Shown: positions 1-64,000 of the stretch, piece by piece | Layout: each line of letters opens with the position of its first letter | How positions within the stretch are numbered: position 1 is the first letter of the stretch | Source of the DNA: an uncultured Clostridia bacterium | Lineage (GTDB): Bacteria; Bacillota; Clostridia; Christensenellales; UBA1242 | Reading direction: 5' to 3' | Assembly (NCBI GenBank): GCA_937895935.1 | Contig: CALBKX010000004.1 | Span: 99-64,098 of the forward strand | Length of the DNA stretch: 64,000 nt | Position numbers and translations under genes: made by a program | The notes under the pieces: model-generated | Told to the model about the DNA's origin: nothing | Seen by the model: only the letters and a program-made list of their open reading frames with translations | The model's database searches: none

Positions 1-142
1 TGCGGTTAGCATCTAAAATTTGACACGTTCAAATTTTAATATCACATAGTTTAAAAGTATAAATGTTTTCCATATGGATATGCTTTTAGCCGGCGATAAG
101 CATAGCATTAAGGTTAAAAATTTAGTAGGGGAGTGTTTGATA

Positions 143-361
143 ATGAATTTCTTTAATAATTTATTTGGTGGCAGAGGCGACAAATGTGGCTCTGGAATGG
201 ATTGTTGCACATTGTTATTACTATACATATTAATTTCTCAATGCGGATGCAATTTTAACATTTGCGACATATTTAATAGTGACTTAGTAAAAATATTCTT
301 GCTTATTTATTTACTTTCTTCTTGCTGTGGCTGCAATGATGGTTGTGGTTGCAGAGGCTAA
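143..361 (+). CDS. small cysteine-rich hydrophobic protein (72 aa, 11 Cys in CC/CGC/CGCNDGCGC clusters)
   Basis: Lies inside track ORF 74..361. The ATG at 143 is preceded by GGGGAG about 10 nt upstream. A stem-loop terminator follows at 432..466. I recognise no domain, only the high-cysteine composition. Confidence 0.5.
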   Translation: MNFFNNLFGGRGDKCGSGMDCCTLLLLYILISQCGCNFNICDIFNSDLVKIFLLIYLLSSCCGCNDGCGCRG

Positions 362-431
362 CATTTAAGTACATATTAAAATTAATTGTAAAAAATTGAA
401 GTATAAAAATTTCTATATGATTATACAAAAA

Positions 432-466
432 CAAGGCAAAATTTGATTAAATTTTGCCTTGTTTTT
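432..466 (+). terminator. intrinsic terminator
   Basis: CAAGGCAAAAT / ATTTTGCCTTG forms an 11-bp stem followed by TTTTT. Confidence 0.7.
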
Positions 467-567
467 AGTATTGACAAGTGATATGCAGATTTGTTTTAAG
501 TTTTAACAAACATTAAAGTATGTTGCATTGAATTGAAATTTGTGATATATCTAAATAAAGGTGTTTT

Positions 568-1210
568 ATGAAAAATTTTATTAAAGAAATCAAAATTAAA
601 AAAGAATTAAAAAGATTTGAAAATTTTAAAAAACAATACAAGTTTAATCAAAAAGAAATAATAGAAAAAAAATAGTGCTTTATTTTGTGATGGGGTTTGT
701 ATTAGAGAAAATAAAGATAATGATTTTATTGGGGAAAGTGAAAATTTTGTAAATGTGGGTTATAAATTACATGATTCTCTTCCTAAAGTGTTGTCTAATT
801 TGTTTCCTTATGAGTTTTATTTCAGGGGTTATAAACTTCATTCCATTGAAAGTTTTTTTCAAGGCATTAAATTTAAAAATAAAAAAGCACAAAGAGAAGT
901 ATTTAAATTAAGCGGATTGGATTCTAATAATATAAAATCCGCACAAGATTATAACTGGAAAGATGATGGTAAGATATTTTTTATGGGTATACCATATTTG
1001 AGAGATAGTGACGATTATGAATTATTAGTTGATGAATTATATATAAGCTTATTACAAAATCCGTTATATGTTGATTCATTAAAAAAAGTTGGTGACAAAT
1101 ATATTTTGCATGCAATGGGAGAGGTTAACAAAACTGAAACAGTATTTACAAGATTTGAATTTGAAAAAGAATTAAATTGCTTGAAGGAATATTGTATAAA
1201 GTATAAATAG
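568..1210 (+). pseudogene. NADAR (YbiA-like) family gene split by a frameshift in an A8 run
   Basis: ATG at 568 has an AAAGGTG RBS and opens a 35-codon ORF ending TAG at 673..675. The NADAR-like frame (LSNLFPYEF..G..HSIESFFQGIKF) is open from 665 and reaches 1210, but its first start codon is GTG at 755, inside the domain. The two frames meet in the A8 run at 665..672; removing one A fuses them. Confidence 0.55.
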
Positions 1211-1346
1211 AGATTAATGGATATTGTTTAAAGCAATGAGAAAATAATTACAAAATACGATTGTGAAAAAATTATTTAGTTATAAATGCATTTTTAATAA
1301 AAATTTAAAAAATAATGAAGTTATCTTAAAATTTTTGTTTTTTAGT

Positions 1347-1388
1347 CAAAGCAAAATCTCTAAAAGGAAATTTTGCTTTGTTTTTTTT
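1347..1388 (+). terminator. intrinsic terminator
   Basis: CAAAGCAAAAT / ATTTTGCTTTG forms an 11-bp stem followed by T8. Confidence 0.7.
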
Positions 1389-1801
1389 GTTTTTTTCTGT
1401 AAAAATAGTGCAAAAACGACAAAATATCTTAACATAACAATAGTCTTTTTTCACACAATATTTTTGACGAGATAAGGGGGTTATGTATTTTAATGTTGTT
1501 TTAAAACAGTTTTTTTCTTATTTACTTTGTTGTTTTTTAATTTCTTTAAAGTTGCCTAAAACAAATAATGCAAAGTAAATTAAAGTGGTTTAAATTCGTT
1601 GACATTTAATTTGTTATAGTATAAACTATGTGATGTTAATTTGTTATTATATTAACAAATCAGTTTGCAATATGCAAATCCGTAAAAAATAACGGCATCT
1701 TAGTTTATAAAATTATGTTGATGTTGACAAATGCCACAAGTAGTGTCTTTATGCTAAAATAAACTTATGTCGTTTAAAAAATATTTTCTTAGGAGAACAA
1801 T

Positions 1802-4800
1802 ATGAAAAAATCAATAAAGAGAACAGCAGCAGCCGTATTAGCAGTAGCAACAACTGCAGGAATTGCAAGTACAACATCTCTTTCTTTAACAAAAACAAGT
1901 TTAAATAACAATAGTAGTTCTGTATTCGCTGAGCCATCTGTGTTGGCAGAACGCAACACTTTAAACATCTCTAAATATAAAAAAGTTGTTAGTTTATATG
2001 GTAGATTTGAATTACCTACTGTTGAATTTGTAAATGATGCAGGAACAACTACTGCAATCACTCAGTTCAAAGTAACAACTCCTATAGGCGAAACTTTTGA
2101 CCAAAATGATGCAAGAATAACTTCTAATGGCTTTGATGTTGATTCTATTGGAACATATACTATTGCATATGAACAAGGTGATTATAAAGGCGAAGTTACT
2201 TTTGAAGTAGAAACATCTAATTATAGTGTTTCTTTAAGAGAAAACACTTCAAATTTGTTGCCTAAAAAAGTTGCAATCAAAAACGAAGATGGCACTGCAT
2301 TCACTAAAGTTTTCAATGTGCCTACTTTTGAAGTTATTGATGAAAATGGAGATGTTGTTGATCAAAACAATTTAATTGTTGAAATTAAACTTACTAAACC
2401 TGATTTTAGTACAGTTGATATTTCTAGTACTAAAACTGTTGTTTTTGACGACACCAACGCTATTCAAGAAGGCAATTATATTGTAACTTATAAAGTATAT
2501 AGCAAAAAAGGTGAAGAAAAAGGCGAGTATTTGTGTGAAACTTCAACTGAATTTAGAGCCGTAACTGAAGATGTTTACAATAATAAATATGATTTAACAT
2601 TAGTTTACGGAAGTGAACTTCCTACAACTGTAAACATAGGAAAAACAGTTGAACTCCCAACAATCACAGCAAAAAATGGTTCAGAAGTTGTGCCTACTTT
2701 CTTTACTGTAAAAGTTTACAAAAATAAAGGCGAACAAAGAACACTTATTAATGAAACAGATGTTATTGAAGGAACAGACAAAAAAATTATCACAAAAAAT
2801 GATAAAGGGGTTTATGAATTCACTGCAGATGAAATTGGTGCATATTACAGAGTAGAATACACCGTTGAAGATGCTTTGGGTAATAAAAAAGAAACTCAAT
2901 TTAACATTACAAATGTTGTTGACACTGAAAATCCAACTCCACTTGTTGTGGACGCATATACAGTTCAAGACGGCAAAGTTGTTGATGCTGACAAGGTTGT
3001 TGATAAAGCATATGATTTAAAATCTATGTTTGGCACAGAAGATGTTGTAATTAAAGCAATTTATGGACAAGACCTTGGAACATTTAATTATTCAGGCTTT
3101 ACTTTTGAAAGAAAAATTGAAAACTCATCTGGTCAAGTTGTTTACTCTAACAATAATAAAGAAGATGCTGGTAAAAACCTTGTGTTTAACCATAGTGAAA
3201 CAGCGCCTGAACTTGATTCAACAAAAAATATTGTTGTTGATAAAAAATTATCAGACGGTTACTATTATGTTTACTATATTGTAACAGATGCAAATGGCAA
3301 AACTGCTCAAGTTGGATATAAATTTACAATCCAAAGCAATTTTGACTGGACTGATAGTACAACATTAAAAGAAATTAAACCAACTGTAACATTCAATGAC
3401 ACTTTCTATTCTTCAGTTGACCTTGGTGAAAAGATTGAATTTAGTAAAGTTACTTTTACCGATGAAAAAGACGAAAGATTAGACACAAGTGTTTACTATA
3501 CTTACACAGTTGGTGGCGTAGAAGGCGACAAACAAACATTAGAACTTGATTCTAATGATAAATATACAATAAACACTAAACAAGCTCCTACTAATGCCGA
3601 AAAAGTTACTATTTATGCTAAAGCCATAAATGACGGCGGAAAAGAAACAATTGAAAAAAGAGAAATTGTTTTAAAATCAGAAATTTTGGGCACTTCTGTT
3701 CCAAAAATTGTTGAAATTGATGATGCAGGCTATTCATATTCTTATGTTCAAAATAAAATTATCACTATTCCAACAATGAAATTTACTGATGGAACTGATT
3801 CAGTGGATTCTTTAAATGCAAGAGTTTCAATTAAATGTACAGATGCAGATGGCAATGTTACTGATGTTCCTGCAAATGATCCTTGTTCTTTTAAAGTTGG
3901 TGGATATTTCATTTATTCTAACACTAAATTTGTTGCAAGCAAGGCAGGTGAATATTTAGTAAGTGTTAGGGTTACAGATGCTGCTGGAAATACAACAATC
4001 AAATTCTTAAAGTATACAGTTACAGATGCTGGTTATGCAGGAAATTTACGTTTTGCTAATTTACCTAATGATGAATTAGAAACTATTTCACTTGGTGATA
4101 AATATAAATTATATGCGGCAACAATCACAGGTACAAACAGTGATAAGTACGATTATTATGTAATGTGTACTAAAGCTGCTGGCGACTATGAATTGTCTAA
4201 TAGTGAATTTAGACCATTGGCAATTGGTGAATATGAAATTAAATATGTAATGTATAATAAATCAAATATTAATGATATTGTAACTGACCAATCAATCACA
4301 TTAAAATTCAATGTAAAAGATGAGGTTGGTCCAGAAATCAATGTAAACTGGGAAACTGAAGCAGTTAAAGCACCTAATGCTACAGAAACTGATAAAACAA
4401 AACAAAGTATTTTACCTGCTTACGAAAAAGGTACAACTATTTTAATTCCAAAATTCTCTGCTAGTGATTTATCTGGTATAGATGTTGAAAAATCAATGAT
4501 TGAAATTAAAACTACAAGTGGCTCTAAGTACAGCACTTCAACAAAAATCAAATACAAAGATATGGTTGAAAAGTACAATAGAGGTCTTGCTGGTGAAACA
4601 AATCAAACTATGTTCTACACATTTGATTATGATGCAGAATATAACATCATTTACACTGCTTATGATAAAAATGGCAATGCTACAACAAAAACTTTCTCAA
4701 TTAAAATTGGGGACTTAATTCCTCCAACATTAACTGTTAAAGATGAAATTGTTAACACTACTTATAAAGCTGGACAAACTTTAACAATTGACCTTGCTGA

Positions 4801-5167
4801 TACTAAAAATTATATAACAGTTAAAGACAACAAAGATGGTATATCAAAAAATGATGTAAAAGTTAAATTAACTCTTAATGGTACTGTAATTAAAAACACA
4901 AATACTGGTGATGATTCAGAAACTAAATATATATTTAATTTAGAAGATGCTGGTGAGTATTCTCTTGAATTTACAGTTACTGATGAAGCGGGTTGGTCAA
5001 CAACAGTTACTAAAACTTTCTCAATTCAAGATAGTTCAAAAGAGGCAAAAACAAGCACTGAAATAATTGGAACAGTATTAATTGTTGCTTCAGTTGTTGT
5101 TTTAGCAGGTGTTATAGTTTACTTCATAATTTCTAAAAAGAAAATGGATAAACTTTACAAAGGTTAA
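1802..5167 (+). CDS. large surface protein with repeated Ig-like (DUF5011/HYR-like) modules, N-terminal signal peptide and C-terminal TM anchor
   Basis: AGGAGA RBS. N-terminal signal sequence AAAVLAVATTAGIAS. Recurring module boundaries (DTENPTPLVV, DEVGPEINV, DLIPPTLTV). C-terminal IIGTVLIVASVVVLAGVIVYFIISKKK. Terminator at 5186..5216. Confidence 0.8.
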   Translation: MKKSIKRTAAAVLAVATTAGIASTTSLSLTKTSLNNNSSSVFAEPSVLAERNTLNISKYKKVVSLYGRFELPTVEFVNDAGTTTAITQFKVTTPIGETFDQNDARITSNGFDVDSIGTYTIAYEQGDYKGEVTFEVETSNYSVSLRENTSNLLPKKVAIKNEDGTAFTKVFNVPTFEVIDENGDVVDQNNLIVEIKLTKPDFSTVDISSTKTVVFDDTNAIQEGNYIVTYKVYSKKGEEKGEYLCETSTEFRAVTEDVYNNKYDLTLVYGSELPTTVNIGKTVELPTITAKNGSEVVPTFFTVKVYKNKGEQRTLINETDVIEGTDKKIITKNDKGVYEFTADEIGAYYRVEYTVEDALGNKKETQFNITNVVDTENPTPLVVDAYTVQDGKVVDADKVVDKAYDLKSMFGTEDVVIKAIYGQDLGTFNYSGFTFERKIENSSGQVVYSNNNKEDAGKNLVFNHSETAPELDSTKNIVVDKKLSDGYYYVYYIVTDANGKTAQVGYKFTIQSNFDWTDSTTLKEIKPTVTFNDTFYSSVDLGEKIEFSKVTFTDEKDERLDTSVYYTYTVGGVEGDKQTLELDSNDKYTINTKQAPTNAEKVTIYAKAINDGGKETIEKREIVLKSEILGTSVPKIVEIDDAGYSYSYVQNKIITIPTMKFTDGTDSVDSLNARVSIKCTDADGNVTDVPANDPCSFKVGGYFIYSNTKFVASKAGEYLVSVRVTDAAGNTTIKFLKYTVTDAGYAGNLRFANLPNDELETISLGDKYKLYAATITGTNSDKYDYYVMCTKAAGDYELSNSEFRPLAIGEYEIKYVMYNKSNINDIVTDQSITLKFNVKDEVGPEINVNWETEAVKAPNATETDKTKQSILPAYEKGTTILIPKFSASDLSGIDVEKSMIEIKTTSGSKYSTSTKIKYKDMVEKYNRGLAGETNQTMFYTFDYDAEYNIIYTAYDKNGNATTKTFSIKIGDLIPPTLTVKDEIVNTTYKAGQTLTIDLADTKNYITVKDNKDGISKNDVKVKLTLNGTVIKNTNTGDDSETKYIFNLEDAGEYSLEFTVTDEAGWSTTVTKTFSIQDSSKEAKTSTEIIGTVLIVASVVVLAGVIVYFIISKKKMDKLYKG

Positions 5168-5185
5168 TACAAAATTTGACAAATA

Positions 5186-5216
5186 AAATTCCAGTTTTAC
5201 TACTGGAATTTTTTTG
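5186..5216 (+). terminator. intrinsic terminator
   Basis: AAATTCCAGT / ACTGGAATTT stem followed by a T-run. Confidence 0.7.
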
Positions 5217-5242
5217 ATTAATTTTTTATTTTTTGATATTAT
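5214..5242 (+). promoter_or_regulatory. promoter with extended -10 placed for a leaderless transcript
   Basis: TTGATT (5214..5219), 17 nt spacer including TG, then TATTAT (5237..5242). The ATG at 5249 starts 6 nt after the -10 box. No SD sequence. Confidence 0.45.
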
Positions 5243-5248
5243 ATACAT

Positions 5249-5755
5249 ATGAAGAGTAATATTGTCCTAGTTGGACTTGATTATATTTTTGTTAAAAAAA
5301 TGGCAGATAATTTATCTGCTAGTTTAGATATGTTCTATCTAGACATTGAGGATTTAATAAGGTATAATTTTAAAGACGAGGAAGATACTATTTCAAAGGT
5401 AGGCTATGATTATTACAATAAACAGATTAAAAAACTTGTATTTAGTGCAAGCACTTATGAAAATACAATTATAAATTGTCCTTATGATTTATTATTAAAT
5501 AATGAAATTTGGCAAAAATTAAAACAATCAGCTACAATAGTTTTTGTTGACATCCCTAAAGCGATATTGACAAAATTAAATGATAATTATCCTACTACGC
5601 AAAAAATAGAAGTTCAATTGTTAACTTATAAGGAATTAACTAAAGAAATTAAATCAAAAGCTGACCTTTTTGTAAATTATAGTGGAGAAGATTTAAATGC
5701 TTTCATATATATTTTAAAGGATGCACTTTTAAAATATATGCAAAATTTGTGCTAA
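5249..5755 (+). CDS. shikimate-kinase-like protein with degenerate P-loop
   Basis: The N-terminus NIVLVGLDYIFVKKMADNLS..LDMFYLDIEDLI aligns with the AroK pattern NIxLIGxxGxGKSTxGxxLA..LxxxFxDxD, but the GxxGxGKS Walker A motif is replaced. Confidence 0.45.
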   Translation: MKSNIVLVGLDYIFVKKMADNLSASLDMFYLDIEDLIRYNFKDEEDTISKVGYDYYNKQIKKLVFSASTYENTIINCPYDLLLNNEIWQKLKQSATIVFVDIPKAILTKLNDNYPTTQKIEVQLLTYKELTKEIKSKADLFVNYSGEDLNAFIYILKDALLKYMQNLC

Positions 5756-5967
5756 ATGTGTTTAAATTCAAACTATAGGAAGCAAATTTTGAAAAGAGTT
5801 CAAAATTTATGCTAACGCGTTTGCAAAAATGAAATTTTGCGCTTCCTCGTTTGAATGGACAATAGTTTTGCTTGAAAATGACTGTGTCAATTCCAGACAA
5901 AACTTCCGATAATAAGAACATCTTTATTTTTGTGAAAGATGTTATTAAATTTTAATTGGAGAGAACT

Positions 5968-7926
5968 ATGAATATAAATCAAAAATGTATAAACGAATTA
6001 AGGCTAATGAGTGCAAGTATAATTTCACACGCAAAATCCGGACACACTGGGTCTAGTGTAGGAGCTGTGCCTATTTTATTTGCTTTGTTTAAAGACCATT
6101 ATTTTTATAATCCCAATGATAGTGAATTTTTTGCACGTGACAGATTTGTTTTGTCCGCTGGACACGTAAGTGCATTATATTATAGTTTATTAAACTTATT
6201 TAGTATGGGTGTAAGTGACGAAGATTTAGAAAAGTTTAGAAAATATGGGTCAAACACACCTGGACATCCAGAATACAAAAAAACTAAGTTTGTTGAGGCT
6301 AGTACTGGGCCTTTAGGTCAAGGAGTCGCAAATGCAGTTGGTATGGCTATTGGGCAAACAATGGTCGGGGCGAGATTTAATGCTCAAAAAGCAAACATCA
6401 TTGACAGTTTCACATATTGTTATTGTGGTGATGGTTGTTTGCAAGAAGGTGTCGCACAAGAAGCATGCAGTTTGGCAGGCACTTTAAAGTTAAAAAAATT
6501 AATTTTACTTTATGATGCAAACAATATTACAATTGACGGAAAACTTTCAATTTCAAATACAGAAAATGTTGCTAAAAAGTTTAAAGCAATGAATTGGAAT
6601 GTTATAAAAGTAAAAAACGCCAATAGTTATTTTAATTGCACAAGAGCAATTGCAAAAGCTAAACATTCATCTAAACCTACAATTATAATCTTTAACACAA
6701 CAATAGGTTATGGAACTGCTTATGAAGGAAGTGAAAAAATTCATGGTTTACCTCTTTCTGACAAGGAACTTATTGAATACAAAAATGACCTTTTAATGCC
6801 TAACTTCACAAAATTTTCAAAAGAAGTAAAAGACTATTGCTTTAGATCAGTTAGATACAACAAAATATATCTTGAAAAATGGAAACGTATGTATTGCCTT
6901 TATGAACAAACGCATCCAGAACTTTGTAGGCAATTTGAAAGTTTTATAGGCGAAAAAGAAATAGATGTTTTAAAACTTTTAAAAAATGACATTTTAGAGG
7001 AGAGTTTAAGTAGTAGAGAAGCCAGTGGCCTTATTTTAAAAGAATTAATGAATAAACTTCCACGTTTTGTAGGCGGAACTGCTGACCTTGCTCCTTCAGT
7101 TAAAGCGTATGTACAAGAAGCGGGAGATTACAGTTTTACAAATCAAAGAGGAAAGAATATACATTTTGGAATACGTGAGCATGCAATGGGGGCAATTTGC
7201 AATGGGTTAAGTTTATATTTGAAAGGACCCGTATTTTGTTCAACATTTTTGGCTTTTTCAAACTATATGTTGCCACCAATTAGAATGAGCGCTTTAATGA
7301 GTTTGCCTGTTCTTTATCTCTTTTCACACGATAGTTATAAGATTGGAGAAGATGGACCTACTCATCAACCTATTGAACAACTTGGACAACTAAGATTAAT
7401 TCCTAATTTAAACGTATTTAGGCCAGCTGACACAAATGAACTTTTAAATTGTTATAAATTGGCATTATCATATGAAATGCCAAGTGCATTTGCGTTAACA
7501 AGGCAAAATTTAAATTGTGTAACTCTTGGTGCAAAAAACATATTAAAAGGTGGCTATGTTCTTTCTGGGACAAAAGGTGATGTTACAATTCTTTCAAGTG
7601 GAAGCGAAGTAAGTTTAGCTCTTGATGTAGCAAAAGAACTAAAACAACAAGGAATAAAATGCGAAGTTTGTTCTTTCCCTTGTTTGAATATATTTGATAA
7701 ACAATCGGAAAGTTATAAAAAATCCGTTCTTGAAGGTTCAAAACACAAGGTTGTCATTGAAGCATCAAATGATAATTCGTGGTACAAATATTTAAGCGAT
7801 AACGATTTATTTGTTGGCGTTAATCAATTTGGTGTAAGTGCAAATGAACAGGATTTGGATAAACATTTTGGATTTACTATTAGCAATATTACTAAAAAAA
7901 TAAAAAATTTGGTTAAAAAATTATAA
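5968..7926 (+). CDS. tkt: transketolase
   Basis: Motifs SGHTGSS, GPLGQG, GDGCLQEGV and EDGPTHQPIEQL. The start is taken at ATG 5968 (GGAGAG RBS) rather than TTG 5956. Confidence 0.95.
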   Translation: MNINQKCINELRLMSASIISHAKSGHTGSSVGAVPILFALFKDHYFYNPNDSEFFARDRFVLSAGHVSALYYSLLNLFSMGVSDEDLEKFRKYGSNTPGHPEYKKTKFVEASTGPLGQGVANAVGMAIGQTMVGARFNAQKANIIDSFTYCYCGDGCLQEGVAQEACSLAGTLKLKKLILLYDANNITIDGKLSISNTENVAKKFKAMNWNVIKVKNANSYFNCTRAIAKAKHSSKPTIIIFNTTIGYGTAYEGSEKIHGLPLSDKELIEYKNDLLMPNFTKFSKEVKDYCFRSVRYNKIYLEKWKRMYCLYEQTHPELCRQFESFIGEKEIDVLKLLKNDILEESLSSREASGLILKELMNKLPRFVGGTADLAPSVKAYVQEAGDYSFTNQRGKNIHFGIREHAMGAICNGLSLYLKGPVFCSTFLAFSNYMLPPIRMSALMSLPVLYLFSHDSYKIGEDGPTHQPIEQLGQLRLIPNLNVFRPADTNELLNCYKLALSYEMPSAFALTRQNLNCVTLGAKNILKGGYVLSGTKGDVTILSSGSEVSLALDVAKELKQQGIKCEVCSFPCLNIFDKQSESYKKSVLEGSKHKVVIEASNDNSWYKYLSDNDLFVGVNQFGVSANEQDLDKHFGFTISNITKKIKNLVKKL

Positions 7927-8007
7927 TTTTATGAATATTTTTACAATTTTTACACAAATTATGTATGGAAAAGAAAAAAATGATTAATAATTTCTTATTC
8001 CTAGAGC

Positions 8008-8041
8008 AAAAAGCAAGTGATTTGTTTACTTGCTTTTTTTG
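8008..8041 (+). terminator. intrinsic terminator
   Basis: AAAAAGCAAGT / ACTTGCTTTTT stem followed by a T-run. Confidence 0.7.
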
Positions 8042-8256
8042 CATTTTTTAAAAAATCTATTTTAGATTTTACAATAAAGTGGTATACTTAATTATGGTAA
8101 AAATTAAAAAAAGAAAATTATTAAAAAACAATTTTGTGTTATAAAAGCACAGTTAAAATTTTTGTACTTTTTAGTAGAAACAGCCATTTTGCGGGAAATT
8201 AAATTAAAAAGTAAATTTTTAAAGGAAATGCAAAGTTTTGCCTTGAGGTAAATGAT

Positions 8257-11079
8257 ATGGAAAATTATATTGTAGTTAAGGGAGCCAAAGAAAACAATTT
8301 AAAAAATGTTAGCGTTAAGTTCCCTAGAAATAAATTAGTTGTGTTTACAGGTGTTAGCGGAAGCGGTAAAAGTACACTTGCATTTAAAACAATTTTTGCA
8401 GAAGGGCAAAGAAGATATATTGAATCTTTGTCATCTTATGCGAGAATGTTTTTAGGGCAAGCACAAAAACCTGATGTGGAAAGTATTGAAGGGTTGAGTC
8501 CAGCGATTTCAATAGACCAAAAAACAACCAATCATAATCCTCGTTCTACAGTTGGAACAGTAACTGAAATATATGACTATTTTAGACTCTTATTTTCTCG
8601 TGTTGGCAAGCCAATGTGTCCAAATTGTGATAAGGAAATAAAAAAACAATCTATTGACCAAATAGTTGACCAAGTTTATGAATTGGGCGAGGGTACAAAA
8701 ATATATATAGAAGCACCTGTTGTTCGTGGGAAAAAAGGCACTTATGAAAAATTAATTGAAGGATTTAAAAAGTCGGGCTATGCTCGTGTTTCTATTGATG
8801 GAACCATTTATTCCTTAGATGAAAATTTTGAATTAGAAAAAAATAAAAAACACGATATTTCAGTTGTTGTTGATAGATTGTCTATTAAAGAAGATGTTAA
8901 ATCAAGGCTTACTGAAAGTATTGAAACCGCTTTAAATTTGGCCGATGGATTGGTTGTAATAACAGATGCATCTAGTTTAAACCAAAAGTTATTTAGTACC
9001 AATTATGCTTGTCCTTATTGTGGGTATGTGGTAAGTGAAATTACACCTAGACTTTTTTCTTTTAACAATCCATATGGTGCCTGCCCAAATTGTACTGGAC
9101 TTGGATACACTGAAGACATTGATGAAAGTCTAGTTTTAAAAAATTCTAATCTTAGCATTAAACAAGGTGCTTTTAATATTACAGGCTGGAGTGGAAGTGC
9201 TGGCACAATGGCTAGTGTGTATTTCAATATGCTTTCAAAAAATTATGGAATTGATTTAAATACTCCTGTTAAAGATTTGCCAAAAGAACAGTTAAACATT
9301 TTGCTATATGGAAATCAAGGTGAAAAGTTGTCTATGGAAATGCAATCAAGTAGATTTTCAGGGCAAATAAATTCTAGTTTTGAAGGAATAATCAATAATT
9401 TATCAAGAAGATATAGAGAAAGTTCTAGCGACTATATTAAATTTGAAATTTCTAAATTTATAAAAGAACAAAAGTGTAGGGTTTGTGGAGGAAAGAGATT
9501 AAACAAAAGTGCACTTTGCGTGAAGATTGATGGAAAAGACATTACACAAATGTGTGATATGTCAGTTGATGGTTTAAAAGAATACGTAAAAACCATAAAA
9601 TTTAATAAAACTGATGAAAAAATTGCAGAAAATATTTTAAAAGAAATTAACGCAAGACTTCAATTTTTGTACGATGTTGGTTTGAATTATTTAACATTGA
9701 ATCGAAGTGCAGAAAGTTTAAGCGGTGGTGAAAGTCAGAGAATTAGACTTGCAACCCAAATTGGCAGTGGTCTTATGGGAGTGGTTTATATATTAGATGA
9801 ACCAAGTATTGGTCTTCACCAAAGGGATAATGATAAACTATTGGCAACACTAAAAAAATTAAGAGATTTGGGCAACACATTGATTGTGGTTGAACATGAT
9901 GAGGACACTATAAAAAGTGCTGATTATATTGTCGACATTGGACCAAAGGCTGGTGTGCATGGCGGGAAAATTGTCGCACAGGGCAGTGTTAAAGACATTG
10001 AAAATTGCAAGGATTCAATAACTGGAAAATTTTTAAGTGGCGAAGAAAAAATAGAAATACCTAAAGAAAGGCGAAAACCTAAAGGTTGGCTAAAAATTAT
10101 TGGTGCAAAACAAAATAATTTAAAAAATATTAACGTTGAAATTCCAACAGGTGTTTTTGTGTCAATTACTGGTGTCAGTGGTAGTGGGAAAAGTAGTTTG
10201 ATTAATGGCATTTTATATCCTTATTTGGCAAATAACTTAAACAGAGCACAACTCTCCTTAGGTAATTTCAGCAAAATTGAAGGAATAGAACAATTTGATA
10301 AAGTTATTTGCATTGACCAAGCTCCAATTGGGAAAACACCTCGTTCTAATCCAGCAACCTACACGGGTGTTTGGACTGCCATTAGGGAACTATTTGCAAG
10401 CACAAAAGATGCAAAAATGCGTGGATTTGAGGCTGGAAGATTCAGTTTTAATGTGGCTGGCGGTAGATGTGAAGCCTGTGATGGTGCTGGTGTAAAAAAT
10501 ATTGAAATGTACTTTTTGCCAGATATTACAATCCCTTGTGAGGTTTGTAAAGGCACAAGATACAATAGGGAAACACTTGATGTTAAATATAAAGACAAAA
10601 GTATTTCTGACGTTTTAGATATGACAGTGGAAGAAGCACTTAAATTTTTTGAAAATATACCTAGCATTGTTTCAAAAATTCAAGCACTTTATGATGTTGG
10701 TTTAGGCTATATTAAACTGGGACAATCTGCAACTGAACTTTCCGGTGGTGAAGCACAACGTGTTAAACTTGCAACTGAACTTGCTAAAAAATCTACTGGT
10801 AAAACTATTTATATTTTGGATGAACCTACAACGGGACTTCATAGTTATGATGTTAAAAAATTAATTGCAATTTTGCAAAGATTGGTTGGAAGTGGAAATA
10901 CAGTTGTTGTTATTGAACATAATTTGGATGTAATTAAATCTGTTGATTATATCATTGACTTAGGCCCTGAAGGTGGCGATAAAGGTGGTGAAATTATTGC
11001 AAAAGGCACACCTAGTGAAGTGGCAGAAATAGAAAATAGTTATACGGGCATTTATTTAAAAAAAATATTAAAAAATTAA
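8257..11079 (+). CDS. uvrA: excinuclease ABC subunit A
   Basis: Two ABC ATPase modules (GVSGSGKS twice, LSGGE twice) and zinc-finger CxxC pairs. 940 aa, a typical UvrA length. Confidence 0.97.
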   Translation: MENYIVVKGAKENNLKNVSVKFPRNKLVVFTGVSGSGKSTLAFKTIFAEGQRRYIESLSSYARMFLGQAQKPDVESIEGLSPAISIDQKTTNHNPRSTVGTVTEIYDYFRLLFSRVGKPMCPNCDKEIKKQSIDQIVDQVYELGEGTKIYIEAPVVRGKKGTYEKLIEGFKKSGYARVSIDGTIYSLDENFELEKNKKHDISVVVDRLSIKEDVKSRLTESIETALNLADGLVVITDASSLNQKLFSTNYACPYCGYVVSEITPRLFSFNNPYGACPNCTGLGYTEDIDESLVLKNSNLSIKQGAFNITGWSGSAGTMASVYFNMLSKNYGIDLNTPVKDLPKEQLNILLYGNQGEKLSMEMQSSRFSGQINSSFEGIINNLSRRYRESSSDYIKFEISKFIKEQKCRVCGGKRLNKSALCVKIDGKDITQMCDMSVDGLKEYVKTIKFNKTDEKIAENILKEINARLQFLYDVGLNYLTLNRSAESLSGGESQRIRLATQIGSGLMGVVYILDEPSIGLHQRDNDKLLATLKKLRDLGNTLIVVEHDEDTIKSADYIVDIGPKAGVHGGKIVAQGSVKDIENCKDSITGKFLSGEEKIEIPKERRKPKGWLKIIGAKQNNLKNINVEIPTGVFVSITGVSGSGKSSLINGILYPYLANNLNRAQLSLGNFSKIEGIEQFDKVICIDQAPIGKTPRSNPATYTGVWTAIRELFASTKDAKMRGFEAGRFSFNVAGGRCEACDGAGVKNIEMYFLPDITIPCEVCKGTRYNRETLDVKYKDKSISDVLDMTVEEALKFFENIPSIVSKIQALYDVGLGYIKLGQSATELSGGEAQRVKLATELAKKSTGKTIYILDEPTTGLHSYDVKKLIAILQRLVGSGNTVVVIEHNLDVIKSVDYIIDLGPEGGDKGGEIIAKGTPSEVAEIENSYTGIYLKKILKN

Positions 11080-11151
11080 TTAAAAAAAATTAATTTAATA
11101 TTGATAAAAAAGCATTTATTTTAATTTATTTATAAATTTATTAATTTATTT

Positions 11152-11198
11152 GTGTCAAATATTGCAATATTGGATATTGCAATATTTGACACTTTTTT
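11152..11198 (+). terminator. intrinsic terminator (19-bp perfect stem)
   Basis: GTGTCAAATATTGCAATAT tgg ATATTGCAATATTTGACAC followed by TTTTTT. Confidence 0.85.
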
Positions 11199-11225
11199 AT
11201 TTTTGTGATATTGTTTATTAAAAAT

Positions 11226-11747
11226 ATGAAAAATTATTATGAAATAATTGGCGTGGAAGTAAACGCAAGTTATGAAGAGATAAAAAAGGCATACTTAAGA
11301 AAAATGAAAAAATATCACCCAGATGTGTATGAGGGTGATAAGAATTTTGCATTAGAAAAAACAGCGGAAATAAATGAGGCATATAATATACTAAAAGATG
11401 AAGAGCAAAGAAGGGTTTATGATTTAACCAATAATTTTAATGAAAATTCAAATGAAGAAGCAATAAAAAACAACGAAACCGAAGATGCAAACATCTTAAA
11501 AGACTTTGGTAAAAAAATCGGAAGTTTTTTTAAAGGATTAAAATCTGATTTAAAAAATTTTGCAAGTAGAAAAAAACAAACCAACAATAAAGATTTAAAA
11601 AATGAAAAGGAACAAAAAGAATTTTTAAGTGAAGAAGATAAAGAAACATACCTAAACAAAAAGGAAAAAATTAAAAACAAAATAATTATATGGTCTTTGC
11701 TTTTGATTGTGGCTGTTTTAATAATTATCTCTATAAGGCTATTTTAA
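11226..11747 (+). CDS. J-domain (DnaJ-like) protein with C-terminal TM anchor
   Basis: KNYYEIIGV...YHPD motif, K/E-rich linker, C-terminal [21 protein letters not shown] 11226 is preferred over GTG 11205. Confidence 0.8.
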
Positions 11748-11792
11748 AGAATTTCTAAACTAAATATTTTTCAATTTAACAAATATTTATTG

Positions 11793-12182
11793 TTAGAAAA
11801 TGTTTTCAAAACTTACACCCATAATGTGACTATAGGCAGAACTGTAAAAAAGTACAAGTTCTAAACTTGTGGTATATTCTTCTTTTATATTGTTTTTTGC
11901 ATATGAAATCATACGCATTATTTCATTCCCCATATCTGTCATATCTTTATGATTAACAAAAAAACATAATGCATCTTCATATTTTATCCAAAAATTTTTT
12001 AACACTCTAGTTTTAGTTATTATTTCTTCAGTGTTTAAATTTTCTGTTGTTAGTGCAAGAGAGTATAATTCATTGCCTTGACTGTTGATTTCTGTAAGTG
12101 TCTTTCGTACAATAATTTCTTCAGTGACACAAACGCCTATTAAAAAAATTGAAATAATTATAATACTTAAAAGTCTTTTCAC
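11793..12182 (-). CDS. DUF4363-like small membrane-anchored protein
   Basis: GTG start preceded by AAAGGAG. N-terminal TM segment. Sits immediately downstream of a DUF421 gene, the usual pairing as I recall it. Confidence 0.6.
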   Translation of the reverse strand: MKRLLSIIIISIFLIGVCVTEEIIVRKTLTEINSQGNELYSLALTTENLNTEEIITKTRVLKNFWIKYEDALCFFVNHKDMTDMGNEIMRMISYAKNNIKEEYTTSLELVLFYSSAYSHIMGVSFENIF

Positions 12183-12194
12183 TACAATGCTCCT

Positions 12195-12893
12195 TTAATT
12201 AGCATCTATAATTTTGCAAGGTTTATTCTTCTCTTGAAAAAATATTTCACCTTGTTTTGTGATTGTTAAAACTAAAACTTGTTTTATAGATTTAACATTT
12301 TGTTTCTTTAATATATCATTAAAATATTCCTTGGACTTATCGCTCATTTTCAAGTTTTCTTTCATATATGAACCTTCAGAGATTATTGTAAGAGGAAGAG
12401 TATCTTCTTCTTTTTTTATTTTCATATCGCCATTGGTAACTGGCGAATTTTCTGGTTTTGGCATAACACTTACTTTGCCATTGGTTTCCATAATGGCATA
12501 TAGAACTTCGCTAAAACTAAAATAGCCAGATTCTCTAATTGCTTCAAATAAATCGTCTATAGTTATGTTTAATTTTTTTAATGATTCATAATTTATTCCT
12601 GTTTGATCAATTACAATTACAGGCTTACCACTTATGAAATTACTAAACCCTGTACTAGCTCTTGTTAAACTGGTAATTACAAAGTGAAAAACAACTAATG
12701 TTAAAAGCGGTACAACACCATTTAAAAGTGGCACACTCATTTCTGCCATTGGGATGGTTGCAAGGTCCGCTATTATCAATGTCAAAACCAATTCAAAAGG
12801 TTGCATTTGACCTAATTGACGTTTTCCCATAAGTCTAAAAACAAAAAGAATTAAAACATAAATCAATAAAACTCTAATAATAATTGTAATCAT
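12195..12893 (-). CDS. DUF421 (YetF-like) membrane protein
   Basis: The MGKRQLGQMQPFELVLTLIIADLA motif is characteristic of the YetF/DUF421 family. Confidence 0.75.
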   Translation of the reverse strand: MITIIIRVLLIYVLILFVFRLMGKRQLGQMQPFELVLTLIIADLATIPMAEMSVPLLNGVVPLLTLVVFHFVITSLTRASTGFSNFISGKPVIVIDQTGINYESLKKLNITIDDLFEAIRESGYFSFSEVLYAIMETNGKVSVMPKPENSPVTNGDMKIKKEEDTLPLTIISEGSYMKENLKMSDKSKEYFNDILKKQNVKSIKQVLVLTITKQGEIFFQEKNKPCKIIDAN

Positions 12894-13013
12894 ATTAATA
12901 TTTTTGACTAAATAAATGAGTTTAAACTTAAAATAATTCTTATTTAACCAAATAAATTAAACTTACTAAAAATTAAAAAAAAGAACCCCAATATTAGGAG
13001 GTTCGCTTCAAAA

Positions 13014-14561
13014 TTAAAAAGCTTTTCTTTTTTTCTTCTTTTTAAATAATTTTTTATTTAGTTTTGATTTAATCCAAACGGAAATAGTATTTACTTCAAT
13101 TAAATTAAATATAAAGCATAATAGGATATAAAATAATGAACCTATTGAGCAAGATATTGCAAGAGCGAAAAATTTTGTCATTATGTTTGTTAAAAGATTG
13201 CAAAGTAAAGAACATATACTAGCGGAAGGAATTATAAATGTAACAGATAGCCATAAGAATTTGCTTATTTGTAATTTTTCTCCAATAACTTTATGTAACA
13301 TTCTTATATTTAAAAAACTTGTTGTTAAAAATAATCCTCCAAAACCCCAAATAAGTGCATTTATTCCTAAAAACATTGGTAAAAACCAAATTGATAAAAT
13401 CAAAAGAATAGCGCCCAAAACATAATTTTTCATTGATTTTACTTCATATCCTAAAGAATTTAATAGTGAAGAAGTAACATTTGTTAACCCAAGCGGTAGA
13501 ATTATCCAAGCCGACTGAGATAAAAGTATGCCACTTAAAGAGTTGTCATAGAAAAACAAACCAATTACTTCGCCTGCACCAATATATAATGGGATAAACA
13601 TAACAGAAATAAAAATGGTAAATTTAATCGCTGAAACAACTCGGGTTTTAATATAAGTCATATCCTGTTTGACAAGTGCAAATGAAAGGTCAGGAACAAG
13701 TGCCGTAGAAAGAGAACCAATTATTGTTGAAGGAATATACAAAAAAGGAATTGTCATTCCCATTGCTGTGCCAAATAAACTTAATGCTTGTGCAGAAGTA
13801 AAGCCTGCCGCAACTAATCTTAATGGAACTATTAGTGCTATAATCGGTTGCACCAAACTTCCGGCAATTCTTACGCCAGTTATGGTGGATGATTGTTTTA
13901 TTAAATTTTTATATACGCTTTTATCTTTTGTTTTTTGGAATTTGCCTCCAATTGCAAAAAATATAATAATTACAAGCACGCTTGAAAGTAGGCAAGCAAT
14001 TGACATAGATACCGCTGCAACATAAGCACCATCTGTTAAACCAAATAATCCGCTAATTAAAATTATAAATAGTATAACTCTAACAACTTGTTCAAAAAGC
14101 TCTGTAATACATAATGCAAAGTATTTGTTTTGACCCCAAATATTACCTCTTAATGTGCTATAAATTGCAGAAAAAACAAGAGCAGGCAATAATAAAAGTA
14201 AAATAGTTATACATTTATCATCTGTAAAAATATGTTTTAAAACAGGTATAAAAATAAACACTAATCCGCATAAAATAAAACTTAAAACGATACCTATGAC
14301 AACACTTGCTGTAACCATTTTTCTTTCAGAGGTCTTATCGTTTGTTGCTCTATAACCAGCCGTCAAACGGCTGACAATAAATGGCAATCCACTCGCAACT
14401 ATTGTTAGTAAAACCATAAATACAGAAAAACTTACTTGATACTGACCTAGTGCTTCTGAACCTATGGCTCTTGAAATATAAATTCTAAATAAAAATCCTA
14501 TAATTCTTGTAATTATAGAAAAAAGGACAATTATAAAAACGGTTTTAAATAAAGATTTCAT
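13014..14561 (-). CDS. MOP-superfamily flippase (SpoVB/MurJ-like polysaccharide biosynthesis protein)
   Basis: 515 aa with about 14 predicted TM helices. The N-terminus FRIYISRAIGSEALGQYQ is typical of SpoVB/MurJ-type proteins. Confidence 0.7.
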   Translation of the reverse strand: MKSLFKTVFIIVLFSIITRIIGFLFRIYISRAIGSEALGQYQVSFSVFMVLLTIVASGLPFIVSRLTAGYRATNDKTSERKMVTASVVIGIVLSFILCGLVFIFIPVLKHIFTDDKCITILLLLLPALVFSAIYSTLRGNIWGQNKYFALCITELFEQVVRVILFIILISGLFGLTDGAYVAAVSMSIACLLSSVLVIIIFFAIGGKFQKTKDKSVYKNLIKQSSTITGVRIAGSLVQPIIALIVPLRLVAAGFTSAQALSLFGTAMGMTIPFLYIPSTIIGSLSTALVPDLSFALVKQDMTYIKTRVVSAIKFTIFISVMFIPLYIGAGEVIGLFFYDNSLSGILLSQSAWIILPLGLTNVTSSLLNSLGYEVKSMKNYVLGAILLILSIWFLPMFLGINALIWGFGGLFLTTSFLNIRMLHKVIGEKLQISKFLWLSVTFIIPSASICSLLCNLLTNIMTKFFALAISCSIGSLFYILLCFIFNLIEVNTISVWIKSKLNKKLFKKKKKRKAF

Positions 14562-14592
14562 AGTATATATTTATTAAAAGAGGTGTTTTTGT

Positions 14593-14877
14593 ATGATTAT
14601 TTCTTATATTTTTCCGCAAATGATTTTTATTGAAGATGAAAAAACATTAAAAATGATAAACAAAAATTTTAACAATTATTATATGAATAAACGGATAGAA
14701 ATAGGCAGTTGGTTTCAAACTAATCCTATTTTTAAAGAAGAAATATGCTATGTCGTAAAACCACTTGATACTTTTGAAAGTGTAGCTAAAAAACTAAATA
14801 TTTCTATTGAAGAATTGAAAATACTTTCCAAAACTAAACACTTATTTGTTGGTCAAAAGATTAACATTTTAAAATAG
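14593..14877 (+). CDS. LysM domain protein
   Basis: AGAGGTG RBS. C-terminal YVVKPLDTFESVAKKLNISIEELKILSK...VGQKINI matches the LysM pattern. Confidence 0.65.
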   Translation: MIISYIFPQMIFIEDEKTLKMINKNFNNYYMNKRIEIGSWFQTNPIFKEEICYVVKPLDTFESVAKKLNISIEELKILSKTKHLFVGQKINILK

Positions 14878-14933
14878 TTGAAAAAAATACTAAAGTGTTG
14901 TATACTACTAAAGTTTAAGAAAAGGATAAAGTT

Positions 14934-16058
14934 ATGATTGAAGTAAAACAAATATCTAGCAAAAAAGATATAAAAACTTTTGTTGATTTTCCAACAAAAT
15001 TATATAAAGGTGTTAAGGAATATTCTTATCCACTTAGAAGTGATGAACTTAAAATGTTTAATCCTAAAAAGAATGTTTCTTATAAAGATTGTGATGTCGC
15101 AACTTTTTTAGCTTATAAAGATGGAAAGGTTGTGGGAAGAATTGCGGCTATGGTGCAAAAACTTTATAATAATAAAATGAATGAAAAACGTGTACGTTTT
15201 ACTCGTTTTGACTGCATTAATGACCAAGAAGTAGCAAATGAAATTTTTAATACTGTTGAAAATTGGGCAAAAAATCAAGGAATGGACACTGTGCATGGAC
15301 CTCTTGGATTCAACGATTTAGATTGTGAAGGCTTGATTGTTGAAGGCTTTAATGAAAGATGTACATATGAGGAAAGGTATAATTTTGAATACTATAAGGA
15401 TTTAATTGAATCTTGCGGTTATCAAAAAGAAATTGATTGGCTTGAAAGGAAAATTTATCCACCAAAGGAAAAAAATGAAAGGGTTGATAGAATTGCTGAA
15501 ATCGTAGCTAAAAGATATAAATTAAAATTTGCAAAAACAAAATCTAAAAGGCAATTTTTAAAAAAATATAAAGAAGGTATATTACAAGTTTTAGATGAAG
15601 CGTATAGTCCTTTATATGGTGTTGTTCCTTACACTGAGGAAGTAAAAAAACAACTTTTATCTCAATTTAAAACTTTTTTGGACTTGCGTTTTATGTTTGT
15701 CATAGTAAATGAAAAGGACGAAGTTGTATGCTTTGGTGTTTCTATCCCTCAATTGAATGAAGCGTTGTACAAATCAAAAGGTAGATTGACGTTACCCGCT
15801 ATATTTAAAGTGTTAAGAGCATTGAAATCACCAAAAGTTGTTGATTTTGCAATTATTGGCGTTAGACCTGATTACTCGAATGAAGGCGTTGGCGCTCTTG
15901 CTATAAAATATCTTATGGACAATATGGAAAAAGAAGGGGTGGAATACTGCGAAACAAATTTGTGCTTAGAAAATAATGCAAAAATAAATTCTACTTGGCA
16001 ATATTTTAATCACGATGTTCATCGCCGTAGACGTGCATACTTTAAAAAGATAGGTTAA
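14934..16058 (+). CDS. GNAT-family N-acetyltransferase-like protein
   Basis: 374 aa. C-terminal FAIIGVRPDYSNEGVGALAIKYL resembles GNAT motif A. Substrate unknown. Confidence 0.5.
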   Translation: MIEVKQISSKKDIKTFVDFPTKLYKGVKEYSYPLRSDELKMFNPKKNVSYKDCDVATFLAYKDGKVVGRIAAMVQKLYNNKMNEKRVRFTRFDCINDQEVANEIFNTVENWAKNQGMDTVHGPLGFNDLDCEGLIVEGFNERCTYEERYNFEYYKDLIESCGYQKEIDWLERKIYPPKEKNERVDRIAEIVAKRYKLKFAKTKSKRQFLKKYKEGILQVLDEAYSPLYGVVPYTEEVKKQLLSQFKTFLDLRFMFVIVNEKDEVVCFGVSIPQLNEALYKSKGRLTLPAIFKVLRALKSPKVVDFAIIGVRPDYSNEGVGALAIKYLMDNMEKEGVEYCETNLCLENNAKINSTWQYFNHDVHRRRRAYFKKIG

Positions 16059-16070
16059 AAGGAAAGATTT

Positions 16071-17540
16071 ATGGAAAATACACAAAATTTGTCTAATGAA
16101 TTTGATATTAGAAAAGAAAAAATAAATATACTTGAAAAAAATGGTGAAATTGTATATAAAGAAAAATTCGAAAGAACTAATACAATTGAAGAAGCGAGAA
16201 CTTTGGGCGATGGTGCAAAAGTTAAAATTGCAGGTAGAATTGTTTTTAAACGTGTTATGGGTAAATTTGGATTTATGCAAATCCGTGACCTTAAAGCAAA
16301 AATTCAAGTAAGTGTTGGCATTAACGAGTTGGAACCTGAAAAATATGATTTTTATAAAAAAATGATTGATATCGGTGACTTTGTTGGCGTTGAAGGTGAA
16401 ATATATACAACTCAAACAGGGGAAATAACTGTTAGAGCATTTAATGTTACTCTTCTTTCTAAAGCATTAAGACCTCTTCCAGAAAAATTCCACGGATTAA
16501 CTGACTTGGAAGCAAAATATCGTCAAAGATATTTAGATTTAATTTCTAATGAAGAAACAAGACAGGTTTTTATTGGTAGAAGTAAACTTTTAGGCTTTAT
16601 AAGAAAATATTTAGGTGAAAATGGGTTTTTGGAAGTGGAAACTCCAATTTTACAAAGTGCGGTTTGTGGGGCAAGTGCTAAACCTTTTTTCACTCATCAC
16701 AATGCTCTTGACAAAGAAATGAATTTACGAATAGCTCCTGAAACTTACTTAAAACAATGCATTGCTGGCGGGTTTGATAGAGTTTTTGAAGTCGCAAAGT
16801 GTTTTAGAAATGAAGGTATGGACACACAACACTTGCAGGAATTTACACAAGTTGAATGGTACGCATCTTACTGGAATTTTGAAGATAATATTAAATTTTT
16901 CCAAGGTTTTATAAAAAATTTATTGTTGGAATTAACCGGTAAAACAACCATTGAAAAAGATGATGTGACTCTTGATTTTGGAAAAGAAAATTTTGATAGA
17001 ATAAATTATGTTGAAAAAATGAGAGAAATTCTTGGCTTTGACTTTTTAGACTATAATGACCCTATTGAACTTAAAAACAAAGTTATTGAAACAGGAATTT
17101 TTACTGCTCAAGATTTGAATGATTATAAGTCTGTAAGTCAAATAATTGATTTCATCTACAAAAAGAAAATCCGTGAAAACATTATTCAACCAACGATTCT
17201 TTATAATTATCCGGCTGTTTTAATACCTCTTGCAAGACGTAACGATAAAGATTCAAGAATTATTGATGTTTTCCAAGTTGTTGTTATGGGAACTGAACTT
17301 TGCAAAGCATATTCAGAACTTGTAAATCCTATACAACAACGCAAAGCTTTCGAGGCGCAACTTGAAGCAAAAAAACAAGGTGATGACGAAACTATGGACT
17401 TGGATGAAGGTTTTATGCTTGCAATGGAACATGGTATGCCACCAATCTCTGGACTTGGTTGCGGACTTGATAGATTGCTTATGCTTATTTATAACCAACC
17501 ATCAGTTAGGGATGTTGTGTTGTTTCCGATTATGAAGTAA
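16071..17540 (+). CDS. lysS: lysine--tRNA ligase (class II)
   Basis: OB-fold segment VKIAGRIVFKRVMGKFGFMQIRD, motif 2 FRNEGMD..EFTQVEWY, and motif 3 MPPISGLGCGLDRLLM. Confidence 0.9.
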   Translation: MENTQNLSNEFDIRKEKINILEKNGEIVYKEKFERTNTIEEARTLGDGAKVKIAGRIVFKRVMGKFGFMQIRDLKAKIQVSVGINELEPEKYDFYKKMIDIGDFVGVEGEIYTTQTGEITVRAFNVTLLSKALRPLPEKFHGLTDLEAKYRQRYLDLISNEETRQVFIGRSKLLGFIRKYLGENGFLEVETPILQSAVCGASAKPFFTHHNALDKEMNLRIAPETYLKQCIAGGFDRVFEVAKCFRNEGMDTQHLQEFTQVEWYASYWNFEDNIKFFQGFIKNLLLELTGKTTIEKDDVTLDFGKENFDRINYVEKMREILGFDFLDYNDPIELKNKVIETGIFTAQDLNDYKSVSQIIDFIYKKKIRENIIQPTILYNYPAVLIPLARRNDKDSRIIDVFQVVVMGTELCKAYSELVNPIQQRKAFEAQLEAKKQGDDETMDLDEGFMLAMEHGMPPISGLGCGLDRLLMLIYNQPSVRDVVLFPIMK

Positions 17541-17892
17541 AGGCGGGTAAATTATTCGCTTCGCTTAAGGATGACGCCTTAAAGGGCGTCATAACCCGCT
17601 CATCGAACTAATTTACCCGCCTTAGGGGAAGCCACTTGGCGAAGCGGGGCTCCGAAGTTTGAATTTACTTATGGATGCGGTTCTAAAGCTCGCATAACCC
17701 GTAAATTCAAATCAAAACACCTTTAGGGGAATAAAACCACTTGGCGAAGTATATCTTCGCGGGTGTTTTTTTTATAATTGGGTAAATTATTCGCTTCGCT
17801 TAAGGATGACGCCTTAAAGGGCGTCATAACCCGCTCATCGAATTAATTTACCCGCCTTAGGGGAAGCCACTTAACGAAGCGGGACTCCGAAT
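17541..17892 (+). repeat. three tandem GC-rich structured repeat units (A 17541..17657, B 17658..17773, C 17779..17892); candidate ncRNA or repeat family
   Basis: Each unit is a long hairpin (A/C arms GGGTAAATTA / TAATTTACCC; B arms TTTGAATTTAC / GTAAATTCAAA) followed by the tail TAGGGGAA..CCACTT(GG/AA)CGAAG and a small hairpin. A and C are near-identical. B shares the structure and the inner motif GGATG.CG...TAAAG..CG.CATAACCCG. The orientation given is only that of the motif as read. Confidence 0.65.
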
Positions 17893-18127
17893 ATTTTTCT
17901 CCCCTGCCAAGGGGAGGTGGCAGTTATGAATTGACTGACGGAGAGGTTTTTTTATGCTTTCCCTTATGTAAATGCTTGCTATGGCAAACGAGATTTGACT
18001 ATAGAGTTTCCCTTAATTTTTCTCTAGCGATTTGCTATTCAAAATATTATACTTGTTTTTTTAATCAAACAACTAGTTTTGTGGTGAGCGAAGCATTAGG
18101 CAATAATATTTATATTTACATTCAATA

Positions 18128-18156
18128 TTGACAAGGGGTACTAGGTATGGTAAACT
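18128..18156 (+). promoter_or_regulatory. sigma-70-type promoter of the metallophosphoesterase operon
   Basis: TTGACA, 17 nt spacer, TAAACT. GAAGGGG RBS and ATG at 18178. Confidence 0.55.
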
Positions 18157-18177
18157 TTTAAGTGAAAGAAGGGGAAA

Positions 18178-19284
18178 ATGGAAGACGCAAAAAAGAAAAT
18201 TAAAAAACTTAAAAACCCAAATGATATAAGGACTATTTCTGATATTGATTTGAGATTAAAAAGTTTTAAAGAGCAAATTAAGGCTGACGATTTTAGTCCT
18301 ATTAAAACTATATTTAAGGATTTATCTCAGCATAGTCAAGTTATGCTTTTGGTTTTGAATGATTTACATATAGGTTCGCCGGGGTGTAATATTGATAAAA
18401 TTATTAGATACTTAAAACAAGTTAGAAATTTGCCTAATTGTTACATAATTTTAAATGGTGATTTAATGAATAATGCAAACAATTTAGGTAAATCAAGTCC
18501 ACTTGAAAATGATTTATCTCCTATGAACGAGCAAAAAGTTATTCATACACTTTTTTCTGATCCAATTTTAAAAGAAAAAATTATATGTTCAACAAGTGGT
18601 AATCACGAAAGTGGTGCAAGGGCTAAGGATTCAGGACTTGATTCGCTAGTTACGCCAATGGCAACTTTAAACATTTTGGACATTTATGCTAGATATATGG
18701 CAAATGTTGTCATAAGATTAAAATGTCCATACACCACAAGTGGTTACACTGATTTTAAAATTTTAGTAAGGCACGGAAGTGGACTTAGTGGACAGGCGGG
18801 AAAAGTTATTGATGGTATGTTTGCGTTATGTCAAAAATTTGGTAATTTTGATATGGTGGTTCAAGGACATACACACAAAAATATTTATTCTTCGGAAGAT
18901 GTTGTTTATCAAAACGATAAATACTCTTGTTTAAAAAAGAGTGTAACACCAATAAATATTCCTGCCTTAGAGGAGGCTAGTCAATATGCAATGGAGTCTG
19001 CTTATCCACCTCCAAACACTGATAATAGTATAATTTGTGTGAGAGCTACTTTTAATTATGATATTTTAGATTCTTCACTTAACGATGGGTTTAAAGTGCT
19101 TCCTTATAAATTTAATATTGACACCATAAGTTTAGATAGGCCAGAATTGGTTAAATTTGGTGACAAAATTATTCCTCAAGCAAAATTTATCTCACAAGAA
19201 AAATTGGAAGAAATTGCAACAAGTATGGCTAAAAAAGTGACATCTAAAGCTCGAAAACCTAAAAATTTAGAAAGAGAGGTTTAA
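18178..19284 (+). CDS. calcineurin-like metallophosphoesterase (all five motifs intact)
   Basis: Motifs LNDLHIG (DxH), LNGDLMNN (GD), SGNHE (GNHE), VRHGSG (H) and QGHTHK (GHxH). Confidence 0.8.
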   Translation: MEDAKKKIKKLKNPNDIRTISDIDLRLKSFKEQIKADDFSPIKTIFKDLSQHSQVMLLVLNDLHIGSPGCNIDKIIRYLKQVRNLPNCYIILNGDLMNNANNLGKSSPLENDLSPMNEQKVIHTLFSDPILKEKIICSTSGNHESGARAKDSGLDSLVTPMATLNILDIYARYMANVVIRLKCPYTTSGYTDFKILVRHGSGLSGQAGKVIDGMFALCQKFGNFDMVVQGHTHKNIYSSEDVVYQNDKYSCLKKSVTPINIPALEEASQYAMESAYPPPNTDNSIICVRATFNYDILDSSLNDGFKVLPYKFNIDTISLDRPELVKFGDKIIPQAKFISQEKLEEIATSMAKKVTSKARKPKNLEREV

Positions 19285-19287
19285 TAT

Positions 19288-20484
19288 ATGTATAAACTTG
19301 AAGATTTAGAAAAAGACATACAAAATTATCAATCAAATGAGAATAATCTTCCTAGAGGTAAACACGCGCTTGTTAAATTGCATGAATCTGTAAAATTTTT
19401 GGATATATGTGTTTTATCTAACATTAACATAGGTTTAACAGGAGCAAGTTCAAAAACATCAAAAATTGATAAGCCTTTTAGAATAAAAAAATTTAAAGCA
19501 CATATAGCGGAACTTGTAAAGGACCCAAATGCAAGGATTATGCTTGGTGGCGATTTGTTATATTATCCAAATGGTGGTAAAAAGTTTAGAGAAATTTATT
19601 CTCCTAATTATGATGAACAAATAGAAATGCTTGCTGAAATTTTGGAACCTGTTAAAGATAAAATTATTGGTGCTTATGATGGCACAGATGAAATTAAAAT
19701 TTTTGAAAAAGATGGCGTTAACGCAACTTTAGCACTCCTTGAAAGACTTGGCCTTAAAGATAGATATTTTGGGCAAATGGCAGAGATTGATTTTGAATTT
19801 AAAAATGATTACACAAACGGCTGTCCAAAAGTTGTTCATATGTTATTTGACCACGGATTTTTAGTAGCGAATGTTATGAACACGGTTGCAAAGAAAACAG
19901 AAGGTTTACAATCAAAAATTTCAGGGAAAGATTTTTATTTTACAAGCCACTATAACAAACTATTCATAGAAAAAATTGCAACTTTAACTCAAGAAAATGG
20001 AACTCAAGTTGTAAAAACTCCTTGCTATTTTGTGTCAGTTGGCGGTTATAGAGATTTTCCAAATAGACTTACATCAAATAGAAATGTTTCTCCAAGCAGT
20101 ACTAATAATGGAGTAATTAGAGTTTTTGTGGCACCTAATCCAGATAGAAACAACATTAGAGGAAATAACTATCTAGGTGAACCACAATACAAAATTTGTC
20201 AAGAATTCATCAATTTTGGAACATTAATGTCAAATCATATTGATTATGACTTGTGCGAAGAAATTATGAGATTAAATGAACAAAACACCTTAAACAAAGA
20301 TTTACTTGTTGCCTTGTTAGAGCAAAAAATTGACCAAATAAGCAAACAAAATGTGGAACAAGTTTTGGATAAATTTTATGGTGAGCAGGAAGCAAAAACT
20401 TTAAAGGAAAGCAAAAAACAACGATTGAAACAAGTAGTTGAAAAAGTAATAATTGATGAAAGCAGAGATGGAGGTAGAGAATGA
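19288..20484 (+). CDS. metallophosphoesterase paralog with degenerate metal-binding motifs
   Basis: Aligns block by block with the upstream protein: VLSNINIG vs LNDLHIG, LGGDLLYY vs LNGDLMNN, DGTDE vs SGNHE, FDHGF vs VRHGS, TSHYNK vs QGHTHK. GAGAGG RBS. Starts 4 nt after the upstream stop. Confidence 0.7.
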   Translation: MYKLEDLEKDIQNYQSNENNLPRGKHALVKLHESVKFLDICVLSNINIGLTGASSKTSKIDKPFRIKKFKAHIAELVKDPNARIMLGGDLLYYPNGGKKFREIYSPNYDEQIEMLAEILEPVKDKIIGAYDGTDEIKIFEKDGVNATLALLERLGLKDRYFGQMAEIDFEFKNDYTNGCPKVVHMLFDHGFLVANVMNTVAKKTEGLQSKISGKDFYFTSHYNKLFIEKIATLTQENGTQVVKTPCYFVSVGGYRDFPNRLTSNRNVSPSSTNNGVIRVFVAPNPDRNNIRGNNYLGEPQYKICQEFINFGTLMSNHIDYDLCEEIMRLNEQNTLNKDLLVALLEQKIDQISKQNVEQVLDKFYGEQEAKTLKESKKQRLKQVVEKVIIDESRDGGRE

Positions 20485-20720
20485 TTAATGGTGTAAGAAC
20501 AAGTATAGATGGTGATCACTGCATCTATTGTGATGCAAAAGTTGTTGACGGAGTTTACAATTTTTGCCCAAAATGCGGAAATGCGTTAAATGTTAATGCA
20601 ATAAAATTGAAAGAACAACAAACTAAAAGAATTCAAATTGAACTTTTAGATGAACTTGCTTATTTAATTGAAGATGAAAAATCTTTAAAAATCATTTTAG
20701 ATAAAACAAAATCTATTTAA
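20481..20720 (+). CDS. small zinc-ribbon protein
   Basis: ATGA overlap with the upstream gene and a GGAGGT RBS. CIYC...CPKC ribbon followed by a predicted helix. Confidence 0.65.
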   Translation: MINGVRTSIDGDHCIYCDAKVVDGVYNFCPKCGNALNVNAIKLKEQQTKRIQIELLDELAYLIEDEKSLKIILDKTKSI

Positions 20721-20728
20721 ATTTGTTT

Positions 20729-20763
20729 AAAACGACATCGAACAAAATCGGTGTCGTTTTTTA
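20729..20763 (+). terminator. intrinsic terminator
   Basis: AAAACGACATCG / CGGTGTCGTTTT stem with a T-run. Confidence 0.7.
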
Positions 20764-21044
20764 AATAATCAGTTTAACTTAACTAAAAAATAAAAATCGA
20801 CATTTTATAGGTTTCATTTTATATAAAGTAAAAATTATCAACTTAAGGTTGGTGGATATGATTGTTTTATGCAAGAAAAACCTTAGTCTTTCTTTTTAAG
20901 TAAAAAATATCCATTTTAGTAAAATGAAGCAAAAGTTTTTTGTTTTAAAAAATTCCATTTTGATGAATGATTATATTTAAATTAAAAAAAAGTTAAAAAA
21001 TTATTAAAAATCTTTTGACATTATTTTATAATTTGCTAATATAT

Positions 21045-21093
21045 ATGTATATATGTTGTGATTTAAAATTTATAAAAACACAACATATTGTAT
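21045..21093 (+). promoter_or_regulatory. inverted repeat resembling NrdR boxes upstream of nrdD
   Basis: ATATGTTGTG (21051..21060) and CACAACATAT (21079..21088) are exact reverse complements. Each resembles half of the NrdR consensus acaCwAtATaTwgtgt. They lie between a TTGACA at 21015 and the nrdD start. Confidence 0.35.
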
Positions 21094-21133
21094 CTTTATT
21101 CTTTTTTTTGAATAAGGCAACAAGGGGGATAAA

Positions 21134-23308
21134 ATGTTAAAAGTTATTAAAAAGGACGGAACACAAGAGGATTTTAATGTTGAAAAAGTGGTTGTCGCTA
21201 TCAAAAAGAGTGCAGCAAGAGCTCTTGTTATTTTGTCTGAATATGAGATTGAAAAAATTAGGCAGTATGTTCGTGAAAGGGCAGAACAAATTGCTACTCC
21301 AGTAAATGACGGCGAATTAAAAATTATAGATATTCCAACAATGCACTTTATTGTGGAAAGTGCTTTGGATTCTATCAATGCGGACGTTGCAAAAAGTTAT
21401 AGGGATTATAGAAATTACAAGCAAGATTTTTATCGAATGATTGACAATGTATATAAAAAAGTTCAATCAATTGATTTTGTGGGTGACAGGAGTAATGCCA
21501 ACACTGACAGCACTTTAGTTTCGACAAAAAGGTGCTTAGGTTGGAACGAATTAAATGGGGAGTTTTACAAAAAATTCTTTTTAAATGGTGAAGAACGCCA
21601 AGCAATGAAAGATGGATACATTTACATTCACGACCGCAACGCAAGACTGGATACATACAATTGTTGTTTGTTTGATATTGCAACCGTTTTTAAAGGTGGT
21701 TTTGAACTTGGAAACATTAAGTATTCTGAACCAACAACGCTTGCCATTTGTTTTAATGTTTTGGGTGATGTTATCATGGCAGCAGCAAGTCAGCAGTATG
21801 GTGGTTTTACTGTTCCTGAAATTGACAAAATTTTAGAGCCATATGCAATTAAGAGTTATAATAAATATATCAATGAATATCGTGAAATTGCTTTGGGGTT
21901 GAATGAGGGAAATTTGGATGAGGATGCTTTTAATGAAAAAGCAGATAAATATGCCTCATTTAAAGTCCAACGTGATTTTGAACAAGGCTTTCAAGCATTA
22001 GAATATAAACTGAACACTGTAGGTTCATCCAGAGGTGATTATCCTTTTGTAACTTTTACTTTTGGACTAGGACAAAGCAAGTTTGAACAAATGGCAACTA
22101 GTGCAATGTTAAAAGTTAGAAAGGGTGGGCAAGGCGCTCCAGGATTTAAAAAAGCGGTTTTGTTTCCCAAATTAGTCTTTTTATATGATGAAAACATACA
22201 CGGCAAAGGCAAATGCTGTGAGAAATTATTTGATGAAGCCATAGAATGTTCTTCCAAGGCTCAATATCCAGATTATTTAAGTATGAGTGGTAATGGATAT
22301 ATAGCATCTATGTATAAAAAATACGGTAAGGTTATTTCTCCAATGGGTTGTAGGGCATTTTTGTCGCCTTACTATGAGCGTGGTGGGCAAAAACCTGCCG
22401 ATGAAAACGATGAGCCAGTTTTTGTAGGACGTTTTAATGGTGGTGCGATAAGTTTAAATTTACCTATGATTTATATGAAAGCAAAAACTGAAGGAAAAGA
22501 TTTTTTTGAGGTTTATAGGTTTTATCTTGAAATGATTAGGCATTTACATATTAAAACTAGAGATTATTTAGCAAAAATGAAAGCGTCAAAATCTCCGCTT
22601 GCGTTTATGGAGGGTGGTCTTTATAAAGGGCATTTAAAACCCGATGACACAATTAAGCCTTTGCTTGATTATGTGACGTTTAGTTTTGGATATACTGCTT
22701 TAAATGAACTTCAGAGGTTATATAATGGGAAATCTATTACCGAGGACGGCGAATTTGCTCTAAAAGTTATGCAATATTTAAATGAATATGTGGCAAAAAT
22801 TAAAGAGGAAGATAAAATTTTGTACGCTATTTATGGCACTCCTGCTGAAAGTTTGATTTCATTGCAAGTTCAACAATTTAGAGATAAATATGGCGTTATT
22901 GAAGGTGTATCCGACAAAGAATATTTCACAAACAGTTTTCACTGCCACGTTTCGGAAGATATTTCACCAATTGAAAAACAAGATTTAGAAGAGAGATTTT
23001 GGGAACTATCAAATGGTGGAAAGATAACTTACACAAGATATCCTATTGATTACAATATTGAGGCTTTTAAAACCATTGTTCGCAGGGGCATGCAAAAAGG
23101 TTTTTATCAAGGCATAAATATGGAAAAATGTTATTGTGAAGACTGTGGATATGAGCAATTGGAAATGACTAAATGCCCCAAATGTGGAAGTGAAAATATA
23201 ACACAAGTGGATAGGGTTTGTGGATATTTAGGATACTCTAAGGTAAATGGCAGAAGTTTTATGAATGAAGGAAAACTTGCTGAAATTAGAGATAGAAAAT
23301 CAATGTAA
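21134..23308 (+). CDS. nrdD: anaerobic ribonucleoside-triphosphate reductase
   Basis: N-terminal ATP-cone (VIKKDGTQEDFNVEKV) and C-terminal CxxC..CPKCG zinc site followed by RVCGYLG (glycyl radical site). Confidence 0.95.
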   Translation: MLKVIKKDGTQEDFNVEKVVVAIKKSAARALVILSEYEIEKIRQYVRERAEQIATPVNDGELKIIDIPTMHFIVESALDSINADVAKSYRDYRNYKQDFYRMIDNVYKKVQSIDFVGDRSNANTDSTLVSTKRCLGWNELNGEFYKKFFLNGEERQAMKDGYIYIHDRNARLDTYNCCLFDIATVFKGGFELGNIKYSEPTTLAICFNVLGDVIMAAASQQYGGFTVPEIDKILEPYAIKSYNKYINEYREIALGLNEGNLDEDAFNEKADKYASFKVQRDFEQGFQALEYKLNTVGSSRGDYPFVTFTFGLGQSKFEQMATSAMLKVRKGGQGAPGFKKAVLFPKLVFLYDENIHGKGKCCEKLFDEAIECSSKAQYPDYLSMSGNGYIASMYKKYGKVISPMGCRAFLSPYYERGGQKPADENDEPVFVGRFNGGAISLNLPMIYMKAKTEGKDFFEVYRFYLEMIRHLHIKTRDYLAKMKASKSPLAFMEGGLYKGHLKPDDTIKPLLDYVTFSFGYTALNELQRLYNGKSITEDGEFALKVMQYLNEYVAKIKEEDKILYAIYGTPAESLISLQVQQFRDKYGVIEGVSDKEYFTNSFHCHVSEDISPIEKQDLEERFWELSNGGKITYTRYPIDYNIEAFKTIVRRGMQKGFYQGINMEKCYCEDCGYEQLEMTKCPKCGSENITQVDRVCGYLGYSKVNGRSFMNEGKLAEIRDRKSM

Positions 23309-23325
23309 ATAAAAAGAGGATAAAA

Positions 23326-23817
23326 ATGAATTATCATTACATAACAAAAACCGATTTAAAAAATGGTGATGGATTAAGGGTCGTTTTGTGGGTTGCTGGT
23401 TGTAATCATATGTGCAAAAATTGCCATAACCCTGAAACATGGGATCATAATGGTGGTAAATTATTTGATGAAAATGCAAAACAGGAACTTTTAGATGAAT
23501 TAAAAAAAGACTATATTTCTGGAATAACATTTAGCGGTGGTGATCCGCTTTTCCCAGCAAACAGAGAAGTCGTTGGGCAATTAATTGAAGAAATTTCAAA
23601 AAAATTTCCAGATAAAACTATATGGTGTTACACTGGCTATCTATTTGAGCAAATCAAAGATTTACCTTTTTTAAAATACATTGATGTTTTAATTGATGGA
23701 CCTTTTATTGAATCGCAAAAGGAATTAAAATTAAAATGGAAAGGTAGTAAAAATCAACGTGTGATTATGGTGAAAGATTCTTTAAAACAAAACAAAATAA
23801 TTTTAAAAGATGAGTAA
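23326..23817 (+). CDS. nrdG: anaerobic RNR activating protein (radical SAM)
   Basis: GCNHMCKNCHNP cluster motif. Sits immediately downstream of nrdD. Confidence 0.9.
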   Translation: MNYHYITKTDLKNGDGLRVVLWVAGCNHMCKNCHNPETWDHNGGKLFDENAKQELLDELKKDYISGITFSGGDPLFPANREVVGQLIEEISKKFPDKTIWCYTGYLFEQIKDLPFLKYIDVLIDGPFIESQKELKLKWKGSKNQRVIMVKDSLKQNKIILKDE

Positions 23818-23850
23818 TAAGTTTTTGTGATTTTACTAAATAAAAATAAT

Positions 23851-23892
23851 AAATACAAGAATTAGATTTTTATAAAATCCTTGTATTTTTTT
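23851..23892 (+). terminator. intrinsic terminator
   Basis: AAATACAAG / CTTGTATTT stem with a T-run. Confidence 0.55.
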
Positions 23893-23965
23893 AAAAAATA
23901 CTTTTTTTGAATGTCGTTGCTCTTTTATTGCAAACTATGTTAAAATGATTTTAAAAGGAGCACAT

Positions 23966-24289
23966 ATGGATAAAGAGGAAAGATTAAAAATATACAAACA
24001 AGCAGAAACACTTTGGGGGCTTGTTGCTCAATATGATCAAGCAATTGAGGAGATGGGAGAACTTATTGTTGCAATAAATAAGTACAAACGCAAATGCTTG
24101 TATGGAGAGTATGCCCAAAATGCTAAGGTTGAAGCAAATTTAATTGAAGAAATAGCAGATGTTAAAATGTGCCTTGAACAACTAGAAGATTTTATGGGAA
24201 AAGAAAAAGTAGACGAAGTTTTTGATAAAAAAATAAATAAGTTACAAGAAGAAATTAAAGAAATGTCTAAAAGGTGTAAAAATAAATAA
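23966..24289 (+). CDS. MazG-like all-alpha NTP pyrophosphohydrolase
   Basis: AAGGAG RBS before ATG 23966. EEMGELIVAI...LIEEIADVKMCLEQL matches the MazG-type EExxE/D helix pattern. Confidence 0.55.
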   Translation: MDKEERLKIYKQAETLWGLVAQYDQAIEEMGELIVAINKYKRKCLYGEYAQNAKVEANLIEEIADVKMCLEQLEDFMGKEKVDEVFDKKINKLQEEIKEMSKRCKNK

Positions 24290-25437
24290 TGAAAAATGTT
24301 TGCATTTTAGGAGGTGGAGCAAGTGCACTTATGTGTGCTTGTTGTGCAAAAGATAATGTTAATGTAAAAATTATTGAGCAAAACTCAAAAGTTGGCAAAA
24401 AAATTTTAGCAACTGGAAATGGTCGTTGTAATTTAACTAACAAAATTGTAAACGATAAGTCTTATAACACAGATATAAAAAACTTTTTAAATAAATTTAA
24501 TCAATTTGATACATTAAATTTTTTTAATTCAATTGGACTTGAAACATATGCTGATAATGAAGGAAGGGTCTATCCTTTTTCAAATTCTGCCTCTTCTGTT
24601 TTGGAGGTTTTATTAAATTATTTAATAAATAAAAAAAATATAAATATTGATACAGATAAAAAATTTGTAGATATTGAAAAAATAGATAATAAATATAGAA
24701 TTCAGTTTGAAGATTCTTTCGAGGATTTTGATGAGGTAATAGTTGCATTAGGTAACAAAGCAAATTTAAATCTTTTTGAAAAATTTGGAGTTAAAAATAA
24801 TCCTTTTGTGCCAAGTTTGTGTGGGCTTAAAACGAGCAAAAATAAAAATTTGGCTGGCACAAGAGTATCTAATGTCAAAGTTTTTTGCAAAGCAGTTAAT
24901 TTTGAGGAAACAGGTGAAATACTTTTTAGAGAAGACGGCATTAGCGGGATAGTAATTTTTAATCTTTCAGCATTTTTGTCTAGAGCAAAAATTAATAGTG
25001 CTGAAATAATTATTGATTTAATGCCAAATATAAATTTTGAAATATTATTAAATAAATTAAAAAATAGAAAAGAATTATTAAAAAATTATAAAATAAATGA
25101 TTTTTTAACGGGATTTTTTAATAAAACTATTAATTTTGATTTAATTAATAAATTAAAATTTGATTTAGAAAAGGATGTGAGTAAATTATCAGATAAAGAT
25201 TTATTTAATTTAGCAAAATTAATAAAAAATTACAGTATTAAAACATTAGGCTTTTTAGATAATAATCAAGTGTTTAATGGGGGCGTTAAACTTTCTTCTT
25301 TAACAAACTGCTTGGAAGCGAAAAATCAAAAAGGTTTATATTTTATTGGTGAAATAGTAGATGTGGATGGTGTCTGTGGTGGATATAACTTACAATGGGC
25401 ATGGACAAGTGGAAAAATTGTGGGTGAAAACTTATGA
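24289..25437 (+). CDS. HI0933/YhiN (BaiN)-family FAD-dependent oxidoreductase
   Basis: VCILGGGASALMCA Rossmann motif, GKKILATGNGRCNLTN, and C-terminal DVDGVCGGYNLQWAWTSG. Confidence 0.8.
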   Translation: MKNVCILGGGASALMCACCAKDNVNVKIIEQNSKVGKKILATGNGRCNLTNKIVNDKSYNTDIKNFLNKFNQFDTLNFFNSIGLETYADNEGRVYPFSNSASSVLEVLLNYLINKKNINIDTDKKFVDIEKIDNKYRIQFEDSFEDFDEVIVALGNKANLNLFEKFGVKNNPFVPSLCGLKTSKNKNLAGTRVSNVKVFCKAVNFEETGEILFREDGISGIVIFNLSAFLSRAKINSAEIIIDLMPNINFEILLNKLKNRKELLKNYKINDFLTGFFNKTINFDLINKLKFDLEKDVSKLSDKDLFNLAKLIKNYSIKTLGFLDNNQVFNGGVKLSSLTNCLEAKNQKGLYFIGEIVDVDGVCGGYNLQWAWTSGKIVGENL

Positions 25438-27002
25438 AATTAATCAATGAATTGAAATTAAAACTTGACCATTCAAGGCAAGATTTATTAAATGCTTTAT
25501 CTAAAAAAATTCAAATTCCAATTAATAAAATCAAAAATTTTGAAATAGTTAAACAAGGAATTGATGCTCGAAAAAAGCCAAATGTTGTTTATGTGTACAA
25601 TTTGGCAGTTGATGTGGATGAAAAGTATTTATTTAAGTTAAAAAAGTATGATGATTATTTTCCAGACCATAAAGGCTTGGAATATAAAAAAGTTAAAAGC
25701 GACTTTAGACCAGTTGTTGTTGGTTTTGGTCCAAGTGGTATGTTTTGTGCGTTAGCTCTTTCCAAAGCGGGACTTTGTCCTATTGTTTTAGAACAAGGTA
25801 AAGATGTGGACTCTAGAAAAAAAGATGTGGAAGAGTTTTGGGAAAGCGGAGTTTTAAATGAACACTCAAATGTTCAGTTTGGTGAAGGTGGTGCAGGAAC
25901 ATTTAGTGATGGAAAATTAAATACAACATTAAACAATGATTATTGCAAAAAAGTTATAAATGAATTTATTTTAAATGGCGCTAATGAAGAAATTTTTTAT
26001 AAAAATAAGGCACACATTGGAACAGATTATTTAATAAAAATAGTAAAAAATATTCGTAAAGAAATTATAAATAATGGTGGAAAAATTATTTTTAATTCAA
26101 AAATGACGAATTTTGACATTAAAAATGCACAAATTACTAATGTGCAATATTTTGATTTATTATCAAACACATATCATAATTTAAAAACAAATTGTTTAAT
26201 ACTTGCTATAGGACATAGTGCCTATGACACATTTAAGTTAATAAACAACAAAGGTGTTAAATTGCACAAAAAACCTTTTGCAATTGGAGTAAGGATTGAA
26301 CAACCTCAAAAAATTATAAACTTTGCCCAATATGGAGTATGTAAAAATCTATATTTGCCTAGTGCAGATTACAAACTAGTTTGTCACCTTAAAAATGGAA
26401 GAAGTGTGTTTACTTTTTGTATGTGTCCAGGTGGGAAGGTGGTTGCATCATCTAGTGAAAAAAATACAATTGTAACAAATGGAATGAGCAATTTTGCTCG
26501 TGATGAAAAAAATGCAAATTCTGCAATTTTGGTTAATGTTACACCTGATGATTTCAAGGGAGATGTTTTGTCTGGCTTTGAATTGCAACGTAAATATGAA
26601 AGACTGGCTTTTGAAATTGCTGGAGGTAATTATAATGCTCCTTGTCAAACTGTTGGCGAGTTTTTAGGGAAAAATGTGAGTTTGCCTATTGAATGCTCTT
26701 ATAAACCAAACATAACCATGTGTGATATTTCAAAATGTTTGCCCGATTTTGTTACTGAATCTTTAAAAGAGGCTTTAGTTATTTTTGATAAAAAATTAAA
26801 GGGCTTTGCAAATGATAATAATCTTTTAATTGCACCGGAAACGAGGTCAAGTTGTCCAGTTCAATTTGATAGAAATGAAAACTATACTTGTACAATAAAT
26901 GGGCTTTTTGCCATAGGTGAAGGTGCTGGCTATGCTGGTGGAATTGTAAGTAGTGCAGTTGACGGTATAAAATGTGCAGAAAAAATTATTTTTAAAATTT
27001 AA
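25434..27002 (+). CDS. FAD-dependent protein (COG2509-like)
   Basis: ATGA overlap with the upstream gene. VVVGFGPSGMFCAL dinucleotide-binding motif, C-terminal GEGAGYAGGIVSSAVDG. Confidence 0.7.
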   Translation: MKLINELKLKLDHSRQDLLNALSKKIQIPINKIKNFEIVKQGIDARKKPNVVYVYNLAVDVDEKYLFKLKKYDDYFPDHKGLEYKKVKSDFRPVVVGFGPSGMFCALALSKAGLCPIVLEQGKDVDSRKKDVEEFWESGVLNEHSNVQFGEGGAGTFSDGKLNTTLNNDYCKKVINEFILNGANEEIFYKNKAHIGTDYLIKIVKNIRKEIINNGGKIIFNSKMTNFDIKNAQITNVQYFDLLSNTYHNLKTNCLILAIGHSAYDTFKLINNKGVKLHKKPFAIGVRIEQPQKIINFAQYGVCKNLYLPSADYKLVCHLKNGRSVFTFCMCPGGKVVASSSEKNTIVTNGMSNFARDEKNANSAILVNVTPDDFKGDVLSGFELQRKYERLAFEIAGGNYNAPCQTVGEFLGKNVSLPIECSYKPNITMCDISKCLPDFVTESLKEALVIFDKKLKGFANDNNLLIAPETRSSCPVQFDRNENYTCTINGLFAIGEGAGYAGGIVSSAVDGIKCAEKIIFKI

Positions 27003-27098
27003 AGCAATATTAAAAAGGTTGAAATAAATTAAAAAATATTATATATTAATTATGTTAAATAGCATAGGTTGTTATTCAATTTTTGCTTTGGAGAACAA

Positions 27099-30000
27099 AT
27101 GGAAAAGAAAATAAGGTTTAGTAAAAAATTAATTTGTTTTATGTTATTCGTTTGCATTGCATTCGTTTTTTCAGGGGCAATGCTTTCTATTTTGCCAAAA
27201 CATAGCAAAAATGTTCAGGCTGATGTTATCAATTTAGATAAGCCAATATGTAATGATTATATTTTTGATGATGAAGTAAATTCTGAAAGCATTGAAAACT
27301 ACAACAATAATATTACAGTTGGCAGTGATGAAAATTTACCAAACTATTATTGTTTGAGAGATGACTACATAATTTATTCTCAGGACCAATCTCAAAACGG
27401 TTTTTGCTGGGCTTTTACATGCTCAACAGTTCTTAGTACTACATTAATGAAAGCATCAAATCAGTATTATGATTTTTCTGAAGCATGGGTTGGACTTGCA
27501 ACCGCTCAGAAGATGCCAGGATATGTTTATGGTTCTGGTGGGAATGATTATTATTTTACTTCAACTATAAATGTTTTTGGAATGACTCTAGAATCTGATT
27601 TTCAATATGAAAAGTCATACTTAGTAAATAGCGAAAATAAACAAGATTTTTATAATTATTATTCTCAATTTGCAAATAAAGAGATAATGAATGGACTGAA
27701 ATATATTGGATTTAAATCACAAGATTTAAGCTCAATTAAAAGTCACATTTTAAATAATGGAGCTGTTAGTATTTCATTATATTGGAATGGTGCGGTTGGA
27801 GATAACACTGGATTAATAATTGACACAAGTAACAATTATGTGTATAAAGCACCAAGTTCAAAAATAGAAGGTGACAAAAGTGGCCATGCAATTACAGTAA
27901 TTGGATGGGATGATAACTTTATTAAAACATATAATGGAAAAGAATATAAAGGAGCATGGATTTGTTTAAATTCTTGGGGTGATACGGTTGGCAGTAGTGC
28001 TAATTTTGATGCTGTGACTTATGTGTTTTATGATGATACTGACATTTATCCTTATCAATCCATGGGTGGTTTTTATTATGACTATAGCAATACAACAGAT
28101 TTGTTTTTAAGTAACAGTGTTGTTGAAGGCTATACATACACAACCAACTTAAAAAATAAATATTCTTCCAAAAAACAAACAACATCAGGTGAAACAAAAC
28201 AAAAAAATGTGTTTTTTGACGATGATGTTAAATTGACTTATTCTTATGATGTCCGAGAAAATGGCATAATAGATCAAGACGGGGACATTGATTATGTAAA
28301 TATTTTTCACGGTCAAGAAGATGTTACATATAAGTTCAACATAACAATTGATAAAACTAACAACAAATACTCACTTAGTGCAAACGATTTGCCAGTTGGG
28401 ACATACAAAATATTGGTTGACTATTCAAATGGCGACAAAACTAAAAAAGGTAAAAGGTTAAATGTTTTTTATGTTATGAATGGCACGGAACTTGGATATG
28501 TTGATTTGTTGCGACAAAATAATAATGTAAACAATGATAATGGTGAAGATCTTTTGTTTACAACATACAATTACACTGAGCCAAGCATAACAATATCAAC
28601 ATCAAAAGAATCTGGATGTGTGGAATTCTTTTATTATCCAACTCTTTATAGTTCAATTACCGGCAAAAATAGTTCTTATGTCTATTTTGATGGATTAAGT
28701 TCAAACAATAGGAGTCAAATACAGACAATTACCATAACTGGGACAAATAAAAAAACATTGATAATTGATGTTAATATAAACTACACCAAGGATTCTAGCG
28801 AATATCAAACCAATTTCTTTTTTGATTTGGACGGCGGAAAGTTTGTTGATGAAACATCAGAAAACGCAAAAGAGAAATACATAAGTAGGTTACTCGTTTT
28901 CAATCAATCCGATTTTTCAGGACAAAGCGGTGCAATTCTTCCAATTCCTAAAAAAGCGGGGTATAGGTTTGCTGGTTGGTATTATGACAATTCGTTTGGG
29001 GATAATTCAAAGATAAAATCTAATACTCAAAACACAAGATACTTTTTTGAATCAGGTAAAATAAAATTAGTAACAAGTGGTGGTAGGTATGCACAAAACT
29101 ATTACAGATATCACTTACTAAACTCACACATTGCTTTTGTTTATGCAAAATGGACATTTATAGAGCCAAATGATGTAGAAATTTTTACATTGAGTAATAA
29201 AACAGAATTTATAACAAATGAACAATTTGAAATGAATTATAAAATAAATCATGAACTATCAAATTTAATTAAGCTTAAATCAATACGATGGTATGAAAAT
29301 GGAGTAGAGTGTGGAAATACTTTTAAAAATATTCAAAAGAAAAACAAATCCGGAGAATATGTTTATTATGTTAACATAATAGTAACACTCTATAATAAAG
29401 ATTATTCAATAACTTCCAACTCGCTTACAATAAATGTTTTAAATCCAATAGCAGATATTGATATAAAATTTAACGAAGATTGTTTTTCTTGGAACGATAA
29501 GGGTTTTGAAGATTACACTATTAAAATTTATTATGAAGGGAATGCTAATTCGTTATATAGAGATGTAATATCTAATACATCATTCACTTTTATGGAAGAG
29601 TTTGAGAAACTAAATACTTCTGTCAAAAAATCTGGGAAATATTATATTACTATTCAAGGTCACAAAAAATTAATAACTACTAATGGGTCAATTTATTATA
29701 CTACTGAAGAAAAAGCTTCTCCACACATTGAAGTTTTTGAAATATCTTTTAACACAAAAGCGTCAAGCAGTATACCTAGTAAGTTTGTGACATCTTCAAC
29801 AACCATTGATACTTTAGAAACACCTTCAAAACCTGGCTATACATTTGAAGGTTGGTATGATGAAAATAACACAAAAATTGAAAATATTAGTAATGCAAAC
29901 TCAAATTTGAGTTTAACTGCAAAATATTCTTTGAATGACATAACATTGACAACATCTCAAGAAGTCAATAAAGTTTACGATGTGGAAAATAGTACAATTA

Positions 30001-31505
30001 GTGTTTCTGCCTCTCACAAAAGTGACTTAACTAACTTTACCTATCAATGGTACAAAAAAGTAAACGACAAAAACACTGAATTGAAAGGAGCAACTAGTTC
30101 TTCATACAATGTTAAAAACGTTAAGGATAGTGGAGAGTATTATTGCAAGGTTACTTTAACTGATAGTGAAGGTAATACTACAACTAAAGAATCAGATATC
30201 ATTAATGTTAATATTTCAAAATATGATGGACTTAAAATTAATGTATCTAAAATTGAAACAAAAGACACTTATAATGGAAACGAAAAAATATACAACAAAG
30301 GTGCAGAAGTTGTAAGAAATGACGGCAAAAATGATGAATTATTAAAAAATCTAAAATTAACATATTTAATTAAAGAAACCAATACACAAAGTGTTATCAA
30401 TGCAGGCACTTACACATTAATTATAAAAACTGACGGTGGTGACAATTATGAACCTGTCGAAAGTGAAGTGCAAATTGTGGTGGATAAGGCAGAAGCAGAG
30501 TTTACTTGTGAACCAATTCAATTCTTAAAGTATACTGGGGAAGCGGTTAAAAAAGAGGATCTTAACTTCACTTACAATGGTGTAGGGCAAACACTTATTT
30601 TGGAATTTTATAATTCTGATGGTAGAATTAGTGAGGCTGTCGATAGTGGTGAATATGATGTCAAAATTATTGCAAGTGAGTCTGACAACTATAAGGAAAA
30701 AGCCCAAAATATTCATATAACAATAAATCCTGCAAATATTAGAATAAGAGCAAATGATGTTACAAGTGTATTGTTTGCTAAGGCAAAAAAACTTACTTTT
30801 ACAATTGTTGAAGGGCAAATTTACAATAACGATAATTTAAATATTAAATTAACAACCAATGAAAAAATCAACACCAACAAACTGGGCAATTATATTATAA
30901 GTATTGATAAATGGGATAATAAGAATTATAAGGTTGCAATTGAAGAAGGAAGGTATGTTGTTACAGGTTGGCCATATTATTTAGGTGCTGCTTTAGTTGT
31001 GTTTGCTGTTTGGATTATAATAAAACTTTTAAGTCGTAGACGATATCAATATGATTTTGAAACAAACGGCGGAAGCATAGTAAGTCCTATTGATACCAAA
31101 AATAAGGACGCCATTGTTTTTGAAACACCAACTAAACAAGGTTATAAATTTGTGGGCTGGTACTCTGACCCAGAACTTACAAAAAAAGCCTCTAGTAAAC
31201 TCGTAAAATCAAAAGGTAAAACACTTTATGCAAAATGGGAAAAAGTTGATGGAGAAATGACCCTTTCTGAGGAATTAAGAAATGCAAAAGAAATTGTTGA
31301 GGAAATTCAAGAAAAAACAAATCCTAAAAAGGAAAAAACTTTAGAGCCAGAACAACAAGAAGTTGTAGAAAAGAAAGAGGAAGCAAAACCAATAAGCGAA
31401 GGCGAAAAGTTTGAAGAAATTATTGAATCAGTTGATAAATCAAAGCAAAGTTATACAACCAAGGAAATAGAAGAATTTATTAATAAAATTGTTGATAGGA
31501 AATAA
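27099..31505 (+). CDS. giant membrane protein: papain-like C1 peptidase domain, Ig-like modules, Listeria-Bacteroides (Flg_new) repeats, late TM helix
   Basis: GGAGA RBS before ATG 27099. Signal anchor LICFMLFVCIAFVFSGAMLSI. Catalytic-type motifs QNGFCWAF, GHAITVIGWDD and NSWG. Flg_new-like GYRFAGWYYD, GYTFEGWYDE and GYKFVGWYSD. TM helix YLGAALVVFAVWIIIKLL followed by SRRRY. Confidence 0.8.
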   Translation: MEKKIRFSKKLICFMLFVCIAFVFSGAMLSILPKHSKNVQADVINLDKPICNDYIFDDEVNSESIENYNNNITVGSDENLPNYYCLRDDYIIYSQDQSQNGFCWAFTCSTVLSTTLMKASNQYYDFSEAWVGLATAQKMPGYVYGSGGNDYYFTSTINVFGMTLESDFQYEKSYLVNSENKQDFYNYYSQFANKEIMNGLKYIGFKSQDLSSIKSHILNNGAVSISLYWNGAVGDNTGLIIDTSNNYVYKAPSSKIEGDKSGHAITVIGWDDNFIKTYNGKEYKGAWICLNSWGDTVGSSANFDAVTYVFYDDTDIYPYQSMGGFYYDYSNTTDLFLSNSVVEGYTYTTNLKNKYSSKKQTTSGETKQKNVFFDDDVKLTYSYDVRENGIIDQDGDIDYVNIFHGQEDVTYKFNITIDKTNNKYSLSANDLPVGTYKILVDYSNGDKTKKGKRLNVFYVMNGTELGYVDLLRQNNNVNNDNGEDLLFTTYNYTEPSITISTSKESGCVEFFYYPTLYSSITGKNSSYVYFDGLSSNNRSQIQTITITGTNKKTLIIDVNINYTKDSSEYQTNFFFDLDGGKFVDETSENAKEKYISRLLVFNQSDFSGQSGAILPIPKKAGYRFAGWYYDNSFGDNSKIKSNTQNTRYFFESGKIKLVTSGGRYAQNYYRYHLLNSHIAFVYAKWTFIEPNDVEIFTLSNKTEFITNEQFEMNYKINHELSNLIKLKSIRWYENGVECGNTFKNIQKKNKSGEYVYYVNIIVTLYNKDYSITSNSLTINVLNPIADIDIKFNEDCFSWNDKGFEDYTIKIYYEGNANSLYRDVISNTSFTFMEEFEKLNTSVKKSGKYYITIQGHKKLITTNGSIYYTTEEKASPHIEVFEISFNTKASSSIPSKFVTSSTTIDTLETPSKPGYTFEGWYDENNTKIENISNANSNLSLTAKYSLNDITLTTSQEVNKVYDVENSTISVSASHKSDLTNFTYQWYKKVNDKNTELKGATSSSYNVKNVKDSGEYYCKVTLTDSEGNTTTKESDIINVNISKYDGLKINVSKIETKDTYNGNEKIYNKGAEVVRNDGKNDELLKNLKLTYLIKETNTQSVINAGTYTLIIKTDGGDNYEPVESEVQIVVDKAEAEFTCEPIQFLKYTGEAVKKEDLNFTYNGVGQTLILEFYNSDGRISEAVDSGEYDVKIIASESDNYKEKAQNIHITINPANIRIRANDVTSVLFAKAKKLTFTIVEGQIYNNDNLNIKLTTNEKINTNKLGNYIISIDKWDNKNYKVAIEEGRYVVTGWPYYLGAALVVFAVWIIIKLLSRRRYQYDFETNGGSIVSPIDTKNKDAIVFETPTKQGYKFVGWYSDPELTKKASSKLVKSKGKTLYAKWEKVDGEMTLSEELRNAKEIVEEIQEKTNPKKEKTLEPEQQEVVEKKEEAKPISEGEKFEEIIESVDKSKQSYTTKEIEEFINKIVDRK

Positions 31506-31521
31506 TTTAATAAAATTTCTT

Positions 31522-31556
31522 AAAAGTGACTTAAATTTAAAAAAGTCACTTTTTTA
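31522..31556 (+). terminator. intrinsic terminator
   Basis: AAAAGTGACT / AGTCACTTTT stem with a T-run. Confidence 0.7.
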
Positions 31557-31603
31557 ATTACTTTATAATTGTAATTTATCAAAATTATGGCAACAATATA
31601 TTT

Positions 31604-33271
31604 ATGAAAAATTATTTAATGTATCCTAGTTTTAATGGGATTATGGGAATTACTAAAAACAATAATGTATCTGTTTCAGTTAAAAATACTGGACAAATTG
31701 ATATAAATGTGATTAAAAGCAAAAAGAAATTAAACATTTTAAATAAATTTATGCTTAGAGGTCTTGTTTTTTTGTTTTTTGGCTTATATTATACTTTTTA
31801 TAACATCTTTGGGTTTTCATCTCGTGAAGAATCAAAAAATATAAAAAAAATAACAAATAGTTTAAATATATCTTCTAAAAATGTAATTGTTTTTATAATG
31901 CTTATTTTAACAATGTTGTTATCATTTTTTGTGTTTGGTTTTTTGCCATTAAAACTAAGTTATGTTTTAAGTCCAAATTTTAATGTATTAGTAAAAAGGC
32001 TGATAATTGCTTTTATCAAAATAAGTTTAATATATTTAACATTTTTGCTTATTAAATTTATTCCTTATATGAAAAATTATTATATGTTTAATACCGCTTT
32101 AAAGTTAAAGCAAAAGGAATTTAATACTTTAAATTTTTTAGAATATTTTATATGTAGTGTCCTTTTAAGTAATATTGTGCTTTCGATTTTGGGGCTATCA
32201 ATTAATTATTGGTATTCAATTTTTGTCAATCTGTTTATAACGGCAGTAGTTTTTTCGTTTAATTATGAATTGTTGTTACAAATTCAAAATATAAAATGGT
32301 TAAATTGTATTTTTTTACCAATATTTTATTTATTTTATGAAAAGCCTTCGCATTTGGAACTTAAATGTGTTAATATACTAACAAATGAATTGGAACTTTC
32401 CAACTCAAAAAGGGATAATATGCAAGAAGGTAAAACTAATGAGGAAAAAATTTCTTTTAGTGAAGCATATGTTTTAACAAAGGAAATTTTAGAAAAAGCT
32501 GGCAAGTTTGAAAAAAGCGATTTGGATTATATTTTTGCGGAAGTTTTAAATAAAAGTAGAGCAGAAGTAAAATTAATCAAATATATTTCTAGGTCAGATT
32601 TTAACAAGATAAAAAAATTTGTTGTAAGGCGTTCGAATGGTGAACCTCTTACAAAAATGTTTGGCTATGCAAGTTTTTATGGCCTTGATTTTATAGTAAA
32701 TAAAGATGTTTTATCACCTAGAATGGACACTGAACGTTTGGTTGAAGAGGTTTTAAAAAATTTAACTCCAAAACAAAATGTTTTGGATATAGGTACAGGT
32801 TCAGGGGCAATCGCAATTGCAATTGCTAAAAATTCTAAAGCTAAAGTTACTGCATTAGATATTTCAATTTCGGCATTGGAAATAGCAAAAAGGAATGCAA
32901 AAAAGAACAATGTTAAAGTTAAATTTATAAAGTCAAATTTATTTGATAGTTTAAGTAAGTTTGCAAAATTTGACGTTATTGTTTCAAATCCTCCTTATAT
33001 TCCAACCAAGGATATAAATTCATTGGATGATGAAGTTAAAAACTATGACCCTATTATAGCACTAGATGGTGGCGAAAATGGATTAGATTTTTATGTTAAA
33101 ATAATTGAGCAGGCACCAAAAAAGTTGAAAAAAAATGGCAAGATTTATTTTGAAGTGGGCATTGGTCAAGCATTAAGCATAAAAAAACTATTGCAAAAAA
33201 ATTTCAAAGATATTAGAATAGTCAAAGATTATAATAAAATTGCTCGAGTGGTTGTCGCCACTTTAAACTGA
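31604..33271 (+). CDS. prmC: fusion protein: polytopic membrane domain (DUF1385-like) plus release-factor glutamine methyltransferase PrmC
   Basis: The C-terminal half has VLDIGTGSGAIAIAIA (SAM binding) and VSNPPYIP (NPPY). The N-terminal ~270 aa form about 6 TM helices. The start codon is uncertain because there is no clear RBS. Confidence 0.75.
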   Translation: MKNYLMYPSFNGIMGITKNNNVSVSVKNTGQIDINVIKSKKKLNILNKFMLRGLVFLFFGLYYTFYNIFGFSSREESKNIKKITNSLNISSKNVIVFIMLILTMLLSFFVFGFLPLKLSYVLSPNFNVLVKRLIIAFIKISLIYLTFLLIKFIPYMKNYYMFNTALKLKQKEFNTLNFLEYFICSVLLSNIVLSILGLSINYWYSIFVNLFITAVVFSFNYELLLQIQNIKWLNCIFLPIFYLFYEKPSHLELKCVNILTNELELSNSKRDNMQEGKTNEEKISFSEAYVLTKEILEKAGKFEKSDLDYIFAEVLNKSRAEVKLIKYISRSDFNKIKKFVVRRSNGEPLTKMFGYASFYGLDFIVNKDVLSPRMDTERLVEEVLKNLTPKQNVLDIGTGSGAIAIAIAKNSKAKVTALDISISALEIAKRNAKKNNVKVKFIKSNLFDSLSKFAKFDVIVSNPPYIPTKDINSLDDEVKNYDPIIALDGGENGLDFYVKIIEQAPKKLKKNGKIYFEVGIGQALSIKKLLQKNFKDIRIVKDYNKIARVVVATLN

Positions 33272-33303
33272 TAGACCTAAAAAATTAAATTATAGGAGTA
33301 TTT

Positions 33304-34383
33304 ATGCTAGAAAAATCTTTAAAATTTAAACAAAGATATGATGAACTAACTGGACTTATCGTAAAACCAGAAATTATTGCAGATAACAAGGAATGGAAAA
33401 AATTAGTCAAAGAAAGAAGCGGACTAGAAGAACTTGTTGAAACAAGAGATAAATTGGAGAAAGTTATAGATGAACTTAATAAAAATGAGGAAAGTTTACA
33501 CACTGAAACTGACCACGAGATGATTTCTTTATATAAAGAGGAAAATCACGAACTAAAAGCACAAAAAAAGGAATTAGAAAATAAGCTTCAAATTTTACTC
33601 CTTCCAAAAGATGAAGACGATGATAAAGATTGTATTTTGGAAATACGAGGTGCAGCAGGTGGGGAAGAGAGTGCTCTTTTTGCTAGTGTGCTTATGAATA
33701 TGTATATCAGGTTTGCAGAAAGAGAACATTGGAAGTATGAAATTAATGATATATCAGAAACTGAACTTGGTGGTATTAAAGAATGTTCTATTACCATTAG
33801 AGGTAAAGATGTTTTTAGTAAAATGAAGTACGAAAGTGGAGTGCATAGAGTTCAAAGAGTGCCAGAAACTGAGAGTCAGGGAAGAGTCCACACATCAACC
33901 GTAACTGTTGCCGTTTTGCCTGAAGTGGAAGATGTTGATGTGGAAATTTTAGATAAAGACATTAAAATTGATACATATCGTTCTTCTGGAGCGGGTGGCC
34001 AGCACGTTAACAAAACAGAAAGTGCTATTAGAATTACCCATTTCCCTACAGGCATAGTTGTAACTTGTCAAGACGAACGTTCTCAAATTAAAAATCGTGA
34101 AAGAGCTATGAGCATTTTAAAATCAAAACTTTATAATTTCTATAAAGAACAGGCTGATAGCAAATATGCGGCAAATCGTAAAAATCAAGTTGGAACGGGG
34201 GATAGGAGTGAGAGAATCAGAACTTACAATTATCCACAAGGAAGAATAACTGACCATAGAATCAATTACTCTATCTTTAATATGGAGCCATTTTTAGATG
34301 GAGATATGGAAGAATTAATCAAAGCATTACAAACGGCCGACCAACAAGCAAGACTAGAAGCTTTGTCAGATGAATCCAAGTGA
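33304..34383 (+). CDS. prfA: peptide chain release factor 1
   Basis: PET tripeptide (RVQRVPETESQGRVHTS) and the GGQ motif (SGAGGQHVNKTESA). Confidence 0.95.
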   Translation: MLEKSLKFKQRYDELTGLIVKPEIIADNKEWKKLVKERSGLEELVETRDKLEKVIDELNKNEESLHTETDHEMISLYKEENHELKAQKKELENKLQILLLPKDEDDDKDCILEIRGAAGGEESALFASVLMNMYIRFAEREHWKYEINDISETELGGIKECSITIRGKDVFSKMKYESGVHRVQRVPETESQGRVHTSTVTVAVLPEVEDVDVEILDKDIKIDTYRSSGAGGQHVNKTESAIRITHFPTGIVVTCQDERSQIKNRERAMSILKSKLYNFYKEQADSKYAANRKNQVGTGDRSERIRTYNYPQGRITDHRINYSIFNMEPFLDGDMEELIKALQTADQQARLEALSDESK

Positions 34384-34534
34384 TTTTCTTAATTTAAGCA
34401 AAATTTTGTATTGGTGTGTTTTATACAAAAAGATTAACGCCAATTTGTGTTATTTGCAAATGATATTTAAATGTCGATTTTAGCCAATACTTTCGATAAT
34501 AAAAAAAATCCTTACATATGTAAGGATTTTTTGT

Positions 34535-34609
34535 TGGAGCGAAAGACGGGGCTCGAACCCGCAACCGCAGGCTTGGGAAGCCTGTGCCATACCATTAGGC
34601 CACTTTCGC
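34535..34609 (-). tRNA. tRNA-Gly (anticodon CCC), CCA encoded
   Basis: Hand-folded cloverleaf: acceptor GCGAAAG/CTTTCGC, anticodon stem CAGGC/GCCTG with loop TTCCCAA, T-loop GTTCGAGC, discriminator T plus CCA. 75 nt. Confidence 0.9.
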
Positions 34610-34850
34610 ATTACTTTGAAATATATCACAAAAAAATAAAAAATGCAAGCGACCTATATTAATTTAACGTTTTTAGGTAAAATTGGGCAGAGGGGTGGGT
34701 GAAAAAGATTTGCTCTTAATTTAAAAAAAGTTTTATATAACATACTATCAACTTGTTTTTAAATTCAAGGTTATTATTTTGCAAAAAAAACACATTGGTA
34801 TATCAATTTTAAATTACTAAAATATTTGAAAATACCTTTGAATATTAGCA

Positions 34851-34879
34851 TTGACAACAAGGTTGAGCATTAGTATAAT
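34851..34879 (+). promoter_or_regulatory. consensus sigma-70 promoter
   Basis: TTGACA, 17 nt spacer, TATAAT. Lies 19 nt upstream of ATG 34898, which has an AGAGGG RBS. Confidence 0.7.
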
Positions 34880-34897
34880 ATTTATAGAGGGTTAACA

Positions 34898-35551
34898 ATG
34901 GAAGAATTAGATGAATTAATTATTGATGATGAAGAATTAGAAAAATTAGTTGAAGAATATAAAAAAGCAAAAGGTAATGATTTTTTTGTGTTTCCTTTAA
35001 AGGACAGAATAAAGTTATTTTTAGCTTTTATAAAAGATTCAAATTATAAAAAAAGTTCTTTTGATGAGATTGATGATTTTAAATTGTTGTTTTTTTCTAA
35101 AGAGGAATTGGAAAAAATCAATATCTTTAACATCAATAATCATTTAATGACTTTTATTATAGGTGATAAACTTAGTAGGGAAAATAAACTAATTGTTTTA
35201 TTTAGCGAAAAAGGCGTGAAAAAAGACCAAGAACTAAATGCAAGCAATACTTGTGCATTTGAAATATCCTTTAAAGACCATTCAGCAAAAAAAATTGGCA
35301 TTACAGATTTAAAAACCAATATTGTCAATAAAACATATATTGTTCGTGATTTTAGTTGTAAGCAATTGGGAAATGATGTTAATAAACTTGAAAAAACTGT
35401 ACAAAATGAAAATTCTGATAAAATTTTAGACAAAAAACAATCCGTTGAAAAAACAGTTCAAGACGAAAAGAAACAAGTTGAAAATGACTCGAAAGAATTA
35501 AATGCTGCTTTTGAAACTTATTTGGGAGCATCAATTTGCAAGCAAGCTTAA
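34898..35551 (+). CDS. hypothetical acidic protein with short internal repeat (EKTVQNEN / EKTVQDEK)
   Basis: Long ORF with a consensus promoter and an RBS. No recognisable domain. Confidence 0.6.
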   Translation: MEELDELIIDDEELEKLVEEYKKAKGNDFFVFPLKDRIKLFLAFIKDSNYKKSSFDEIDDFKLLFFSKEELEKINIFNINNHLMTFIIGDKLSRENKLIVLFSEKGVKKDQELNASNTCAFEISFKDHSAKKIGITDLKTNIVNKTYIVRDFSCKQLGNDVNKLEKTVQNENSDKILDKKQSVEKTVQDEKKQVENDSKELNAAFETYLGASICKQA

Positions 35552-35587
35552 ATGCAAATAATTACAAAAATTATAAAAGGTTAGTTT

Positions 35588-35830
35588 ATGAAATATAAAG
35601 AAACAATAAATGTGCTGAAAGAACGAAACGAAGAACTTTTGTCGTATTATTTACAAATTGATGATGAGAAAAAGGTTAATTTGCATTTTGTTATAAAATC
35701 TATTTTAGCAACAAACAAGCCGTTTTCTAGGCTTGATGCAGATGTTTCAATGAATATTTTAAAAGATTTAAATTATTCAGATGAAGAATGTTTTGATATT
35801 TATAAAGTTTTGCTTTTTAAACATAATTAA
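35588..35830 (+). CDS. hypothetical small protein (80 aa)
   Basis: AAAGG RBS. Co-oriented with and 36 nt after the upstream gene. Terminator downstream. Confidence 0.5.
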   Translation: MKYKETINVLKERNEELLSYYLQIDDEKKVNLHFVIKSILATNKPFSRLDADVSMNILKDLNYSDEECFDIYKVLLFKHN

Positions 35831-35904
35831 AAACTTAAAAATTTAAATTGTTTGATAGTTTTGATGCAAATAAATTCAAAATAAATTTCAAATTTGTAGT
35901 TTTT

Positions 35905-35955
35905 GAAATGAACTCCATTTTTGCGGTGCAATAATGGAGTTCATTTCATTTTGCT
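35905..35955 (+). terminator. intrinsic terminator (15-bp stem)
   Basis: GAAATGAACTCCATT / AATGGAGTTCATTTC followed by a T-rich tract. Confidence 0.7.
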
Positions 35956-36062
35956 TTATTTTTATATATGGATTTATATAAATTCAAAATTTTCTAAAAT
36001 TTATTGTCACTTTTGTTTTTATTTGTGTTAAAATATATAAGTTTTAAAGGAGAATGAAATAT

Positions 36063-37346
36063 ATGAAAAAAATAATTCCTATAACTTTACTTACTGGTTA
36101 TTTAGGAGCAGGAAAAACAACACTTTTAAACTATGTGCTTTCTAATCAACAAGGTTATAAAGTTGCTGTTATTGTGAATGATATAGGCGAGGTTAATGTT
36201 GATGCAAGTTTGATTGCAAAAGGTGGCATTGTGAATGAAAGTGGCGACAGCCTTGTGCCTCTTTCAAATGGCTGTATTTGCTGTACATTAAAAGAAGATC
36301 TAATGAAACAAATAGCATCTATAGCCGCATCAAATAAGTTTGACTATATTTTGATTGAGGCAAGCGGTATTTGTGAACCAGTGCCTATTGTTCAAACTAT
36401 TCAAGTTTTAAGCGAAGCCACAAAACGTTATAATTTACCTACAGAAGTTAGGTTGGATAATGTTGTATCTGTTGTGGATGCTTGTAGGCTAGTTGACGAG
36501 TTTGGTTCAGGTAGAAATCTGCTTAAAGAAGAAATTGAAGAAGAGGATATAGAAAATTTGATTATCCAACAAATTGAATTTTGCAATAAAATAATTATCA
36601 ACAAAGTTAGTTCAATTTCAAAAGAACAATTAGATGAAGTGAAAGCGGTTGTTAAAGCGCTTCAACCAGAAGCTGAAATTATAGAAGCAGATTTTGGTAA
36701 AGTTGATTTAGGTAAAATTTTAAATACAAATTCTTTTGATTTTGAAAAAGCATCTATGTCGGCTGCTTGGGTTAAAGAATTAAATGCCCAAAGCGAAGAA
36801 GATGATGACGATGATGATGAAAAAGAACATCATCATCACCACGATGACAAAGATGAGCATGCTGAGGACGAACACCACCACCACGATGACGAAGACGAAG
36901 AAGACGACCATGATGACGATGAAGAAGAGCATCACCACGGACATCATCACCACCATCATCACCATGGAGAAGGTGAAGTGTTGGAGTATGGAATAGATAC
37001 TTTTGTTTATACTAGAAGACAACCATTTAATAAACAAAAATTTATCAACTTTGTAAATAATTTCCCAAAAAGCGTTATTAGATGCAAAGGAGTTATGTGG
37101 CTTAGCGATGATGAAGAAAATATGCATATGTTTGAACAGGCTGGCAAGCAAAAGAGTGCCTTTAATGCTGGACCTTGGGTGGCAAGCCTTAATGAAGAAC
37201 AGCAAAAACAAATTTTGTTAGAAAATGCCGATATTCGTGCTGACTGGAGAGAGGATGTAGGTGATAGAATAATCAAACTTGTGTTCATTGGCAAAAATAT
37301 GGATAAAAAAGAAATTGTTAAAGAATTAGATGATTGTTTAGAGTAA
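36063..37346 (+). CDS. CobW/G3E-family GTPase (zinc metallochaperone-like) with long His/Asp/Glu-rich insert
   Basis: P-loop GYLGAGKTTLLN and the CxCC motif GCICCT. Contains about 60 aa of EEDDDDDDEKEHHHHHDD...HHHGHHHHHHHHGEGE. ATG 36063 is preferred because AGGAGA lies 9 nt upstream. Confidence 0.85.
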   Translation: MKKIIPITLLTGYLGAGKTTLLNYVLSNQQGYKVAVIVNDIGEVNVDASLIAKGGIVNESGDSLVPLSNGCICCTLKEDLMKQIASIAASNKFDYILIEASGICEPVPIVQTIQVLSEATKRYNLPTEVRLDNVVSVVDACRLVDEFGSGRNLLKEEIEEEDIENLIIQQIEFCNKIIINKVSSISKEQLDEVKAVVKALQPEAEIIEADFGKVDLGKILNTNSFDFEKASMSAAWVKELNAQSEEDDDDDDEKEHHHHHDDKDEHAEDEHHHHDDEDEEDDHDDDEEEHHHGHHHHHHHHGEGEVLEYGIDTFVYTRRQPFNKQKFINFVNNFPKSVIRCKGVMWLSDDEENMHMFEQAGKQKSAFNAGPWVASLNEEQQKQILLENADIRADWREDVGDRIIKLVFIGKNMDKKEIVKELDDCLE

Positions 37347-37447
37347 AATATCAAAAGTAAATTTTGAAACTAATTCAAAAATTATGCTAACGCACTATGC
37401 AAAATATTTGCATTTAAATTTTCAATGCGTAAACACTTAAAATATGC

Positions 37448-37476
37448 TTGACAAGGCTATTGACTTATGTTAAAAT
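37448..37476 (+). promoter_or_regulatory. promoter of rplM-rpsI
   Basis: TTGACA, 17 nt spacer, TAAAAT. About 100 nt of leader precede the rplM ATG. Confidence 0.6.
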
Positions 37477-37585
37477 CACATTGTCTTTGCTTTAATAAGG
37501 CATATTTTTTTGTGAAAAAGCCCCTCACTTTAAATATAAATTTGATAAGCAAACATTAGAAGAAATTATAGGAGAATCAAATAAA

Positions 37586-38029
37586 ATGAAAACATTTATG
37601 GCAAAACCAGAAAATGTGCAAAGAAAATGGTATTTAGTTGATGCAACAGATATGCCTCTTGGCCGTCTTGCTTCACAAGTTGCTGATATTTTATCAGGCA
37701 AAAACAAACCTGACTTTACACCTCACGTTGATACTGGTGATTATGTTGTAATTATAAATACAGATAAAGTTGTTTTAACAGGTAAAAAAGCTGTTCAAAA
37801 ACAATTTAGAACTCACTCTGGATATATTGGTGGTTTAAAAGAAACAAACTATGGCACTATGCTTGCTACAAAATCTGATGAAGTTGTTTTAAAAGCAGTT
37901 AAAGGTATGCTTCCAAAAACAGTTCTTGGAAGAAAACAAGCTACTCGTTGCAAAATCTATAAAGGTGCAGAGCACGAACAATCTGCTCAACAACCAGTTG
38001 TTGTAGAGTTAAAAGGAGCAAGAAAATAA
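37586..38029 (+). CDS. rplM: 50S ribosomal protein L13
   Basis: The N-terminus [19 protein letters not shown] is a typical L13 N-terminus. Confidence 0.95.
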
Positions 38030-38442
38030 TGGCAAAAGCAGTTAAAAAAGTAGTTCCAGCAAACTTAGGAACTGGTAGACGTAAAACTTCTGTTGCTAGA
38101 GTTAGACTTATTCCTAATGGCAATGGTAAAATCGTTGTTAATAAAGAATCTTTAGAAGAATATTTTGGTTCAGATATATACCAACTTGTTGCTACTCAAA
38201 GCTTAAAATTGGTTGGTGCTGAAAACAAATTTGACGTTATGGTTAACGTTTACGGTGGCGGACTTTCAGGTCAAGCAGGTGCTATTAACCACGGCGTTGC
38301 AAGAGCATTATGCGAAGCAGATGAATCTTATAGAGCAGAACTTAAAAAAGCAGGTTTCTTAACAAGAGATTCAAGAATGAAAGAACGTAAAAAATATGGT
38401 CTTAAAAAAGCTCGTAAAGCAAGCCAATTCTCAAAAAGATAA
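38029..38442 (+). CDS. rpsI: 30S ribosomal protein S9
   Basis: [12 protein letters not shown] and the C-terminal [22 protein letters not shown]. Confidence 0.95.
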
Positions 38443-38454
38443 TATGTTTTATAC

Positions 38455-38486
38455 AAAAACGCAAAGCGTATTGCTTTGCGTTTTTT
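38455..38486 (+). terminator. intrinsic terminator
   Basis: AAAAACGCAAAGC / GCTTTGCGTTTTT. Confidence 0.8.
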
Positions 38487-38627
38487 ATCATATAAAACAC
38501 TTTTTATAAAAACTATTTGCCAAAAGACCTCTATCATTGAAGTTGTAAAAGAGTTGTTTAAAATGGTTGCAATCGTAGTGTGATTAAGATTTTCCTTTTA
38601 TAACTTTGCTTGCACGGGCTTTTTTTA

Positions 38628-38873
38628 TTATTCACTTTTTTGTATGTCATCAATATTAAATTTTAACACTTTCATTAAAACAATAAGTTCAATGTCTGTA
38701 ACAAAACGCTTTCCCGATTCAATTCGTTGAATAGCATTTTTATCAATATCTAACCCTTCTAATTGTAACAGATGAGCTAACTGATTTTGTGAAATTTTTA
38801 ATTGTAGTCGTTTTTCTGCTACAACATTTCCACATAAATTATTTTTACCAGTTTTAGTTTTGTTTATAAACAT
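38628..38873 (-). CDS. XRE-family helix-turn-helix transcriptional regulator (81 aa)
   Basis: The pattern LKISQNQLAHLLQLEGLDIDKNAIQRIESGKR is a typical HTH_3 pattern. Confidence 0.8.
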   Translation of the reverse strand: MFINKTKTGKNNLCGNVVAEKRLQLKISQNQLAHLLQLEGLDIDKNAIQRIESGKRFVTDIELIVLMKVLKFNIDDIQKSE

Positions 38874-38922
38874 ATATTTTTTTAATCCTTATAATTAATT
38901 ATATTTATATAAGTAAATACGG

Positions 38923-38951
38923 TTGACATTCACTGAATGTCACGATACAAT
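38923..38951 (+). promoter_or_regulatory. consensus promoter containing a perfect palindromic operator
   Basis: TTGACA (38923..38928), 17 nt spacer, TACAAT (38946..38951). TGACATTCA c TGAATGTCA (38924..38942) is a perfect 9-1-9 inverted repeat overlapping the -35 box and the spacer. It lies divergent to the XRE gene. Confidence 0.6.
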
Positions 38952-39412
38952 ATTTTTTATGGTCTATTTATTAAAATCTAAACATAAATTTAAACGGGGC
39001 ATTGTTGTAAGCAAAAAATTTGTAATAATTGAATATGATGTATTACTTAACATTTGTTCAAATGGTATTAAAAAACTTAGCAAAAATACAGGTTCCTATA
39101 ATTTTAAATAAGTAACTGGTAGAGAAACTCTTCAATTAAAGCTGAATCTTTTTGTTTTTTGAAGTGATTATAGTTTGCAGTAATTATTTTTTTTAAAGAG
39201 TTATACGGTTTACAAGTTTAAATGTTAATTTTAATAAATGTAATGTTCACTTATTACTAAAATATTGCTTTGCAAGGCTCACATTTTTTTGTAAATATAT
39301 AACATAAATTAAATTAAGGAGTGAGGGTCAACTTATGTTTGCACAAGAATCCACTCAAAATCACCAAGCAATTATATAACCATAGATATTTGATGTTATG
39401 GTGTTGTTTTTC

Positions 39413-39441
39413 TTGCATATTTAACATATATATGTTAAAAT
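39413..39441 (+). promoter_or_regulatory. promoter of the SPFH gene
   Basis: TTGCAT, 17 nt spacer ending in TGt, then TAAAAT. TAAGGAG RBS and ATG at 39468. Confidence 0.55.
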
Positions 39442-39467
39442 AATGCCATATATATAAGGAGAAATTT

Positions 39468-40529
39468 ATGGGATTATTTAGTAAATTTAAAAGACAACTT
39501 TTAAAAGTTGTAGAGTGGGAAGATAGTTCTAAGGATACTATTGTTTATCGATATCCTCTTACAGATAGAGATGAACTTATGACAAGTTCTACACTTGTTG
39601 TTAGAGAATCTCAATGTGCAATTTTTATGCATAAGGGTCAAATTGCAGATGTTTTTGGACCTGGTACATATAAACTAGCAACTGAAAATATTCCTTTTTT
39701 GACAAAATTCTTATCGCTTCCTGCAGGGTTTGAAAGCAGAATTAAAGCTGAGATTTATTATGTTAATACTAAGCAATTTATCGGTCAAAAATGGGGCACG
39801 CAAAATCCTATTATGATGCGCGATGAAGAGTTTGGTAATGTTAGAATACGTGGCTTTGGTGTTTACTCATTTAGAGTGATTGACCCAAAAATTTTTATGC
39901 GTGAAATTTTTGGTACTAATGCTGTTTATACAACAAGTGATGTTTGTGAACAAATTAAACCTATGCTTATTCAAGGCATAACTGATGCAATTGCAGAAGC
40001 AAAAATATCTGCTTTAGATTTAGCTGCTAACTATAAAGAATTTTCAAAAACAGTTATGGAAACTTGTAAAAGTGAAATGGCTGAATATGGTTTAGATTTA
40101 ACAAAATTTATAATTGAAAACATTTCTCTTCCAGAGGAAGTTGAACAAACTCTTGATGAACGTACTAAACTTGGTGTTCTTGAAGATAAAATGGGCACTT
40201 ACACTCAAAAGAAAGCAGCAGATGCTCTTGGGGATGCAGCAAAAAATCCAAATGGAAACAATTTGGCAGGTCTTGGGGTTGGACTTGGTGCAGGTGTTAC
40301 AATGAGCAACGTGTTTGCTGGAAATTTGGCAACTGAAAATAAACCTAGAGAGAAAAAACAAAAAACTGTTGTTTGTTCTAAATGTGGAGCAGAAAATAAA
40401 GCTGGTGCTAAATTCTGCTCAGAATGCGGGCAAAAAATAGAAAATGTAAAAAAATTCTGTCCAGAATGTGGTGCTATGGTTTCTGACAAAGCTAAATTTT
40501 GCCCAGAATGTGGACAAAAATTAAACTAA
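39468..40529 (+). CDS. SPFH/band-7 domain protein with C-terminal zinc ribbons (COG4260, YdjI-like)
   Basis: The N-terminus GLFSKFKRQLLKVVEWEDSSKDTIVYRYP is typical of YdjI-type proteins. The C-terminus has CSKCG..CSECG..CPECG..CPECG. Confidence 0.8.
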   Translation: MGLFSKFKRQLLKVVEWEDSSKDTIVYRYPLTDRDELMTSSTLVVRESQCAIFMHKGQIADVFGPGTYKLATENIPFLTKFLSLPAGFESRIKAEIYYVNTKQFIGQKWGTQNPIMMRDEEFGNVRIRGFGVYSFRVIDPKIFMREIFGTNAVYTTSDVCEQIKPMLIQGITDAIAEAKISALDLAANYKEFSKTVMETCKSEMAEYGLDLTKFIIENISLPEEVEQTLDERTKLGVLEDKMGTYTQKKAADALGDAAKNPNGNNLAGLGVGLGAGVTMSNVFAGNLATENKPREKKQKTVVCSKCGAENKAGAKFCSECGQKIENVKKFCPECGAMVSDKAKFCPECGQKLN

Positions 40530-40684
40530 CATTTAAAGAAAATGGGCAGAGCAATTAAATGCTTTGCCTAAATTCTTATTAGGTAGATATACCTTAAAAC
40601 GAGCATATTTGCAAAATAGTTACAGCAACTTTTTTGCTTGTAACAATTTTGTTTGATGAAAACAAAAATTTTTAAAAGGTCATT

Positions 40685-41779
40685 ATGAAAGAAAAAGAAT
40701 TAAAAGCAAATGATTGTTCGTGTCCAAGTTGTGGCGCAGCAATGAGATATAGCCCTGAAAAGAAAAAACTTTACTGTGAGAACTGTCAAACATGCAAAGA
40801 TATTGAATTTAATGCTCTACAAGGAAAACATTCTTGGGAAGAAAAAGATGAACTGAAAAAGCAAAAAGAGTTTGCTCTTGAAACAAAAACCTTAAAATGT
40901 CCAAATTGCGGGGCAAGTGTTGTTTTAAATAAATTGGAATATAGTAAAGGATGTCCTTACTGCGGAAGTAATTTGGTTAGCAAAAATGCTGAAAATGATA
41001 ATTTGACTCCTGATGGAATTTTACCTTTTACTTTTAGTGATGAGGTCGCAAGCCAAAAATATCGTCAAGGCATCAAGAAAAAATGGTTTGTTCCAAATGC
41101 TTTTAAAAAAGCTCCGCCTACTGATAATATTAGAGGTATCTATATACCTTCTTTTGGATATGATGCAGACACCTTTTCTACATATAGAGGCAAACTTGCT
41201 ACTGAACATACTGGTAGAGATTCAAATGGTCATACTTATCATTATACAACCTATCAAAATATTTCAGGGAATCATAATAGTAATCAAGTTGATGTTTTAG
41301 TTGAAACAAGTACAAAAATTGGACAAGAAGAATTTGAAAAAATTGAACCATTTTATATGGACAAAGCTATTGAATTTAAGCAGGGGTTCATTATGGGGTA
41401 TACAGTAGAAGTATTTGAAAATTCTTTGGAAGAATGTAAAAAGATTGCTGATTCAATAATGGAATCAAATGTTAAAGATGAGATTTTATCAAAATATTCA
41501 TACGATAGTGTTGTCTATTTTAATTTGGATATGACACAAACTAATAAAAAATATATGTACTATTTGTTACCAGTTTACAAGTGTGAATATAAATATAAAA
41601 ATAAAAGCTACACGACATTTATGAATGGACAAACTGGTAAGGTTGGGGGAGGATATCCAAAAAGTCCTGTTAAAATTACTTTTTTTGTTTTATTTTGGAT
41701 TTTAGTTCTTCTTGGAATAATATATCTTTACTTCCGTTTTGGCGGTGATGATGATTTAATGTTTAAAATTTTTAATTAA
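40685..41779 (+). CDS. zinc-ribbon protein with C-terminal TM helix (YdjG-like)
   Basis: CPSCG..CENC and CPNCG..CPYCG ribbons. C-terminal ITFFVLFWILVLLGIIYLYF. Sits downstream of the SPFH gene. Confidence 0.65.
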   Translation: MKEKELKANDCSCPSCGAAMRYSPEKKKLYCENCQTCKDIEFNALQGKHSWEEKDELKKQKEFALETKTLKCPNCGASVVLNKLEYSKGCPYCGSNLVSKNAENDNLTPDGILPFTFSDEVASQKYRQGIKKKWFVPNAFKKAPPTDNIRGIYIPSFGYDADTFSTYRGKLATEHTGRDSNGHTYHYTTYQNISGNHNSNQVDVLVETSTKIGQEEFEKIEPFYMDKAIEFKQGFIMGYTVEVFENSLEECKKIADSIMESNVKDEILSKYSYDSVVYFNLDMTQTNKKYMYYLLPVYKCEYKYKNKSYTTFMNGQTGKVGGGYPKSPVKITFFVLFWILVLLGIIYLYFRFGGDDDLMFKIFN

Positions 41780-41811
41780 ATAAACTAATTATAAATTTAT
41801 TTAATAATAAG

Positions 41812-41858
41812 GCAAATAATTAGAGTTTTTAAGAGCTAATTATTTGCTTTATTTTTTT
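41812..41858 (+). terminator. intrinsic terminator
   Basis: GCAAATAATTAG / CTAATTATTTGC stem with a T-rich tail. Confidence 0.65.
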
Positions 41859-42088
41859 GTTCTTTAAGATTGTTATAATGTAAATTAATTTTAATATTTT
41901 TTAAAAAAAATCTTTTTGTTTAATATATATATAGATATATATATTAATTTTGAAAAAAGACTTTTAATTTTATCTTAAAAGTGGTATAATTTAACTGGTT
42001 TAATTAAATAAAATTATTTTTACAAAAAATTATTCAATTTTTATTTGTTTTTAAGTAATTTTTAATTAAAAACTAAATTTTTAAATAG

Positions 42089-44023
<1,935 letters not shown>

Positions 44024-44039
44024 TTAAGGGGAATCAAAA

Positions 44040-46571
44040 ATGAGTGAAGATAAAAAAGATTTAAGAGAACTTTTACAAAACAGTAAAGTTCAAAAAGTAG
44101 AAGTTAAGGGTGAGCTAGAAAAGTCATTCATATCTTATGCAATGGCTGTTAATGTTTCACGCGCTATTCCAGATGTTAGAGATGGTTTAAAACCTGTTCA
44201 TAGGCGTATTCTTTACGATATGGCAGAACAAAACTTATTTTATACTCACAAGTATGTAAAATCAGCAACCATTGTCGGTGATGTTTTAGGACATTATCAT
44301 CCACATGGTGACTCTTCTGTTTATGATGCTTTAGTTAGACTTGCACAGGATTTTAGTATTAATGCACCATTGGTCGATGGTCACGGAAACTTTGGCTCAA
44401 TTGACGGTGATGGGGCAGCGGCTTATCGTTACACTGAAGCAAGGCTTACAAAAATAGCAGGTCTTTTGCTTGAGGATATTGAAAAAAATACAGTTGATAT
44501 GTATCCAAACTATGATGATACTCGTATGCAACCAAGAGTACTTCCAGCCAAATTTCCAAATTTACTTGTTAATGGTGCTGATGGTATTGCTGTTGGTATG
44601 GCAACAAACATTCCTCCTCACAATTTAAATGAAGTTTGCTCTGGTGTTCAAGCAATGCTTAATAATCCAGAAATAACTGATGATGAGTTGATTGACATAA
44701 TAAAAGCACCTGATTTCCCAACGGGTGGCATAATTATGGGTAGAAAAGGCATAATTGATGCTTATAAAACAGGTCGTGGGAATATTGTCGTTCGAGGAAA
44801 AGCAGATATTGAAGAAACAGCTTCTGGCAAACAAAGAATTGTAATTACAGAAATACCTTATCAAGTAAACAAAGCAAAACTTATTATCCAAATGGCTGAT
44901 TTAGTTAAAAATAAGAGAATTGAAGGTATTTCAGATATTAAAGAGGAATCTGACAGAGATGGCATAAGGGTTGTTGTGGATATCAAAAAAGACCATAATG
45001 CTAATGTCGTTTTGAATTTGCTTTATAAATATACAATGCTTCAATCAAGTGGCGGTATAATTATGCTCGCTTTGGTTGATGGTAGACCAAAAATTTGTAC
45101 TTTAAAAGAAATTATTTCTTGCTATATTGCTCATCAAAAAGATGTTGTAACTAGAAAAACAAAATTTGATTTGGGCAAAGCAGAGGATAGGCTCCATATT
45201 GTTGCTGGACTTGTTACAGCGGTTACTAATATTGACGCAGTTGTTAAAACAATAAAAGAATCTAAAGATAGACAAGACGCTCTTGTACAACTTGTTGCAA
45301 ACTTTGATTTGGATGAAATCCAAGCAAACGCTATACTTGATATGCGTTTATCTAAACTTACTGGCTTAGAAGTTGGAAATCTTAAAAATGAAATGGCAGA
45401 ACTTGAAAAAACAATTGCTGATTTAAAAGATATTTTGCAAAGACCTGAAAGAGTTATAAAAATTATTGATGAACAAATGGAAGATGTTAAATCACGTTTT
45501 GGAGTTCCAAGAAAAACAGAAATTAGTTTAGGTTTAGGTGATATAAATATTGCTGACCTTATAAAACGTGAAGATGTTGTTATTTCTATGACAAAATGCG
45601 GTTATATTAAACGTATGTCATTAACAGAATACAAAGCACAACATAGAGGCGGTGTTGGTGTTACTGGACATAAAGCAAAGGAAGAAGATGTTGTGGATCA
45701 ATTGTTTATCACTTGTTCACATAATGATGTGTTATTCTTTACAAATAGTGGAAAGGTTCACACAATGAAAGCTTACGATGTGCCCGAGGCTATGAAACAA
45801 GCAAAAGGTCGAGCAATTGTAAATTTACTTCCACTTGCTCAAGGTGAAAAAGTAACAACAATCTTGCCGTTGGAAGAAGATACGACTGGCAATCTTGTTA
45901 TGGCCACTAAAAAGGGTCTTATCAAAAAAACAAAATTATTGGAATTTGCTTCTATTAGAAAAAATGGTAAAATTGCAATCACATTAGATGAAGGAGATGA
46001 GTTATTTTCAGCAAAAACGTCTGATGGTGATGATGAAATTTTTGTTGCTTCAAGTTCAGGTAAATGTTCAAGATTTAAAGAAAGTGCACTTAGAAACACA
46101 GGTAGAACATCAATGGGTGTTAAATCAATGGATTTGGATGAAGGCGAAGAAGTTATTTCTCTTGAAATAATAAATAAGGAATGTCAACTTCTTGCTTTAA
46201 CCGATAAGGGCTATGGTAAACGTACAAATTCAAACGAATTTAGATTAACTTCTCGTGGAACAAAAGGTGTTAAAGCTGGCGTGTTTAATGAAAAAACAGG
46301 TAATTTGGTTGCTCTTTTAGAAGTAAATGAAAACCAAGATTTGCTTGTTATGGCTGACAATGGTGTTGTTATAAGAACTCCTGTTAGAGATATTCCATTA
46401 ATTTCTCGTAGTACGCAAGGTGTGAGAATTATGAAATTGAAGGAAGGTTGCAAAATAGTTTCAGTGGCTGTAGGAGAACACGAAGATGAAGAAGATAATG
46501 CTCCGATTATAGCTGAAAACTTAGTTGCTGAACAAATTGTAAATTCTAATAATGAAAATAAAGAAGATTAA
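44040..46571 (+). CDS. gyrA: DNA gyrase subunit A
   Basis: DGLKPVHRRILY and the active-site AAAYRYTEARL. The C-terminal region has beta-pinwheel repeats. Confidence 0.95.
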   Translation: MSEDKKDLRELLQNSKVQKVEVKGELEKSFISYAMAVNVSRAIPDVRDGLKPVHRRILYDMAEQNLFYTHKYVKSATIVGDVLGHYHPHGDSSVYDALVRLAQDFSINAPLVDGHGNFGSIDGDGAAAYRYTEARLTKIAGLLLEDIEKNTVDMYPNYDDTRMQPRVLPAKFPNLLVNGADGIAVGMATNIPPHNLNEVCSGVQAMLNNPEITDDELIDIIKAPDFPTGGIIMGRKGIIDAYKTGRGNIVVRGKADIEETASGKQRIVITEIPYQVNKAKLIIQMADLVKNKRIEGISDIKEESDRDGIRVVVDIKKDHNANVVLNLLYKYTMLQSSGGIIMLALVDGRPKICTLKEIISCYIAHQKDVVTRKTKFDLGKAEDRLHIVAGLVTAVTNIDAVVKTIKESKDRQDALVQLVANFDLDEIQANAILDMRLSKLTGLEVGNLKNEMAELEKTIADLKDILQRPERVIKIIDEQMEDVKSRFGVPRKTEISLGLGDINIADLIKREDVVISMTKCGYIKRMSLTEYKAQHRGGVGVTGHKAKEEDVVDQLFITCSHNDVLFFTNSGKVHTMKAYDVPEAMKQAKGRAIVNLLPLAQGEKVTTILPLEEDTTGNLVMATKKGLIKKTKLLEFASIRKNGKIAITLDEGDELFSAKTSDGDDEIFVASSSGKCSRFKESALRNTGRTSMGVKSMDLDEGEEVISLEIINKECQLLALTDKGYGKRTNSNEFRLTSRGTKGVKAGVFNEKTGNLVALLEVNENQDLLVMADNGVVIRTPVRDIPLISRSTQGVRIMKLKEGCKIVSVAVGEHEDEEDNAPIIAENLVAEQIVNSNNENKED

Positions 46572-46603
46572 TTAATAATTAATTAAAAATCTTTTAATAT
46601 TAA

Positions 46604-46650
46604 AAAATAGTCAAAATTTACAAAAAACTTCTAAATTTGACTATTTTTTT
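46604..46650 (+). terminator. intrinsic terminator
   Basis: AATAGTCAAAATTTA / TAAATTTGACTATT stem followed by T7. Confidence 0.75.
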
Positions 46651-46791
46651 AATGTTTTTTGCTTGAAAATTACATTATTCATTGTATAATTAAATTAATT
46701 ATAATTAACTAGAATGGTGAATATCACATCAAATGACAAAAAATTGTTCTAATTTGTGGTATTTATTAATTAACTTTAAAAAGGAAAAATT

Positions 46792-48123
46792 ATGGATAAT
46801 GTTCTATCAACAATTTTACAAAAAAATTTAATTGAAAAAGGCGATATTGTTGCTGTTGCTTGTAGCGGTGGCTCTGATAGTATGGCACTTTTACATAAAC
46901 TAAATAGCATAAAAAATGATTTAGGCTTTGAGGTGATTGCTGTTACAATTGACCACTCAATCAGACAAAATGGAAGCCTTGACGTAAAATTTGTAGAGGA
47001 TTATTGTAAAAAAAATAATATTAGATGTTATACGTTTAAAATTGATGTGCCACGTCTTGCTAAACAAAAACAACTATCTTTAGAGAGTGCAGGCAGACAG
47101 GCTCGTTATGGCGTATTTGATGCTATTATTTCTAAAAAAGTAGCCACAAAAATAGCTCTTGCTCATCATACTCAAGACCAAGCGGAAACTATTCTTTTGC
47201 ACTTGTTTAGAGGTGCAGGACTCAGTGGTGTGAGAGGAATGGATTATAAAAAAGATGAATATTATATTAGACCTCTTTTAAACACTTCAAAAAATGCAAT
47301 TTTGGAATATTTGACCAATAACGATATTCCATATGTTACAGATGAAACTAATGCTGAAAGCGAGTATACTAGAAATTATTTGCGCAACGAGATTTTTCCA
47401 TTATTAATAAAAAAATGGCCTAATATTACTACTCAATTAATAAATTTTAGTAAATCAGTTATTGAAGATGATGATTATATCAACAAAAATTTAAATGATG
47501 GAGCAGTTATAATTGATGATAAAGTTGCAAAAATTCCACTTTCTTATTTTTTGTTTGATAATGCATTAATTAACAGAATCATTTTTAGAGCGCTTAATGG
47601 AATTGGAATTAATGTTGATATTGAACGCAAACATATTGATGCAATTAAAGAACTTGCAAAAAAAGAAAATGGCAAAAAGATTAATTTACCTCTTGGAGTT
47701 ACAGCATATAAAGAGTATGATTATTTAACTCTAAATTGTAAAAATTCAATAAAAAAAGACTTTGTTGTTGATTTTAAATGTGGTTCATTTCTTGTACCTG
47801 ACTTTGGAAAAATTACAATAAAACGAGTTAACGATTATTCTCCAAAACCTAATGTTCTTTATTTGGATGCAAAAAAACTTCCAAAAGGTGCTATTTGGCG
47901 ATATAGAAGCGAAGGTGATTTTATTGAAAAATTTGGTGGCGGAACTAAAAAACTAAAAAGTTATTTGATTGATAAAAAAATACCTAAACGTGAAAGGGAC
48001 TTAATTCCTGTTCTCGCGTTTGGTAAAGAGATTTATGCTATTGCTGGGGTTGATATTTCTAATAAAGTTAAGGTTGACGACTTTGCAAAATCTGCGATAA
48101 AAATTGAAATAGATAAAAAATAA
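46792..48123 (+). CDS. tilS: tRNA(Ile)-lysidine synthase
   Basis: The PP-loop motif VAVACSGGSDSMAL, with a length of 443 aa. Confidence 0.9.
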   Translation: MDNVLSTILQKNLIEKGDIVAVACSGGSDSMALLHKLNSIKNDLGFEVIAVTIDHSIRQNGSLDVKFVEDYCKKNNIRCYTFKIDVPRLAKQKQLSLESAGRQARYGVFDAIISKKVATKIALAHHTQDQAETILLHLFRGAGLSGVRGMDYKKDEYYIRPLLNTSKNAILEYLTNNDIPYVTDETNAESEYTRNYLRNEIFPLLIKKWPNITTQLINFSKSVIEDDDYINKNLNDGAVIIDDKVAKIPLSYFLFDNALINRIIFRALNGIGINVDIERKHIDAIKELAKKENGKKINLPLGVTAYKEYDYLTLNCKNSIKKDFVVDFKCGSFLVPDFGKITIKRVNDYSPKPNVLYLDAKKLPKGAIWRYRSEGDFIEKFGGGTKKLKSYLIDKKIPKRERDLIPVLAFGKEIYAIAGVDISNKVKVDDFAKSAIKIEIDKK

Positions 48124-48125
48124 TT

Positions 48126-48368
48126 TTAATTTATATCAAATTTTGTTCTTTCAAATACATTACTATTAAAAAATTCTTGGAAAGTTATATGAAATGCATC
48201 AGATATTTTAATTATGGTATCTAATTTAATGCTGGTGTATTTTTCATTAATAATATTTGAAATGGCTTGCTTAGTAAGTCCTGAGTTTACGCTTAATGCA
48301 TATTGTGACATATTATTTTTAATTAATAACTCACTTATTCGTAAAGCGACTGCTTTTTGTGTTGTCAT
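48126..48368 (-). CDS. XRE-family HTH regulator (80 aa)
   Basis: AGGAAG RBS. MSQYALSVNSGLTKQAISNIINEK matches the HTH_3 pattern. Confidence 0.75.
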   Translation of the reverse strand: MTTQKAVALRISELLIKNNMSQYALSVNSGLTKQAISNIINEKYTSIKLDTIIKISDAFHITFQEFFNSNVFERTKFDIN

Positions 48369-48391
48369 AAATTCTTCCTATTTTAATTATT

Positions 48392-48637
48392 TTATACAAT
48401 GTCCAAATTATCGGCTAAAAAATCTGGTGAATCTAAAAATTCACTAGGCGTTAAATTTAGCCCATTTGATAAAAGTATTATGGTTTTTAATGAAATTCCA
48501 TTTGTCCTTCTTTGCATAATACTTTTTATTGTCGGAAATGGTACACCACTCAGCATTGCTAATTTATACTGAGTTAAATTTTTTTCATTCATATATTTGC
48601 ATAATCTATCAACAACTACATCGTTAAGTTTTTTCAT
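48392..48637 (-). CDS. XRE-family HTH regulator (81 aa), tandem paralog
   Basis: GGAGATAGG RBS before ATG 48637 (track ORF extends to 48649). LTQYKLAMLSGVPFPTIKSIMQRR matches the HTH pattern. Confidence 0.75.
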   Translation of the reverse strand: MKKLNDVVVDRLCKYMNEKNLTQYKLAMLSGVPFPTIKSIMQRRTNGISLKTIILLSNGLNLTPSEFLDSPDFLADNLDIV

Positions 48638-49015
48638 ACCTATCTCCATAATATAATTTTAACCTTTGATGTAAAAAATATTAGGATGACACATCATTCT
48701 TTTTGGTTGACAGATAATCCTATTTATAACTATACTTAATAAATGAATATTAAAATTTTTTTATCGGATGCATAAAGTCTAAAAATAAATACAAACTCAG
48801 TAAAAATAAATCATTATTTATATCTAATTCAATATTTCAATCAAAATTAAATTATATAAGCGATAGCATCAAAAAAAGTCAAAATAATACTGGTGCATAC
48901 ATTTTTTAATGGTTAATTAATCTTTCTCGAATGATTTTTATTATAATGTTGTTTAGGTTTTAGTGAACACATTTTTGAAATTGTGAAAGTTTTTGTTTTA
49001 AAATTTATTTGTTTG

Positions 49016-49024
49016 TGCTACAAT
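49016..49024 (+). promoter_or_regulatory. extended -10 box placed for a leaderless pcrA transcript
   Basis: TGcTACAAT ends 6 nt before ATG 49031. There is no purine-rich SD between them. Confidence 0.4.
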
Positions 49025-49030
49025 ACTCTC

Positions 49031-51295
49031 ATGAAAATTTTAGACTCACTTAATGAAGAACAGCAAAAAGCACTCCTTAGTATTGATGGAGCAAATTTAG
49101 TATCTGCAGGTGCAGGCACAGGAAAAACAAGATTATTAACCCATAGAATAGCTTATCTTATTGAAGTTTTACACGTAAACCCATACAATATTTTAGCAAT
49201 TACTTTTACAAATAAAGCTGCAAATGAAATGAAGAGCAGAGTTGAGGCTTTGGTGGAAGGTGGGAATAGGGTTTGGATTTCTACTTTTCATAGTATGTGT
49301 GTTAGAATTTTAAGAGGAGATATTGAAAAATTAGGTCAAGGATATGACCGCAATTTTACTATATATTCTGACACAGATAGTGAAAAAGTTTTAAAAGCAA
49401 TTTTAAAAGATTTTGGAATTGATGATGATGTTAAAAAATTTAGTTTTCATATTTCAAATTGCAAAAATAAAAATATGGACATTTTAACATACAAAAAGGA
49501 AAATGAATTTTTACGAGAAATTGATGAAGTAGTTAGAGTTTATAATGAGTATGAAAAAAGGCTTAGGGAAAGCAATGCATTGGATTTTGATGACCTTTTA
49601 ATAAAAACTTATATGTTACTTAAAAATTGTAATGAAGTTTTAGATTTTTATTCTAGAAGATTTGAATATGTTTTGGTTGATGAATTTCAAGATACAAATA
49701 AAATTCAATATGATTTAACAAAAATGTTGTGTAGTGTTCATAAAAATTTATTTGTTGTGGGGGATGAAGACCAATCAATTTATTCTTGGAGAGGTGCGGA
49801 TTTTACAAATATATTTAATATTTCAAATGATTTTGCAAATACGCATATATTTAAGTTGCAACAAAATTATAGATGTTCAAAAGACATATTAGATAAAGCA
49901 AACACGTTGATTTCTTTAAATGATGAACGTTTTGATAAAAAACTATGGACAAACAAAGAAACTAGTGAAAAGGTTGATTACAAAAACTATTATGATGAAC
50001 AAGAAGAAGCAAATAGTGTTGCAAGTACAATTTGTTCGTTGACATCAAAATATGGCTATAAATATAGTGATATTGCAATTTTAGTTCGATTAAATGCTTT
50101 AACTTTGCCATTTGAGGAAAAATTACTTGCGTATAACATTCCTCATAAAATATATGGGGGATTTAAATTCTTTGAACGTGTTGAAATAAAAAATATACTT
50201 TCTTATTTAAGAATTTTTATTAATCCTAAAGACGAAGTTTCGCTTATGAGAATAATAAATTTTCCAAAGCGAGGAGTTGGGGAAGGAGCGATTAATTTAA
50301 TCAAGGAAATTTCAAAAGCATATAAGGTTTCAATGCTAGATGTGATTTTAAATTTACCTATTTATCCTGAAGCAAAAAAATTAATGCCAAAATTAACGAA
50401 CTTTATGGATACATATAACAATTTAAAGAATGAGTATAATAATTTATCTTTAGATGATTTTGTTTTACGAGTTATTGATGATTTTAAAATAAGAGATGCT
50501 TTTCCTAAGGATAGTGACGAAAGCACTGACAAATTAATGAATATTGACCAATTTGAAAATTCTGTAAAAATGTTTGTTGAAAATAATCCTGATAGTACTA
50601 TTGCTGACTATTTAGAAAGCGTTACGCTTCAAAGTGATATGGATACAATGTCGGACGAGGACAATGTAACAGTTGCCACGGTTCACGCAGTTAAAGGATT
50701 GGAATTTAAAGTTGTGTTTGTAGTTGGTCTTGAAGAGGGAGTTTTCCCACTTTCAAGGAGTTTAGAAAACAAGAAGGAACTCCAAGAAGAAAGAAGGCTT
50801 GCTTATGTTGCTTACACTAGAGCGGGTGAACGTCTTTATGTGTCTTCTTGCAAAACTAGATATTTGTATGGTAGGCGTAACTATGAAAGAGAAAGTCGTT
50901 TTATTGCAGAAGCAGGGCTAATGAAAGCAAGACCTAAAAAAATATTTGAATTTGATGATGATTATTCATCAAAAAATGAAAATGGCTTTAAGGATAGTTT
51001 TTCAAAAACGACCATATCACCTTTTTCAACTGGTTACAATACCAAAACTAATGATTTTAAGTCTACATTTATTCCAAAACCTAATAAATCTAATTATGTA
51101 GATATAAATAAAAGTGATAATAGTGTCGATATTGACAAATATAAAGTGGGACAAGTTGTTGGTCATCCTAAGTTTGGTGTAGGAACAATAATATCAATAA
51201 CATCCAATGGAAAAATTGCCGATATTGATTTTGGTGCATTAGGGAAAAAATCTTTGATGTTAGAAATTGCACCACTTAAAATTATTAAAGGATGA
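49031..51295 (+). CDS. pcrA: ATP-dependent DNA helicase PcrA/UvrD
   Basis: Motifs AGAGTGKT, LAITFTNKAANEM, VDEFQDTN and TVHAVKGLEF. ATG 49031 (MKILDSLNEEQ) is preferred over GTG 48983. Confidence 0.92.
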   Translation: MKILDSLNEEQQKALLSIDGANLVSAGAGTGKTRLLTHRIAYLIEVLHVNPYNILAITFTNKAANEMKSRVEALVEGGNRVWISTFHSMCVRILRGDIEKLGQGYDRNFTIYSDTDSEKVLKAILKDFGIDDDVKKFSFHISNCKNKNMDILTYKKENEFLREIDEVVRVYNEYEKRLRESNALDFDDLLIKTYMLLKNCNEVLDFYSRRFEYVLVDEFQDTNKIQYDLTKMLCSVHKNLFVVGDEDQSIYSWRGADFTNIFNISNDFANTHIFKLQQNYRCSKDILDKANTLISLNDERFDKKLWTNKETSEKVDYKNYYDEQEEANSVASTICSLTSKYGYKYSDIAILVRLNALTLPFEEKLLAYNIPHKIYGGFKFFERVEIKNILSYLRIFINPKDEVSLMRIINFPKRGVGEGAINLIKEISKAYKVSMLDVILNLPIYPEAKKLMPKLTNFMDTYNNLKNEYNNLSLDDFVLRVIDDFKIRDAFPKDSDESTDKLMNIDQFENSVKMFVENNPDSTIADYLESVTLQSDMDTMSDEDNVTVATVHAVKGLEFKVVFVVGLEEGVFPLSRSLENKKELQEERRLAYVAYTRAGERLYVSSCKTRYLYGRRNYERESRFIAEAGLMKARPKKIFEFDDDYSSKNENGFKDSFSKTTISPFSTGYNTKTNDFKSTFIPKPNKSNYVDINKSDNSVDIDKYKVGQVVGHPKFGVGTIISITSNGKIADIDFGALGKKSLMLEIAPLKIIKG

Positions 51296-51330
51296 GTTGT
51301 AAAACTTAAGAAATTTTAAAGTATAAAATA

Positions 51331-51362
51331 AAAAATAGCATTTTTTGTATGCTATTTTTTTG
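51331..51362 (+). terminator. intrinsic terminator
   Basis: AAAAATAGCAT / ATGCTATTTTT. Confidence 0.65.
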
Positions 51363-51384
51363 CTTTTATGGTAATATATTTATT

Positions 51385-53331
51385 ATGGATAGAATGAATT
51401 GGCTTGTAGAAGAATTAAACAAGCATTGTTATAATTATTATGTTTTGGATAACCCTACTATTTCGGATGCAGATTTTGATAAACTATATGATGAACTTTT
51501 GGGACTTGAGAAAGAGTCGGGTGTGGTGCTTGATAACTCTCCAACAAAAAGAGTAGGCGGACAAGTTTTAGAAGGTTTTGTTAAACGCACGCATAAATTT
51601 AGAATGTATAGTTTAGATAAATGTCGTAGTTTTGAAGATTTAACAAATTTTATAAATGATATAAAAAAAGTAGAAAAAAACGCAACTTTCACACTTGGTT
51701 ATAAATATGATGGACTTACAATTGTAATTAGTTATAAAAATGGTTTATATGAAAGTGCCACAACTAGAGGAAATGGATTTGTGGGGGAAGATGTTACAGA
51801 GCAGGTTAAAACTATTAAAAGTGTTCCATTAAAAATTAATTTTAAAGGTGAGTTGATTGTTTCTGGCGAAGGGATGATTACTAATAAAAATTTGGAAAAA
51901 TATAATAAATCATCAAATGAACCTTTAAAAAATGCTAGAAATGCTGTAAGTGGTGCAATAAGAAATTTAGATCCAAAAGAAACCGCAAAACGAAACTTGG
52001 ATTTTTATTGCTACAATGTTGTTTATGCAGAAGGTAAATCTTTTAAAACTCAAGTTGAAATGAACGAGTTTATTAAATCTAATAATTTTTTAGGTGAGCC
52101 ATATTCTATGGTTTTATCCTCAGCCGAAGAAATTTGTAAAGAAATTGAAAAAGTAGATAAAATTAAAACAGATCTTGGTATTTTAATTGATGGAATGGTG
52201 GTAAAATTAAATGAGATTCCACTAAGAGATGAATTTGGATACACAAGCAAATTCCCTAAATGGGCAATGGCTTACAAATTTGAAGCGCAAGAAGTTACAA
52301 GTATTTTACAAAACGTGACTTGGCAGGTTGGTAGAACGGGAAAAGTAACTCCTATTGCTGAAATTGAACCTGTTGAACTTGCAGGAGCAACAGTAAAGAG
52401 GGCAACATTAAATAATTATGGAGATATATTAAGGAAACAAATTCAAATTAATGCTAGAGTATTTGTAAGACGTAGCAATGAGGTTATTCCAGAAATTTTG
52501 GGACTTGCTGAACTCTTGCCAGATAGTAAAAAAATAGAAAAGCCAAGCGTTTGTCCTTGTTGTAAAACAGAGTTGGTGGAAAAAGGTGCACTACTATTTT
52601 GCCCAAACAGAAAAGGTTGCAAGGAACAAGTTGTTGATAGATTAACTCATTTTTCAAGTAGAGATGCAATGAACATAGAGGGGTTAAGCGACCAAACTTG
52701 TTTGCAACTTTATAACACTTTAGGAATATACGAACCTAGTGAACTTTATTCTTTAACTAAGGAAAATTTACTAAAATTAGATAAATTTAAAGAGAAAAAA
52801 GCAGAAAATATCTTGAAATCATTAGAAAAATCTAAAAATGTAACATTAAACAATTTTATTTATGCTATAGGAATTGCAAATGTTGGAACAAAAACCGCTA
52901 AAGATTTATCAAAATATTTTGGTAGTTTAGAAAACTTACGAAAAGCCAGTATTGACGAATTGTCCTCGATTAGAGATATTGGTGAAATAGTTGCAAACTC
53001 AATTATTGAATTTTTTAAAGATGATTTTAACAACAAAATGATTGATGATTTGATAAATGTTGGAATCAATATCGAGGAATCAAAAAAAATACAAGGGGGA
53101 GTGTTTGAAGGTAAAACATTTGTTTTGACTGGTACTCTTGAAAAATTAACAAGGCTTGAGGCAACAGATATAATTGAACAAAATGGAGGAAATGTTTCTT
53201 CAAGTGTTTCTAAAAATACTTCATTTGTTTTGGCAGGTGAAAATGCTGGAAGTAAACTTGAAAAAGCAAAAAAACTTGGTATTTTGATAATATCTGAGAA
53301 AGAATTTGATGAAATGGTTAAAAAAATTTAA
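51385..53331 (+). CDS. ligA: NAD-dependent DNA ligase
   Basis: KYDG adenylation motif (LGYKYDGLTIV), the Cys4 zinc finger CPCC..CPN..C, and a C-terminal BRCT (GKTFVLTGTL). The start is taken at ATG 51385 (alternative 51394). Confidence 0.92.
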   Translation: MDRMNWLVEELNKHCYNYYVLDNPTISDADFDKLYDELLGLEKESGVVLDNSPTKRVGGQVLEGFVKRTHKFRMYSLDKCRSFEDLTNFINDIKKVEKNATFTLGYKYDGLTIVISYKNGLYESATTRGNGFVGEDVTEQVKTIKSVPLKINFKGELIVSGEGMITNKNLEKYNKSSNEPLKNARNAVSGAIRNLDPKETAKRNLDFYCYNVVYAEGKSFKTQVEMNEFIKSNNFLGEPYSMVLSSAEEICKEIEKVDKIKTDLGILIDGMVVKLNEIPLRDEFGYTSKFPKWAMAYKFEAQEVTSILQNVTWQVGRTGKVTPIAEIEPVELAGATVKRATLNNYGDILRKQIQINARVFVRRSNEVIPEILGLAELLPDSKKIEKPSVCPCCKTELVEKGALLFCPNRKGCKEQVVDRLTHFSSRDAMNIEGLSDQTCLQLYNTLGIYEPSELYSLTKENLLKLDKFKEKKAENILKSLEKSKNVTLNNFIYAIGIANVGTKTAKDLSKYFGSLENLRKASIDELSSIRDIGEIVANSIIEFFKDDFNNKMIDDLINVGINIEESKKIQGGVFEGKTFVLTGTLEKLTRLEATDIIEQNGGNVSSSVSKNTSFVLAGENAGSKLEKAKKLGILIISEKEFDEMVKKI

Positions 53332-53402
53332 AAAAGTATATACATTTTTTTAATCTTATGTTATAATGGCTTGTAAAATAAATTTTTAGAGGTAATTAAT
53401 TT

Positions 53403-53606
53403 ATGATGAACAGACCACCAATTGATGAATTGGCACAAAAAACAGATAATAACAAATATAAACTTTCTATATTAATGGCAAAAAGAGCAAAAGAACTTGA
53501 AAAACGCCATATTGAAAATGACCCTAATTATGAAAATAAAAAATGTATCGCTGCCGCAGCGGATGAAATTTACGAAGGAAAAGTTATCCCAAGCGATCAC
53601 CAATAA
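53403..53606 (+). CDS. rpoZ: DNA-directed RNA polymerase subunit omega
   Basis: The NKYKLSILMAKRAKEL motif in a 67-aa protein, with an AGAGGT RBS. Confidence 0.8.
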   Translation: MMNRPPIDELAQKTDNNKYKLSILMAKRAKELEKRHIENDPNYENKKCIAAAADEIYEGKVIPSDHQ

Positions 53607-53620
53607 TTATGATTGTTTAA

Positions 53621-53648
53621 ACGGGGTAGTTTCTACTCCGTATTTTTC
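53621..53648 (+). terminator. intrinsic terminator
   Basis: ACGGGGTAG ttt CTACTCCGT stem followed by a T-run. Confidence 0.7.
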
Positions 53649-53757
53649 TTTTTAAAAAGAATATTAAATGATAATTTAAATCGTAGTAGACTAGTATGCA
53701 AAATTAATTCATATATTTTGCTTTTAACAAATATGTAACTATTAATAAAGGTTTTTT

Positions 53758-54693
53758 ATGAAATTAAATAATTCAATAAAATTAGCAATAGCAAATTTTG
53801 CTTTGTTTTGGAAATTATTATTATATAAAATTGTTGCACTAGGCTTAGGGTGTATATTTCTTTTACCTATATTAAATATTTTAAAAAATACTTTTACTGC
53901 TTCAGGTTTAATTGATGTAATTAAAGAATTTTTTATTGCACCTGCTTTTCAAAGTGTGACAAAAATCACAAATCAAGTATTAAGTGTTTTTCAAACTTTT
54001 TTTGCTGGAATTGTTGGTTTAGCTAATAATAATGTTTTCGCTCTCATATATTTGGCAATAATAATAATGATAGTTATTCCATTTTTATTTAAATTAAGCG
54101 ATGTACCTGCAAGCGAAGTGGTTTATAGTTATATGTCTAGTTTAAATAAAAACTCATTTACTATTAACTATATCAATATGTTTGGCAAGTCTGCTAGCTA
54201 TAGCATACTCCGAACGATCTTTGAAATCATATTCTGGACTGTTTTGTTTAGCGGAACATATGGATTATTGCTTTTGGGAACGTTAAGCGATTTAATGTCA
54301 GTACTTTCCCCATTGTTGTTGTTTATTTTTATTGTCTTCTTATTTGCATTAAATAGTTCATTTTATAATGGTTGGGCGCCAAGTATCGTAGTTTTTAATT
54401 GTTGTGCTCTTAAAGGATTTAAAAAAGGCATCAAAGCTATTAAAAGAAATTTCTTCTCTATTTTATCTAGTTTCACTGTTTGTATGACTGTTTTTGTTTG
54501 CTTAACGTACATTTTTGGCATATATGGATTATTCTTAATTATACCTTTATCAGCTTTAATTTTATCTGTCTTTGGACAAGTTTTGTTTTTTGAAAGTCAA
54601 GGAATGAATTATTATTTAAGTCCAGATAAAATTATAAGTCCTAGAAAATTGGAATGTGCTGATAAAATAAAGCAAGTTAAAAACATAATTTAA
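53758..54693 (+). CDS. hypothetical polytopic membrane protein
   Basis: AAAGG RBS. About 6-7 hydrophobic helices. No recognised family. Confidence 0.6.
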   Translation: MKLNNSIKLAIANFALFWKLLLYKIVALGLGCIFLLPILNILKNTFTASGLIDVIKEFFIAPAFQSVTKITNQVLSVFQTFFAGIVGLANNNVFALIYLAIIIMIVIPFLFKLSDVPASEVVYSYMSSLNKNSFTINYINMFGKSASYSILRTIFEIIFWTVLFSGTYGLLLLGTLSDLMSVLSPLLLFIFIVFLFALNSSFYNGWAPSIVVFNCCALKGFKKGIKAIKRNFFSILSSFTVCMTVFVCLTYIFGIYGLFLIIPLSALILSVFGQVLFFESQGMNYYLSPDKIISPRKLECADKIKQVKNII

Positions 54694-55025
54694 AAATTAA
54701 AATTTTTAAGCAAGTGCAAAATTTTTGCATTTGATTAAAAGTTTTTAAATATAACTAAAAATTTTTAATTTAAGTTGGTATAGTTTTTAATTAACACTTA
54801 GATTATGTTTTTTTGATGTGTAAATATTTTGCTGCAAATTTAATTTCAAATTTGTTTAATGACCGCAAAAGTATATCATTTTAGTGGTTTAGCATCAATG
54901 GCTTAAACATAAGAATTGTTTCACTTTGTGCAAAAGCACTTTTTGAAATTCTTTTAAAATACTTAATTACTATTAAAAACAACTTAAAAAAAATAAAAAA
55001 ATAACTTAAAAAAGGAGAATATAAA

Positions 55026-56687
55026 ATGGCAGAAAAAGAAAAAGTAAAAATTACATTCTTAGGAGGTGTTGGGGAAATTGGTAAAAATATGACCGCCTTT
55101 GAATATAAAGATGAAATTATTGTTTTGGACGCAGGTTTAACATTTCCAGATGATGACCTTCCGGGTGTTGACATTGTGGTACCTGACATATCATATCTTG
55201 TTGCAAATAAATCAAAAGTTAAAGCAATTATTTTAACTCACGGACACGAGGACCATATTGGAGGACTTCCATTCTTGCTTCCTGAGATAAATGTTCCAGT
55301 TTATGGAAGTAGACTTACTTTGGGACTAGTTGAAAATAAGTTAAAAGAATATCCAAAAATTAAAGCAAAACTTATTTCAGTTAAACCAAAAAATGTTTTA
55401 AAAATAGGTTCTTTTGCAATCGAATTTATTCACGTTAACCATAGTATAGCTGGAGCAATGGGTGTTTGTATTTCAACTCCCGCTGGCAATATTGTTCATA
55501 CTGGTGACTTTAAGGTGGATTTTGAAGCAATTGACGGACAAACAACTGACCTTGAACGCTTTGGTGAACTTGGGAAAAAAGGTGTTAATCTTTTAATGTG
55601 TGAGTCAACAAACGTTTGCAGAAAAGGTTATTCAATGAGTGAGCGTAGGGTTGGGGATACACTAGACAGACTTTTCGCAGAGCATAAAGAAAACAGATTG
55701 TTTGTTGCAACTTTTGCTTCAAATATTCATCGTTTACAACAAATTATGAATCTTGCTGAAAAATATGGCAGAAAAATTTCATTCACGGGAAGAAGTATGA
55801 AAAATGTTTCTGAAGTTGCAATGAAACTTGGTGAATTAAAATATAACAAAGAAAATGTTATAGACATCGAAAAAGTTGATAAATTTGCCGATAAAGAACT
55901 TTTAATTATAACAACTGGAAGTCAAGGTGAGCCAATGAGCGCCTTAACAAGAATGGCGGCAAACGAGTTTAAAAAAGTAACTCTTGGAGAAAATGATTGT
56001 ATAATAATTTCCGCATCACCAATTCCTGGTAATGAAAAATCCGTTTATGGTGTTATAAACAAATTATTTAAAAAGGGTGCTGATGTTATTTATGACGAAC
56101 TTGCAGATGTTCACGCATCAGGACACGCTTGCCAAGAAGAAATAAAATTAATTCATTCGCTTGTAAAACCTAAATGTTTTATGCCTGTTCATGGTGAATA
56201 TAGACATTTAAAAACACATAAAGAAATTGCTATGGCTCTTGGTTGTGACGGAAGAAATATTATTTTACCAGACCTTGGAATGCAAGTAGAAATGACACAA
56301 GGACATATCAAAGTTTGTGGTAGAATAAATGCTGGACAACGTCTAGTTGATGGTCTTGGTATTGGTGATATGGATTCAAGTGTTTTAAGAGATAGAAAAC
56401 AATTGTCAGAAGAGGGAATATGTGTAACCGTTTTAAATTTAAGTTCAATAAATGGTGAAATCAGTAGCGACCCATTCTTAATCACTAGAGGAGTGGTTTA
56501 TTCTGGTGAGCAAGAGAAGTTTATGCAAGATGCTAAAGAGATGTTAATTAACTATTTAAAAGAACAAGACATTAAAGATATGGATCCAAATCTCTTAAAA
56601 CAAAATGTTAGACGTCAAATGCAAAATTTTATATTTAAACGTACTGCTAGAAGACCTATGATTTTAACTATAGTATTTTACGATTAG
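55026..56687 (+). CDS. rnj: ribonuclease J
   Basis: The metallo-beta-lactamase motif THGHEDHIGG, plus beta-CASP and a C-terminal domain. 553 aa. AAGGAG RBS. Confidence 0.92.
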   Translation: MAEKEKVKITFLGGVGEIGKNMTAFEYKDEIIVLDAGLTFPDDDLPGVDIVVPDISYLVANKSKVKAIILTHGHEDHIGGLPFLLPEINVPVYGSRLTLGLVENKLKEYPKIKAKLISVKPKNVLKIGSFAIEFIHVNHSIAGAMGVCISTPAGNIVHTGDFKVDFEAIDGQTTDLERFGELGKKGVNLLMCESTNVCRKGYSMSERRVGDTLDRLFAEHKENRLFVATFASNIHRLQQIMNLAEKYGRKISFTGRSMKNVSEVAMKLGELKYNKENVIDIEKVDKFADKELLIITTGSQGEPMSALTRMAANEFKKVTLGENDCIIISASPIPGNEKSVYGVINKLFKKGADVIYDELADVHASGHACQEEIKLIHSLVKPKCFMPVHGEYRHLKTHKEIAMALGCDGRNIILPDLGMQVEMTQGHIKVCGRINAGQRLVDGLGIGDMDSSVLRDRKQLSEEGICVTVLNLSSINGEISSDPFLITRGVVYSGEQEKFMQDAKEMLINYLKEQDIKDMDPNLLKQNVRRQMQNFIFKRTARRPMILTIVFYD

Positions 56688-56695
56688 GAATATTT

Positions 56696-57286
56696 ATGGA
56701 ATATTTAGATGAATTAGAAAAATTAGCTCGAAAAAATCATATCCCAGTTTTATTAGATGATAGTGCAAAATTCCTTTATGATTTTGTACAAAAAAAACAA
56801 TTTAAAAATATATTAGAAATTGGAACCGCTATTGGCTATTCTGGAAGCATTATGCTTTTAGCAAGCGAAAATGCGGAACTGACAACTATTGAGTTAAACG
56901 AAGATAGTTTCATTAAAGCAACACAAACATTCGCACACTTAAAATTAAATAAAAGAGTACAACAAATTTTAGGTGATGGATATGAAAAGATAGTGGATTT
57001 AAATTCTTTAGGAAAAAAGTACGATTTAATATTTTTAGATGGACCCAAAGGACAATATTTGAAATATTATTCTGTGTTACTGCAAATGCTAGAGGAAAAT
57101 GGATGCTTACTTGTTGATAATGTTTTATTCCACGGATTGGTTCGTTCTAATGAAGATGTAGGGCATAAAAAAAGAGCTATGATAACAAAACTCCGTAAAT
57201 TTTTAAATGAAATTGAAACTCGAAAAGATTTAAAAACCACAATTCATGAAATAGGTGATGGAGTGGCAGAAATATATAAAATATAA
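56696..57286 (+). CDS. class I SAM-dependent O-methyltransferase (YrrM/TrmR-like)
   Basis: ILEIGTAIGYSG and FLDGPKGQY match the Methyltransf_3 pattern. Confidence 0.75.
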   Translation: MEYLDELEKLARKNHIPVLLDDSAKFLYDFVQKKQFKNILEIGTAIGYSGSIMLLASENAELTTIELNEDSFIKATQTFAHLKLNKRVQQILGDGYEKIVDLNSLGKKYDLIFLDGPKGQYLKYYSVLLQMLEENGCLLVDNVLFHGLVRSNEDVGHKKRAMITKLRKFLNEIETRKDLKTTIHEIGDGVAEIYKI

Positions 57287-57298
57287 AAAATATTAAAA

Positions 57299-57346
57299 AA
57301 ATATGGTAAAAATCAAAAAAAATTAAATTTTTACCATATTTTTTTA
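57299..57346 (+). terminator. intrinsic terminator
   Basis: AATATGGTAAAAAT / ATTTTTACCATATT stem followed by a T-run. Confidence 0.75.
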
Positions 57347-57515
57347 TGTTTTTTATCAAGAAAATATCGTTCAACATTTGGCATAATTTAAAACCGACAT
57401 AAAAAGCAAAGCATGTTTGTTGCGTACACGTTAATTTGACATCCCTTTTGTGTTAACAAAAACATTAATGTAAGTAAAACTTTCAAAATTGAAAGTTTTG
57501 ATATTGTTTTACATT

Positions 57516-58409
57516 TTAATTTTCGTCTTTTTCTTTATATTTTTCTTTTTTAGAAGAAATATATGCTTTTCTTTTTTCTTTAAATGATAAACAATCTTGT
57601 TTAAAATTTTTATGGTCAAAAATCATACACAATCCAAAACAAATAGGTGTCAAATATACAAAAGCAGGCACAATTAACCAAAACCAAGGCCAGTATTTTG
57701 TTTGACCTGCAAACTCACCATATGGAATGGTTTTAAAAATGCGAGGACAAAGTACTTCCAATATTTTTGCAAAACTATATGAACCCGGTCCCCATATTAA
57801 AGATGAATTTTTGTAATTAATATTCATAATATCATTTCCTCTAAGTGGAATAAAACCTAATTCACTTTGGAGAACTTGATTTAACATAATAAATAACATT
57901 ACACCTAAAAGATAAACTGGACACCATAAAACGCGTTTGTAACTTAATTTGTGCAATCCGAACATCACCATAAGGAGTGGAACGGCATAAAGCATTGTGT
58001 GGTGGAAATAAAAGCGAATAATATCTATCCATTCTGCACTTTGGTTTATTTTGCTTATTGGTTCTAGCGGAACTATTACAGAAATTAACCCGCCAAGCAG
58101 CCCTAAATAAAACATATAATCTTTTGCTCTATCATTTTTTGATAAAAAGAAAAAAGGGAAAAGTGCAATATTTGCTCCACAAATATTAATAAACCAAGAA
58201 TCTCTTAACATTCTTGAAATATCATTTGAATAAGGCGGATATAAAAATTTTGTAAAGTGGACAATTACCCCTGCAATTAATATACAAAAAAGGACGATTT
58301 TTTGAGTTTTTGGACTTTTTTTTCTAAGTAAAAAATATAATCCTATAAAAGAACCTATACTGATTATTACCCAAAACCAATACCAAAAATTAAACATTTG
58401 TATATTCAT
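57516..58409 (-). CDS. polytopic membrane protein (YwaF/TIGR02206-like)
   Basis: AAAAGG RBS. About 8 TM helices. The family assignment is tentative. Confidence 0.6.
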   Translation of the reverse strand: MNIQMFNFWYWFWVIISIGSFIGLYFLLRKKSPKTQKIVLFCILIAGVIVHFTKFLYPPYSNDISRMLRDSWFINICGANIALFPFFFLSKNDRAKDYMFYLGLLGGLISVIVPLEPISKINQSAEWIDIIRFYFHHTMLYAVPLLMVMFGLHKLSYKRVLWCPVYLLGVMLFIMLNQVLQSELGFIPLRGNDIMNINYKNSSLIWGPGSYSFAKILEVLCPRIFKTIPYGEFAGQTKYWPWFWLIVPAFVYLTPICFGLCMIFDHKNFKQDCLSFKEKRKAYISSKKEKYKEKDEN

Positions 58410-58698
58410 AAATAAACCTTTTACCTATATGTAATAAGATGAAGTTGTACGCAAAATACTCGAAGGGATGTATGCTAGCAACTGATGTTCATATATAAGA
58501 AGGAACGAAAGAAAGTGTTTTTATGCTTGCATAACCAACACTTAAAATCGCGACACATATATTTCTTAATATTTAAACTGTGATACCGTTGATATTTTTT
58601 GCGGATTTGCGTTATCAAATTGATTTACTAATCAAAGTAGTATCTCATGGTTATTATTGTAACAAATATGATTAATTAAATCAATTTTTTTAAATAAC

Positions 58699-58727
58699 TT
58701 GCCAAGTGTAGGTTTTTGTGTTAGTAT
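58699..58727 (+). promoter_or_regulatory. promoter with extended -10 placed for a leaderless transcript
   Basis: TTGCCA, 17 nt spacer ending in TGt, then TAGTAT (58722..58727). ATG 58734 starts 6 nt later with no SD. Confidence 0.5.
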
Positions 58728-58733
58728 GAAATT

Positions 58734-59504
58734 ATGAGTTTTAAAGATTGGTTATTTACAAATTATCCAAGTGCTTCAAAAGTACAGCCTTGGGGGATAG
58801 CACATATTTTGACACTTGCTTTGTGCGTGTTTCTTATTATTGCAATTGCATTTTTATTTAAAAATAGAGATAAAAAAGCTAAAAGAACCGTTTTATGGGT
58901 GTTAGTTGGCTTAATTTTATTTTTTGAAATTGCAAGAAGAATTATTAATTTTGCAAAGTCAACAGATTTTTCATTTAATAGTATTTTACATACTTTATTG
59001 CCAAGACCTTGGTGTGCAATTTCTTGTTGGGCGTTAATTATTAGTGCTATATTTAATAAAAAATATATGTACAATTTTGCAAGCATAACATCACTTCTTT
59101 GTGCTATTATATTTTTTGCATATCCAGGTGTAGGTTTTAAAAGTCCATATTTCTTATTTGATGACCTTTATTCAGTTGTAACACATTGTTTGCTGTTAAT
59201 TACAAGTATTTCTTTAATGACTTTAAACTTTACAGCTTTTAGATATAAAAAAATTTGGAAAGTTGCTTTATGTTACATTGTTATTCTTGTTTACTCATTG
59301 CTTGAAATATATGTATTAAAAATAGAAAATGACCCAATGTATTTTATGCCTAATAATGATGTGCAAAATATTGTTGGATTTAGTTATTCTACATATTTGA
59401 TTATTTATATTGCATTTACGTTAATTTATTTCAATTTATTTTATATTATTTACGAATTAAAACGCAAAAAAGCTAGAAACAAAAATTTAATTGAGGATGA
59501 ATAA
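58734..59504 (+). CDS. polytopic membrane protein, distant paralog of 57516..58409
   Basis: The helix order and several blocks parallel the divergent neighbour, for example LPRPWCAISCWALIISAIF vs SWFINICGANIALFPFFF. Confidence 0.6.
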   Translation: MSFKDWLFTNYPSASKVQPWGIAHILTLALCVFLIIAIAFLFKNRDKKAKRTVLWVLVGLILFFEIARRIINFAKSTDFSFNSILHTLLPRPWCAISCWALIISAIFNKKYMYNFASITSLLCAIIFFAYPGVGFKSPYFLFDDLYSVVTHCLLLITSISLMTLNFTAFRYKKIWKVALCYIVILVYSLLEIYVLKIENDPMYFMPNNDVQNIVGFSYSTYLIIYIAFTLIYFNLFYIIYELKRKKARNKNLIEDE

Positions 59505-59549
59505 AATCAGTCTTTTTGTTGTTTCTTTCTTATACATAAATATGAATAA

Positions 59550-59598
59550 AAAAACAAGGAAAAATAGTGTTTAAATATACTATTTGCCTTGTTTTTTT
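59550..59598. terminator. bidirectional stem-loop between convergent genes
   Basis: ACAAGGAAAAATAGT / ACTATTTGCCTTGT stem flanked by an A-run and a T-run. Confidence 0.6.
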
Positions 59599-59655
59599 AG
59601 TAAATAATTTAAATATTTTAAAATTTTGAAAATCGAAACTTTTTTAAAGATATAT

Positions 59656-61065
59656 TTAATTTACCAAAAATTCTGTTCCATTTGGTGTATCTTTTAAAGT
59701 AATACCTTTTTGTAAAAGTTCATTTCTAATTTTATCTGCTAAAGCATAATCTTTTTGTTTTTTAGCATTTAACCTTTCTTCAATTTTTTCATTTATATAT
59801 GCCAATAATTCGCCGTCTAATTGCTCTTTGTTGCTATTTAACAAATTTAAACCCAAAACCTTGTCAAAATCTTCCACTAAGTATTTAATTGTTGCGGTAT
59901 TTAATGTTTCATCTTTTAAAACGTCATACAAGCAGGTAAGAGCAAGTGAAGTGTTTAAGTCATTTGATAAAGCATCGGCAAATTGGGTTTTGTACTTATT
60001 AACTTTTTCTTGATTTATTTCACCTGACGTATTTAAAGTTAAATTTTTTGTTTTTGCAAGTAATTTTTTGTATGCTGAATTAGCACCTTCAAATTTATCA
60101 AAATTAAACGTTAACGGATTTCTATAATGTGATTGTAAACAAAACAATCTGTACACGAGTGGATTATATCCTTTTTCGATTAATGAATCTACCGTTATAA
60201 AATTGCCCTTGCTTTTACTCATTTTCCCGTTTTCATTTTTTAAATGTTGTACGTGAAACCAATAATTACACCATTTATGTCCTAGATAACTTTCTGATTG
60301 TGCTATTTCATTTGTATGGTGAGGGAAAATATTATCAACTCCACCACAATGAATATCTAAATATTCACCTAAATATTTTAAACTTATTCCAGAGCATTCA
60401 ATGTGCCAACCCGGATAACCAAGTCCCCAAGGGCTCTCCCATTTTAATTCTTGACTATCAAATTTTGATTTTGTAAACCATAATGCAAAATCGCTTAAGT
60501 TACGTTTGTTATTATCAGCCTCAACACCTTCTCTTGCACCAACAACCATTTCATCAGCTTGGTGATTAGTGAGTTTATAGTAATCAACCAATTTACTAAC
60601 ATCAAAATATACGTTTCCGCCTGAGATGTATGCATATCCTTTTTTTAATAAGGTTTCAATTAATTCTATGTATTTGTCAATGCAAGAAGTAGCCTTTACA
60701 ACAATTTGTGGCCAAGAAATGTTAAGAGCTTTACAGTCTTTTTTAAATGCTTCTGTGTAAAAATTAGCAATATCCATAACTGATTTGTGTTCTTTTTTTG
60801 CACTGGCAATCATTTTATCTTCACCCGTATCACTATCACTTGCAAGATGTCCAACGTCTGTTATGTTCATAGCTCTTGTAACTTTGTATCCTAAATAATT
60901 TAATGACTTTTCTAAAATGTCTTCCATTAAGTATGACCTAAGATTGCCAATATGAGCAAAATGATAAACTGTCGGACCACAAGTATACATTTTTACTTCA
61001 CCTTGTTTATTTGGAACAAATTCTTCCACTTGTCTTGTAAGTGTATTATAAAGTTTGAGTGTCAT
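59656..61065 (-). CDS. cysS: cysteine--tRNA ligase
   Basis: The HIGN (FAHIGNLRSY) and KMSKS (GKMSKSKGN) motifs. ATG 61065 (MTLKLYNTLTRQ) has an AAAGGAG RBS; the track's extension to 61164 is unlikely. Confidence 0.92.
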   Translation of the reverse strand: MTLKLYNTLTRQVEEFVPNKQGEVKMYTCGPTVYHFAHIGNLRSYLMEDILEKSLNYLGYKVTRAMNITDVGHLASDSDTGEDKMIASAKKEHKSVMDIANFYTEAFKKDCKALNISWPQIVVKATSCIDKYIELIETLLKKGYAYISGGNVYFDVSKLVDYYKLTNHQADEMVVGAREGVEADNNKRNLSDFALWFTKSKFDSQELKWESPWGLGYPGWHIECSGISLKYLGEYLDIHCGGVDNIFPHHTNEIAQSESYLGHKWCNYWFHVQHLKNENGKMSKSKGNFITVDSLIEKGYNPLVYRLFCLQSHYRNPLTFNFDKFEGANSAYKKLLAKTKNLTLNTSGEINQEKVNKYKTQFADALSNDLNTSLALTCLYDVLKDETLNTATIKYLVEDFDKVLGLNLLNSNKEQLDGELLAYINEKIEERLNAKKQKDYALADKIRNELLQKGITLKDTPNGTEFLVN

Positions 61066-61143
61066 AAAATCTCCTTTTAACTTAAGTTTAAGTGTATCAC
61101 AATGGTTTTTTGTTTGGCAATCTTTTTGAAAGATATTTAAAAA

Positions 61144-61422
61144 GATGTAAATGTTTGCTTTCACTTTGAGCTTTGCATTTAATCACCAAGTGACGGTTAA
61201 ATGCTACTCGGGTATCGTTCAAGCAAAACATTTACATCTAGGGGCAAGAGGCCACTTGGCGAAGCAAGTTCTTCGAAGCATTGCAATGTTTGCTTAAGGC
61301 TCAAGCACTACGGGTTTTTGCTTACATAACTACGAGCAAAACCTTTTGCGATAAACTCGCTTAAAGCAAATCATTTACATCTTGTAGGGAATAGGACACT
61401 TGGCGAAGTGAAGGCTTCGAAG
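61144..61422 (+). repeat. two tandem structured repeat units (D 61144..61279, E 61280..61422) of the same family as 17541..17892
   Basis: Unit D has hairpin arms GATGTAAATGTTTGCTT / AAGCAAAACATTTACATC and tail TAGGGGCAAGAGGCCACTTGGCGAAGcaagttCTTCGAAG. Unit E has arms AATGTTTGCTTAAG / CTTAAAGCAAATCATT and tail TAGGGAATAGGACACTTGGCGAAGtgaaggCTTCGAAG. Confidence 0.6.
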
Positions 61423-61500
61423 AAAATTACAGGGTTTAAATGATTACTTATGCAAAGTTTGTTATTAATTTTTTTTTAAAATTGTAGACTAAGCGTTTTT

Positions 61501-61549
61501 TCATAAAAAACACACCTTTAAAAGAGTTTAACTTTTAAAGGTGTGTTTT
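61501..61549 (-). terminator. intrinsic terminator of the small membrane protein gene
   Basis: AAAACACACCTTTAAAAG / CTTTTAAAGGTGTGTTTT forms an 18-bp stem. The T-run is on the minus strand. Confidence 0.8.
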
Positions 61550-61647
61550 AAATTGTTTGTAGAAAATATTGCAATTTAATAATATTTTATTTTCATATTT
61601 TGTAATTTACTTTATTGTTTTTTAACAAAACTTCATATTTTGTATTA

Positions 61648-61875
61648 TTAAAAGCAACAAACAACCATTCCTGCTAAAATCAATACAAAACCAACAGTTA
61701 ATATAATAAGGTAAGTACGATCACTTTTATCAACTTCGCTTTGTTTTTTTATTACTCTTGTTAATTTTTTTGCAATTAAAACTGTTGCTATTCCAAGAAT
61801 TATAAAGGATAACCCAGCAATTCTTGCAGCAGAAAGAATCCATTCACTAAAAGCGTATAACATTAAACTAAACAT
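61648..61875 (-). CDS. small two-TM membrane protein (75 aa)
   Basis: GGAGG RBS, two hydrophobic helices, and a strong terminator downstream. Confidence 0.6.
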   Translation of the reverse strand: MFSLMLYAFSEWILSAARIAGLSFIILGIATVLIAKKLTRVIKKQSEVDKSDRTYLIILTVGFVLILAGMVVCCF

Positions 61876-62040
61876 TATTTATACCTCCAATTTTGTTTTT
61901 TTTAACTTAACTTTTTAACAAAAAGCATTTCTTATCTAAAATTTTACATTGTTATTTTACCATATGTTGATATTTTTTTCAATACCTTTTTTAACAATTT
62001 CTTTTTTATATGAATAGACTAGTGTAGAAAAGGAGGAAAA

Positions 62041-63054
62041 ATGAAAAAAATTTGTATTTTGCTTGCTTTTATGTTGACCGCTGTTTCAGCTTTAATGGTT
62101 GGCTGTGGAAGTCAAAAAGATTTAACAACAACAGTAAAAGTAAATGAAGTAACACATAGCATTTTTTATGCACCATTTTATGTTGCAATAAATAATGGCT
62201 ATTTTGCTGATGAAAAAATTGAGATAGAACTAACCAACGGTGGCGGTGCTGATGCATCTATGAGTGCAATACTAAGCGGTGACGCCGATATTGGACTTAT
62301 GGGCCCTGAAGCTTCTATATATGTCGTTCAAGGTGATGCAAAAGATAAACCGGTTGTTTTTGGTCAATTAACAAAACGTGACGGCTCTTTTATTGTCGCT
62401 AAAAATGAATATCCTAATTTTAAACTTAGTGATATGGTTGGCAAAGAAATTATCGGTGGGCGTCAAGGTGGCGTTCCAGCAATGACGTTAGAACATTGCA
62501 TTAAAAAAGCAGGTCTTGAAATTGGTACTGGAAGCAATAAAGTTAATTTGAACACAAGTGTCGCTTTTGCTAACACTGCTAGTGTTTTTGAAACAACATC
62601 AGCAGAATTCTGTACATTGTTTGAACCTACTGCAAGTCAACTTTGCAAAAGTAAAGGGTATCATATTGTAGCGAGTGTCGGTCTTGTTAGTGGTGAAGTT
62701 CCTTATACTTGTTTCCAAACAAAATCAAGTTTTTTAAGTGAAAATGAATATCTTTGTGAAAAATTCTTGCGTGCTGTTTATAGAGGCTATAGATTTTTAA
62801 TTAAAGCAAGTGTAGATGAAATATATTCTGCAGTTTCACCTTCATTTGTTGGTGTAGATAAAGATTTTATTATAACAAGTATAAAAAGTTATATTGAGTC
62901 AGATGCCTGGGTCGATAATCCTGCAATGACAAAAGAAGCTTTTGCAAGTTTACAAGATATTATGCAAGGTGCGGGTTATCTTGATACAAAGGCAGAGTTT
63001 AGTTCTGTTGTAAACAATAAAGTTGCAGAAAAAGTTTATAAATATTTTGCATAA
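62041..63054 (+). CDS. lipoprotein, ABC-transporter substrate-binding protein (NMT1/THI5, NitT/TauT-like)
   Basis: GGAGG RBS. Lipobox LMVGC. HSIFYAPFYVAINNGYF...GGGADASMSAILSGDADIG matches the NMT1-like pattern. Confidence 0.75.
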   Translation: MKKICILLAFMLTAVSALMVGCGSQKDLTTTVKVNEVTHSIFYAPFYVAINNGYFADEKIEIELTNGGGADASMSAILSGDADIGLMGPEASIYVVQGDAKDKPVVFGQLTKRDGSFIVAKNEYPNFKLSDMVGKEIIGGRQGGVPAMTLEHCIKKAGLEIGTGSNKVNLNTSVAFANTASVFETTSAEFCTLFEPTASQLCKSKGYHIVASVGLVSGEVPYTCFQTKSSFLSENEYLCEKFLRAVYRGYRFLIKASVDEIYSAVSPSFVGVDKDFIITSIKSYIESDAWVDNPAMTKEAFASLQDIMQGAGYLDTKAEFSSVVNNKVAEKVYKYFA

Positions 63055-63120
63055 CAATTTTATGAAATATTAAAATAAGGCATAAAAACATATTGCTAAA
63101 TTTTGTGAAAAATTAAAACA

Positions 63121-63162
63121 ATCTCCATAGTCAGTCATTTTTGACTAACTATGGAGATTTTT
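63121..63162 (+). terminator. intrinsic terminator
   Basis: ATCTCCATAGTCAGTCA / TGACTAACTATGGAGAT stem followed by TTTTT. Confidence 0.8.
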
Positions 63163-63441
63163 ATTTACTCTTTTTGCTAAATGAAGGGAGGTTAAACACA
63201 GTTTGCCTAAAGAGATTAAATAAATTAAAATCAACCACAATACCACATCCGCAACCAAAATTTTTAAAGATTTTTTTTGTCAATGATACTGAGGTTATTT
63301 TGATTTTTTACCACAGTGTTTAGCAAAACAAAAAAAATTTTAAACTTGATTTTTTTTCAAATTCAAGTTTAAAATTTTTTATGAAAACAAGCATGCTGTG
63401 GGGGAATTTGCATAGAGCAAATTTTATGTGTTGTTTTAAAT

Positions 63442-64000
63442 TTAATCTAAAAATTCGTGCAATAATGAATTTGTAGGTAGTAGGTCGGTTGATAATTTCT
63501 CACATTTTTTTAGCATTTCAATGAGTGGTCTTGCTTGCTCATTTTTTTCGTTTTCAAGCAAAGGTAATAATTTTTGTGCATACATCAAAGGTTCGTATGC
63601 GTGGGTCGAATTGATTAAATAATCCGCTGTGTTTTTATATGGTTTTATATATAAGTCTTCACCATTTAAAACATTTTGCCACATAGAAAAAGTATGTTCA
63701 AAACTTGCCCCTCTATTTAAAAAATCACGAATTAATCTACGCATTAATCTAACTTTTTGTGCAGGCATAATTATTTTATCGTTATAATCAAAATTGGAGT
63801 TTACGCAAATATAAATTCTGTACATTGCTTCATTATGCTTTTTAAACATAATTGGGTTTAATGCGTGAATTCCTTCCATAATTACAATTGTATTTGTATT
63901 TAATTTAATGTTTTTATATTTTTCTTCACGTTTACCAGTTTTGAAATTATACTCTGGCATTAAAGCTTCACCTTTTGTAAACATATCATCTACAAATTGA
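63442..64000 (-). CDS. uridine-kinase-family (nucleoside kinase-like) protein, N-terminus beyond the window
   Basis: The frame stays open to the window edge (…QFVDDMFTKGE). IVIMEGIHALNP matches the Udk-like pattern. Confidence 0.6.
   Translation of the reverse strand, partial: QFVDDMFTKGEALMPEYNFKTGKREEKYKNIKLNTNTIVIMEGIHALNPIMFKKHNEAMYRIYICVNSNFDYNDKIIMPAQKVRLMRRLIRDFLNRGASFEHTFSMWQNVLNGEDLYIKPYKNTADYLINSTHAYEPLMYAQKLLPLLENEKNEQARPLIEMLKKCEKLSTDLLPTNSLLHEFLD

Follow-up and report, generated by a model that had tools for sequence, protein, structure and literature searches.

The structured array downstream of lysS in an uncultured Clostridia bacterium probably belongs to a lineage-specific family of composite gene-end repeats

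The closest described relatives of the locus reported here, in kind if not in sequence, are small interspersed repeats of other bacteria. The BOX elements of Streptococcus pneumoniae (boxA - boxB(n) - boxC) are modular, contain a tandem internal module, vary between strains, and are co-transcribed with neighboring genes (PMC3049150). The SPRITE repeats of the same species resemble terminators and are enriched near coding-sequence 3′ ends, and their co-option for terminating transcription has been suggested (PMC3049150). We analyzed a window of 64,000 nucleotides of DNA from an uncultured Clostridia bacterium (contig CALBKX010000004.1, positions 99 to 64,098), in which lysS is followed by three GC-rich units and a further module that we designate X. 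Our analysis indicates that the lysS units and X probably form a single array of a lineage-specific, recombining family of composite small interspersed repeats, which is located at gene ends and supplies terminators. The family, referred to as H/T/X after its modules, is multicopy and modular, has a characteristic position and orientation relative to genes, and is polymorphic between strains, with breakpoints inside shared modules. As in the composite small interspersed repeats defined previously (PMC3049150), many separated copies of less than ~200 bp combine mixed modules and are confined to a lineage.

The lysS open reading frame (positions 16071 to 17540, plus strand) encodes 489 residues with class II Lys-tRNA ligase domains and ends with a TAA stop codon at positions 17538 to 17540. 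An earlier note on this DNA had described, immediately after the stop codon, three structured units of one architecture with differing stem sequences, and all the sequences that it quoted are present. Units A (17541 to 17657), B (17658 to 17773), and C (17780 to 17892), each of ~115 nucleotides, open with a long hairpin, here called H, from which a TAGGGG linker leads to T, a short hairpin of the form CACTTGGCGAAG-N5-CTYCG. Their GC content of 45 to 53% is, as the note had stated, far above the local background (~27 to 33% in the flanks; genome, ~30%). In a shuffle test, units A, B, and C had z scores of −4.1, −4.75, and −3.3, respectively, and none of 200 shuffled sequences was equally stable.

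The hairpin of unit A (17541 to 17621, plus strand) begins 1 nucleotide past the lysS stop codon and is of type I. It has a basal stem (GGCGGGTAAATTA/TAATTTACCCGCC) and an inner stem (ATGACGCC/GGCGTCAT), folds at −49.6 kcal/mol (z = −4.1), and was matched by the nhmmer type I profile at positions 17545 to 17618 (E = 6e-27). The linker TTAGGGGAAG and the T module CCACTTGGCGAAG-CGGGG-CTCCGAAG follow at positions 17622 to 17657 (plus strand, read from the sequence); the CTCCGAAG variant of T with a 5-nucleotide loop is also found 3′ of lysS in a sister species (loci L143 and L147). Unit B starts with a shorter hairpin of type II (17658 to 17711, plus strand; TTTGAATTTAC/GTAAATTCAAA; nhmmer type II profile, E = 7.5e-17), in which the core GGATG..TAAAG..CATAACCCG is that of type I and the stem arms are swapped. 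Type II copies are also present at loci L133 and L137. The remainder of unit B (17712 to 17773, plus strand), delineated by a pattern scan and folding, comprises a linker (..ACACCTTTAGGGGAATAAAA) that reads TTTAGGGGAATAAAA and an extended T module, CCACTTGGCGAAG-TATAT-CTTCGC-GGGTG, which runs into eight T residues. Unit C (plus strand) contains a type I hairpin without the 5′ GGC of the basal stem, the linker TTAGGGGAAG, and a decayed T (CCACTTAACGAAG-CGGGA-CTCCGAAT). The tail motif that the note had considered conserved is indeed present in the units, but that of unit C (CCACTTAACGAAG) has two mismatches with the consensus. Exact CCACTTGGCGAAG sites occur at positions 17632, 17737, and 61252.

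The X module (17898 to 17953, plus strand) matched covariance model R1 with 71.9 bits (E = 5e-20). It is composed of a CTCCCC-TGCCAA-GGGGAG hairpin, TGGC, a variable hairpin, GACGGAGAGG, and seven T residues. In an alignment of 35 copies from two species, which had been fitted to the model, 96.6% of the cells were paired versus 80% in shuffles, and double-sided changes numbered 75 versus 22. None of 500 shuffles scored as high, and slid controls were far lower. X was more stable on the plus strand in all 19 copies compared (19/19) and was found in both orientations.

The T8 run that the note had seen at the end of unit B (17766 to 17773, after the extended hairpin) and the pair of hairpins with T7 that it had seen after unit C (17898 to 17953) were both recovered, and they differ in how closely they resemble terminators. 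A pattern scan of positions 17300 to 18300 identified a sole terminator, namely, the unit B stem (17744 to 17760) followed by GGGTG and T8. This hairpin, CACTT-G-GCGAAG TATAT CTTCGC-GG-GTG, matches the pattern of intrinsic (Rho-independent) terminators, since the GC-rich stem lies directly before the T run. In X, the T7 run (17947 to 17953) comes after GGAGAGG, and pairing of this sequence with the 5′ CCTCYCC is possible. Because the local two-hairpin fold leaves 9 to 10 nucleotides before T7, a terminator role of X is plausible rather than canonical, and the window copy of X is probably the last lysS terminator. A similar conversion of T into a terminator is seen where other arrays end, for example at loci L135 and L139, where CCACTTGGCGAAGCATATCTTCGCAGGTGG, a perfect hairpin, is followed by T7.

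Units of the same architecture are found, as the note had reported, at positions 61144 to 61422. Unit D (61144 to 61278, plus strand) comprises an H of type III, a TAGGGG linker, and T; its 95-nucleotide hairpin has the ends GATGTAAATG/CATTTACATC and the loop CCACCAAGTGACGG. Unit E (61285 to 61422, plus strand) comprises an H of type IV, the linker TGTAGGGAATAGGA, and T, and is followed by a truncated H start (61436 to 61460). Types I and II of H are those of units A/C and B, and types III and IV are those of units D and E. Types III and IV span ~95 to 105 nucleotides and have the ends AGATGTAAATG/CATTTACATCT. The terminal inverted repeats of H measure 10 to 12 bp, and individual H folds have calculated energies of ~−20 to −39 kcal/mol. 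The linker usually reads TAGGGG followed by A-rich sequence. The T module, (AATAAAG)CCACTTGGCGAAG-N5-7-CTTCGAAG, is a palindrome with a 5 + 3-bp stem and a GG bulge (24 copies compared). In X, a variable hairpin lies between CCTCCCCTGCCAAGGGGAGGTGGC and GACGGAGAGGTT, a T run frequently comes last, and a spacer separates the module from T.

Profile searches with the three modules returned more than 100 matches of 30 to 105 nucleotides each in nine contigs of one species, corresponding to ~75 non-redundant modules, since two pairs of contigs overlap. Profile mapping revealed arrays of the orders HtHtX, 12t12tXH, HtHXXX, and 1t2t1tX; modules were co-oriented in most arrays, and the T modules of any one array were all in direct orientation. 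Some H copies were truncated and others had non-complementary arms, with a chimeric example at locus L142. In a metagenome collection, a strict pattern including the short hairpin returned 20 further matches or near matches to the tail motif in eight low-GC contigs, which all originate from samples ERZ808275 and ERZ808286, both also containing the LysS of the window. The exact T with its hairpin had no match in that collection outside contigs of the same species, the same strict pattern had none in viral contigs, and a literature search for the T 12-mer retrieved only unrelated primer sequences. The pattern TAGGGN{3,12}CACTTGGCGAAG was too loose for the genome collection, the fetched loci being chance matches in GC-rich coding DNA. 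A further match in that collection, locus L061, is an unrelated tRNA-fragment repeat.

The note had described compensatory stem changes and a possible pseudoknot, which implied that the units are a discrete new structured RNA. For the inner stem, the five distinct copies showed two double changes and six broken cells, and 86 of 500 shuffles scored equally high. The difference between the outer stems of A/C and B, which had been taken as compensatory, is a swap of the arms of the same GTAAATT/AATTTAC sequence and not the product of independent mutation. Complementarity between the hairpin interior CGCTTCGC and the tail GCGAAGCG, the basis of the pseudoknot, does exist in units A (8 nucleotides) and C (7 nucleotides) but is weakened in the type I copy of locus L137, where the interior CGCTTCGT and the tail GCGAAGAG form ~6 pairs, including one G-U, with no compensating change. 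The inner-stem, outer-stem, and L137 evidence thus does not support this implied reading, and the case for the lysS units being a novel structured RNA finds only partial support.

A more general form of this idea is that the H-T units are a class of functional RNAs, transcribed and acting as a 3′ untranslated region (UTR)-derived small RNA, a protein sponge, or a protein-bound stabilizer. We consider this improbable, and the folding data bear on it in both directions. In types III and IV, H remains a hairpin across five unrelated inner-stem sequences, each of which pairs, as a functional RNA would; this diversity is the result of module replacement rather than of stepwise compensation. RNAalifold recovered only the invariant basal stem from 18 H copies because the inner hairpins vary in length, so the inner stems were assessed copy by copy from separate folds. 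In type III, the loop CCAAGTG is perfectly complementary to the CACTTGG of T, which could be regarded as a point in favor of a functional RNA, but the loop variants CCAAATG, CCAAGAG, and CCTAGAG are uncompensated in T. The corresponding pseudoknot was rejected on these grounds and is further undercut by types I, II, and IV, which lack that loop complementarity. Of 23 H copies, 20 also folded more stably on the strand antisense to T and X, an effect due chiefly to the two G-U pairs that close CCGTCACTTGGTGG; this preference does not fit a simple role of H as a plus-strand RNA. The failure of type I/II stem covariation to exceed its control also argues against a functional RNA class.

The T module displayed a different pattern of conservation. 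Between copies, divergence was 4.3% for the arms and 51% for the loops, the arms being 12 times more conserved. No covariation was seen in any copy, leaving the T structure without separate support; this counts against a functional RNA, and the invariance of the arms with loops free to vary counts for one, as does the retention of the unusual T form after lysS in two species that differ in H. The near invariance of the arms, together with the CTCCGAAG form kept after lysS in the two species, suggests that some factor recognizes the T hairpin and points to a sequence-specific constraint beyond a purely neutral view of the repeats. That the T hairpin (CACTT-GG-CGAAG, loop, CTTCG-AAG) is the specific recognition site of some protein, whether RAYT-like or RNA binding, is a tentative proposal that we hold to be unlikely. 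Were it true, the arrays would be a maintained partnership between host and element rather than junk, with H as exchangeable cargo, and the protein would be part of a domesticated REP/RAYT-like transposase system previously undescribed in Clostridia or a factor that binds RNA and marks 3′ UTRs.

The location of the arrays relative to genes was highly constrained. The 5′ neighbor is known for 13 arrays; of these, 10 non-redundant ones begin 4 to 31 nucleotides past the stop codon of a co-oriented open reading frame. No array adjoins the end of an oppositely oriented gene, and co-orientation of all 10 gene-end arrays corresponds to a two-sided binomial P of ~0.002. Agreement with the orientation of the upstream gene in 10 of 10 cases would also be accounted for by a functional RNA. 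The neighbors are housekeeping genes, encoding LysS, CysS, rubrerythrin, thioredoxin, peptide deformylase, and DUF378 and AcnX proteins. A replication-strand bias was rejected as the origin of the orientation, as locus L142 contains both orientations within 2 kb, each tracking its own gene. The other 3 of the 13 arrays, including D/E next to cysS, lie 65 to 104 nucleotides upstream of a divergent gene; at cysS, a good extended −10 promoter can be read between the array and the start codon. These three arrays, which are not behind a co-oriented gene, count against our preferred explanation of the family, as do the sequence constraint on T, the strand preference of H, the high GC content, and the failure to find target-site duplications or an associated transposase in the DNA scanned.

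The gene following the lysS array encodes a Metallophos protein (starting at position 18178, plus strand), and GC-rich, tandem, structured units with terminator-like hairpins upstream of a plus-strand gene could act in cis as a leader that controls it, for example as a tandem riboswitch or an attenuator. This explanation is close to refuted. A promoter-like site (TTGACA-17-TAAACT with TG, 18128 to 18156) is located downstream of the array and 5′ of the gene, the two genes are also paired at locus L148, where the units are missing, the same modules trail many unrelated genes, and no Rfam riboswitch was matched. Only tRNA genes passed the Rfam gathering thresholds in the window and 10 related loci, in agreement with the note, which could match the element to no riboswitch, T-box, ribozyme, tmRNA, SRP, or RNase P consensus, and permissive thresholds likewise yielded no family match. 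The best sub-threshold matches (HEARO, CRISPR-DR30, P14, enod40, and snoR116) did not recur between copies. Among these, the alignment of unit A to HEARO by cmscan would make the unit a miniaturized relic of HEARO/IscB omega-RNA, the guide RNA of the IS200/IS605 family, with the basal stem paired and UUGGCGA(A/G)GCG matched. The alignment is weak (11.3 bits, E = 9.6, versus a gathering threshold of 83 bits), is not repeated in the other type I copy or in units D and E, and has no IscB or TnpB gene nearby; we reject it as a chance match.

Comparison of strains revealed that the array is polymorphic. The LysS of the window is encoded without any difference by 14 contigs, of which 10 were fetched. 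In 3 of these 10, the region after lysS is 235 nucleotides shorter and contains one unit that combines the 5′ flank of A with the 3′ part of C, the strains being otherwise identical up to the next gene. The breakpoint can be placed anywhere within ~70 nucleotides common to A and C, and the pattern matches the product of unequal crossing-over or deletion between direct repeats. Of the T modules, the short form retains just the decayed one from unit C, and it is the T of A that the T of the sister species resembles; the three-unit form therefore probably came first. Five full-length contigs and the truncated L158 have, at cysS, an alternative segment between the same H of unit D and the same last T: two reversed X modules replace T of D and H of E, and the flanks are identical. 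Several assemblies end inside arrays.

The content of the lysS site also differs across relatives. Locus L148 (LysS 85% identical) has the same lysS-to-Metallophos synteny with a plain terminator between the two genes, and L144 (85%) has 3.5 copies of an unrelated 141-nucleotide tandem repeat. L159 (92%) has 58 nucleotides after lysS and no repeat, and L146 and L161 (92%) have unrelated AT-rich sequence. In L143 and L147 (91%), a different multihairpin domain right after the stop codon precedes the T-like tail CCCTTGGCGAAG-CACCG-CTCCGAAG, and X-like modules are also present. L162 (91%) has that same domain, followed by a simple terminator, and a reversed X, without T. Modules of the H/T/X family were therefore absent from the loci examined at 83 to 85% LysS identity and in two 92% lineages, and diverged T, H′, or X was present only in lineages with a LysS 91% identical. 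These differences establish that the family is limited to a few closely related lineages and that gain, loss, and reshuffling are rapid. Variation of unit number and content among strains of one species, absence of the elements from the same site in close relatives, and the common occurrence of chimeric and truncated copies all argue against a functional RNA class.

The note had recognized that the units might instead be MITE-like DNA copies. This largely proved to be the case, the units being multicopy, strain variable, and modular, except that target-site duplications were not found: the bases before H (AAAG, ACAG, or ATAG) and after it (TAGGGG, TAGAGG, or TTAG) form no consistent direct repeat. 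For want of such duplications, the lysS units are not classical MITEs. With regard to the spread of the family, the elements could be REP/REPIN-like, i.e., single-stranded DNA hairpins moved by a RAYT or an IS200/IS605 Y1 transposase that recognizes T, H being REPIN-like. We regard this origin as rather unlikely; it bears on the mode of spread and does not conflict with our preferred explanation. As expected for such elements, T is an imperfect, GC-rich palindrome of small size, its stem bulged at GG and its arms nearly invariant, but the T modules of an array are direct repeats and not inverted pairs. In REP systems, a conserved tetranucleotide of the GTAG type sits directly 5′ of the palindrome. 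The motif (C/T)TAGGGG usually precedes T, but the distance is variable (3 to 9 nucleotides, at times more than 25) and the motif is missing from some copies. H is a hairpin of ~95 nucleotides made of two inverted arms, and G-T pairs make it more stable on one strand, as expected if a single DNA strand is the substrate. Clustering at gene 3′ ends is known for REP/BIME (PMC3116915), but strain breakpoints inside homologous modules fit recombination better than transposition. A REP/REPIN-RAYT system would include a single-copy RAYT (Y1 transposase) gene flanked by the repeats; a tblastn search with approximate IS608 TnpA and E. coli RAYT sequences had no match in ~0.5 Mb of redundant DNA, and no transposase was found among the open reading frames scanned in ~140 kb of this genome. 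A REPtron-like arrangement was considered at locus L142, in which a 201-residue open reading frame lies between two inverted arrays, and was rejected: the frame has no Pfam match and the neighbors are housekeeping genes. Further candidates were also dismissed. DNA uptake sequences occur at a density far exceeding four copies per 64 kb, the number of exact 12-mer copies in the window, which are all within arrays. Integron attC sites, CRISPR/TIGR arrays, and type III toxin-antitoxin repeats were excluded, as there are no cassettes, fixed-length spacers, or adjacent effector genes.

We therefore favor the view that the lysS units are most likely selfish repeats doubling as gene-end terminators, and not a new regulatory RNA. 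Judging from position, orientation, and sequence, the arrays would be co-transcribed with the upstream gene as its 3′ UTR, and T-derived and X modules with T runs would act as its intrinsic terminators. Downstream of lysS, the unit B hairpin and T8 may stop most transcripts, the remainder being stopped by X and T7. Dispersed copies would recombine by unequal crossing-over and gene conversion, altering the number and content of units, and the family may persist mainly as selfish or near-neutral DNA that is tolerated at gene ends.

These results remove a false lead, since a GC-rich, well-folding, Rfam-negative element near an aminoacyl-tRNA synthetase gene mimics a riboswitch or ribozyme, and they are a warning for the discovery of noncoding RNAs by GC content in AT-rich genomes. 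They also document, from a gut lineage of uncultured Clostridia, a family of composite repeats that evolves rapidly and had not been described before. Its arrays probably supply terminators and 3′ UTR structure for many housekeeping genes, disrupt short-read assemblies at gene ends, and could be used as strain-typing markers. The invariant arms and hypervariable loops of T provide a handle for finding the factor that recognizes or spreads such repeats; among interspersed repeat families, a factor of this kind is known mainly for REP/RAYT.

Among known systems, MITEs (Correia, RUP, and Nezha) share with H the terminal inverted repeats, a single long hairpin of ~95 nucleotides, and a multicopy distribution. 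The H/T/X units differ by the lack of consistent target-site duplications, by not being AT rich (45 to 53% GC), by being chained head to tail with T, and by polymorphisms that resemble homologous recombination. Similar to REP/BIME and REPIN, the family displays GC-rich imperfect palindromes at gene 3′ ends, mosaic arrays, and variable linkers (PMC3116915, PMC3337134), and H is like the long-hairpin form of REPINs. A short conserved motif near the hairpin may be a further parallel, although TAGGGG does not lie directly beside it. In contrast to REPs, T is direct and not alternating, the family resides in a Firmicute, and no RAYT gene was matched by the tblastn queries in the ~0.5 Mb of redundant DNA. 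Unlike REPINs, there is no inverted T pair, the one inverted recurrence being that of the 7-mer CACTTGG in the type III loop of H. X and the T variants bearing T runs are comparable to SPRITEs, although X has two hairpins, the second of which varies freely, and occurs in both orientations, and nothing among SPRITEs corresponds to H-T units that lack T runs. The likeness to BOX extends to modules of less than 200 bp, tandem repeats of one type, an intergenic location, extensive base pairing, strain variation in array length, and restriction to one species and its closest relatives. The H/T/X family has no sequence similarity to BOX, comprises more module types (H I to IV, T, and X), is much stricter in position and orientation (4 to 31 nucleotides after stop codons), and is GC rich relative to its genome, and no insertion sequence with matching terminal repeats is known for it from the ~140 kb of its genome covered. 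Absent from Rfam and sharing no sequence with BOX, BIME, or SPRITE, the H/T/X elements are best read as a new family of composite interspersed repeats that resembles all three.

The array of units D and E (window 61144-61422) lies upstream of the divergently transcribed cysS gene, which is preceded by a short leader (window 61066-61143). Reading of the sequence assigned to this leader an extended -10 promoter (TTGCCA-N18-TGATACACT) located about 25 nt upstream of the cysS ribosome-binding site. A T-box leader would not fit into this short stretch, and none was detected in the window for either cysS or lysS.

Within the same array, the loop of the type III long hairpin module (H), CCAAGTG, is perfectly complementary to CACTTGG, located at the 5′ arm of the short hairpin module (T) (window 61184-61194 and 61252-61259, respectively). 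This complementarity extends to type III copies of three metagenome contigs carrying modules of the family (L131, L136, and L142); loop variants were not accompanied by any compensating change in T. Read on the opposite strand, the loop region gives GTCACTTGGTGG, similar to GCCACTTGGCG of T.

The double-hairpin module (X) ends with a Shine-Dalgarno-like GGAGAGG followed, 5 to 9 nt further on, by an ATG, both in the window (17940-17975) and in the module-bearing contigs L128, L131, L135, and L139. This ATG often belongs to an ATG-TAA start-stop pair at the beginning of the following H module; at window 17940-17975, it starts an open reading frame of 5 codons.

The region following lysS was also compared in related lineages. 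In a relative with 85% LysS identity (L144 11562-12053), the space after the gene is filled by 3.5 copies of a 141-nt tandem repeat (98% identity), which is unrelated to the units of the window and folds better on the minus strand. In this clade, the 3′ end of lysS appears to be a hotspot of structured repeats. Two other relatives (L143 11800-11960 and L147 11830-11955) carry a ~370-nt segmental duplication, within which a diverged copy of the final ~30 nt of lysS is accompanied by the hairpin-plus-T unit located 3′ of this gene.

A second repeat family (TTTGCGAAGGCAAACTGAGCAACAGGA...), containing a long hairpin (GGGGGAAATTGTGTCC / GGACAACAATTTCCCCC), was found at L142 1-260 (minus strand) and L136 11030-11469, with one copy inserted into an H-module loop and a second directly after an X module. 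It had no match in Rfam. Three 91-nt tandem units of a Gastranaerophilales metagenome-assembled genome (L061 4410-4700, minus strand), each forming a long hairpin and opening with sequence that duplicates the 5′ third of the neighboring tRNA gene (GGGCGTTTAGCTCA...), were rejected as family members, their match to a loose scan pattern being due to chance.

Copies of the array linker differ in the length of their G run, from G4 to G8 (L131 7881-7892, L131 8027-8038, and L142 ~340-352; for example, TAGGGGAA versus TAGGGGGGGGAGCC), suggesting that the length differences arose by slippage. In two relatives (L147 ~12715-12745 and L161 ~3785-3815), a gene, encoding a DUF6273 protein in L147, is preceded by TTGACA, a 16-nt spacer including a run of nine Gs, and TATAAT or TACAAT. 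This arrangement is the classic layout for a promoter that is phase variable via slipped-strand mispairing.

Follow-up and report, generated by a model that had tools for sequence, protein, structure and literature searches.

What is the role of a bacterial operon that couples a metallophosphoesterase (MPE) to a seemingly inactivated paralogue of the same enzyme and to a small zinc-ribbon protein, and does such a trio belong to a system that has already been described? This question is raised by a locus in the stretch of DNA analysed here (the window, 64,000 nucleotides), which comes from an uncultured Clostridia bacterium. A first-pass annotation, made from the sequence of the window, had read three tightly linked genes with one promoter and one terminator, had found no SbcC/Rad50-type ATPase partner, had recognised no known system and had suggested a pairing of catalytic and non-catalytic subunits. 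We refer to the three products, in gene order, as P1, P2 and P3.

Organization of the operon

The three open reading frames lie on the forward strand at 18178-19284 (P1), 19288-20484 (P2) and 20481-20720 (P3), and they are packed as tightly as first described: the TAA stop codon of P1 is followed by 3 nt (TAT) and the ATG of P2, and P2 and P3 overlap by ATGA. Such packing is general, with intergenic gaps or overlaps of at most 16 nt in every lineage carrying the operon. A sigma-A-type promoter with an extended -10 element occupies 18128-18156 on the same strand and consists of TTGACA (18128-18133), a 17-nt spacer with TG at 18148-18149, and TAAACT (18151-18156). Of the 13 orthologous loci compared, 11 have an equivalent TTGACA-17-TGnTAnAAT arrangement 30-45 nt ahead of P1, and two (L006 and L017) are unclear in this respect; conservation on this scale means that the promoter is not a chance match in AT-rich DNA. 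Inspection by eye of the 13 aligned P1 upstream regions revealed no LexA or other operator, the promoter alone being conserved. The ribosome-binding site of P1, GAAGGGG, was read directly from the sequence at 18167-18174 (+).

Downstream of P3, an intrinsic terminator spans approximately 20731-20763 (+), with a GC-containing stem of 10-11 bp, a 6-nt loop and a T-run. A simple terminator scanner missed this hairpin, which was detected by comparing its folding energy with that of shuffled sequences (-18.6 kcal/mol, z = -5.8, with none of 200 shuffles folding as well). The three genes lie between this promoter and this strong hairpin, as in the first-pass description.

The metallophosphoesterase P1

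P1 (368 aa) is the catalytic member of the trio. Its match to the Pfam family Metallophos (PF00149; 34.9 bits against a cutoff of 21.5, E = 2.8e-8) assigns a generic domain only, and it also matches the phage family phrog_7339 (E = 1.3e-28). All five calcineurin-like motifs of the superfamily (DxH, GD, GNH[ED], H and GHxH) are present, as had been noted at first pass, and the eight metal-binding and catalytic residues (D62, H64, D95, N142, H143, H199, H231 and H233) do not vary among 47 sequences. All P1-like proteins keep the full set of eight.

The AF2 model of P1 (pLDDT 81) predicts the four-layer alpha/beta sandwich of the MPE fold, and Foldseek pairs this model with many MPE structures at a probability of 1.0. 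The architecture comprises an N-terminal helix, the MPE core with its complete binuclear site, a beta-rich C-terminal extension, terminal helices, of which one is predicted at residues 340-356, and a basic tail. Both termini are rich in lysine, and the pI of the protein is 8.7.

The pseudo-enzyme P2

P2 (398 aa) is homologous to P1. The two proteins match each other by BLASTP (E = 7e-8), their families align by hhalign with a probability of 99.3% (E = 7e-21, 264 columns), and P2, like P1, matches phrog_7339 (E = 5.5e-12); the Pfam scan returned no qualifying family for it. Its AF2 model (pLDDT 82), which has MPE structures among its Foldseek matches, predicts an MPE fold to which a 12-residue basic insertion after motif I and a 59-residue C-terminal helix (residues 320-378) are added. 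Homology and predicted fold place P2 in the MPE superfamily, and its active site departs from it: the positions occupied in P1 by D, H, D, N, H, H, H and H read N, N, D, T, D, H, H and N in P2, a loss of five out of eight.

The first-pass annotation had listed these losses as DxH to SxN, GNHE to GTDE and GHTH to SHYN. The last two stand, but the first is one register off: D62 corresponds to N45 and H64 to N47, and the motif reads NxN. Similarly, the statement that P2 has lost most of its ligands is right as to the five substitutions, but D89, H189 and H221 are still present in the P2 proteins of this clade, where metal site 2 thereby keeps three of its four ligands. Conserved basic residues are found at the old pocket. 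P2-like proteins as a whole lack from five to all eight of the ligand residues, the complete loss occurring in distant relatives, and the division into active enzyme and pseudo-enzyme holds across both the P1-like and the P2-like families.

The sequence of P2 is otherwise strongly constrained. More than 90 columns are invariant in 32 orthologues, and dN/dS is 0.12-0.17; the ratio is well below 1 for P1, P2 and P3 and similar to that of lysS, with dS being saturated. Judged from this conservation, P2 and P3 are functional proteins, and P2 is under strong purifying selection.

The zinc ribbon P3

P3 (79 aa) is a four-cysteine zinc ribbon with a C-terminal half that is compatible with helix formation. 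The assignment draws on weak matches to zinc-ribbon families of Pfam, none of which qualifies, and on the cysteines themselves: C14, C17, C29 and C32, the CxxC..CxxC pattern recognised at first pass, are invariant in 25 orthologues together with G33, N34 and others. The tail may be helical, its sequence being compatible with a helix (14 Pro or Gly among 1049 residues, clustered at a likely turn around residues 65-67); its amphipathic periodicity is not clean.

Distribution and evolution

Fourteen GTDB species of uncultured gut Clostridia carry the trio with its genes in this order, and so do at least four lineages that are far more divergent (L032, L034, L035 and L036), P2 identity falling to approximately 23%. 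P3-like genes follow P2-like genes in distant lineages. Co-occurrence, which the first-pass annotation had named as a test of its reading, is found in every related genome with enough sequence, with order and tight coupling preserved even at this low identity. The loci are always chromosomal and lie amid housekeeping genes, the flanking genes across loci being lysS, nrdDG, uvrA, transketolase, tilS, rplI and the CCA-adding enzyme. Every species of the clade carries the trio at a syntenic housekeeping locus, with a divergence that tracks that of lysS and nrdD; in one subclade, the trio is found at a different chromosomal site.

Neighbourhoods vary from lineage to lineage, without a conserved fourth gene or regulatory motif that would suggest a link with DNA or RNA metabolism. 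In none of the loci examined, the window included, is the trio flanked by an ATPase gene, in keeping with the earlier remark on SbcC/Rad50-type partners, and its surroundings contain neither an integrase nor phage or other defence genes. P2 was not found in plasmids, and neither P2 nor P3 was found in IMG/VR; phage matches were weak and fell on the same single MPE genes that P1 matches. The context of the trio is non-mobile and non-defence.

One lineage (L026) has P1 and P2 without an adjacent P3, from which it follows that P3 may not be strictly required. On one metagenomic contig (L003), P2 is split into two ORFs, the full-length ORF being intact in all other loci. Lineage L029 has just one MPE, which is of the active type and shares the C-terminal extension; it is followed by a ribbon resembling P3 (BLASTP E = 1e-7). 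This MPE is basal to P1 and P2 in an NJ tree, and the combination of one MPE with a ribbon looks like the state that preceded the duplication; a metagenome scan with the single-MPE form returned one short contig.

Proposed function

For this chromosomal operon, we propose a model in which it would be vertically inherited and constitutively transcribed, and in which its product would be a hetero-oligomeric binuclear metallophosphoesterase whose sole active site comes from P1. P2 would go back to an old duplication of this enzyme and would have lost catalysis but been kept as an obligate structural or substrate-binding partner, an ancestral homodimer thereby becoming a pseudo-symmetric heterodimer. 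The zinc-ribbon adaptor P3 would probably bind, through helices at its C-terminus, to the long helices that P2 and P1 have at theirs, and the helices predicted by AF2 (residues 320-378 of P2 and 340-356 of P1) appear suited to bundling. Such a complex would most likely be an exonuclease or end-healing enzyme that hydrolyses phosphodiester or phosphomonoester bonds at the ends of nucleic acids, and it would work without an SMC or Rad50-type ATPase.

We incline towards this reading of the trio as a housekeeping MPE complex, with P1 as catalyst, P2 as scaffold and P3 as adaptor, probably acting on nucleic-acid ends. The data show the structure of the operon, the homology, the state of each active site, the deep conservation of the trio and its genomic context; the complex, its stoichiometry and its substrate are what we infer. 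For a physical complex, translational coupling of the genes and their strict co-inheritance are indirect evidence. That the operon encodes a conserved MPE module with one active site and with a pseudo-enzyme and a ribbon as obligate partners can be held with good confidence, and the assignment of the substrate to nucleic acid is put forward tentatively. The lean towards nucleic acid comes from the fold matches to Mre11, to polymerase B-subunits and to the 3'-5' exonuclease DP1, the annotation of phrog_7339, the basic character of P1 and the zinc-ribbon partner.

This analysis defines two protein families without any annotation, the P2-like pseudo-MPEs and the P3-like ribbons, both of which remain in strict linkage with an active metallophosphoesterase in bacteria separated by deep divergence. 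It provides a clear bacterial case of duplication, catalytic death and obligate retention of a pseudo-enzyme, of which the apparent pre-duplication form persists. The carriers are uncultured gut Clostridia, in which conserved operons of this kind are hard to reach experimentally, and it is worth mentioning that this operon is small enough for expression and assay.

Alternative functions

The same architecture could be a housekeeping phosphodiesterase or pyrophosphatase for a small molecule, either a cyclic or linear nucleotide (a cNMP, a 2',3'-cNMP, Ap4A or pApA) or a lipid or sugar phosphate, with P2 and P3 as regulatory subunits, a reading that we consider possible if rather unlikely. Although MPEs of this kind are usually single-subunit homo-oligomers without a zinc-ribbon partner, Rv0805 (a cNMP phosphodiesterase), LpxH, GpdQ, the Ap4A hydrolase SapH and purple acid phosphatase are all among the top Foldseek matches of the predicted structures, with scores close to those of the nucleases, and neighbours in BFVD are auto-labelled 'ApaH type'. 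The residues D89, H189 and H221 of P2, together with the basic residues of the pocket, could form a ligand-sensing site. On the other hand, the phosphodiesterase models of NCBIfam are not matched (best E = 0.1), and the basic tails and the zinc ribbon better suit a polymeric substrate.

A role in RNA-end healing seems improbable to us; here the enzyme would resemble the MPE domain of Pnkp, act as a 2',3'-cyclic phosphodiesterase or as a 3'-phosphatase, and cooperate with an RNA ligase or in tRNA repair. In L029, a T4 Rnl1-like RNA ligase (PF09511) is encoded two genes upstream of the single MPE and its ribbon, and a class IIb aminoacyl-tRNA synthetase is also near, but adjacency to an RNA ligase is seen in this one locus only. 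Elsewhere, the trio adjoins lysS, tilS, a pseudouridine synthase and the CCA-adding enzyme, tRNA-related neighbours which are nonetheless common housekeeping genes and are in some cases on the opposite strand. The relevant chemistry, 2',3'-cyclic phosphodiesterase and 3'-phosphatase, is that of the MPE phosphatase domain of CthPnkp (PMC2190708). However, P1 has GDLMNNA where the lambda-phosphatase/Pnkp clade has GDxxDRG as motif II, and PDB searches, by sequence and by profile, returned no similarity to lambda phosphatase or Pnkp.

More doubtful still is an anti-phage defence system or domesticated phage module, in which a phage-derived MPE effector would be joined by a sensor/adaptor pair. 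Clade-wide syntenic presence and a divergence that follows lysS and nrdD are unlike the patchy occurrence of defence islands, and neither the three proteins of the window (E <= 1) nor ten divergent members (E <= 0.1) matched PADLOC-DB v2. The nearest relatives of P1 are indeed phage and prophage MPEs, with a BFVD structural match (E = 8e-18) far better than any in the PDB, and the subclade with the trio at another chromosomal site would also fit, but these phage relatives are always single genes; the absence of P2 from plasmids, of P2 and P3 from IMG/VR, and of integrase, phage or defence genes near the trio likewise speaks against this reading. Lastly, the view of P2 as a functionless decaying duplicate, and of the trio as gene order inherited within one clade, would account for the lost catalytic residues and for the split P2 of L003 but is effectively refuted by the conservation data, that is, by the invariant columns, the low dN/dS, the ORF intact elsewhere and orthologues down to approximately 23% identity.

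Comparison with known families

The trio does not correspond to a described system, and the first-pass annotation had likewise recognised none; the homology searches, which could have refuted that reading, assign the MPE pair to no characterised family. PADLOC and NCBIfam gave no match for the trio, single-sequence and profile searches of the PDB returned nothing meaningful, and Pfam gives the generic Metallophos domain for P1 only; nor is the trio described in the literature searched, which covered YydB/YydD, MPEs with a zinc ribbon, phage calcineurin-like anti-defence and RNA repair. The Foldseek TM-scores of the predicted structures to every solved MPE are low (<=0.45 normalised by query), the closest solved folds being PolD DP1, Mre11, Rv0805 and LpxH. 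YydB-YydD (9a6c) was also among the fold matches and was rejected as generic MPE similarity, given an rmsd of 14-20 Å and the lack of a YydD-like gene nearby.

The closest sequence relatives are the phage MPEs of phrog_7339, single-gene proteins of ~256 aa with 25-35% identity, which also provide the best fold matches for the model (in BFVD, TM-score 0.71 normalised to target). The profile of this family matches both P1 and P2 over the MPE core, and the motifs LNGDLMNNA, GNHE and GHTH are held in common. Its annotation as 'DNA repair exonuclease' is by homology only. Unlike the trio, the phage MPEs are always encoded by single genes, in phage or prophage genomes, with neither a dead paralogue nor a ribbon partner, and they lack the N-terminal helix and the ~100-residue C-terminal beta/helical extension; the chromosomal proteins, with these additional N- and C-terminal regions, form their own clades apart from them.

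P2 taken alone recalls Vps29, one of its top predicted fold matches, in which the MPE fold is likewise kept and the catalytic residues lost, with a presumed role as a scaffold. Vps29 is a eukaryotic protein of ~180 aa and part of retromer, whereas P2 is bacterial, has ~400 aa and is paired with an active paralogue. Mre11 and SbcD resemble the trio MPEs in that an MPE nuclease core is followed by an extra domain and C-terminal helices, and both are among the fold matches for the P1 and P2 models (TM-score ~0.3, and rmsd ~20 for P1). Mre11 enzymes act as dimers; in the trio, by contrast, one of the two protomers would be catalytically dead, no locus contains an SbcC/Rad50 ATPase, and neither Mre11_DNA_bind nor SbcD_C is matched in Pfam and NCBIfam at E <= 1.

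The top solved-structure match for the P1 model is PolD DP1 (E = 1.7e-6, 290 columns, rmsd 5.8), and polymerase B-subunits are also among its fold matches. In this family, the zinc module of a partner protein is docked by MPE domains, some active, as in DP1, and others inactivated, as in the B-subunits, an arrangement conceptually like that of an active or dead MPE with a zinc ribbon. However, the TM-score is ~0.41, Pfam DNA_pol_E_B (PF04042) is not matched at E <= 1, the P1 model contains no OB-fold and no gene for DP2 or a polymerase lies next to the trio; what is seen may be no more than the fold common to the superfamily. The trio could, although we think it unlikely, be a housekeeping machine for processing nucleic-acid ends in AT-rich, mostly uncultured Clostridia-like bacteria, that is, an Mre11- or DP1-like nuclease in which the dead paralogue and the ribbon replace the Rad50/SbcC ATPase or the polymerase zinc-finger partner. 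If true, this would constitute a bacterial counterpart of the replicative polymerases of archaea and eukaryotes, where a PDE subunit, active or inactive, is paired with a zinc module, and, should DNA or RNA ends be the substrate, an ATPase-independent architecture would be added to the MPE nucleases represented by Mre11, SbcD and DP1.

Transcription unit and flanking regions

The genes for an active metallophosphoesterase (MPE; P1, 368 aa), a catalytically dead paralogue (P2, 398 aa) and a small zinc-ribbon protein (P3, 79 aa) were called as ORFs on the forward strand at 18178-19284, 19288-20484 and 20481-20720, respectively. Their tight linkage, described in the first-pass annotation, can be read directly from the sequence: the P1/P2 junction is TAA-TAT-ATG, leaving a 3-nt gap (TAT), and P2 and P3 share an ATGA overlap. 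Purine-rich ribosome-binding sites are present for P1 (GAAGGGG), P2 (AGAGAGG) and P3 (GGAGG), and spacing inside the module is at most 16 nt in all lineages, which implies translational coupling. The shared promoter proposed earlier, TTGACA-17-TAAACT (18128-18156), has an extended -10 TG. Since promoter-like matches are frequent by chance in AT-rich DNA (27 found vs 18 ± 4 expected), its credibility comes from conservation: 13 orthologous loci were compared, and 11 of them (all but L006 and L017, where it is unclear) carry a TTGACA, ~17 nt, TGnTAnAAT element 30-45 nt 5' of P1, in sequence that is otherwise unalignable among them. By the established promoter consensus, it is a vegetative sigma-A-type rather than a sporulation-sigma promoter. 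The proposed shared terminator corresponds to a hairpin 3' of P3 (-18.6 kcal/mol, z = -5.8, by folding), and the upstream lysS has its own terminator-like hairpin at 17744-17760. P1-P2-P3 therefore form one independent transcription unit. Across this unit (18178-20720) the 845 encoded residues include no tryptophan, which lysS and other neighbours do contain; since Trp occurs in some orthologues, its absence here, where the genome is AT-rich (29% GC), may be fortuitous.

The structured repeats noted beside lysS are two 112-nt direct repeats, 96% identical (17545-17656 and 17780-17891), in the lysS-P1 spacer (17540-17891), each delimited by inverted arms that match perfectly over 15 nt (AAGGCGGGTAAATTA / TAATTTACCCGCCTT). 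When folded, one copy gives a long hairpin (-51.4 kcal/mol, z = -4.4), and the arm sequence occurs three times in the 64-kb window against 0.12 expected, always in this spacer; the repeats look like a MITE- or REP-like structured element. The spacer measures ~0.2 kb in L005, 0.64 kb in the window, 1.0 kb in L006 and ~1.8 kb in L014, and 5' of the trio promoter there appears to be a hotspot for insertions. On the other side of the operon, a palindrome, ACACAACATATTGTAT (21078-21093), lies downstream of the predicted nrdD promoter (21015-21042) and before the start of nrdD, where an NrdR box is expected. It differs from the NrdR-box consensus at two positions and is not significant alone in the AT-rich window (2 matches vs 2.5 expected).

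An intact and a degenerate active site

P1 scores above the Pfam Metallophos threshold, and its motif set is complete, as originally claimed: D62, H64, D95, N142, H143, H199, H231 and H233, which make up the full binuclear-site and catalytic set, are invariant in an alignment of 47 relatives. P2 has no Pfam, NCBIfam or PADLOC match; it is homologous to P1 (BLASTP E = 7e-8; hhalign of the two families, probability 99.3% over 264 columns) and matches the phage MPE family phrog_7339 (E = 5.5e-12). Its eight ligand positions are occupied by N45, N47, D89, T133, D134, H189, H221 and N223. The reported loss of most metal ligands thus holds for five of the eight positions, but metal site 2 keeps three of its four ligands in P2 of the window clade. 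Likewise, the loss of DxH is real, but the replacement reads NxN (N45, N47), the earlier SxN being one residue out of register; the changes of GNHE to GTDE (T133, D134) and of GHTH to SHYN (H221, N223) match the aligned residues. P2 is conserved despite these losses: across 32 orthologues, more than 90 columns are invariant. Pairwise dN/dS values, approximate because dS is saturated, are 0.07-0.13 for P1, 0.12-0.17 for P2 and 0.09-0.24 for P3, compared with 0.07-0.10 for lysS.

The AF2 models of P1 (pLDDT 81) and P2 (pLDDT 82) have in common an N-terminal helix, the MPE sandwich and a beta-rich extension that is lacking in phage relatives; both also have a C-terminal helical part, at 340-356 in P1 and as a single 59-residue helix (320-378) in P2. 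A conserved 12-residue basic insertion in P2 (K59, R65, K68) adjoins the former active-site entrance. Many P1 and P2 orthologues finish in a Lys/Glu-rich low-confidence linker and a short G-(G)-[RK]-E-like tail (for example ...DGGRE or ...GREG), encoded in the window at 19200-19284 and 20400-20484, and in P2 a hydrophobic V-I-I-D-E patch precedes this end. Such a tail could act in both proteins as a docking peptide for some further partner. On one metagenomic contig, L003 (9157-10402), a frameshift divides the P2 orthologue into two ORFs (124 and 300 aa); three otherwise near-identical contigs carry an intact 418-aa P2. The frameshift is an assembly error or marks a pseudogene at strain level.

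P3 is the CxxC..CxxC ribbon first described, with its four cysteines (C14, C17, C29, C32) invariant together with G11, D12, F28, P30, G33, N34 and L36. Apart from a probable turn around residues 65-67, Pro and Gly are nearly absent from its C-terminal half. This pattern suggests a pair of helices; the half lacks a clean amphipathic periodicity.

Distribution and evolution

All orthologues of P1, P2 and P3 (40-100% identity) are from MAGs of uncultured Clostridia or from gut metagenomes; in GTDB, scanned at one genome per species, P2 occurs in 14 species of gut origin (human, mouse, rabbit, roe deer and yak). By tblastn the order P1-P2-P3 is kept in every locus with enough sequence. The trio co-occurs in other genomes and is strictly co-inherited. 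The placement between lysS and nrdDG noted for the window is syntenic in most loci; one subclade carries the trio at another chromosomal site. The neighbours are ordinary chromosomal genes, and the context is neither mobile nor variable: transketolase, uvrA, a YetF-family protein, a flippase, lysS, nrdDG and HI0933-like flavoproteins in the window, and elsewhere tilS, acpS and recX, rplI and recD2, or the CCA-adding enzyme and rmuC. Two further neighbours, conserved and syntenic, match no Pfam family at E <= 1e-5: a 114-aa ORF 3' of nrdG (23945-24289) and a 374-aa ORF 5' of lysS (14934-16058), the latter with a faint Acetyltransf_1 hint in gene-call tables.

A profile search with the P2 alignment against 1.84 billion cluster representatives recovered ~18 further full-length P2-like representatives, well beyond the window clade. 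In the gene contexts examined, complete trios occur in L032 (371 + 420 + 66 aa), L035 (378 + 394 + 81 aa) and L036 (377 + 397 + 81 aa), and a trio cut by the contig end in L034 (partial P1 + 389 + 78 aa); L026 is a duo (376 + 388 aa) with no adjacent P3. L029 encodes a single, fully active MPE (358 aa) that shares the C-terminal extension, and next to it a P3-like ribbon (85 aa; BLASTP E = 1e-7). Upstream of this pair (L029 4739-7837) lie genes for a T4 Rnl1-like RNA ligase (PF09511), for a 295-aa protein full of Cys/His-rich CGC/CxC repeats, and for a membrane protein of 324 aa that has a (DH)n run. RNA ligases are uncommon on bacterial chromosomes. As regards the substrate, this adjacency, seen once, is only an anecdote.

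In a neighbour-joining tree, built without bootstrap, all P2-like proteins form one clade and all P1-like proteins another, with the single form basal to both and the phage MPEs (~256 aa) outside all of these. The single form and every P1-like protein keep 8/8 ligands; each P2-like protein lacks between 5 and all 8 of them. The simplest history is that a phage-like MPE acquired extensions at its termini as well as a ribbon partner, and then duplicated once long ago, after which one copy lost catalysis yet was retained everywhere.

Proposed mechanism and relation to known systems

The operon is real: one transcription unit encodes one intact binuclear active site, in P1, along with a conserved non-catalytic paralogue and a conserved zinc-ribbon protein. 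The interpretation in the first-pass annotation is supported. MPEs commonly act as dimers, as established for Mre11, SbcD, Rv0805 and MJ0936; because of this, and because a single-copy form exists, the most likely arrangement of P1 and P2 is a pseudo-symmetric heterodimer that has a single active site. At the C-termini, the long helices of both proteins probably bundle with the helical half of P3, which would place its zinc ribbon as an adaptor or nucleic-acid-binding element, and the basic insertion of P2 would suit non-catalytic binding of a phosphate-bearing substrate. As to the substrate, the weakest step of this mechanism, we lean towards nucleic-acid ends, because the structural neighbours include DP1 and Mre11, the closest PHROG carries an exonuclease annotation (by homology only), P1 has a basic pI (8.7) and Lys-rich tails, and the module includes a zinc-ribbon partner. 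By fold, however, small-molecule phosphodiesterases score just as well.

PDB sequence and profile searches returned no solved homologue. The best PDB fold match of P1 is DP1 (E = 1.7e-6, TM 0.41, rmsd 5.8 Å over 290 columns), but membership of the DP1 or B-subunit family is rejected, there being no OB fold, no PF04042 match and no polymerase gene nearby. Nor is the system Mre11/SbcD: as first noted for the window, no SbcC/Rad50-type ATPase partner is present, and this holds at every related locus examined; family-specific domains are lacking and the TM-score is ~0.3. Neither the window nor the divergent members have a PADLOC match to a known defence system. P2 is absent from IMG/VR and from plasmids, and its phage-genome matches are weak and fall on the same single MPE genes that P1 matches.

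By far the best fold matches come from BFVD and are uncharacterised phage MPEs (E = 8e-18, TM 0.71, target-normalised), some auto-labelled 'DNA polymerase II small subunit' or 'ApaH type'. The close sequence relatives (~256 aa) are lone genes in phage or prophage regions. Literature searches turned up no account of an active MPE with a dead paralogue and a ribbon, in keeping with the first-pass annotation, which did not recognise the trio as a described system, and P2 and P3 belong to families without annotation. The trio would gain interest should the complex turn out to process DNA or RNA ends without an ATPase. Its chemistry is not categorically new; the operon is a new, deeply conserved variant within the MPE superfamily, in which an active enzyme is joined by an obligate pseudo-enzyme paralogue and a zinc-ribbon subunit.

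Follow-up and report, generated by a model that had tools for sequence, protein, structure and literature searches.

The cysS Locus and Its Two Upstream Units

The window, that is, the whole 64,000-nucleotide stretch of DNA analysed, comes from the genome of an uncultured gut Clostridia species, 1.36 Mb in size with 30% G+C (G000), available as a draft of 64 contigs with an estimated completeness of 100%. The cysS coding sequence occupies positions 59656..61065 on the minus strand, with its ATG at 61065 placed after AAAGGAG. Divergently to this gene, on the plus strand, two units designated D (61144-61278) and E (61279-61422) lie side by side. A promoter-like site for cysS (TTGCCA, 18 nt, TG-n-TACACT) is located on the minus strand at 61091..61120, 24 nt from unit D. 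The first-pass annotation had proposed the same hexamers with the same spacing and these proved real, with TACACT additionally preceded by TG, but it had set the -35 hexamer 5 nt too high, the true coordinates being 61120..61091. On the far side of the units, a bidirectional terminator-like hairpin (61507..61549) closes the upstream minus-strand gene, a small membrane ORF at 61648-61875. Read along the minus strand, the order is small ORF, bidirectional terminator, E, D, promoter-like site, AAAGGAG and the cysS ATG. Units D and E are antisense to both neighbouring genes, each on the minus strand, yet they are oriented with the leading strand. A scan of 60950-61700, including the stretch just upstream of D, revealed no promoter-like site on the plus strand, and D and E are presumably transcriptionally silent.

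Both units were recognized on the plus strand by a covariance model built on 15 genomic units (140 bits for D and 105 bits for E). Unit D begins with an S module of the S1 type (61144..61238), delimited with RNAfold, the models R1 and R2 and the covariation of both helices. It has a 17-bp outer stem (61144-61160 with 61221-61238) and an inner hairpin (61175-61204) with the loop ACCAAGTGAC at 61185-61194. Its T tail (61239..61278) consists of TAGGGGCAAGAGG followed by the core CCACTTGGCGAAG (61252-61264), a 6-nt loop and CTTCGAAG. Unit E has an S module of the S2 type (61279..61382) with a degraded 5' arm (CATTGCAATGTTTGCTT), and a T tail (61383..61422) whose core ACACTTGGCGAAG (61396-61408) is mismatched at its first base. 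The predicted fold of unit D is a 95-nt hairpin followed by the small tail hairpin (-43.4 kcal/mol, z = -4.2), while unit E alone gave a less convincing fold (z = -1.3).

The shared tail CCACTTGGCGAAG-N6-CTTCGAAG reported for D and E by the first-pass annotation was confirmed letter for letter (CACTTGGCGAAGCAAGTTCTTCGAAG at 61253-61278 and CACTTGGCGAAGTGAAGGCTTCGAAG at 61397-61422), and this pattern was matched twice in the window as opposed to 0 matches in 100 shuffles. Neither tail has a GTGG arm or a T-run, the next bases being CATTGC after D and AAAATT after E. Neither was called as an intrinsic terminator by the terminator scan, the sole call there being 61507-61549.

D and E Belong to a Modular Repeat Family Confined to the Lineage

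The covariance-model search and the genome-wide count of copies suggested by the first-pass annotation were performed and the neighbouring genes tabulated. The S+T model, built from the 15 units, gave 52 matches in the window's genome, in which about 37 same-strand arrays were counted and the T tail was found 41-42 times. The suggestion that D and E belong to one family with the units at the lysS locus held, as the T tail is common to both and the model based on S1 and S2 modules finds the lysS-type units, though weakly. D and E are thus two tandem units of a new, lineage-restricted, modular family of hairpin repeats. The first-pass annotation had not picked up its genome-wide extent, the placement of arrays at stop codons or the complementarity between the tail and tRNA-Cys. 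The D-E dimer, including its junction, is also present at a normal gene end (C39:26604-26881).

The modules that could be told apart were S1/S1b/S2 (the D/E type), S3/S4 (the lysS type), T, a linker L, Q and P. They are arranged in the order S-T-(S-T)n-(Q)-P on one strand only (12 plus to 0 minus in one example), with up to 14 modules in a row. The S module is a hairpin of 80-100 nt whose stem sequences vary between copies with pairing kept. Its conserved internal motif reads TTCACTT..TTCG, hairpin, then ..A(A/G)TCGTTCA, and the fuller core motif TTCACTnAGGyTTCG, hairpin, then CTGCAaAAaTCGTTCA. The T module opens its small hairpin with the invariant core CCACTTGGCGAAG and has in its complete form the composition (A)AAGCCAC-TTGG-CGAAG, 6-nt loop, CTTCG-(A/C)(A/G)G-GTGG, T-run. 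On the gene strand, the complete T was called terminator-like at two loci (the lysS array and C39:26856), and by its sequence it resembles an intrinsic terminator.

The array at the end of lysS (17542..17948, plus strand) begins 1 nt past the lysS stop codon and carries the same tail as D and E on different hairpins. It is composed of S3 (17542-17621), T, S4 (17658-17721), a complete terminator-like T (17724-17770), S3 (17780-17856), T and P (17894-17948). The P module (TTTTTCCTCCCCTGCCAAGGGGAGGTGGCAG..GACGGAGAGGTT) was found at 17894-17948 and at about 39 other places in the genome, equals S and T in abundance and usually ends the arrays. Its first hairpin agrees in 14 of 15 bases with the anticodon arm of tRNA-Ser(GCU); an ungapped exact-match test of the module gave nothing above shuffles. 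Many full S units are preceded by short, imperfect direct repeats derived from their 5' arm (ATGTAAA(C/T)A, 2-4 copies; for example, C21:20-57, C36:203-215 and C55:40268-40296), a pattern suggestive of slippage at this end or of several rounds of partial copying. The largest direct-repeat family of the window is a different one, a coding repeat rich in GAT/GAC/CAT/CAC at 36794-36966 that is translated into a run of Asp, Glu and His.

The distribution of the family is patchy, covering 3 of 11 congeners and one other genus among the 58 sampled in the family. The S core is present, apart from the window's genome, in two congeners (G010 and G001) and in the one other genus (G073). In a 400-genome sample of the order, the S-core model gave no match outside the window's genome, with the best 10 candidates scored per genome and sensitivity accordingly limited. 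Three elements with the S-core motif were observed in G073 (loci L148, L151 and L154), having an outer stem of about 30 bp (AAAGGGGTCAAGTTTACTAAATTGTGCATTG...) and no T tail. The exact tail motif was found in none of 185,579 species genomes. Metagenome contigs yielded 56 stretches with this motif, of which 19 came from two same-species assemblies and were all 99-100% identical where compared; the remaining 37 were chance matches without S+T units.

Many of the 64 contigs break off within the repeats, and better assemblies of the same species (99-100% identical) join them through the arrays. The repeats thereby break draft assemblies and, with unit numbers that differ at other arrays even among 99.7%-identical assemblies, they are usable as strain markers.

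The Hairpin Structure Is Conserved by Compensatory Changes

In an alignment of 39 units from three species, fitted to the model and therefore somewhat favouring the structure, 93.9% of the cells were paired and 28 of the 30 pairs were changed on both sides. All shuffled or slid controls of this alignment collapsed. Both helices covaried strongly and, judging from the aligned copies, the structure is under selection. One S unit could be followed at an orthologous site, located 2-4 nt past the TAA of a surface-protein gene (...GYRKYMY*) in G000, G010 and G001. The stems found there differ in sequence between the species with their complementarity kept, that is, the changes are compensatory.

The non-gene strand was predicted to fold better in 30 of the 31 S units, by 5.8 kcal/mol on average and with 96 versus 40 G-U pairs. 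One inherited apex motif (ACC...GAC, or GTC...GGT when read from the opposite strand) accounts for most of this difference, so that the copies cannot be counted as independent evidence. The better folding of the antisense strand fits poorly with a function as 3'-UTR RNA.

The first-pass annotation had also noticed that the interior CACCAAGTG of unit D (61184-61192) is complementary to the tail CACTTGGCG in 8 of 9 positions. This complementarity, of 7-8 nt, was confirmed for D, but it could not be maintained as a feature shared by the family, as the pairing is perfect in only 5 of 15 aligned units and absent from E-type units and from the copies of other species. A pseudoknot between loop and tail was accordingly rejected: facing an invariant tail, the loop takes several forms (AAGTG, AAATG, AAGAG, AATTG, AAAAG) with no compensating change, and neither E-type loops nor those in G010 and G001 pair with it.

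Arrays Mostly Begin at Stop Codons and Follow the Direction of Replication

About 25 of the roughly 31 arrays led by an S module begin 0-30 nt past a co-oriented stop codon, and about 17 begin 0-4 nt past it, with ORFs called by our own simple caller. At seven loci, the 5' arm of the element itself, GATGTAAATGA, contains the TAA or TGA with which the ORF ends. The family therefore starts almost at the stop codon and sometimes supplies it. The genes that bear arrays are unrelated and encode LysRS, AspRS, EF-G, Era, MreB, rubrerythrin, patatin, an aminotransferase and others. D and E are among about five arrays situated away from gene ends. The local GC skew has the sign that corresponds to the array orientation in 35 of 37 cases, which places these arrays on the leading strand. 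No array followed a lagging-strand gene, as compared with 15% of ORFs being lagging (P about 0.018).

Since the arrays normally begin within a few bases of the stop codons of leading-strand genes, their position suggests that they are co-transcribed as the 3' UTR of the preceding gene. From the same placement, the arrays may also act as terminators. About 25 housekeeping genes would then owe their 3' UTRs and terminators to the repeats. The sole RNA run holding the organism (X25) covered a few lysS fragments and none of the arrays.

The Invariant Core of T Is Antisense to tRNA-Cys

As a reverse complement, the invariant 13 nt CCACTTGGCGAAG match nt 6-18 of this genome's tRNA-Cys(GCA) exactly, in 13 of 13 positions, a match length reached by 0 of 300 shuffles. 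The 3' arm of T repeats this tRNA segment in the sense direction, in a degenerate form that is nearly perfect at C28:1955. As the core is antisense to this segment and the 3' arm a degenerate sense copy of it, the T module reads, from its sequence, as a fold-back of a tRNA-Cys fragment (nt 6-18 of the host gene). Among other genomes, the 13-mer occurs within the tRNA-Cys gene of G009, G001, G010 and G005, being its sole copy in G009 and G005, and the majority of other genera in the family lack it, so that the tail corresponds to the tRNA-Cys variant of the genus. No other module showed similarity to tRNAs above shuffles, including S3/S4 compared with the initiator tRNA and P compared with the anticodon arms of tRNA-Ser and tRNA-Gly.

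The core might be a working anti-tRNA-Cys site and not a fossil, serving either as the primer-binding site of a tRNA-primed, retroposon-like element or, scattered over 3' UTRs, as a site at which tRNA-Cys or its 5' fragments are captured; this is unlikely. Either version, if true, would represent an undescribed kind of bacterial element or regulation, and a functional tRNA match would point to an undescribed way for small repeats to spread or act in the reduced genomes of gut Clostridia.

According to the second version, the S-T units would function as RNAs, either on their own or as part of 3' UTRs, and their T core would act as a sponge or a guide-target site by pairing with tRNA-Cys or 5' fragments of it. 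The exact 13-nt complementarity coincides with the invariant core, is directed at the genus's own tRNA-Cys variant and is conserved across three species, and the core variants (C to U, A to G) would retain G-U pairing, all of which is consistent with such a role. The same variants, however, also keep T's own hairpin, and nt 6-18 are buried in the folded tRNA. All T-bearing species share an identical tRNA-Cys. Moreover, T is missing from some S units of G001 and from all those of G073, and the RNA run X25 covers no array. A functional RNA of this kind appears quite improbable.

A separate tRNA-related duplication was observed at C29:3415-3670 of the window's genome. A tRNA-Gly(GCC) gene is followed about 140 nt on by a second copy of its last ~30 nt with ~30 nt of flank, which forms an att-like direct repeat around a small insert; genes for tRNA-Cys and tRNA-Leu lie just downstream.

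D and E Are a Recent Insertion and Not a cysS Leader

The location of the units upstream of an aminoacyl-tRNA synthetase gene, with a tail related to the cognate tRNA, would be expected of a cis-regulatory leader of cysS transcribed from the minus strand, either an atypical T-box or another attenuator sensing tRNA-Cys. Adjacency to cysS and the tail sequence are the two points that speak for it. On the cysS strand, however, the tail has the sense of tRNA-Cys and is unable to pair with that part of the tRNA. The promoter-like site separates the units from the start codon, being downstream of them in the direction of cysS transcription, and the conserved orientation of the units corresponds to the opposite strand, on which grounds a T-box as a 5' leader was rejected. 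Covariance models likewise gave no T-box match, with stem I, the specifier loop and the T-box sequence all sought via Rfam: no T-box or other relevant match was obtained at the gathering score in the whole window, nor was there any match at E up to 10 in 60900-61700, and the lysS locus gave none either.

Comparison with relatives points the same way. The S+T model detected no unit within 1.5 kb of cysS in any of 10 congeners, and the order of small ORF, terminator and cysS is kept in G001, G010, G005, G008 and G002 with a unit-free spacer of 150-230 nt. A sheep metagenome contig spanning the locus in a strain about 96% identical skips exactly 61150-61284, which corresponds to unit D. The 11-nt sequence AATGTTTGCTT is found at both edges of the skipped segment, and the strain retains a single E unit with an intact 5' arm (GATGTAAATGTTTGCTT). 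The search for empty sites in strain X5, performed over 20 kb of contig C55, gave a clean result only at the cysS locus, as contigs break at the arrays. Because the units are absent at cysS in congeners and unit D is missing in the ~96%-identical strain, D and E are a recent, species-specific, strain-variable insertion with a varying number of units and not a conserved cysS leader.

The view of the first-pass annotation that the units are not a cysS leader was thus upheld: they are neither a leader nor a T-box, given their site between the terminator and the promoter-like site, their absence in congeners and the loss of one unit in a close strain. With like units following about 25 unrelated genes in addition, control of cysS by D and E is highly improbable. 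The flanking of aminoacyl-tRNA synthetase genes at both loci, pointed out by the same annotation, proved to carry no significance, since the roughly 37 arrays follow functionally unrelated genes and the link to the synthetases is a coincidence. The estimated chance expectation for two anti-tRNA-Cys motifs beside cysS is about 6%, which was counted against reading D and E as a passenger and could mean that their presence exceeds chance. D and E are regarded as a passenger with no role in the control of cysS. The locus as flagged is an ordinary further copy of a dispersed repeat and no new riboswitch, and a false lead is removed.

How the Family May Spread

The whole of the evidence favours, with a probability of roughly 0.7, a non-autonomous, selfish, mosaic repeat family similar to BOX, SPRITE and REP elements, with D and E as a passenger without a role at cysS. 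The mode of spread and the function at the RNA level that we infer are as follows. The hairpins of the family would be kept through selection on a single-stranded form. Copies would survive at gene ends where they are harmless, or where they are useful as a 3'-end hairpin and terminator, and the unit number would shift via recombination between adjacent units.

No candidate partner was detected in the genome. The Y1/RAYT transposase (PF01797) gave 0 matches in the draft of 64 contigs, with control genomes positive. A scan of the small contigs for an autonomous element revealed only IS1-like and IS1182-like ORFs (C19 and C46), a serine recombinase and phage genes, none of which carry the modules. 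The array junctions show no constant target duplication, and for none of the complete arrays could a clean empty site be recovered. Four small contigs (C37, C44, C45 and C48) consist of phage-like genes, including capsid, tail and microvirus-like ORFs, and may be prophage fragments or binning passengers in the MAG.

A reverse transcriptase was also considered as a partner and found unsupported, as the one present in the genome sits in a DGR cassette and presence of the enzyme in relatives does not track the elements. The cassette (C60:~34100-37700, locus L182) contains an Avd-like ORF of 139 aa and a reverse transcriptase of 351 aa with flanking genes for variable-protein/tail-fibre-like products, and is probably prophage-borne.

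The corresponding alternative is a retroposon-like element, in which a primer derived from tRNA-Cys would anneal to the T core and start reverse transcription of the sense transcript, and the antisense cDNA hairpin would enter the lagging strand at transcribed gene ends. Such a cycle would account jointly for a host tRNA match that is exact and constantly renewed, for T lying immediately 3' of S, for the dependence on transcribed gene ends, for the better folding of the antisense strand and for the leading-strand orientation of 35 of the 37 arrays. It is opposed by the enzymes, as G000 has no dedicated reverse transcriptase beyond the DGR one, G073 has elements and no reverse transcriptase, and G004, G005 and G008 have reverse transcriptases and no elements. 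In addition, the complementarity ends at nt 6 and nt 18, and a cleaved primer would be hypothetical. No tRNA-primed retroposon-like bacterial element of such a kind is known, and this route is considered very unlikely.

Alternatively, a host protein, for instance a recombinase or a factor of the nucleoid or of replication, could recognize the T palindrome and the S core as double-stranded DNA, with the hairpin potential as a by-product. T resembles a recombinase core site in being an imperfect palindrome with arms of 13 bp and 12 bp around a 6-bp spacer, the orientation of the arrays follows the direction of replication and the unit number differs among strains. The spacer, however, varies between copies, which would make strand exchange between them hard, and the compensatory changes through the 17-bp and 7-10-bp stems favour selection on intramolecular pairing and not on a motif. 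DNA sites of this sort therefore seem an improbable origin of the conservation.

The selfish, non-autonomous repeat family remains the preferred reading. Selfish decay fails to explain the S core kept in G073 or the S unit at the orthologous site in three species, and some host-level function for the S units is possible.

Comparison with Known Repeat and Leader Systems

With T-box leaders, units D and E share their location next to an aminoacyl-tRNA synthetase gene and a sequence related to the cognate tRNA. They differ in lying on the wrong strand and in the wrong position, without a specifier loop, T-box sequence or antiterminator, and in not being conserved at cysS, with the family present at dozens of unrelated genes.

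By analogy, the family appears closest in kind to the pneumococcal BOX and SPRITE repeats and to REP/BIME elements (PMC3184786, PMC2817692). BOX elements of Streptococcus pneumoniae, boxA-(boxB)n-boxC, are modular with a variable number of units, have a strong predicted RNA structure, are co-transcribed and possess no transposase of their own (PMC3184786). The likeness, compared by description only, consists in distinct modules in a fixed order, variable copy number and an intergenic location, met here in about 37 arrays. Unlike BOX, the family is anchored near stop codons, lies nearly always on the leading strand and has a tRNA-derived invariant core. The review of pneumococcal repeats also describes one that mimics an intrinsic terminator and is biased to gene 3' ends (PMC3184786). 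The complete T module behaves alike but forms only a component of larger arrays, and in D and E it is cut down and not terminator-like.

REP/BIME elements are extragenic palindromes with compensatory evolution that form mosaic arrays at gene ends (PMC2817692). Compensatory palindromes clustered at gene ends are found here too. REPs near stop codons reportedly affect translation of the upstream gene, as Liang, Rudd and Deutscher are said to have described in Mol Cell in 2015. In contrast to REP/REPIN-RAYT systems, the window's genome has no RAYT/Y1 transposase and the units carry no GTAG-type tag, and at 115-145 nt they are 3-5 times longer than a REP (20-40 nt). Units are co-oriented within the arrays, whereas BIMEs alternate.

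MITEs such as Correia/NEMIS, RUP and ERIC resemble the family in size (~100-150 nt), in high copy number, in patchy distribution among species and in the presence of terminal inverted repeats, represented here by the 17-bp outer stem of S, GATGTAAATGnTTGCTT with AAGCAAnnCATTTACATC. The inverted repeats of the family, however, vary between copies while staying complementary, and its placement with respect to strand and stop codon is strict. No target-site duplication was seen at the junctions and no cognate IS was found among the IS-like ORFs of the small contigs. The start at the stop codon, the orientation by replication direction and the invariant core antisense to tRNA-Cys are features that the described BOX, REP and MITE families do not combine and that occur together in the family to which D and E belong.
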